Shown piece after piece: positions 1-28,946 of a stretch of 28,946 nucleotides of DNA. The stretch comes from Candidatus Hermodarchaeum yapensis. GTDB lineage: Archaea > Asgardarchaeota > Hermodarchaeia > Hermodarchaeales > Hermodarchaeaceae. The notes beneath the pieces were generated by a model. That model searched no databases, was not told the origin of the DNA, and worked only from the letters and a program-made list of their open reading frames with translations. Both the position numbers and the translations under genes were made by a program. Position 1 is the stretch's first letter. Each line of letters opens with the position of its first letter. The stretch spans positions 1 to 28,946 of the forward strand of contig JAEOSK010000032.1 of NCBI GenBank assembly GCA_016840405.1, read 5' to 3'.

Positions 1-1092
1 TCCTTCCCCAATGCTTTCCACTACTTTTCCGATAATGCCAAGGTCTACCAGTGCGTCCATGGTTTTTCTAAAGGTTGGCAGTGCTTGTTTTGTAGCGCCG
101 TATTCTTCGCAAATTAATTGATAGCCATCATAGACTTTAGCAATGGTGGTTGAGCTGGCTTTCTCTGACTTGAGTTGCCGTGAAACTGCTGCAAGTACCA
201 GAATTTCTTGGTCACGAAGCCCGTATAGCACATCAGATCGTAATTCCGAATAGACTTCTTGTTTGGCTCGTCGTATTAGGTCAGGAGTTATGGGGCGAAC
301 GTTATAGCGATCCGCAGCTTTGCCTGCCCAGTACAACATTTCAATGCCGTGGCGAGCATTTTCTGTGGACGCAGCGATATTGGAAACCATTTTGATTATA
401 TCATCAGGTACAACGTTTTTGTGAAAAGCTAAATCTGACCTAAATTTGAAGATCTTTTGCAGCTCATCTTCATTGTAGGCGGGCATATCTATCCTATCAT
501 GAAGGCGTCCTGATAGGGGAAAACTGAGAGTATTTTGCCAATCAACGACACGACAAGCAATTAATGTGGAGATGTGAGCTTGCCCATGTTTGGCCACTTC
601 GCTAGCATGGATAAGGCTCAGGAGGTCTTGACCAAGGAGATAAGCTTCATCAAGGCATAAAACTAAGCGTAGGTTTTCTCGGGTCAATCTTCGATTAATC
701 ATTGTTGTTATTTCTTCATCAGAAAAACCGCGGCTTGTCACTTTGAACCGCTCTGTGAGCAAATCTCGTAAAATTGCACTTTTCGTTCGAAACATGAAAC
801 AATCATAGTATTCGAACCTGACTTTAATACCACGCTTGGATGCAGCTTTTTCTAGCCCCCGCCCAAAATATCGAATTGAAACGGTTTTTCCCGTTCCAGG
901 TTTTCCGACGACTGCGACGTTTACGGCATAGGCTCCGTCCTTATTGAGTAATGGTTTGAAATCGTGGCTCAAGCGAACAAGCTGATCTTCACGATTGGGT
1001 AGTTCAGGCGGGATGAACGCCGGATGTAGGGTTTCCTCATTCTTGAAGACAGATGCACCTAATAATGCCTTTTCGATGATGTTCTCGCCCAC
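1..1092 (-). CDS. cdc6: Cdc6/Orc1 replication initiator (AAA+ and winged helix); 3' end runs off the window
   Basis: Not in the ORF track; hand-translated from GTG at 1092: MGENIIEKALLGASVFKNEETLHPAFIPPELPNREDQL...VAVVGKPGTGKT (Walker A)...LCLDEA (Walker B). GAGGGTG RBS-like motif upstream; frame continues to position 1. Confidence 0.93.
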   Translation of the reverse strand, partial: MGENIIEKALLGASVFKNEETLHPAFIPPELPNREDQLVRLSHDFKPLLNKDGAYAVNVAVVGKPGTGKTVSIRYFGRGLEKAASKRGIKVRFEYYDCFMFRTKSAILRDLLTERFKVTSRGFSDEEITTMINRRLTRENLRLVLCLDEAYLLGQDLLSLIHASEVAKHGQAHISTLIACRVVDWQNTLSFPLSGRLHDRIDMPAYNEDELQKIFKFRSDLAFHKNVVPDDIIKMVSNIAASTENARHGIEMLYWAGKAADRYNVRPITPDLIRRAKQEVYSELRSDVLYGLRDQEILVLAAVSRQLKSEKASSTTIAKVYDGYQLICEEYGATKQALPTFRKTMDALVDLGIIGKVVESIGEG

Positions 1093-1221
1093 ATGTGCAC
1101 CCTCGAATTAGTCTATTTGAGAAGGCTAGCCGCTTCATTGCACGAACAGAAGTTGCTGCCCATAAAAGGATTTTCCACACTGACGTAAAAGTAACTAGGA
1201 TTATCCTATTTTGAGGATTGG

Positions 1222-1452
1222 TTACTTCTTGCGTTTGTCCTTCTCTTTCTTTCCTAACCACCAGTCAAGGTAGTCACGACGATGTTGGGATTTTACTCGT
1301 TCTTCGTCCTCGCGGCGATAGGATGATCTTTGCTCATCCCATAGGCGATCTAACTCGGCGCGAGAGACGGCGAGGCCACACCGTTGACAAACTTGACGGC
1401 TTGTGCGGGAATCAAATTTCATTGTTCCAGCACACTCTGGGCATCGTGCCAT
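1222..1452 (-). CDS. Small TFIIB-type zinc-ribbon protein with a charged C-terminal tail
   Basis: CPEC-x15-CQRC Zn ribbon; ATG start; same strand as the flanking glmS and cdc6. Confidence 0.7.
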   Translation of the reverse strand: MARCPECAGTMKFDSRTSRQVCQRCGLAVSRAELDRLWDEQRSSYRREDEERVKSQHRRDYLDWWLGKKEKDKRKK

Positions 1453-1521
1453 GAATAATTTACACCTGATTTTTTGGGTCCTTGGCGGGAACTACCCAAC
1501 GAACTGCTATAACTCTTTTTA

Positions 1522-3354
1522 TTAAAGGACAGTAACGGCTTTTGCTAGGTTTCGAGGTTGATCAGGGTTATGACCCCGGAGTATGGCTGCATAATATGCT
1601 AAGAGTTGTAAGGGTACAACATAACAAATTGGTGAAAAAGAAAGAGACGGGAGTTGGGGGAGGGGTATGACTTGATCACTTAAGTTGATTAACGCTTTAT
1701 CTTGTGCTGAACATATAGCAACGATTCGGGCACCTCGAGCCTTCATCTCCATCACGTTTCCTTCAAGATGTCTACGTGTGGAGTCATTAGGCGCAACGAA
1801 AATCACGGGGAAGCCTGGTTCTACTAGAGCGATTGCACCATGTTTTGATTCGCCGGCGGGATATCCTTCAGCATGGACATAGGCAATTTCTTTGATTTTC
1901 AATGCACCTTCCATTGCTGTAGCTGTACTTATTCCTCTCCCGAGGAAGAAAAAGTCTGATTTGGTCACATATTCTTGGGCTGCTACTTTGATCATGCTTT
2001 CTTGATTTCGAATGACTGATTGTATGATATTGGGAAATTGATTCAATGCTTCAAGTAGTTCTTTTTGCTCTTTTTTCTTCAGTGCTCCTGTCATTGTTCC
2101 TAAATATACTGAAAGCGATGCTAGGGTTGCGAGTTGTGTTGCGAAGGTTTTCGTTGCTGCCACGCCGATTTCAGGGCCAGCCTGTGTATAGAGAACCTGA
2201 TCTGCTAGTCGCGTAATTGAACTCCCTACGGTGTTGGTGATCGCAACGACCGTACAACCCTGCTTTTTCAGATGTTTAACTGCGTGTATGGTATCAATGG
2301 TTTCTCCGGATTGGGAGACCGCTAAGACAACTGAATCTTCTCCTGGGCTGGCTGCAACGGTATCAGGACCTTCTGAAGCAATGATATTGTGTATGAGCCG
2401 ATTAGCGTTATGTGAAAACATGTACTTTGCTGCCAGTGTAGCATGAAAAGCAGTGCCAGCAGCAAAAGTGATGATGTGTCTATGGTTGTGTAGGATTTCT
2501 GTGAAACCCATCAAATCTGGTTTTCGTATTCGTAATGTATCCTGAAGGGCTTTAGGTTGTTCATGAATTTCTTTTAACATGAAGTGTGGATATCCACCTT
2601 TTTGAGCCATATCAATAGTCCACTGAACAACTGTTGGTAATCGTAGAGAGAGGTGGGACAAATCGCCTGATTGATTAAAGCGGCTTAGAAGAGCTCCTTG
2701 GGCTGTCAGAAGAACGAGTTCATCATCTTCTAACACGATTGTCTTTCGTGTCATGGGCAAAAAGGCAGGAACATCTGAGGCGCAGTAGACTCCTTGGTTA
2801 CCGAGTCCAATGATTAAGGGACTTTCTTGTCGTGCGGCTACCAGTTCGTTGCGATGAGCTTCTATCACAACAATTGCATAGCTTCCCTCTAATTGAGGGA
2901 GTATTTGTGCAACGGCTTGATCAAGACGTGAAGTTTGATGAAGTGCATCCTCAATGAGGTGGGGAATTACTTCGGTGTCTGTTTCTGACCGAAGTTGGTG
3001 TCCATTTTCCATTAGGTTTTTACGGAGTTCTTGGTAGTTTTCGATGATTCCATTATGGACAACTGCAAGACGGTTTAAGCAGTCGGTGTGAGGATGGGCA
3101 TTTGCCTTAGATGGGGAGCCATGGGTTGCCCACCTTGTATGGCCGATTCCGATATTTCCGGGTAGCGTATCAAAATTTAGACGTTGGTGGATGTCATCGA
3201 TTTTGCCTTTATCCTTTTTTATGTGAAGTATTCCATTGGCGGCTGTGGCAATACCACTGGAATCATATCCGCGGTATTCCAACCTCTTTAGTGATTGGCG
3301 CAATAGGGAGGCGACATTCCCCTTCGTATGAATAGCACCAATAATTCCGCACAA
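1522..3354 (-). CDS. glmS: Glutamine--fructose-6-phosphate aminotransferase (isomerizing)
   Basis: N-terminal MCGI, LEYRGYDS, GHTRWATHG, HNGIIEN, SQSGET, C-terminal PRNLAKAVTV; TTG start. Confidence 0.97.
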   Translation of the reverse strand: MCGIIGAIHTKGNVASLLRQSLKRLEYRGYDSSGIATAANGILHIKKDKGKIDDIHQRLNFDTLPGNIGIGHTRWATHGSPSKANAHPHTDCLNRLAVVHNGIIENYQELRKNLMENGHQLRSETDTEVIPHLIEDALHQTSRLDQAVAQILPQLEGSYAIVVIEAHRNELVAARQESPLIIGLGNQGVYCASDVPAFLPMTRKTIVLEDDELVLLTAQGALLSRFNQSGDLSHLSLRLPTVVQWTIDMAQKGGYPHFMLKEIHEQPKALQDTLRIRKPDLMGFTEILHNHRHIITFAAGTAFHATLAAKYMFSHNANRLIHNIIASEGPDTVAASPGEDSVVLAVSQSGETIDTIHAVKHLKKQGCTVVAITNTVGSSITRLADQVLYTQAGPEIGVAATKTFATQLATLASLSVYLGTMTGALKKKEQKELLEALNQFPNIIQSVIRNQESMIKVAAQEYVTKSDFFFLGRGISTATAMEGALKIKEIAYVHAEGYPAGESKHGAIALVEPGFPVIFVAPNDSTRRHLEGNVMEMKARGARIVAICSAQDKALINLSDQVIPLPQLPSLSFSPICYVVPLQLLAYYAAILRGHNPDQPRNLAKAVTVL

Positions 3355-3414
3355 CCTAGTTCGCCCTTATGGAACATTTCGAATGGTCAGCTAAAAGTTT
3401 CCTGTTAGAGGCTA

Positions 3415-5010
3415 TCAAAGGTGTTTTGTCATGTAGGGTCCATCATGGTGATACCCATATCGTTGATAATACAGACGTGCACCGATGCCACTTGTACAGA
3501 CAATTTGTTTTCGTCCATTTTCTTTAGCAATTTCTTCCGCAACTTCGAGAAGGCGCGTTCCTATCCCGCGATGCTGCCAGGCATCTTCTCCAGTTTTTCC
3601 AATATCTAATGATCGACCATACACGTGAAGTTCACGGAGAAGTGCTGCGTCATGGAATCTGATCTCAGGACGATGGGCATTGTCATTAGGTATTCGGAGT
3701 CGAAGATAACCCACAAGCGAATCAAATTCAGGATTTTGATAAGCGATGAAAAGTTCAGTACCTCCAGAGGCGGGATACTTATCAACCTGAAGTTTTAACT
3801 GCGCAATGTCAGGCGGGTCAAAATCAAGAAGCGCCATAGATCTTTGTTGATATCCGACTTCTCGATATCGAATTGTCTGTATCTTGTAACCTTTTGTCTC
3901 AGCCCGTTGAAAGACCAACTGAGTCAGATTTCCCGCATTAGGACCCGCTACTATAAGCCGTTTAGGAATATCCCGTTGCATCCTTTGTATCCGGACCCAC
4001 CGAGGTAAAGATGGCATAATCTCCACAAGAAGATCAATGACTTCCTCAGTGGTATAGGGCACATATTTGCCCTTTCGCCACATATCAAATAACTCACTGC
4101 CACGAAGCACCAGACAAGGGTAAATTTTCAACATATCTGGTTTGAACTCTTCGCGTGAAAACAAATCTCGAAACACTTGCTGATCGCGTTCTGGTGTAGA
4201 ACCAGGTAATCCCGGCATTATATGATAGCACACTTTCAGTCCGGCATCTTTAACGATTTGAGTTGCAGAGATTACATCAGATACTTTGTGACCACGACAT
4301 ACTTGATCGTAAATGTCATCGTACACCGTTTGGACCCCTAGCTCGACCCGTGTTGCTCCCAAGCCCAGCATAGTATCAACATGCTTTGGTTTACAATAAT
4401 CAGGTCGTGTTTCTATCGTTATCCCAACAGGTCTTATATCGCTGGTCTCTGCAAGACGAATTACTTCAGGTAAGTCACCCGCAGTATTCCCAGTCATGGC
4501 ATCAAGGCATCGTTTAATGAAGTTCTGTTGATACTCATCTGATGCAGAAAGAAACGTACCACCCATCACAATGAGTTCAACTTTATCCGTACTATGTCCC
4601 ATTGCTTGAAGCTGTTCTAACCTGCTTGAAACTTGTAGAAACGGATCATATTGGTTTTGTCGAGCACGCAGTGTAGCAGGTTCATCCCCAACGTATGCTT
4701 TCGGTGCAGTAGGAATATTGGTAGGACAGTAAATACATTGGCCTGGACATTCCATTGGTTCTGCCATCACAGCCACAATTACGACACCCGATAGTGTGCG
4801 AGTTGGCTTTTTTTGAAGTAGTATGCCAACCTTTTGCTTCTCTTCGTCAGTAGCATAGGCAAGTATCTCAACATCAGAAGGGAACCGGGAAAGCTTGTAT
4901 TGTCTACACAGTTTTCGTTTTAGTCGTTGAAGATCTTGTTTATTCTGAATTTTTCCTTCTAATGCAGCCTGAAGAATTGCTTCTGCTACACGCTGCAACC
5001 CAATATCCAC
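3415..5010 (-). CDS. elp3: Elp3, tRNA U34 modification radical SAM/GNAT enzyme
   Basis: RTLSGV, CPGQCIYCP radical-SAM motif, MGGTF, ETRPD, RELHVYG, WQHRGIG GNAT motif. Confidence 0.95.
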   Translation of the reverse strand: MDIGLQRVAEAILQAALEGKIQNKQDLQRLKRKLCRQYKLSRFPSDVEILAYATDEEKQKVGILLQKKPTRTLSGVVIVAVMAEPMECPGQCIYCPTNIPTAPKAYVGDEPATLRARQNQYDPFLQVSSRLEQLQAMGHSTDKVELIVMGGTFLSASDEYQQNFIKRCLDAMTGNTAGDLPEVIRLAETSDIRPVGITIETRPDYCKPKHVDTMLGLGATRVELGVQTVYDDIYDQVCRGHKVSDVISATQIVKDAGLKVCYHIMPGLPGSTPERDQQVFRDLFSREEFKPDMLKIYPCLVLRGSELFDMWRKGKYVPYTTEEVIDLLVEIMPSLPRWVRIQRMQRDIPKRLIVAGPNAGNLTQLVFQRAETKGYKIQTIRYREVGYQQRSMALLDFDPPDIAQLKLQVDKYPASGGTELFIAYQNPEFDSLVGYLRLRIPNDNAHRPEIRFHDAALLRELHVYGRSLDIGKTGEDAWQHRGIGTRLLEVAEEIAKENGRKQIVCTSGIGARLYYQRYGYHHDGPYMTKHL

Positions 5011-5071
5011 CTGAACGAACTATTTGCATCGTACATGAAAAATGTTGGCAGATGAAGCTAAACAAGAAACC

Positions 5072-5245
5072 CTACCGTCGAACAGCTTTGGGCTGTCCAG
5101 CAGGAGTTCCCTTTAGGATACGCTTAGCATAATTACGACGATTGCGGAGCCGAGGAATCGGAGTAACTCGAACTTTACCCTCAACCTTGGGTGTTTGGCT
5201 TCGCACTTTACCCGCTTTTGTTAGACTGCCGTGTGAACCTGGCAT
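5072..5245 (-). CDS. rps30e: 30S ribosomal protein S30e (eS30)
   Basis: 57 aa, below the ORF-track cutoff; hand translation MPGSHGSLTKAGKVRSQTPKVEGKVRVTPIPRLRNRRNYAKRILKG... carries the S30e signature HGSLxKAGKVRxQTPKV. Confidence 0.95.
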   Translation of the reverse strand: MPGSHGSLTKAGKVRSQTPKVEGKVRVTPIPRLRNRRNYAKRILKGTPAGQPKAVRR

Positions 5246-5350
5246 TTTTCTTTCACTGCTTCGGTGTTTACATTGGAGGCTTTAAGGATTTCCGTTTGCC
5301 CGAAGAGGAGAAATTCGTGTTGAGGGGATTTGGTATTAGGAATCTTTTTA

Positions 5351-5495
5351 CACCGTTGTCCGAAACTTACCCATCCAGATCCCTGAAATGGTGTTCGGTT
5401 CCTGCTTCATCGACGTGCACTGACCCGCCGGAGGGTCTGTAACCTCTCGTCTCTAAACAGGCGTTTTCAGTCTCCGCCCAACTAGCGGCAACATC
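5351..5495 (-). ncRNA. Candidate ~145-nt structured ncRNA with a kink-turn (family unknown)
   Basis: About 56% GC by hand count. Minus-strand hairpins GACCC/GGGUC and CCGAAC..CCAU..CAG/CUG..AUGG..GUUUCGG; K-turn-like pairing of CCUGUUUA-GA-GACG with CGUC-GAU-GA-AGCAGG; TATA-like TATTAAAG at 5519-5526. Confidence 0.5.
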
Positions 5496-5695
5496 AGTAG
5501 CTATTATCTAGTTGAAAGCTTTAATAGTTGACATCCGCCTTGGGAAAAGTAAAATATGTCAATTCATGAGAGAAGAAAATATTTTGTAAAGCAATAGATG
5601 TTAGAATACCCTATCTGTCCATTTATGGGTAGAAACATCTATACAGCACCCAAACTTCTGGGTCTGGTAGGCAATACTCGTGTAGGTGTGATTCG

Positions 5696-6943
5696 ATGGA
5701 TGGCTTTCTCATCTTTGGTGTCTCAAGTTTGTATTGTATTGACGAACATTTCTCTGTGATATTGGAGTACATTTTGGGTGAGACAGCTGGGCAGATTGCT
5801 GAAAGTGTGAACCGTATTCGCCAAGGAGGCAAGGATTCTGCTATTTCGGATTTCTTCGCCAATTTAGGGAAGAAAGGTGTGGATCGCTTCTTTGTTGAAT
5901 CCCAGGTGTTTGCTGATGAGTTGTCAAGTCTTTATGAAGTTAAAGTACTTCCGTATGAAGATGTAAGGCAATGGCGAAAAATACGTCAAGAAGTTCTTTC
6001 TCCAAATCTATCTTCGGATAATAGGGGATTAATGCACGATGTGGCAATGGGACTCTCCCGTGAGGCAATTCGGGAGGCCTCGGAACAGAGTGATCAGCTA
6101 GTAATCCAGGCAATGAGTTCACTGGATGACGTTGAAAAGGTTCAAAATCTGATGGGCTCACGACTAAGGGAATGGTATGGATTGCATTTTCCTGAAGTAG
6201 CGCATGCAATTGAAGATGTACAAACTCTGGCAAAGATAATTGTTGAGGGGGGCCATAGGGAAACGATTGTTGATAATTCTGAGCTTGTACAGCTCCTCTA
6301 TGGAACATCCGTAGAATTGGAAGCCTTAAACCAGTCAATGGGTGCAGACATTTCTAAACCGGATTTGGAGATGATACAAGCGCTAGCTCATCAATTACTT
6401 GATCTTCAAGGATTTCGAGAAAAACTCGAGCAATATTTGGACGAGTCAATGCGTGAAATCGCACCAAACCTCCGTGGATTAATTGGCCCAGTGATAGGTG
6501 CTAGGCTAATTGGACTGGCTGGAGGTTTGGAAAAACTTGCACGGTTTCCAGCCAGCACTATTCAGGTGCTGGGTGCAGAGCAGGCTTTATTTCGAGCTTT
6601 GAAAACTGGAGCACGACCACCTAAGCATGGAGTCATTTTTCAACACACATCAGTGCATTCAGCACCTTGGTGGCAGAGAGGAAAAATCGCGAGAATATTA
6701 TCAGGTAAAATCGCCATTGCCGCTCGGATCGATTTGTTTTCAGGAGAGTATGTCGCGGATGACCTCAAACAAAGCGTGCAAACACGGATTGCTGAGGTGA
6801 AACGCAAATACCCGATAGCCCCAAAGACGCCTCCTTCAACAAAACCACCCAAACGACCACCACGGCGAAGAAAGAAGTTTGCGAAGCGACCGAAAAAACA
6901 TTCTTCCAAAAAATCGCGAGGAAAAGGGAGGGACTCAAAGTGA
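5696..6943 (+). CDS. nop5: Box C/D sRNP scaffold Nop5 (Nop56/58 homolog)
   Basis: RLREWYGLHFPE, PASTIQVLGAEQALF, PPKHGVIFQH, RGKIAR motifs; Lys/Arg-rich tail. Confidence 0.96.
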   Translation: MDGFLIFGVSSLYCIDEHFSVILEYILGETAGQIAESVNRIRQGGKDSAISDFFANLGKKGVDRFFVESQVFADELSSLYEVKVLPYEDVRQWRKIRQEVLSPNLSSDNRGLMHDVAMGLSREAIREASEQSDQLVIQAMSSLDDVEKVQNLMGSRLREWYGLHFPEVAHAIEDVQTLAKIIVEGGHRETIVDNSELVQLLYGTSVELEALNQSMGADISKPDLEMIQALAHQLLDLQGFREKLEQYLDESMREIAPNLRGLIGPVIGARLIGLAGGLEKLARFPASTIQVLGAEQALFRALKTGARPPKHGVIFQHTSVHSAPWWQRGKIARILSGKIAIAARIDLFSGEYVADDLKQSVQTRIAEVKRKYPIAPKTPPSTKPPKRPPRRRKKFAKRPKKHSSKKSRGKGRDSK

Positions 6944-7641
6944 TGACAACAATTAGGAAGGATGAAAGAAAAGCCGGACTTTTCTGGGCACAAATCGAAG
7001 AAGGCAAAAAGCGACCAGCGACTAAGAATCAAGCTAAAGGGAAAACAGTCTATGGTGAACGCGTTATAACAGAAAAAAAACAAGAGTTCAGAATTTGGGA
7101 CCCCTATAGAAGTAAGCTTTCTGCTGCACTTATTCGGGGGTTAGAAGCCTATGGCTTTGAGCCAGATAGCACCGTACTGTATTTAGGAGCCTCCTCAGGA
7201 ACAACAGCTAGCCATGTTTCTGACCTACTTGATTTAGAGGGTATGATCTATTGCATTGAATTTGCCCCCCGTGTGATGCGCGATTTAGTACAAGTCTGTG
7301 CAACGCGTCAGAATATGATTCCACTCCTGGCAGATGCCAGATATCCTGAAACATACAATTTTGTCCCTGAGTTAGTGGATGTTCTCTACCAAGATGTCGC
7401 TCAGCCAAACCAGGCTAAAATTCTAATTCAAAACGCTAAACGGTTCCTTCGTCCGGGCGGAACTGCTTATGTCGCCATCAAAGCCAGAAGCATTGACGTT
7501 GCTGCAAAACCAAAACGAATATTTCAACGAGAAGAGAAAACCCTCACACAGTCAGGATTCACAATTGTAGATCGAATTACATTGGAGCCCTTCACAGCAG
7601 ATCATGTATTCATCAGCGCTATTTATGGTGAAAATCTCTAA
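6940..7641 (+). CDS. flpA: Fibrillarin-like rRNA/tRNA 2'-O-methyltransferase
   Basis: VYGER, WDPYRSKLSAA, VLYLGASSGTTASHVSD, YQDVAQPNQ, IKARSID; start overlaps the nop5 stop. Confidence 0.96.
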   Translation: MMTTIRKDERKAGLFWAQIEEGKKRPATKNQAKGKTVYGERVITEKKQEFRIWDPYRSKLSAALIRGLEAYGFEPDSTVLYLGASSGTTASHVSDLLDLEGMIYCIEFAPRVMRDLVQVCATRQNMIPLLADARYPETYNFVPELVDVLYQDVAQPNQAKILIQNAKRFLRPGGTAYVAIKARSIDVAAKPKRIFQREEKTLTQSGFTIVDRITLEPFTADHVFISAIYGENL

Positions 7642-8075
7642 TGAAGAAATATTCAGGATTTCTCTCAGGCATCGAAAAAGAAATCACACAATTAAATGAC
7701 CACATGCCACGAACGAAGAAATCCCTATTTCAACTTCTCAAAGAGACCTCACCAGCATTTACGACTCGAGATGGTCAAAGAAGCGCTGTTAAACACGAAG
7801 AATTGAAAACATTATCGGAACTAATACCACCGAAATACCACGACCAAATAATGCTTCCATTCACAATTTTGCGTAGAACGTCCTTGGGACCTGGAGCACA
7901 CACCATTGGTGGTTCTAAACTTGAGCAATTCATAATACTACTTATTCTGGGAAAAATTGATAGTTCCTTTGAAACGTGGCGTGAATTGTCTCTTCCGCGA
8001 ATTATTTATTCACCCGAGGTAGCTCTCTTAAGACAGAAACTTCCTACAACAATGACAATAGGATTTGGCACGTAA
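7641..8075 (+). CDS. DUF61/UPF0216-family conserved archaeal protein
   Basis: LNDHMPRTKKSLxxLLKE..P.FTTRDG pattern, and the usual position directly after fibrillarin in archaea. Confidence 0.75.
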   Translation: MKKYSGFLSGIEKEITQLNDHMPRTKKSLFQLLKETSPAFTTRDGQRSAVKHEELKTLSELIPPKYHDQIMLPFTILRRTSLGPGAHTIGGSKLEQFIILLILGKIDSSFETWRELSLPRIIYSPEVALLRQKLPTTMTIGFGT

Positions 8076-8076
8076 T

Positions 8077-9036
8077 ATGCCGACAAAGCAGCAATATTTG
8101 GATGAAGTTAGGGATGTCTTACACTCATCGGCTCGAGAGCACACAACATCCATTGAGCAGGATTACTGCTTTGATGGCATTGTTCATGAAGGGGCAACAC
8201 GAATTGCCATTAAAATAAGCTTGACTATAGATAATGTTGAACCAAACTCCCTTGAAGAACTAAGTCGAATTTGCCCGATTCTGAAATGTACTCCACTAAT
8301 TATCGGAGAAAAAACACGAAAGCGTGACCTTCAAGATGGAGTGGTGCATACACGTGGATCAATTCCAGCTATAACCTTAGAAACTCTACGACGGTTGTTA
8401 GAAGAGGGAATACTCCCTCTGATTGTAGCGAAAAAGGGGGGCATATACGCAAAAGTCAATGGGCAGAAGCTAAAGGAAGCTCGAGAAGCGCTTCATTTTT
8501 CTCGTGGAGATGTTGCAGACGAATTGGGTCTTTCTCGTAGAGCAGTCTATGAATACGAACGCGGTACAATTAACCCCACCATCGATGTAGCATTGCGACT
8601 TGAAAAATTACTCAAAGCACATTTGATTCAACCTATAAACCTGTTAAGACGTGATTCAGTTTTGGAACCTTCAAGTCCGCCAAATGAAATCCTTGGAAAA
8701 CATACGCACCTTGCGAAGAAGGCCTTAGAAATATTGTCGCGCCTTGGCTTCCATTCCACCCTTACTAATGACACTCCCTTCGATATTTTGACCCCTCTTC
8801 GAAGACAGGTTTTACTAAGCTACCTCAAACACCCCCTTGAACGGTTTGATGAGGAACGACTTACTTTTCTCGCAAATTTAGCTGATGTTTTAGATGAAGA
8901 ACCTGCAATAATTACATCTGATCGCTCCCGTTTGGAATCCATCAAAGGAATTCCTGTTGTTTATCTCAAAGAATTGTTAGAAATTGAAGATCCTAAGGAA
9001 TTTATCGCGTTAATCCGCAACCGTCGAGGAGCTTGA
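8077..9036 (+). CDS. Archaeal XRE/HTH transcriptional regulator (COG1395-like)
   Basis: PLIIGEK...LQDGVVHTR, then HTH LKEAREALHFSRGDVADELGLSRRAVYEYERG. ATG at 8077 preferred over TTG at 8065. Confidence 0.85.
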   Translation: MPTKQQYLDEVRDVLHSSAREHTTSIEQDYCFDGIVHEGATRIAIKISLTIDNVEPNSLEELSRICPILKCTPLIIGEKTRKRDLQDGVVHTRGSIPAITLETLRRLLEEGILPLIVAKKGGIYAKVNGQKLKEAREALHFSRGDVADELGLSRRAVYEYERGTINPTIDVALRLEKLLKAHLIQPINLLRRDSVLEPSSPPNEILGKHTHLAKKALEILSRLGFHSTLTNDTPFDILTPLRRQVLLSYLKHPLERFDEERLTFLANLADVLDEEPAIITSDRSRLESIKGIPVVYLKELLEIEDPKEFIALIRNRRGA

Positions 9037-9037
9037 T

Positions 9038-10210
9038 GTGTTCGAGGAACATCGAGAAGGCGAAGTTACGTTTCTTCGTCCACCATTACCAAAAGTTCCA
9101 ACAGCAAGCATGCCAGTTTTTTATAACCCCAAATCTGAGCTAAACCGTGACACTACCATAATTGCTCTCGAAGCGTTTCTTCTGCGCTCTGGTAAAAGTG
9201 ATGTTCGAGTATGCACGCCCCTCGCTGGGACTGGTGTCCGTGCAATCCGTATAGCAAAAGAAGTAAGTGGAATTAAGAAAGTCGTCGCAGGAGATGCCAA
9301 TCCTACTGCGATTGAACTCATTGAAAAAAATCGGAAACTGAATGACCTAACAGAAAAGATAGAAATTCATCATAGTGGGGCCAACCGATTACTAACACAA
9401 TACTCGTCATTTCACCAAAGATTTGACGTGATTGATATTGATCCTTTTGGATCTCCTCGTGAATTTGTAACTTCAGCGATAAGTGCACTAAAACCGCACG
9501 GACTGTTATGCCTTACCGCTACTGACATGCCGGTATTAGTGGGAATCCGTCATGAGACCTGTATTAAACGATATGCAGCGGTACCACAAAAAACTGAATA
9601 TGCTCATGAGCTGGCTTTGCGGATATTACTTGGTTGGGTTGTGCGAGAAGCAGCGGCACAGGATATGGGCTTAAAACCATTACTTTCGTTTTCAATCGAC
9701 CACTATGTGCGGCTGTACTGTGAGGCTTTAGAAGGAGATGACAACACCTGGACCGCTGTGTCCCAGCTAGGATACATTGGTCATTGCAAGATTTGTGGCT
9801 TCCGTTCCGTTTTGCATGGTTTAACTCCTTCGTATTCACCTTGCCCGCATTGTCAAACAGACACCATGCAACAGGCTGGACCCCTCTGGGTAGGCAGATT
9901 TGCTGAAAAAGGATTTATTGAGGAAGTAATCCATCAGGCGGATAATCACACAATTGGCACTCAAAAACGAACAATATCTCTTTTAGAAAAACTCCGGGAT
10001 GAAGTTGAGGGCCCACCCACGTATTATAATCTCCATAATTTGGCTGATAGATTAAACGTACCTGTTCCACCCTTTCGTATTATCATAGATGAACTTCGAG
10101 AGACCAACGAATTTTGTTCACGCACACATTTCTCTCCACACGCAATTCGAACTTCCGCAACCGAAGAACGCCTAACCAAATTGCTCTTGAAGCTCACTAA
10201 GGAGGTCTAA
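9038..10210 (+). CDS. trm1: tRNA (guanine26-N2)-dimethyltransferase
   Basis: VFYNP..ELNRD, AGTGVRAIR, IDIDPFGSP, LTATD, CxxC..CxxC, GPLWVG, SRTHF; GTG start. Confidence 0.95.
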   Translation: MFEEHREGEVTFLRPPLPKVPTASMPVFYNPKSELNRDTTIIALEAFLLRSGKSDVRVCTPLAGTGVRAIRIAKEVSGIKKVVAGDANPTAIELIEKNRKLNDLTEKIEIHHSGANRLLTQYSSFHQRFDVIDIDPFGSPREFVTSAISALKPHGLLCLTATDMPVLVGIRHETCIKRYAAVPQKTEYAHELALRILLGWVVREAAAQDMGLKPLLSFSIDHYVRLYCEALEGDDNTWTAVSQLGYIGHCKICGFRSVLHGLTPSYSPCPHCQTDTMQQAGPLWVGRFAEKGFIEEVIHQADNHTIGTQKRTISLLEKLRDEVEGPPTYYNLHNLADRLNVPVPPFRIIIDELRETNEFCSRTHFSPHAIRTSATEERLTKLLLKLTKEV

Positions 10211-10214
10211 TTCA

Positions 10215-10838
10215 ATGAGCACTTGGAAGAAGAATGAAACCTTTCGCAAGCAGGCCAGAAAAGCTGGATACCGATCCCGTGCGGCATTCAAACTATTAGA
10301 AATTGAACAAAAATTTGGTATACTCAGAAAGGCAAATCGAATTGTTGATCTTTGTAGCGCTCCAGGTTCATGGCTTCAAGTTGCTCAAGAGAAATGTAAC
10401 CAGAGTGATTACAAGATTGTCGGAGTTGATCTCAACTACATACGACCTATTGAGGGAGTTAGCGTTATTCAAGCTTCCATTGAGGAATCAGACCTAGTTT
10501 CACAAATATTGGAACAGTTAACGCTGCCTGCACATGTTGTCCTGAGTGATTGTTCACCCAAATTATCGGGAAAGAAGGTTTTAGATAGAGAGCGCCAGCT
10601 ATGGCAAGCCAAACTAAGCCTTCAAATTGCAGTACAACTCTTGGAAAAAAGAGGGCATTTCGTAACGAAGGTGTTCCAAACAAGTGAATTTCAAGAATTC
10701 ATTACTCAAGTTAAAGACTATTTCAAATCTGTGAAAAGTTTCAAACCAAAATCTTCGTTGAAGCGAAGTCCAGAGATGTATCTAATAGCAAAGGAATTCA
10801 AAGGATTATCTCACCAGTTTAATCCAGACGTTCTTTAA
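10215..10838 (+). CDS. rlmE: 23S rRNA 2'-O-ribose methyltransferase RlmE/FtsJ
   Basis: GYRSRAAFKL, VDLCSAPGSW, VLSDCSP, KPKSS..SPEMY. Confidence 0.95.
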   Translation: MSTWKKNETFRKQARKAGYRSRAAFKLLEIEQKFGILRKANRIVDLCSAPGSWLQVAQEKCNQSDYKIVGVDLNYIRPIEGVSVIQASIEESDLVSQILEQLTLPAHVVLSDCSPKLSGKKVLDRERQLWQAKLSLQIAVQLLEKRGHFVTKVFQTSEFQEFITQVKDYFKSVKSFKPKSSLKRSPEMYLIAKEFKGLSHQFNPDVL

Positions 10839-11154
10839 TCCACGTGTTTAATTTTCCACACAACCAAGGAGTAGTGGGTTGACCTGCTCCACATTGATTT
10901 ATGTCAGGACAAATAAAGCAGGGACAGCCTTGGAGCGTATCCCATTCTGCATCGTCTTTAACCTGCCAAATTACACGAATCACGGATTCTCCGTCATGTT
11001 TCTCCTCAACTTTTTTAATTTGACCATTTTTGCTTAATGAATCAATAACTTCGAGCACCTTGGTCTCTGTTTCTTTCATTTGCTGAGCTAGCTCAGCAAG
11101 AAGTATGCCTTGTTTCCCTGCTCCTTTAACGAGATCGATAGCATGAGATTCCAT
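10819..11154 (-). CDS. TFE beta / RPC34(RPC39)-like subunit: winged helix plus C-terminal FeS cluster
   Basis: N-terminal wHTH (GILLAELAQQ...LSKNGQIKKVE) and C-terminal CPCFICPDINQC-x10-C cysteine cluster; adjacent to tfb; ATG at 11154 lies about 28 nt after a TTTTAT box. Confidence 0.82.
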   Translation of the reverse strand: MESHAIDLVKGAGKQGILLAELAQQMKETETKVLEVIDSLSKNGQIKKVEEKHDGESVIRVIWQVKDDAEWDTLQGCPCFICPDINQCGAGQPTTPWLCGKLNTWIKERLD

Positions 11155-11206
11155 GACAGCTTCTAGGAAGCGGTTCCGCTGGATAAAAAGCCTTTCAAAA
11201 CGCAAT

Positions 11207-11240
11207 GAAAAAGAGAGGAGGAAGGGCGATAAATCGCCCT
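11207..11240 (-). terminator. Hairpin plus pyrimidine/U tract downstream of tfb
   Basis: Perfect inverted repeat AGGGCGAT-TT-ATCGCCCT (11223-11240), followed on the minus strand by TCCTCCTCTCTTTTTC. Confidence 0.55.
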
Positions 11241-11250
11241 ATGATACCTG

Positions 11251-12180
11251 TTAGAGTGGAACTTCGAGATCAAGTTTTTCTACTAGTTCCTTGTAGCGAT
11301 TGCGAACTGTAACTTCAGTGACCCGTGCAACTGCAGCGACCTCTCGTTGAGTTCTTCGAGAATTCGCCAATACACTTGCTACATAGATTGCAGCAGCAGC
11401 AACACCAGTGGGTCCACGGCCACTTGTTAGTCCCTTGTTAGCAGCTTGTTTCAAAATTTGAATGGCTTCCGCTTGAACTTCACCCAGTAATTTCAGTTCA
11501 CTAATGAAACGTGGAACATAGTCAATGGGAGATGTTGGTGGAATTGAGAGACGAAGCTCTCGGGCAATGAATCGATAGCTTCGACCGATTTCTTTCTTAC
11601 CAACTCTTGAAACTTCAGCAACTTCATCGAGAGTTCGAGGTATACGTGATTGGCGGCAAGCTGCATAGAGGGCTGCAGCAGCAACACCCTCAATTGAACG
11701 ACCTCTAATTAACCGTTGTTCAACAGCTCTGCGATAAAGCATCGCTGCAATTTCTCGAACATTTCGTGGAAGCCCTAGGCTCGAAGCCATTCGATCCAGT
11801 TCTGAGAGTGCGTAAGCAAGGTTGCGTTCCGTAGCATCAGATACTCGGATTCGTCGTTGCCATTTTCGCAGTCGATAGATTTGTGCTCGTCGCTTTGGAG
11901 CTAAATCCTTTCCATAGCTATCACGATTACGCCAGTCAATCATTGTTGAAAGGCCTTTATCATGAATTGTAAAGGTAAGAGGAGCTCCAACCCGAGCACG
12001 TTTATCACGTTGTTCTTGATCAAAGGCCCGCCACTCAGGGCCTTCATCAATAATTCGATCGGTTAGAACGAGTCCACAGTTCATGCAGATGATTTCTGCT
12101 CTCGAATAATCCTTCACTAGACGGGTAGTACCACAGTCCGGACAATGAGCGAGTGTAGAAGCACTTACTTCTTTCGTCGT
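11251..12180 (-). CDS. tfb: Transcription initiation factor IIB (TFB); start probably the ACG at 12180 rather than the GTG at 12498
   Basis: CPDCG...CMNCG ribbon, [48 protein letters not shown]. Start placement is explained in the findings. Confidence 0.95.
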
Positions 12181-12434
12181 TTCCCTACGCCTCCTTTGGT
12201 AGCCTTTTTCACGAAGAGAGTTGTCCCAGGAGGCACTAAAGTGTCTGTGATTTTTGAATCGGGTTTCAAAGCAGCAAACGGTTGAATAGTTGGACCAAAG
12301 ATATCGATGACTCGACCAATCGGTTTCGAGTGAGATGAAAATAAGCGTGTCCCTAGTCGTGTAGCCTCGTTTAGGCGCGCAATAATATGTCCTTGCGCAG
12401 AGAAATGTAGGACGTGACCAATTCCTTGCAGCAA
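12165..12434 (-). CDS. gar1: H/ACA RNP subunit Gar1
   Basis: [24 protein letters not shown] motif, basic tail; conserved position upstream of tfb. Confidence 0.88.
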
Positions 12435-12497
12435 ATCGACTCCTGGGAAGGCCAGAATGGGTCGTGGGGGGATTAGAAGGTGAGAAATGGACCGTCA

Positions 12498-12515
12498 CTT
12501 AAAAACGTTTGCCTG
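12498..12515 (-). promoter_or_regulatory. Putative BRE/TATA promoter of gar1-tfb
   Basis: Minus strand reads GCAAACG-TTTTTAAG, with the TATA-like box at 12498-12505, in the srp19-gar1 gap. Confidence 0.5.
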
Positions 12516-12625
12516 CTTTTCTGCGCTAATATGTTGTCCTATGTAACCTCTCTAGAGAAAACCACAATAACCCCACATTACTTAGAAAGTTGACGAACTT
12601 TCATATCAAACCCAAGGTTTTGAAC

Positions 12626-12928
12626 TCATCTTGCACCAGCAGCCTTCAAGGTTTTCATGATTTTCGCTAATTCTTTTAACAACTGAGTTTTTGACTGATC
12701 GGGCTGCTTTTTGATAAGAACCACTCCAGGTGTACTCCACCAGCTACAAGGATATCTTGCTTCTTTTTCGACTGTATGCTCTAGATTCAAGCGTTGAGCT
12801 GCGCTGGCAATCATTTTCGTGTCAACACTGGGTAAGGCTAACTTCTTTGGAACTCGTCGTCCTGACTGTCGGCTTCGACTCGCCTCAAAGTATGCTGGAT
12901 ATATGTAATAGTTACCTGATTTTCTCAT
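12626..12928 (-). CDS. srp19: Signal recognition particle 19 kDa protein
   Basis: IYPAYFEASRSRQSGRRVPKKLA, YP..W, KTQLLKELA; ATG at 12928 is the likely start. Confidence 0.93.
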   Translation of the reverse strand: MRKSGNYYIYPAYFEASRSRQSGRRVPKKLALPSVDTKMIASAAQRLNLEHTVEKEARYPCSWWSTPGVVLIKKQPDQSKTQLLKELAKIMKTLKAAGAR

Positions 12929-13026
12929 TCTAAACCGCATCATTAACCCTAATTCCTGGCAAAAAAGGTTTTCATCTTGGTGAGTGGACAAGTTTGAAAA
13001 GTTGCCAGGAAATGAATTGGTCTGTA

Positions 13027-13410
13027 ATGCATGAATTTTCGACGGCAGTCAACATCATTGAAGCCGTAAAACGGGCAGCCAAAAGTTACGGAGCAACCCG
13101 AGTTGTTGGAATCACTCTTCAAATCGGGAAATTATCAATGCTAAACCACGATCAACTACTTTTTGGTCTTGAAATCGCATCTAAGGGGACCATTGCAGAA
13201 AATGCGAAAATAAACATTGAGCCATTGCCCACAAAAATTCGTTGTAGACAATGTAGTACTGAATCGAATGTCACCCAGAAAGGATCGCTCTATGATATTC
13301 TGTCTTCCTTAAACTGCCCAAAATGTGAATCAAATGATGTTGATGTCAGTCAAGGACGAGAATGTGTTGTGAAGGACATTCAAGCAGAAATTGAAGAAAA
13401 AGAGAAGTAA
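13027..13410 (+). CDS. hypA: Hydrogenase nickel metallochaperone HypA
   Basis: N-terminal MHE, CRQC and CPKC Zn motifs, GRE; start at 13027. Confidence 0.93.
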   Translation: MHEFSTAVNIIEAVKRAAKSYGATRVVGITLQIGKLSMLNHDQLLFGLEIASKGTIAENAKINIEPLPTKIRCRQCSTESNVTQKGSLYDILSSLNCPKCESNDVDVSQGRECVVKDIQAEIEEKEK

Positions 13411-13413
13411 CTC

Positions 13414-13794
13414 CTAATCAGTTTTCATCGCATCGACTACGCCACTTTGCCCTGGACGACTAGTAACTATTCCTTTTCCTTTTTCAGTCTCGATTACGGC
13501 GCCTTTGGTAATAATTCCTCGACGATCGAGATCAACATCCGCAGGGTTCTCCAAGACTTGAATAATCTTGACTTTCTCTGATTGCCCCGTGGTTTTGTCA
13601 GTAAGATTAGCATAGGATGCTGCTAGTAGACGAAATTTGTAATTTCCTCCCAGTGCACGTTTTTTTCGTAATTTCTTGTCGCCCATGACCGTTTCGGTAG
13701 CCTGACTACCTCTTTCATATTTGCGGTGTTTCCGTGAAGATCGGCGCCGTGCACTGCTGGGATATCGTTTAGACTTGCCTTGCCATAATGGCAT
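13414..13794 (-). CDS. rps8e: 30S ribosomal protein S8e
   Basis: WQGKSKR, GGNYKFR, RRGIITKGAVIETEKG, VTSRPGQSGVV. Confidence 0.96.
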   Translation of the reverse strand: MPLWQGKSKRYPSSARRRSSRKHRKYERGSQATETVMGDKKLRKKRALGGNYKFRLLAASYANLTDKTTGQSEKVKIIQVLENPADVDLDRRGIITKGAVIETEKGKGIVTSRPGQSGVVDAMKTD

Positions 13795-13909
13795 TTTCGT
13801 TACCTCAGTTTGACACGAGACACAGATAATGAGCTATAAACATTTCGCCATACCCGATAATCACAAAGAACTAAAGGCAAATGTAATTTGAAACTTCATA
13901 CAAGTCAAC

Positions 13910-14956
13910 TTGGTTGTGATGGAAATGCCCACAAAAGAAGCGCTTGTAGAGCTTGCTCATGGTGCTGGCGGTCGTGCTATGGCCCAGTTTCTCAAAGATG
14001 TGATTTTCCCTCATTTCGAGCTTAACCGATTTGAAAATGGTGTTGGGTTACCCGAATCAGATGATGGAGCAACGATTCCACTAGAAAAATCCGAGATGGT
14101 AATTTCTACAGATAGTCATACTGTGTTTCCATTATTCTTCCCCGGAGGGGATATTGGGTCGCTAGCAGCGGCGGGCACCATTAATGATGTCGCTATGATG
14201 GGAGCCCGTCCATTGGTGATTACTAGTGCTTTAGTTATTGAAGAAGGATTTCCCATTAGCAAGCTCGAAAAGATCTTAGAATCGATGGCAGTGACTACAA
14301 AAGAGGATCAAGTTGCGGTTATTGCAGGGGATACAAAGGTTATGCCAAAGGGCGGAGTGGATCAACTAATTATCTGTACAACTGGAGTGGGTTTAGTAGA
14401 ACGTGGAAAAGTGATTACCGATAGTCAGGTGCAAATCGGTGACAAGCTGATAATGACAGGGACTATTGGCGACCATGGTATTGCGCTCTTAGCGAATCGT
14501 GAGGGGTTATCGTTTGAGACCGACTTAGTGTCAGATGTTGCACCCCTATGGTCTTTAGTCCAGCCGGCATTACAAGTTGGAGGGATTCACGCGATGAAGG
14601 ATCCCACACGAGGAGGTCTTGCTGCGGCTTTAAACGAATTTGCGGAAAAATCGGGAATTGGTGTATGGATAGAAGAGGACCAACTGCCCTACCGAAGAGA
14701 AGTGCAAGCAGCAAGTCAAATGCTCGGAATTGATCCACTACAGGTAACCTGCGAAGGAAAAGCACTCATCGCCGTTGATTCAGATAATGCTGATGCAATG
14801 TTGAAAACCATTCAACAGACTAAATATGGAAAAGAGGCGCGGATTATTGGAGAAGCGAGAGAAGATCGCCCGGGTCTTGTAGTCATGAAAACTGAAGTGG
14901 GAGGGACACGTATTATTCAACATCCGTGGGCTGAAGCAATCCCACGCGTCTGCTAG
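13910..14956 (+). CDS. hypE: Hydrogenase maturation carbamoyl dehydratase HypE
   Basis: LAHGAGG, TDSHTVFPLFFPGGDIG, GTINDVAMMGA, GDTKV, KDPTRGGL, C-terminal PRVC; the true start may be a few codons downstream. Confidence 0.95.
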   Translation: MVVMEMPTKEALVELAHGAGGRAMAQFLKDVIFPHFELNRFENGVGLPESDDGATIPLEKSEMVISTDSHTVFPLFFPGGDIGSLAAAGTINDVAMMGARPLVITSALVIEEGFPISKLEKILESMAVTTKEDQVAVIAGDTKVMPKGGVDQLIICTTGVGLVERGKVITDSQVQIGDKLIMTGTIGDHGIALLANREGLSFETDLVSDVAPLWSLVQPALQVGGIHAMKDPTRGGLAAALNEFAEKSGIGVWIEEDQLPYRREVQAASQMLGIDPLQVTCEGKALIAVDSDNADAMLKTIQQTKYGKEARIIGEAREDRPGLVVMKTEVGGTRIIQHPWAEAIPRVC

Positions 14957-15450
14957 CTTATTATCTCACCATTTGGTTTAGAGATAGGGGTAATTATTTC
15001 TCCAAAAATCTTGTCTATATGTTTACTAAGGTTTGGCGCAACTATTGCTGCAGATTGTGAGTGTAACAGTCGGTCACGATATTTTGTTACAAATAGTTGT
15101 GAGATTCGTTTAGCAATTTTTTCTATTGTGATTGGATTGAAATTTTTTGCACTGCATATGACAAGTAATCCTCGGTTTAATTGGTGGAAGGTATAACGAC
15201 ATGGTTCCGTTGTAACCGTTTCAATGTACCCGTCCGTTACTTCTTTGGCAAAGAGGGAGAGAGCAATGAAAAAACCACCTAGAATGGCTGGATCTGGGTG
15301 ATTGGCAGCTTCATTGTATATGCGATAAAAGAAGGGACATCCAGATTCCCGTAAAATAAAAAGTGAGTAAAGACCTTCATGGATACCGTTCTTTGACACT
15401 TCATTTTCAGTGTTTGATTGAATTTGAGGTGAAGAAGTGATACGTGCCAC
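14953..15450 (-). CDS. Stand-alone longin-domain protein (Asgard-type eukaryotic signature protein)
   Basis: Pattern LFILRESGCPFFYR...DPAILGGFFIALSLFAKEV...IETV...YTF...LLVI...KIAKRISQLFVTKY fits the beta-beta-alpha-beta-beta-beta-alpha-alpha longin fold. Confidence 0.75.
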   Translation of the reverse strand: MARITSSPQIQSNTENEVSKNGIHEGLYSLFILRESGCPFFYRIYNEAANHPDPAILGGFFIALSLFAKEVTDGYIETVTTEPCRYTFHQLNRGLLVICSAKNFNPITIEKIAKRISQLFVTKYRDRLLHSQSAAIVAPNLSKHIDKIFGEIITPISKPNGEIIS

Positions 15451-15719
15451 ACTTGGAGCCTCGAGTGTTTCTCGTTTCTCTTTGATTTGTAGAAGGAGAT
15501 ATAAACTCGTTAAGTTCGACGCAATTTACTACTCATACAACCAAGGACTTTGAGAATAAAGTTTGTAACTTGAAATTTTGAGAGTAATAACTAGTTGCTC
15601 AGAGAACTAGTACTTAACAAAACAGAGTGGTAACACTAATTTTGAACATCCCGATGCCCCACAACCCCACTTATCGCCGACTCTCCTTCGCCCTTAAATC
15701 TCATTGTCCCCTAATTCGA

Positions 15720-15835
15720 AACGACCCACGGGTTCTCTGACAGTGAGTTTCCCTTCGGTCAATCGACCGAAAGTTGGTCGAAAAGCAGTCCCGAAAGCCC
15801 TTCGGGGTAGATGGGATAGAGGGTGTAGGGTTACA
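15720..15835 (+). ncRNA. Candidate ~115-nt structured ncRNA (family unknown)
   Basis: Closing stems GACCCAC/GU(A)GGGUU and UUCUCUG/UAGAGGG; hairpin UUCGGUC-AAUC-GACCGAA; GUCCC-GAAA-GCCC-UUCG-GGGU-AGAU-GGGAU with a cUUCGg tetraloop; CTTAAAT TATA-like box at 15693-15699. Confidence 0.55.
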
Positions 15836-15899
15836 CATAGATTCAGTGGCTATTTGATTCAAATAGGTCACAGAATTAAATGAAAATAGTTGAAAAATA

Positions 15900-16463
15900 C
15901 TATTCTCGATAACCTAGGTCCTTGGAAGCCTCAGCCAGTTCCGATTGTTCGATGCGAATTTTTCGTATCATTTGTCGGAGCTGGCCTTTGAGTTTCTCGA
16001 CTTCATTGTCGAAGCCAAAATAGTCGGCGAACATCTCAGTTGTAGTGAGTTCTTTTGTCCGTCCAACTGGTGTGGTCTCGATGAAGCCATGGGCTTCGAG
16101 GGTTTTGATATGTTTGTAACTGTGCGAGCCACGATAAATGACAACGTTTGATTGAAGAATGGGTTGTGATAGGGCAATGTAGATGAGCGTTTTGAGTTCT
16201 CCCAATGAGAGTAGGCCTTGGGGAGCCAGTTTGCCTACTTCTTCGCTTAATTGGGGATCTAATTGTAGAACATAGCGCTGACGTGGAAGGCGAACGATTT
16301 CGAGTGCACCTTTTCTTGACATGTAATCATCTGCTAGCTGCTGAATGATTTCACGCACTCGTTTTAATGTAGGAATCTGGGTGACTTGTTGGATTTCATG
16401 AATTGAGAGCGGACGTCCAGAGATGTAGAGAGCAGCTTCTACTAAGCGCGTTTCCTCGTCCAC
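15900..16463 (-). CDS. scpB: Segregation/condensation protein ScpB (kite)
   Basis: VEAALYISGRPLS, LKTLIYIALSQPI, YRG..SYKHI..L, TTEMFADYFG. Confidence 0.94.
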   Translation of the reverse strand: MDEETRLVEAALYISGRPLSIHEIQQVTQIPTLKRVREIIQQLADDYMSRKGALEIVRLPRQRYVLQLDPQLSEEVGKLAPQGLLSLGELKTLIYIALSQPILQSNVVIYRGSHSYKHIKTLEAHGFIETTPVGRTKELTTTEMFADYFGFDNEVEKLKGQLRQMIRKIRIEQSELAEASKDLGYRE

Positions 16464-16476
16464 TCACTATAACCTC

Positions 16477-17163
16477 CTAACTGTGAGGCTCCTGTACCCA
16501 GATTTGTATATCTCCAAATTCTTGTTCCTGGATAATGCGAATTTTTCCATCACTCAATAGATATAGAAGGCTCAAAAAAAATCGAACAACATCAACATGA
16601 GACATGCCTTTTGCGAATTCAAAAAAGGATATCGTGATTTGGTCACGACTAGCTTCACATAATTGTGAATAGATTTGTTTCATTGACTTTGTGAGTTCTA
16701 CATGAGATATATCGAGTTGTGGAATAAGGATTGGTGTAATTTCCGATTTTGCTCTTCGTCGAGAATACTTTTTCGGAGGGAACACGAGTTCCCGGAGAGC
16801 CTCCAAGAATTCAGCTGACGAAGTCGGGCGAATATTCCGTCGAAAGGGCGGGCGAATAGGAGGAAGGAAGATGTCTTCTTCGATCACCCGAATAATTTCT
16901 TCTTCCTCTCGCCCAAATTCAAGCAAATATTCTGTCTTGAGACGGAGGAGTATGGCTGCTGAGAGGAGAGCACGACCACAGATACGAAAGTCAATGTATT
17001 CAGCTGTGAGTAGACGCCCAATGAACCCGTTTACAAGCTCCGCTAGATCTAGTTCCCATGGACTGATTTTCTGTAGCTCAAGAATGTCTGTCAGAACCCG
17101 CCATGGTTGATGAAACCAAAAGGGTTCAGGGCTAGTTTCTGTCAATGGTGTGCTGTTCTCCAT
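16477..17163 (-). CDS. scpA: Kleisin ScpA
   Basis: PWELDL, GRALLSAAILLRLKT, FLSLLYL..GKI...QEQEFGDI; lies between smc and scpB. Confidence 0.92.
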   Translation of the reverse strand: MENSTPLTETSPEPFWFHQPWRVLTDILELQKISPWELDLAELVNGFIGRLLTAEYIDFRICGRALLSAAILLRLKTEYLLEFGREEEEIIRVIEEDIFLPPIRPPFRRNIRPTSSAEFLEALRELVFPPKKYSRRRAKSEITPILIPQLDISHVELTKSMKQIYSQLCEASRDQITISFFEFAKGMSHVDVVRFFLSLLYLLSDGKIRIIQEQEFGDIQIWVQEPHS

Positions 17164-17233
17164 CGTTTAGATTTGTGTTTTGTAGTATCTGATTAATGCA
17201 TCCTAAATAAAGTGATGTATTATAATGATTTCA

Positions 17234-20200
17234 CTAGGTTTGGGTTGCGCCCTCTATGAGTAAAAGGCCTTCCTCAAATTTGACTGAGAAGACCTTTGAT
17301 ACTCCATCAACCATTGCAACGCCCATTAGCGTCTGAGCTAGACGGATAGTAATTTCGTTGTGAGAGATTATTATGAATTGTGAATTCTGTGAGAGGTTTT
17401 CAATGAGTTTCGCGACTCGGTCAGCATTATTTGGATCGAGTGCTTCGTCAATTTCATCAAGGAAATAAAATGGTGCAGGTTGATGGAGTTGTAAGGCAAA
17501 CATGAAGGTTAAAGCAGTAAGAGCTTTTTCACCACCTGATAATGCGTCGAGATATTGGATACGTTTTCCTGCAGGACGAACCTTCATTCTAATCCCGCCG
17601 AGAAATGGGTTTTCAGGATTCTCTAATTCAAGGTATCCCTCACCCTGAGTGAGTTTCTGATATACATCAGTGAAATTATGTGAGATGCTACTAAATGCCG
17701 CCATGAATACGCGGAACTTCTCTTCTTCCGCCTTTCGCATTGCATCCAGTATGGCTTCGCGTTCTTCTCGAACCCGACGTTCTTTTTCTAATATTTCGTC
17801 GAAGGCATGACGAATTTCCTCGAAGCGTTCAACTGCCTTTTGGTTTATAAGCCCCAGTTGTTCACGTTCCTGTTGTAAGGTTGTAATCTCTCTTCGTAAT
17901 GTGTGAACCAAAGAAGGTTCAATTGGTAGATCAGGTGGTTCCAACCCCGCTACATTTTTCTTTTGGGCAGCGTAGCGTTCTTCCCAGTTTTCAATACGCC
18001 CTTCAACTCTTGATCGATTCATTTTTTCTTCGTTTATTTTCTCGAAGAGCTCATCAATAGTTGTATTCAATTGGCGCCCTTCGTTTTCATTGGCAACAAT
18101 TTGATTTTCGAGCTCACGCACCTGATCCTTTAGGTTCGAAATGATGGTTTCTAAAGACGCCAGTTCCAGTTGATTCTGTTGGATTTGCTTTTGATTCAGT
18201 TCAAGGTCAGTGTTGGTTTGTTTTAGTTCGCCTTTGGCATTATCTAGGTCTTCGGACACCCGTTTGAATTCGATTTTCGCGAGTCTTTCTTCTCCCGTTT
18301 TTTCACTTATTTCAAGTTGTGTATCGCGAAGTTGAGTTTCCAGTTCTTCGAGTTGAGACCTGATACCTGATAAATTGGGATCTAAAGTGCTTCGTTCTAA
18401 TTCTGATAGGGTTTTTTGAATGTCTTCACGTTTTTGAGTGAGGTCAGTGATTTCTGTTTGTTCTGTCTGGAGTTTTTCTTCAAGCGCTTTTTTCGCTAAC
18501 TCGTCACCTTTCAGAGATTCATGTAATTTGGTGATACTAGTTTTGAATATGTTCAATGACTCTTCTTGCTCTGTGACTACATCGACTGCTTGAGAATTCT
18601 TGATTCGTAATTTCTCGGTCACTTTTTGTTTTTCACGGATTTGATTTTCAAGTCCACCCAGTTCCTGTTTCCATTGATGGTGGTCCTTTTCTGTGCTTGT
18701 TTGTAATGCTCTTAGATCTTTGAGCTTCTTTTGTAATTCAGGAATTCGAGCTTCTTCTTCAAGGGTCAGAGAAGAAATGCCCTTGTAATGCCCTCCAGTT
18801 AATGTTCTATTTGATTCGACAACATCCCCATCAGTCGTAATTTTTCGAACACCTGGTGCTTTGATATTTCGTGCAATTTTCAAATCCTTAACAATGAGAG
18901 TCCGTCCAAACACGTATTCGAATGCTGGTCGGAATTTTTCATTAAACGTCAGTAAGTCAATAGCATTGCCTACTACGCCCTTTTGACGTTCTTTGAAGGT
19001 AAAGGTGTCTGTTTTGATTGAGCTGAGCGGAATGAAGGTTGCACGGCCCACTCGACTCTTCTTCAGGTGATCAATACATTTCGTTGCAATTTCTTCATCA
19101 TCCACAACGATATAATCGAGCCGCCCTCCACCTGCAACTTCCAATGCAGTTGCATATTCTGTGGATGTTTGGCCTAAACTCCCAAGAGTTCCATATACGC
19201 CTTTGATTTTATTTTCTTTCACATATTTGAGAACTGCGTCAGTTCCTGCTTTGCGTGTTAGTCCATATTTCTTGAACTCACGGATTGTCTTAAGCCGAGT
19301 TTGTGCTTCTAATAGTTCTTCCTTCGAAGCTTGAATTAATTGACCTAGTTCTTCTTGCTTACTCTGCTTTTCTACAACTTTCTTTTCCAGTTCTCGCTGT
19401 TGGTTAATAAGATCTGTAACTTCTGATTCGATAATTTGAAGTTCCTTTTCGAGACTTTTTTGTTCAGTTTGAGCCTCGAGGAGTGTCCGTTCTTGTTCTG
19501 GTAAAATCAGATAACTTTCATCAATTTGCTGCTTAAGGTCAGTGATTCCCTTTTCTGTAATCCGGCTTAGGGCCATTGTTTCGCCATGTTCACTTCTTTT
19601 TGTCTCTATTTGATCCGTAAGTGCAAGTGTTTCTTTTCGCAAACTAAGGTATTCAGCATCAGGTGCTGAGGTTTGTTTTGTTAGCTCTGATAGGCGATTC
19701 CGAAGGGGAGTAGTTTGCTCAATTAATTGAGTTTCTTGCGCCTTAAGCGTCTTAATTTCTGATTTTAGCTCTGTTTGGCGCGTTTTTTCTTCCGTGACTT
19801 GTGATTCGAGATGTGTCACACTTGCACCGAGTGAGTCGGCTTGTCGAGAGAGTTTTTCAGAGGCTACCTGTAATCCTTTGAGAATTTCATTTATGCGGGT
19901 AGTTTCAATTTCTTTCTGATGGAGTTGTTGATCCCAGTTTTTAATCTGTGTTCCATCAGTTTGAACACTTTGTTCAAGTTCAAGTTGTCGATCCTGCGCA
20001 TCTCGTCGTTGTTTCTCTAATTCTTTGATATTTTTTGTAAACTCTTTGTATTCTTCTTTAAACGCGTTCAATCTTCGTTCAATTCTGATTAATTCCGCGA
20101 AAACCAAATCTCGTTCGAGTTGAGCCAATCGTTCGGTAATTTCTCGCCATCGGAGTGCGTCTTTTCTATCCTTTTCTAACCGTGAATATTCTTGGCGAAT

Positions 20201-20797
20201 TTCTTCTGTACGCATTTGCACCATTTGAAGGTTCTGATCCACCTTCACTAACTCGCTTTCGATTTGTTGTTTCTTTTCATCAAAGACGGAAATACCGGCT
20301 ACACCTTCAACGATTTGGCGGATTTCTGGTGATGACATAGCAATAACATTTGCAAGTTCGTTTTGCATTATGATGTTGTGCCCCTCTGGATGCAGCCCGG
20401 CTACAGCAATCGTGTCGAGCATTTCAGTTCGAGTAACTCGTTTTCCACCTATTCGATATGCACTTATTCCAGTTTCATCCACTTCACGACTGATTGTTAC
20501 TTCATCGGCGTCAATTGGAAATTGACGATCTGTATTGTTAAAGAGAAGACTGACTCTGCATAGTTTTGCTGGTGAACCGCCTGCCCCACCATTAAATAAA
20601 AGTGAAGCAAAATTTTCTGCCCGAAGCGATTTACTGCTTAACCTTCCCATTACAAAACATACTGCGTCAAGAATATTGCTTTTCCCACAACCATTTTCGC
20701 CTACAATAGCAGTGAAGCCTTCACTGAGGTTTATTGTAGTTTTTCGTGGGCTGAAACTTTTGAATCCTTGAACGGAGATTTGCTGTAAATAAGCCAC
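17234..20797 (-). CDS. smc: Chromosome segregation ATPase Smc
   Basis: GFKSF, GENGCGKS, long coiled coils, hinge (GVYGTL..GRATFIPL), LSGGEK, FLDEID, ISH. Confidence 0.97.
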   Translation of the reverse strand: MAYLQQISVQGFKSFSPRKTTINLSEGFTAIVGENGCGKSNILDAVCFVMGRLSSKSLRAENFASLLFNGGAGGSPAKLCRVSLLFNNTDRQFPIDADEVTISREVDETGISAYRIGGKRVTRTEMLDTIAVAGLHPEGHNIIMQNELANVIAMSSPEIRQIVEGVAGISVFDEKKQQIESELVKVDQNLQMVQMRTEEIRQEYSRLEKDRKDALRWREITERLAQLERDLVFAELIRIERRLNAFKEEYKEFTKNIKELEKQRRDAQDRQLELEQSVQTDGTQIKNWDQQLHQKEIETTRINEILKGLQVASEKLSRQADSLGASVTHLESQVTEEKTRQTELKSEIKTLKAQETQLIEQTTPLRNRLSELTKQTSAPDAEYLSLRKETLALTDQIETKRSEHGETMALSRITEKGITDLKQQIDESYLILPEQERTLLEAQTEQKSLEKELQIIESEVTDLINQQRELEKKVVEKQSKQEELGQLIQASKEELLEAQTRLKTIREFKKYGLTRKAGTDAVLKYVKENKIKGVYGTLGSLGQTSTEYATALEVAGGGRLDYIVVDDEEIATKCIDHLKKSRVGRATFIPLSSIKTDTFTFKERQKGVVGNAIDLLTFNEKFRPAFEYVFGRTLIVKDLKIARNIKAPGVRKITTDGDVVESNRTLTGGHYKGISSLTLEEEARIPELQKKLKDLRALQTSTEKDHHQWKQELGGLENQIREKQKVTEKLRIKNSQAVDVVTEQEESLNIFKTSITKLHESLKGDELAKKALEEKLQTEQTEITDLTQKREDIQKTLSELERSTLDPNLSGIRSQLEELETQLRDTQLEISEKTGEERLAKIEFKRVSEDLDNAKGELKQTNTDLELNQKQIQQNQLELASLETIISNLKDQVRELENQIVANENEGRQLNTTIDELFEKINEEKMNRSRVEGRIENWEERYAAQKKNVAGLEPPDLPIEPSLVHTLRREITTLQQEREQLGLINQKAVERFEEIRHAFDEILEKERRVREEREAILDAMRKAEEEKFRVFMAAFSSISHNFTDVYQKLTQGEGYLELENPENPFLGGIRMKVRPAGKRIQYLDALSGGEKALTALTFMFALQLHQPAPFYFLDEIDEALDPNNADRVAKLIENLSQNSQFIIISHNEITIRLAQTLMGVAMVDGVSKVFSVKFEEGLLLIEGATQT

Positions 20798-20939
20798 AGG
20801 AACAACGCCTATCCTCTTACTTTTATAATTTGGTCAGACGCAGCAACAAAGGAAATCCTTCTAAAAAAAGTTCTCGAACTTCCTGTTTTCAAGTAAAAAA
20901 TGAGGATTTTTTGTATACCAACGCGAAAAGATGTCTTCC

Positions 20940-21320
20940 CTAGCTTTTACCAATTTTTTCTACAGCACCACGAAGACTCCGAATAATGAGACCTAAACTT
21001 GCTGCAGCATCTTTTCCAGCGATTGAAACAACTAGATTTTTTGAAGCTGTTACAGCTACAGTGTACCCTTTATTAGTTTCAAGGTAAAGGGCCTGTGTGG
21101 GGCCTTGATCCACAGCTTTGTTAACAGCTTTCGTTTCTTTCAAAAGTGCAACTACGCTTGATACAATCGCACCATGATCCATATCCCGTAGGGTTTGTCC
21201 AGCAACTACCTTTCCAGCACTAGAAGCTGCAATTATTCCTTCAAGTTCTGGAATAGTGTCCATGATTTCAGCGAGAATCAGTTCAACCTCTTTCTTTCCG
21301 AGCATGAAAGCCACACCCAT
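20940..21320 (-). CDS. Roadblock/LC7-fold protein (divergently transcribed)
   Basis: ELEGIIAASSAGKVVA...GPTQALYLETNKGYTV...ASLGLI roadblock pattern; start may be ATG at 21305. Confidence 0.75.
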   Translation of the reverse strand: MGVAFMLGKKEVELILAEIMDTIPELEGIIAASSAGKVVAGQTLRDMDHGAIVSSVVALLKETKAVNKAVDQGPTQALYLETNKGYTVAVTASKNLVVSIAGKDAAASLGLIIRSLRGAVEKIGKS

Positions 21321-21494
21321 CGCCAGGGTTATTTGGCAATAGTTCTTGCGCTAAAAGGGATTTGGTGTCTTTGTTTAAAAACTGTGCGCCGAGAGAAAAT
21401 ATCAGCAGATTTTTTCAATAGTTCTTTGGTAACTCCGAACAAGAGGGAACGTTTATAACTTTAATAGAGACCAACTAGTCAGTGGCTAGAGAGC

Positions 21495-21791
21495 GTGGAG
21501 TATATGATTGGTGGTAAAGCATTAAAAGACTCACTGAAACGCCTTGGTGCCCATGACGGCGTTCGAGGCGTAATCATTACTAACATGGAAGGTTTGCCAA
21601 TCAGCTCCAATCTTAACGCAGAAAAAACCGAAGTTATCTCTGCGCTCGTTACATCGCTAGTTGGCAAAGCTAAACGCGTTGTTGACGAGCTTGGTGAAGG
21701 CGGCATGAACTTCCTCACAATTTCAACCCCAGCCGGGGAGGTTATGGTCGCCCCAGAGGAAGATTACATACTCATAGTTCTTCGAGGCTGA
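21495..21791 (+). CDS. Roadblock protein, dynein light chain DYNLRB-like
   Basis: LKRL..GV.G.I..N.EG.PI.S...KA...FL.I...E.MVAP..DY.LIV follows the eukaryotic DYNLRB pattern (comparison from memory). Confidence 0.88.
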
Positions 21792-21911
21792 AGTACCGTT
21801 ACTTTCTGCTCTACGAAAAAACGCCAAAACCCCCACGTTCTTCCACGCAAAAGATATAAGTTGCCCCTCGAATGGTAACTCCCGCAAGCCCCTGGTGGAA
21901 AGGGATTAACC

Positions 21912-22382
21912 TTGTCAATAACCGTAAGACAGTTTGATGAAATCCTCTCTGATGTGATTAAAAGCGAACCCGGAATCAAGAAAACTATTCTTGTAGATCG
22001 TACGGGCTTGACTATTGCTCATGTCTCAAAATTTAGTTATTACCCAGTCGACGTCGATGGAATTGGCGCGATAGCTAGCGCAGTATTTTGTGCGAGTGAA
22101 GAACAGGGTAAAAGTCTAGATGTCGGAGATTTGACGATTGTGACATCAGAGTTCGGTGATGGAAAAATATTCGCAGCAGGTGCCGGCAAAGGCGTATTGT
22201 GTGTAATCACTGATAAAGAAGTGAACATCGGTATGATACGCCTAACAATGATGAAAGCTGCAGCCGAGCTTGCGAAAGTATTAGATGAATTCATGGCCGA
22301 AAAACCAGCTGTTGCAGCGGGTAAAACTGACGCAGAGCGTGAGGAGCTGCGTGCAGCGCTTGGTGAACTTGAGAAAGGCTAG
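21912..22382 (+). CDS. MglB-like roadblock protein with a C-terminal helical extension
   Basis: ILVDRTGLTIA, IGAIASAVF, VNIGMIR; directly upstream of mglA; extra linker and helix DAEREELRAALGELEKG. Confidence 0.85.
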   Translation: MSITVRQFDEILSDVIKSEPGIKKTILVDRTGLTIAHVSKFSYYPVDVDGIGAIASAVFCASEEQGKSLDVGDLTIVTSEFGDGKIFAAGAGKGVLCVITDKEVNIGMIRLTMMKAAAELAKVLDEFMAEKPAVAAGKTDAEREELRAALGELEKG

Positions 22383-22427
22383 TGGGGACGGGGTAGGCGC
22401 AACACGAAAAGGAGGAGCCGTCCTACT

Positions 22428-23015
22428 TTGAAGAAAGACCTACAAGGCAGAATACATTTCAAAATCGTCTTTTGGGGACCTTCACTATCTGGAAAGACTA
22501 CTGCACTCCGTTGGATTTATGATAACGTAGAAGGGCTAAATAAAGGCGGATTCACCTCCGTAGCTGACCATACCGGTCGCACACTCTTTTTTGATTACAC
22601 CCCAATGCAAGCTACAGCTCAAGTTGTATTTGATGTGTATACTGTTGCAGGTCAACGTCGACATAGAGGACAGCGAAAGGTCATTTTGACTGGGGTAGAT
22701 GGGATTATTTTTGTGGCGGATTCTTCCCCTGATCAAATGGAAGCAAATATTGAAAGCATGGCAGAACTTCGGTCATTTGTTGAAGAAGACCTTGGACACT
22801 CAATCAGCCTTGTTGTCATGCTGAACAAACAGGATTTACCGAATGCCATGGATAAAGCAGTCATGCTAGCAAAACTTGGGCTAGGAAACGCTCCTAATTT
22901 TACGACATGTGCTCTTACGGGTGAAAACGTGAAACGATCCTTTCGGCAAGTTACTCGCGATATCTTGATGTACCATTTGTACCCTAAGGCATCTGCAACA
23001 GCTTCAACGAGTTAG
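22428..23015 (+). CDS. mglA: MglA-family small GTPase
   Basis: KIVFWGPSLSGKTT (G1), RTLFFD (G2 with the intrinsic Arg), YTVAGQ (G3), GVDGIIFVADS, NKQD (G4), TCA (G5). Confidence 0.9.
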   Translation: MKKDLQGRIHFKIVFWGPSLSGKTTALRWIYDNVEGLNKGGFTSVADHTGRTLFFDYTPMQATAQVVFDVYTVAGQRRHRGQRKVILTGVDGIIFVADSSPDQMEANIESMAELRSFVEEDLGHSISLVVMLNKQDLPNAMDKAVMLAKLGLGNAPNFTTCALTGENVKRSFRQVTRDILMYHLYPKASATASTS

Positions 23016-23022
23016 AGCGAAA

Positions 23023-23406
23023 TTGATGATTCCGAGTTCACCAGAAATTGAAAAAATTCTGGCAAATTTAACTGAGTCAGTCGATGAGATTGAGGCAGCC
23101 GTTGTTGTTGGTGTCGATGGGCTTCCAATCGCAGCCAAACTCCCTGAAGAATTTGATGAAACACTTTTAGCAGCAATGAGTGCAGCCTTGCTCACAGTAG
23201 GAGAACGCGCAGCATCAGATTTAGGTAAAGGCGCGCTTCATCAGGTCTTTGCTCAGGGTGGAACGGGAGCTGTTATAATGGTTGCAGCAGGACCTGACTC
23301 AGTTCTGATGGTGAGCACCACAACAGCATCACTTGCTGGTCTTGGTCTAGTTTTCATTAATATGGAAAGAGCTGCACAGAAAATTGCCAAGAAATTAGAC
23401 CGATAG
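23023..23406 (+). CDS. Roadblock/LC7 (MglB-type) protein
   Basis: IEAAVVVGVDGLPIAA, LAAMSAALL..GERAA..LGKG.L.QV..QG..G, LGLVF. Confidence 0.9.
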   Translation: MMIPSSPEIEKILANLTESVDEIEAAVVVGVDGLPIAAKLPEEFDETLLAAMSAALLTVGERAASDLGKGALHQVFAQGGTGAVIMVAAGPDSVLMVSTTTASLAGLGLVFINMERAAQKIAKKLDR

Positions 23407-23632
23407 GTGACATCCTCCCTCCCTTGAGAGAAGGGCTTTGGACTGTTCCTTCGGGTTACGCTCGTCGCCGAGGCGCGTTTGGCCCGAAACTTGCCAGGTT
23501 CTGACGCTGTTCCGCCCCACACCGGCCCCTTAGGCAGGGAAATTTCTTGCACATGCCGGAGGGGGCATCATCTGCGTAGATGCCGCCCTGCCACGTAATG
23601 CCTGGTGTATATGACTCCAGTCGGGCATATCT
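23407..23632 (-). ncRNA. Candidate ~225-nt GC-rich structured ncRNA (family unknown; strand most likely minus)
   Basis: About 59% GC by hand count; several helices (GGCAUC/GAUGCC, GCCCC..CCGGC/GCCGG..GGGGC, UUUCGGG/CCCGAAG, CCCUU/AAGGG); TTTATAG box at 23652-23658; shares a motif with the 15.7-kb element. Confidence 0.55.
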
Positions 23633-23798
23633 AGGTCTGTTACTCTAAATCCTATAAACACCGCGATTTATTTGCCCACCTGATGGCAAAAGGCTTCTCG
23701 CCGACAAAGTTAAATTCAGACTGGCAAGATTGAGTCTTAAGCGGGAATTCTGTTATCATCTTCTTAGAACGGAAAGAATACAAGGAGTACGAACAATT

Positions 23799-24476
23799 GT
23801 GAAAGTACTTGTGACAGGTCCGCATCTTTCTGGAAAAAGTGCACTAATTCAAGGCTTAGCAAAAGGCAACGTCATCAACATTCAAGCAAATGGTACAACC
23901 GTCGGGCTTGACCACGGAGTGGCAGAGGCGTTTAAGATCCCAATCCGATTGTTTGGGACACCGGGTTTAGCTCGATTTAAAGTCCTGCGTAGGATAATTT
24001 CAGAAGGCGCTGATGGTATTCTTTTTGTTGTTGATGCGAGTAACCCTGAAGGGGATGGAGAGGCACGATATATTTGGACTGAGATCAGTGACTTGCTACC
24101 AAACGTACCTTGTATTGTCGCAGCAAATAAACAGGACCTGACTGATTCGAGAACACCGGAAAGAATTCGCCATGACTTGAGTTTTATGGTTGGAGTTCCA
24201 GTAATTCCGATTAGTTGCAAAACAGACTATAATTTGGAAAAGCTCCTGCCAGCCATGGTTATGCTCATCACCTATGAATGGAGCCCCATTTTACGAGCTT
24301 TTGGAGCAACCGGAGAAACCAGCTTCGCAGACTTAGCCAAGAGTCTCCGAATAAGAGAAACCAAAGTGCGGGGCTATCTGCGATGGTTTGAACTGCGGAA
24401 AATGGTATTTGCGGATTGGGAAAAGAAAACAGCCCATCTCGCTCCAGGAATCGCTAAAATCCTTGCTCAACGATAG
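23799..24476 (+). CDS. Small GTPase (MglA group 2/ATP_bind_1-like) with a putative C-terminal winged helix
   Basis: GPHLSGKS, TTVGLDHG, LFGTPGLARF, GILFVVDAS, ANKQD, ISC; C-terminal SFADLAKSLRIRETKVRGYLRWFELRKMV. GTG at 23799 with GGAG upstream preferred over 23730. Confidence 0.85.
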   Translation: MKVLVTGPHLSGKSALIQGLAKGNVINIQANGTTVGLDHGVAEAFKIPIRLFGTPGLARFKVLRRIISEGADGILFVVDASNPEGDGEARYIWTEISDLLPNVPCIVAANKQDLTDSRTPERIRHDLSFMVGVPVIPISCKTDYNLEKLLPAMVMLITYEWSPILRAFGATGETSFADLAKSLRIRETKVRGYLRWFELRKMVFADWEKKTAHLAPGIAKILAQR

Positions 24477-24523
24477 CAAACTTAAAAGCTCTAACACCTC
24501 ATGCATGGAACTGGTTAGTAAAA

Positions 24524-25294
24524 ATGACTGTTTCAGGTCCTGTTTGGAAAACGCTCCTAAAGGTTCTGAAAGAACGAGGGGTTGTGCATCTTACATTAAT
24601 TGACCCAGATCCCGTAAAACAATCCGCTGATGCTGCTGGAAAGATTGCGAAACTTGCTGAAGCCGCTGGGACAAATGGAATAATGATCGGTGGATCGACT
24701 GCATTTGGAATAATTGATGAAACCATTCAAACTATCAAACAACAGGTGCAAATTCCCATCATCCTTTTTCCAGGTAATATTTCAGGGCTTTCACGCTTTG
24801 CTGATGCTGTTTTCTTCATGAGCCTACTAAATTCACGTACAACTTACTGGATGATAGATGCCCAGACTCTTGCCGCCCGATTTATCAAAAACTTCGACCT
24901 AGAACCGATATCAATGGCCTATCTCATTTTAGACCCTGGTGGAACAGCCGGGTTTGTTGGTGATGCACGCTTAATTCCTAGAGACAAACCTGAAATCGCT
25001 CTCGGCTATTCGCTGGCTGCTCAGTATATCGGATTTCAACTCGTCTACCTTGAGGCGGGTTCAGGCGCAGAGAATGCTGTGCCACACCCCATGGTTGAAC
25101 TATTATCCAACAAATTAGATGTTCCTGTAGCTGTGGGAGGTGGAATGAATACTGCTGAACAAGCCGCAGCAACCGCTGCAGCGGGCGCTGACATTATCGT
25201 ACAAGGTACGATCATTGAACGCACAATTTTGAAGGATAAGGGTAAGCTGCTTACGAAAACAATCGAAGCCATTCAACAAGCCAAAAAGAAATGA
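24524..25294 (+). CDS. Geranylgeranylglyceryl phosphate synthase (archaeal ether lipid synthesis)
   Basis: HLTLIDPD, IMIGGST, ILFPG, FMSLLNS, YLEAGSGA, VGGG (group II GGGPS motifs). Confidence 0.93.
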   Translation: MTVSGPVWKTLLKVLKERGVVHLTLIDPDPVKQSADAAGKIAKLAEAAGTNGIMIGGSTAFGIIDETIQTIKQQVQIPIILFPGNISGLSRFADAVFFMSLLNSRTTYWMIDAQTLAARFIKNFDLEPISMAYLILDPGGTAGFVGDARLIPRDKPEIALGYSLAAQYIGFQLVYLEAGSGAENAVPHPMVELLSNKLDVPVAVGGGMNTAEQAAATAAAGADIIVQGTIIERTILKDKGKLLTKTIEAIQQAKKK

Positions 25295-25302
25295 TGCTTT
25301 TT

Positions 25303-25614
25303 TTACGTGATTATTTTTTTGATTATGGACCCGCCGCCAATCGGGGGGAATATAGCCACAATATCTCCGTCAGTAAGTTTTGTTTTTAGACCTTGTTGGA
25401 GCCTAACGTGTCTTCCATTTACAAGGACATGAAAGTAGGATTTGAGAGTCCCATTGGGTTCAAGGAGCATTTTGGTTAATTTGTCGCCGAATTGCTTACC
25501 GAGTATGTCGATCACTTCTTGAACATCTGTAGCTTCGAGTTCGGTTTCTCTGGTTCCGGTAAGGGCGCGAAGACTAGTGAACATGCGAACGGTGACTTTG
25601 GGTTTTTTCGTCAT
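25303..25614 (-). CDS. moaD: MoaD/ThiS/SAMP ubiquitin-like sulfur carrier with a C-terminal extension
   Basis: VRMFTSLR..G, VLVNGR, L.DGD.VAIFPPIGGG followed by SIIKKIIT. Confidence 0.88.
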   Translation of the reverse strand: MTKKPKVTVRMFTSLRALTGTRETELEATDVQEVIDILGKQFGDKLTKMLLEPNGTLKSYFHVLVNGRHVRLQQGLKTKLTDGDIVAIFPPIGGGSIIKKIIT

Positions 25615-25629
25615 TTGTATCAATTCACC

Positions 25630-26817
25630 TTATCCGCTAGTTTCGAAAGAGAGGGCCCGATGGGGACAAATGCTCACACAAACCCCACAGCCGTAACACA
25701 ATTCTGAATTGACTTGGGCTTTTGTAGTCTTGGCATTAACTGCTATAGCTGAGTATATACAAGACTTGCTACAGAGCCCGCATCCCGAGCAAGCTTCTTC
25801 GTTTACTGTTGGTGGAAGACTTTCTATTCGAAGGGTTTCTGAGGGTAAGTGTTTGAGAGCGATCCCGTGAACATCTTCAGTAGATGTGTGACCGTGAGAG
25901 TCGAGAAATTCAGCGATTTCCGTGACGATTCGTCCATAAACGGATTGACCTTCGAGAATAGCGGCTGTGCACACTTGGACGGCACTGGCTCCGACCATGA
26001 AGAATTCGATGGCATCAGCACCAGTGCTCACACCACCGACTCCAATGACAGGTTTTGTAGTACCGCGAGCAATATCGGCAACGGCTCGAATGGCAAGTGG
26101 TTTGATGGCCGGTCCTGAAAGCCAACCGACGCCCCCGGGTCCACCGAGAAGTGGTCGACCTGTTTCGATATCGATATGGAGGCAGGGACCAAGGGTGTTG
26201 ATGGCAACAAACCCATCGACGTAGCGATCCACTGCTTTTGTGAAGACGGTTAAATCTTTGACATGGGGACTCATTTTCGCAAAAATCGGGATATCTACTG
26301 ATTCTTTCAGGGTTTTTGCTACATCGTTGAAGACTTTGGGGTCGGTTTCAATGTAGTGTGTACTGAATTCAATTCCGTCGACACCGGCTTTTTGTACGAG
26401 TGGAGCGAGTTTCTTTAGCTCATCGGGTGTGTATCCCATGGAAGCGATGAGCGCTAGCCCTGTTTCTTTTGCCCGGGGATATTCATAGTCCAGCCACTTC
26501 TGATAGTGTTTATCGCTCCATAATTCATGGTTTAGTAATCCGTAAGCGCCACGGACTTGAATCCGTTCGAGATGGACGATTTGGTGTTGCATTGCCGTAG
26601 CTAGTAACCACTGGCTCTTTCCACGATCAAGCGTTTGCATATTAGGACGGGGAACTTCTGCCGGTTTCACACTAATCGTCTTTGCCACTAATCCACCGAC
26701 ACCTCCTCTAGCGGCTTCAGCTAGCGTCTCCCCATCACGACTGGTTGGTCCAGCAGCGGTTAAGACAGGATTTTTGAGAGGAATTCCGGCGATGTCAACC
26801 GTCAAATCGATTGCCAT
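25630..26817 (-). CDS. Dihydroorotate/dihydropyrimidine dehydrogenase (PreA)-like FMN protein with C-terminal 2x[4Fe-4S]
   Basis: LKNP..AAGP, AKTI, KMSP, INT, SGPAIKP, GVGGV, VQVCTA; CSGCGLC..C and CYGCGVC..CP. The canonical N-x-x-C-P loop is absent. Confidence 0.8.
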   Translation of the reverse strand: MAIDLTVDIAGIPLKNPVLTAAGPTSRDGETLAEAARGGVGGLVAKTISVKPAEVPRPNMQTLDRGKSQWLLATAMQHQIVHLERIQVRGAYGLLNHELWSDKHYQKWLDYEYPRAKETGLALIASMGYTPDELKKLAPLVQKAGVDGIEFSTHYIETDPKVFNDVAKTLKESVDIPIFAKMSPHVKDLTVFTKAVDRYVDGFVAINTLGPCLHIDIETGRPLLGGPGGVGWLSGPAIKPLAIRAVADIARGTTKPVIGVGGVSTGADAIEFFMVGASAVQVCTAAILEGQSVYGRIVTEIAEFLDSHGHTSTEDVHGIALKHLPSETLRIESLPPTVNEEACSGCGLCSKSCIYSAIAVNAKTTKAQVNSELCYGCGVCVSICPHRALSFETSG

Positions 26818-28754
26818 TATTTTTCAACCACCTTTCCCATTTTTGCTAACTCATCTGCTACATCCGCTAATCCAACACGCTTTAACGCAGATCGTGTTGG
26901 AAGTCCATCGCGGGTCCAGTTTCGCACGTCGTAGTATTCATCGAGCATTGGATCCAAATCACAGACTTGCCCTTTAGCAGGTCCTTCTGGAATCGGTTCT
27001 TCGGTGAACCGAGGATGTAGCTGTTCTTTTTCACGTGTAACTCCTTCACGCACATTGAATGCGCGACGAAGGTTGCTAATCCGTTCTGCAACTAATCGTA
27101 GCTGTTTCAAATCACCGAACTCTTTGAACCCCGTAAGAGGTTCAAGCATTTCTGCCATGATATCAAAGTAATAGACCGGCGGCCACATGGTGCCATATTT
27201 ACACAGGATAACGCTGTCCACTAATACGTAGAGGTCTTCTTGATCTTTAATCAGATGCCCTTTGAAAGTTGTACTGTGTAAATCCATGACTTCAGAGGCA
27301 TGTTGTTCGCCAAATCGTTCAATTGCAACATCCGGGAACCCGAGTTCCTCATAGCAACTTAGACTCCGGAGATGATCTGCTCCTCGTACATTAGTTGCAT
27401 AAGTTAGTCCAACACTTTGTTGAGGTCTCGGATCCTGACCTGAGGCTTCCATGCCTTTGACATGAATAGCATACCGTTCAGCACCCTTTCCGATTTTTTG
27501 TGCGGCGCGTAGAGAGCCTTCCGCCAGTAGATCACCGATTCCTTCCCGGTGTGCGATTTTTTCAGTAAGGGCAACAATTGTCTTTTCATTCCCCCATGAA
27601 AGATCGAGCCCATCAGCTTCCTTGGAGGAGATGAGACCGTGTTCTGCGGCTTCAAAAAGGAAAGCAATTGTGCAACCGGTACTGATTGTATCTAAACCAT
27701 AATTGTTACAAAGTTGGTTCAAGTAAAGAATGGATTCGATGTTACTATTGAGACAGTTACTACCAAAAGCCATAAGCGTCTCATATTCAGGACCTCCCGT
27801 AATGACCTGGTATGGTCCTGATTTGACTTCTGAAGTGAATTTACATTGAAGCGCACACCCAAAACAGGCTTCTCTACTCGTGCGATATTTTTGGCGAATG
27901 GTTTCAGGTCCAATGGCATCAGCGTCGACAAATACACCGGTTGTGTGGTTCTTAGTGGGTAAACGCCCAATCTCACCAATTGCCGTGACTAGATTCGTCG
28001 TACCATATTTGCCAAGAGATTCCTCGTTCATTTCACCCCATTTTCCAGTGGTCATTTGTTCGTAGCCTTTACGAGCGGCAGCCATGAACTTGCCAGGATT
28101 GGCGACTTTTACTCCTCCAAATCCTCGGACAGCAACTGCTTTGAGGTTTTTTGTGCCCATTACTGCCCCTGCGCCACCACGACCTGCAGCGCGATAGTAC
28201 GAACCAATAATCGCTGCATAACGCACTCTTTTTTCTCCAGCTATTCCAATAGTCGCAACTTCGATGTCGTTATCCCCATTTTCTTCCCGAATTATATCGG
28301 TAGTTTCCATTGTGTCCCGCGTCCAAAGATGTTCAGCATCTCGGATGGAAACGTCACCGTCGCGAATCATTAAATAGACTGGTTTGGGAGCTCGCCCTTG
28401 AATAACTACCATATCGAATCCTGCGTACTTGAGTTGCGGTCCCCAATGACCTCCACAGTGAGCTTCTCCCCATAATCCAGTGAGAGGAGATTTATAGGCG
28501 ACCATAAAGCGTCCAGACGGTGAGAAGAAAGCCCCTGTAACGGGTCCTACTCCGAATATGAGAGGATTTTCGGGGTCAAACGGATCAGTGTCAGGTTTAA
28601 CCCGGTCCCAAAGAATTCGAGCTGCAAACCCAGTTCCACCCAGATATTGTCGAGCGAAATCAAGGTCTAAGGGTTTAATGTCCACCTTTGATTTGGTCAA
28701 GTCAACATCAGCGATGTGACCTGCATAACCATAGTAAGTGTCTTCTTTACTCAT
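26817..28754 (-). CDS. aor: Tungsten-dependent aldehyde:ferredoxin oxidoreductase family protein
   Basis: YLGG.G, KSPLTG, GRGGAGAVMGTKNLKA, CFGCALQC, GPEYET, GLDTIS, LLAEG, RGADH, EYYDVRNW. Confidence 0.94.
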   Translation of the reverse strand: MSKEDTYYGYAGHIADVDLTKSKVDIKPLDLDFARQYLGGTGFAARILWDRVKPDTDPFDPENPLIFGVGPVTGAFFSPSGRFMVAYKSPLTGLWGEAHCGGHWGPQLKYAGFDMVVIQGRAPKPVYLMIRDGDVSIRDAEHLWTRDTMETTDIIREENGDNDIEVATIGIAGEKRVRYAAIIGSYYRAAGRGGAGAVMGTKNLKAVAVRGFGGVKVANPGKFMAAARKGYEQMTTGKWGEMNEESLGKYGTTNLVTAIGEIGRLPTKNHTTGVFVDADAIGPETIRQKYRTSREACFGCALQCKFTSEVKSGPYQVITGGPEYETLMAFGSNCLNSNIESILYLNQLCNNYGLDTISTGCTIAFLFEAAEHGLISSKEADGLDLSWGNEKTIVALTEKIAHREGIGDLLAEGSLRAAQKIGKGAERYAIHVKGMEASGQDPRPQQSVGLTYATNVRGADHLRSLSCYEELGFPDVAIERFGEQHASEVMDLHSTTFKGHLIKDQEDLYVLVDSVILCKYGTMWPPVYYFDIMAEMLEPLTGFKEFGDLKQLRLVAERISNLRRAFNVREGVTREKEQLHPRFTEEPIPEGPAKGQVCDLDPMLDEYYDVRNWTRDGLPTRSALKRVGLADVADELAKMGKVVEK

Positions 28755-28945
28755 TTCTTTGCACCTCCCGAGATCATATGAAGGAACTCTGCGGCTTTTT
28801 TCACACCTTTTTCTCTTAGCCGTTTTGTTAGGTTACTGGGCGTGATATACAACAAAGCCTCACGTGGACAAAATTGAGCGCACATAGCATAGCCTTCGCA
28901 CAAATCACATTTAACGGTACGACCGACTGTAGGATCAATGTGAAT
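28751..28945 (-). CDS. 4Fe-4S dicluster (polyferredoxin) subunit, C-terminal fragment
   Basis: Hand translation ...KCDLCEGYAMCAQFCPREAL...GGAKK*; its TGA overlaps the aor ATG (ATGA); the start lies outside the window. Confidence 0.85.
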   Translation of the reverse strand: MHIDPTVGRTVKCDLCEGYAMCAQFCPREALLYITPSNLTKRLREKGVKKAAEFLHMISGGAKK

Positions 28946-28946
28946 T

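Follow-up and report, generated by a model that had tools for sequence, protein, structure and literature searches.

The window analysed here, the whole stretch of 28,946 nucleotides of contig JAEOSK010000032.1 from Candidatus Hermodarchaeum yapensis, contains two elements, one on either strand (Table 1), which an initial annotation had described as members of one undescribed family of free-standing cellular RNAs with a common three-way junction. Several parts of this description were confirmed. Both loci are intergenic, being situated in ORF-free gaps, and TATA-like boxes are present about 25 nt upstream of the proposed RNA starts. No ORF of at least 60 aa is wholly contained in either element; a 99-aa frame on the minus strand (23253..23552) runs from the RNA body of element 2 into a roadblock gene. 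A search of the whole window against Rfam yielded no match at the gathering threshold and only noise in both regions at E<=10; the omega-RNA-like families (sotRNAs RF02656 and RF02657, IS605-orfB motifs) matched neither element. A tRNA/tmRNA scan gave no match. Identity with SRP RNA or RNase P RNA was rejected, the genuine genes being found on contigs C24 (120.8 bits) and C17 (166.2 bits), respectively. Single-sequence folds were uninformative (z-scores -1.9 and -1.6).

Table 1 Features of the two elements and the evidence by which they were defined
Feature	Position	Strand	Basis
Element 1, probable tnpB-less IS200/IS605-type mini-element, E1 type	15554..15916	+	empty site in G006; copies in own genome
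Left-end conserved block (CACTTATCGCC..CTCTCCT..), ending in TATA-like box CTTAAAT (15693-15699)	15668..15700	+	copy comparison
Linker holding P1/P2 of the initial annotation, poorly conserved	15720..15775	+	specific to gene-less copies
Putative omega-RNA-type module, homologue of tnpB 3' end plus right end	15776..15916	+	homology to tnpB 3' DNA
Shared motif, element 1 copy CAGTCCCGAAAGCCCTTC	15786..15803	+	motif search of window
Right-end subterminal hairpin (15881-15908) and tail ATAACCTA	15881..15916	+	alignment, RNAalifold
Predicted guide segment, antisense to scpB 3' end	15917..15936	+	inferred from TnpB omega-RNA architecture
Element 2, probable tnpB-less IS200/IS605-type cassette, E2 type, 303 nt	23407..23709	-	copies; empty sites of C13 copy
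Target/transposon-adjacent motif TTTAA, 5' of element 2	23710..23714	-	copies and empty sites
Left-end block: CGAGAAG, hairpin, then ATAAATCGCGG	23661..23702	-	nhmmer and alignment
TATA box TTTATA	23653..23658	-	aligns with TTTAAATA box about 25 nt before tnpB ATG
Structured RNA body, predicted start near 23630, end at right-end boundary	23407..23630	-	covariance model R1; ends inferred
Shared motif, element 2 copy CAGTCCAAAGCCCTTC	23430..23445	-	motif search of window
Right-end hairpin (23417-23436) and tail AGGATGTCAC (23407-23416)	23407..23436	-	covariation, copy identity
Predicted guide segment (flank)	23387..23406	-	inferred; flanks differ between copies

Element 1 is an insertion. In the closest relative (G006) the flanks, 93% identical, are contiguous without the 361 nt of the element; 6 nt are found in its place and a target duplication is absent. 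The boundaries are accurate to about 3 nt, and the real unit extends 80 nt beyond the end originally assigned at 15835. No target motif could be made out for the E1 type from the left flanks, which vary too much. In G006, where the site is empty, the bases of the predicted guide segment likewise come after the junction.

Blastn searches with positions 15640-15900 revealed eight further matches in the same genome, four of which, on contigs C60, C40, C14, and C1, begin exactly where the match to the TnpB Zn-ribbon ends. The tnpB ORFs at these sites contain OrfB_IS605 (E 1e-19) and TNB domains, and the DNA immediately following the four genes shares 80-84% identity with the 3' 140 nt of element 1. 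The genome harbors five gene-less and four tnpB-bearing copies of the E1 type, and in all nine the right end is conserved up to ..CGATAACCTA, beyond which the flanks diverge. Across species, the 140-nt module is 76-84% identical, and local RNAalifold predictions from 16 copies yielded a GUCCCG/CGGGAU stem and three hairpins. Compensatory variation was detected at some pairs of the right-end hairpin. As judged from these alignments, the module is directly homologous to the tnpB 3' end and, by homology, would occupy the position of an omega-RNA: overlap with the 3' end of tnpB, a stop at the right end, and the flank beyond it. The tnpB reading frame is broken in element 1 by one extra C, and in tnpB-bearing copies TnpB coding sequence takes the place of the linker. 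The left-end block is kept in all five gene-less copies and probably represents the element's own promoter region, because the C40 copy carries it too, upstream of tnpB. This link was recognised by eye; blastn gave no match between the E1 left end and the left ends of full-length copies.

Six copies of element 2 (79-100% identity) are present in the genome itself and at least 16 in sister species; copies were detected in eight further genomes of the genus, and 22 copies from eight genomes of the genus were aligned. Boundaries were derived from the copy on contig C13, which is missing in G006, G001, and G003 at a clean empty site, ..TTTTAA directly followed by AGTGTTGC.., while the filled site in G000 consists of TTTTAA, 304 nt, and AGTCTTGC... 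Insertion thus occurred 3' of TTTAA without target duplication, and the clean empty sites demonstrate mobility. TTTAA(C/T) precedes most copies with a recognisable left end, and empty sites retain TTTAA. By nhmmer and alignment, the left end is related to at least 15 IS605-type left ends in the genome, many of which precede a tnpB start codon; the best nhmmer matches outside the family had E values from 6e-6 to about 1e-2, others were weaker. The layout of the right end, GAAGCC, a hairpin, and ..CAC, is that of TnpB right ends, and at about 10 of 19 tnpB loci a weak best match of the right-end part of the E2 model fell on the right end. The ends are thereby shown to be homologous to those of tnpB-bearing elements. 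At some sites, an E2 copy is fixed in more than one species. E2 copies were also located at a synteny breakpoint.

From these analyses it appears likely that the two elements arose from the IS200/IS605 family (IS1341/TnpB type) by internal deletion, encode no protein, resemble PATEs, and represent two different lineages, because they show insertion polymorphism with clean empty sites, have left ends in common with tnpB-bearing elements, and possess a right end of the same kind as the 3' end of tnpB. The initial annotation was correct in recognising promoter-bearing, structured RNA modules lacking an adjacent protein gene, further copies of which occur both here and in related genomes. Neither is a free-standing cellular RNA gene of an undescribed type; each is contained in a mobile element without tnpB. 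A new RNA family was rejected: each of the two RNAs is the RNA part of a gene-less IS200/IS605-type element, a kind already published.

The covariance model R1 scored 249.5 bits on the RNA body of element 2. Pairwise identities among the copies are 0.51 for the left end, 0.74 for the TATA box, 0.45 for the spacer, 0.81-0.82 for the RNA, and 0.84 for the tail. When 36 copies were aligned by fitting to the model, 91% of the cells could pair and 19 of 41 pairs showed compensatory changes, a value not reached in any of 500 shuffles; covariation, proposed at the outset as a check, is thus present in this RNA. The right-end hairpin contributes compensatory changes in six of its eight pairs, and this part of the signal could serve a DNA hairpin recognised by the transposase instead of RNA. 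Purifying selection on the element-2 RNA is shown by an identity of 81% in the body, compared to 45-51% in spacer and left end, together with the compensatory changes in 19 of 41 pairs.

Such a pattern would not be expected if the elements were inert relics, that is decaying transposon remnants with functionless transcripts, conserved solely by recent spread. Neutral decay should be even along the element. In addition, E2 copies at the same site in different species retain the RNA, copies without recognisable left end retain TATA box and RNA, the RNA is recognisable in seven Asgard genera with compensatory changes, and the E1 module is also conserved across species. The assembly, 86% complete, yielded no Y1 TnpA transposase (PF01797), so that present-day mobility is only putative. 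This result would fit decay, as would the truncation of many tnpB genes in this genome, the poor conservation of the E1 linker, and the broken tnpB frame in element 1. Overall, inert relics are considered very unlikely.

The proposal of a single family drew on a motif shared by the two elements. The window contains exactly two occurrences of CAGTCC(N0-2)AAAGCCCTTC (Table 1), with none expected from 100 shuffles; the identity of 16 nt is real. In the 22-copy alignment, the E2 consensus at this position is A(A/C)AGTCC(G/A)AAGCCC, and at the family level only about GUCC(C)GRAAGCC is left of the motif, a stretch of 11-12 nt with a single gap, for which a chance origin between two 300-nt elements was roughly estimated at 5-10%. 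According to the alignment, the motif bases of element 1 are codons for ..NIGRKAVPEAF.. of TnpB in tnpB-bearing copies. The motif is probably a short piece of a right-end/omega-RNA architecture common to both elements, in which a GUCC..GGAU helix closes around GAAGCC; in element 1 this piece doubles as TnpB coding sequence, and the perfect match of 16 nt is partly coincidence. Its distance to the right end also differs, about 115 nt in element 1 versus about 25 nt in element 2. The other stretches of element 1 thought to be shared, CUGACA and AGUUUC, are not kept in further copies of its family.

The structural part of the proposal did not hold either. Even with filters switched off, the covariance model of element 2 missed element 1 at E<=10. 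For P2 of element 2 (UUUCGGG/CCCGAAG), a helix of the supposed three-way junction, three inner pairs are unpaired in 10-15 of the 22 copies, and its covariation is not above that of shuffles. By these models, elements 1 and 2 are assigned to two different RNA families. A single family of cellular RNAs would be in line with the motif, the TATA boxes, the existence of further copies of both elements, and the negative Rfam result, but these points are opposed by the covariance search, the failure of P2, the unequal position of the motif, the IS605-type ends bounding both insertions, and the homology of element 1 to tnpB 3' ends. This explanation is largely refuted and extremely improbable.

Interpreted as protein-less IS200/IS605 derivatives, both elements would have retained three parts: a left end, including the promoter from which tnpB is expressed in full-length copies, a right end with its subterminal hairpin, and a structured RNA, which in full-length elements would overlap the 3' end of tnpB and extend past the right end into flanking sequence (omega-RNA or reRNA). 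Transcription would start from the TATA box, and some 16-20 nt of flank would be included in the RNA as a guide. These RNAs may be used in trans by a TnpB encoded elsewhere in the genome, which would cut the empty donor site after excision, whereupon the element could be copied back. Candidate partners for element 1 are the TnpB ORFs of 352 and 338 aa on contigs C1 and C14; none was identified for element 2.

In element 2, the agreement with an omega-RNA is limited to where the RNA lies with respect to the right end. As tblastn with 28 TnpB C-termini detected no TnpB coding remnant in E2 copies, the suggested omega-RNA is deduced from position and end architecture. The scaffold also differs from the ones that follow tnpB genes here, and in this genome the covariance model revealed no tnpB-linked homologue. 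Among 150 other Asgard genomes (151 including its own), tnpB was not found beside the E2 RNA, the surroundings of distant matches included, and 25 matches to the right-end motif GGGAGGATGTCAC (<=1 mismatch) in two complete genomes did not disclose a tnpB-bearing parent. Terminal-only forms of roughly 46 nt were found in G056 and G071. Searches of the genome for second-site guide targets returned only the own flank and chance matches with two mismatches lacking TTTAA.

These results could indicate that the element-2 RNA is another functional RNA, cargo or domesticated, which rides on IS605-type ends with a different partner and is no TnpB guide. Conservation at the phylum level under selection and the copies fixed at one site across species would agree with this, as would the missing link to tnpB, the absence of a TnpB remnant, and the dissimilar scaffold. 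On the other hand, like TnpB guides, the RNA stops precisely at the right end and has variable flank read beyond it, the layout of TnpB right ends recurs in its 3' domain, no further TAM-flanked site is matched by the flanks, and omega-RNAs that stand alone are a known phenomenon (PMC10691335). An RNA other than a guide is thus regarded as unlikely. It is also rather doubtful that the E2 family constitutes an RNA-only mobile gene of about 225-350 nt, promoter-bearing and always without tnpB, under purifying selection in at least seven Asgard genera and with a function other than ordinary in-cis homing. If so, it would be a parasite of the TnpB of unrelated IS lineages, would have another protein partner, or would be domesticated at fixed loci.

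Protein-less IS605 elements (PATEs) and standalone omega-RNAs have already been published (PMC3119063, PMC10055086, PMC10691335); here, many copies are found in an Asgard archaeon. In Haloquadratum walsbyi, PATEs originated by core deletion of IS605-type elements, and the same puzzle over a Y1 TnpA available in trans was encountered (PMC3119063). PATEs, such as the PATE-like elements of Geobacillus stearothermophilus, often encode omega-RNAs needing TnpB in trans (PMC10055086). The present elements resemble PATEs in lacking inverted terminal repeats and target duplications, in subterminal palindromes similar to those of IS605-type elements of the same genome, in multiple copies with strain- or species-specific insertions, and in their core-deletion origin, the forms of about 46 nt in G056 and G071 paralleling forms of 52 bp in Haloquadratum. 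They differ in the Asgard host, and the E2 type also in retaining a structured RNA of 225 nt with its own TATA box, selected across seven genera, and in that a tnpB-bearing parent was not found in the genomes searched.

Standalone omega-RNAs function in trans, according to the summary of Altae-Tran et al. 2021 in PMC10691335. As far as described in that summary, they are likewise mobilised RNA modules without effector or transposase, in genomes that also have effector-bearing loci, and their guide position is just outside the transposon end; function in trans is putative here, and for the E2 type no compatible effector was identified. The element 1 module resembles TnpB omega-RNA/reRNA of IS605/IS1341 elements (ISDra2 type) and the haloarchaeal sotRNAs (RF02656, RF02657; PMC12558985): it is a homologue of tnpB 3' end and right end, and its motif falls on codons of the TnpB C-terminus, in the manner of sense-overlapping transcripts. 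It differs from them in the lack of tnpB in cis, the broken frame, and the lack of a match to an Rfam model.

Retention of a TnpB-type guide RNA at a fixed locus is also seen with TldR guide RNAs. TldRs are nuclease-dead TnpB repressors, and their guides target a host promoter elsewhere. In the elements described here, neither a second TAM-flanked site matching the flanks nor an adjacent TldR gene is present.

For annotation, IS605-type mini-elements, rather than new families of cellular RNA, are the appropriate reading of "intergenic RNAs" of about 360 and 300 nt in Asgard genomes. In this genome alone there are six gene-less copies of the E2 type and five of the E1 type, plus other cassette types. 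The E2-type RNA, conserved, structured, and not linked to tnpB, offers a tractable case for determining how far guide RNAs live apart from the nuclease and which TnpB, if any, uses them.

Two wetland metatranscriptome runs contained 5-6% of the words of the sequence. The contigs came from relatives (90-97% alike) and spanned smc, the roadblock genes, and a GTPase but not the two elements; such contigs cannot show absence. The stop codon of scpB lies inside the right end of element 1, and the last codons and the stop of this host gene were rewritten by the insertion.

The motif common to both elements, CAGTCC(N0-2)AAAGCCCTTC, was found at exactly two sites in the window, and no occurrence is expected in shuffled sequence. 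Both sites are located in gaps without any complete ORF, and a TATA-like box is present about 25 nt ahead of each proposed RNA start, as had been described in the initial annotation. The Rfam search suggested there gave no match for either site down to E<=10, and ARAGORN found nothing. It was also correct that neither site specifies SRP RNA or RNase P RNA, the genuine genes being located on other contigs of the same genome. The features are genuine and had been well spotted, yet their interpretation as one new family of free-standing RNAs was right only in part. Both elements are probably further members of a described class, the protein-less IS200/IS605 derivatives (PATEs) or standalone omega-RNAs, the latter being guide RNAs of TnpB.

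Coordinates of the two elements and of related features (positions without contig refer to the window; G000, genome containing the window; G006 and G007, relatives; G056 and G071, complete Asgard genomes)
Feature	Location	Strand	Setting or composition
Motif site 1	15786-15803	+	165-aa ORF on one side, scpB on the other; follows the smc-scpA-scpB operon
Motif site 2	23430-23445	-	between roadblock gene and small GTPase gene (Pfam)
Element 1	15554-15916	+	
Element 1, initial annotation	15720-15835	+	
Segment replaced by 6 nt in G006	15554-15914		
scpB 3' end	15900-15918		stop codon hit by the element 1 insertion
Element 2	23407-23709	-	
Synteny breakpoint	23407-23730; G000 C8:8819-9126; G007 C315:2031-3328		element 2 copies
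Tail-to-tail pair	G000 C14:95567-96191		tnpB element (right end ..GGAGAGTGTCAA) and element 2 copy, 3 nt apart
Second cassette family	G000 C14:111548, C3:55679, C76:58631, C57:9295, C3:7679, C73:34148, C9:481		apparently tnpB-less
Terminal-only elements, ~46 nt	L128, L131, L135, L136, L137, L139, L143 (G056, G071)		TTTAAC, left-end start, then directly right-end hairpin and GGGGAGGATGTCAC
14-nt direct repeat GGGGTAGATGGGAT	15804-15817; 22692-22705		element 1, just after motif; inside Arf-like GTPase ORF
Roadblock/LC7 gene cluster	20940-24476		with two small Arf/Ras-like GTPases, adjoining smc-scpAB (Pfam)

With 23395-23720 (-) as query, six copies of element 2 (79-100% identity) were detected in the 2.7-Mb assembly of the same genome, on contigs C18, C8, C76, C13, C67, and C14. 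One to five are present in each of eight further species of the genus, none of them adjoined by a tnpB gene, and a search of the sister genus yielded no copy. The common unit of about 309 nt starts with TTTAAC, ends with ..GGAGGATGTCAC, and contains a conserved GTTTATAG box about 25 nt ahead of TATGCCCGACTGG. The C13 copy is absent from three relatives (G006, G001, and G003), in which the empty site reads ..CCGCTTTTAA|AGTGTTGCTTTAACAGG.., and the filled site in G000 consists of TTTTAA, 304 nt (C...GTCAC), and AGTCTTGCTTTAACAGG. The insertion point is located 3' of a pentanucleotide, without duplication and without inverted terminal repeats. Insertion of this kind next to a short target typifies peel-and-paste IS200/IS605 elements, and element 2 is, judging from its sequence, a mobile element of this type.

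Element 2 is found at a synteny breakpoint. In relatives lacking it at this position, the GTPase flank of the window adjoins the right flank of the C8 copy, and the same arrangement is present in G007 across a degenerate element 2, which suggests recombination between two copies in the lineage of the genome studied here. In the tail-to-tail pair on C14, the guide position of each partner reads the right end of the other; the orthologue of this element 2 copy in G007 is without a tnpB neighbour.

With a profile of the element 2 left end, at least 15 other elements of the genome were detected through their own left ends. Aligned left ends have the same order of parts, TTTA(A/T), CGAGAAG, a hairpin, ATGAATCGCGG, and a TTTAAATA box, the tnpB start (ATGCTCAGAACCTTCCGGTATCGCC) following at a distance of about 25 nt; the predicted start of the element 2 RNA coincides with the position that the ATG of tnpB would occupy. 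Scores above the Pfam threshold for the Zn-ribbon domain of TnpB were obtained at about 28 loci of the genome, and their right ends have a common layout, GAA(G/A)C followed by a hairpin and ..TAGTTCAC. The right end of element 2, GAAGCCC with a hairpin and GGAGGATGTCAC, is by its arrangement a variant of this layout. R1, a covariance model of 232 positions and 41 pairs built from the element 2 RNA, gave weak local matches with its right-end part at about 10 of 19 tnpB loci, each at the right end of the locus. Many of the TnpB loci have open frames of just 80-340 aa; intact TnpBs of about 390-424 aa are encoded on contigs C59, C67, C36, C6, and C76. The second cassette family has a left end and TATA box like those of element 2, but another presumed RNA start, GTGAGGTCCTAGTC..GGTCCGAGAACC.

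For element 1, a blastn search with 15640-15900 revealed eight further matches in the genome, four of which (C60, C40, C14, and C1) start at the base where the match to the TnpB Zn-ribbon ends. Copies with and without tnpB are also present in G003, G007, and G008. Both elements have the additional copies that the initial annotation proposed to look for. The linked tnpB ORFs, two of which comprise 352 aa (C1) and 338 aa (C14), contain OrfB_IS605 and TNB domains, and the motif common to both elements, translated in the TnpB frame, gives ..NIGRKAVPEAF.. Five copies in the genome, including that of the window, are tnpB-less and have in common a left-end block containing a TATA-like box; this block is likewise found ahead of tnpB in the C40 copy. 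According to the alignment, homology extends to ..CGATAACCTA, about 80 nt past the end given in the initial annotation. In G006, the closest relative, both flanks are contiguous and 93% identical. Element 1 is inserted at the scpB stop codon, and a new stop is found within the right end, the C-terminus of ScpB being ..ASKDLGYRE* in the window versus ..ASKDL* in G006. Element 1 appears from its sequence to be of the same IS200/IS605 kind as element 2, belonging to another lineage. Its predicted guide would run antisense to the 3' end of scpB. Local RNAalifold analysis of 16 copies predicted the right-end hairpin and two internal ones in addition to a GUCCCG/CGGGAU stem; a few of the pairs are compensatory.

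A single RNA family with a common three-way junction, as originally suggested, was not supported. In a search of the window with all filters disabled, R1 detected only element 2 (249.5 bits) and gave no match at element 1 at E<=10. Within element 2, three inner pairs of the proposed stem P2 are unpaired in 10-15 of 22 copies, and CUGACA and AGUUUC, considered common stretches, are not conserved within the element 1 family itself. Moreover, the distance from the motif to the right end is about 115 nt in element 1 versus about 25 nt in element 2, where the motif overlaps the right-end hairpin. These results argue for two families of one known kind. The core shared at the family level, approximately GUCC(C)GRAAGCC and closed by GUCC../..GGAU in both, may reflect a common end architecture and need not indicate homology.

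Pairwise identity among the 22 element 2 copies is highest in the right-end tail (0.84) and the RNA body (0.81-0.82), followed by the TATA box (0.74), the left end (0.51), and the spacer (0.45). Six copies without a recognisable left end still keep TATA box and RNA. Several element 2 copies have the same flanks in different species, indicating that these are old. Of 151 sampled Asgard genomes, 18, representing seven genera, contain R1 homologues; the distant ones inspected have GGGGAGGATGTCAC at the end, a TTTAAC-type left end ahead, and no tnpB. The right-end motif (GGGAGGATGTCAC, <=1 mismatch) was examined at 25 sites in the two complete genomes, comprising element 2-type cassettes, seven terminal-only fusions of left and right end, and a few unrelated chance matches; no TnpB C-terminus was found within 1.5 kb of any of them. 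The terminal-only elements are similar to the PATEs of 52 bp that core deletion has left in Haloquadratum. The element 2 RNA, present across the phylum and linked to tnpB in none of the genomes examined, is the part of moderate interest.

In an alignment of 36 element 2 sequences, 91% of the cells are paired and compensatory change is seen in 19 of the 41 pairs, figures to be read with the caveat that the alignment was fitted to R1. None of 500 shuffles was as high, and slid controls drop to 38-61%. Covariation, named in the initial annotation as a test, is thus present in element 2, but selection on its right-end hairpin may concern the DNA form used by the transposase and not the RNA.

Omega-RNAs are transcribed inside the element and read across the right end, the flank serving as guide; once TnpA has excised the element, TnpB cuts the vacated donor joint, which is flanked by a transposon-adjacent motif (TAM), and the element is restored by recombination. 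Omega-RNAs of the PATE-like or standalone type depend on TnpB in trans (PMC10055086, PMC10691335). The element 1 RNA would use TnpB in trans for homing after excision, since a cognate TnpB is present in the genome. The element 2 RNA might act likewise, which is suggested less strongly because no cognate TnpB was found. A second TAM-flanked site matching the element flanks was not detected, which fits homing and not gene regulation. Y1 TnpA was not detected in the 86%-complete assembly. The exact 14-nt direct repeat following the motif of element 1 is probably due to chance.
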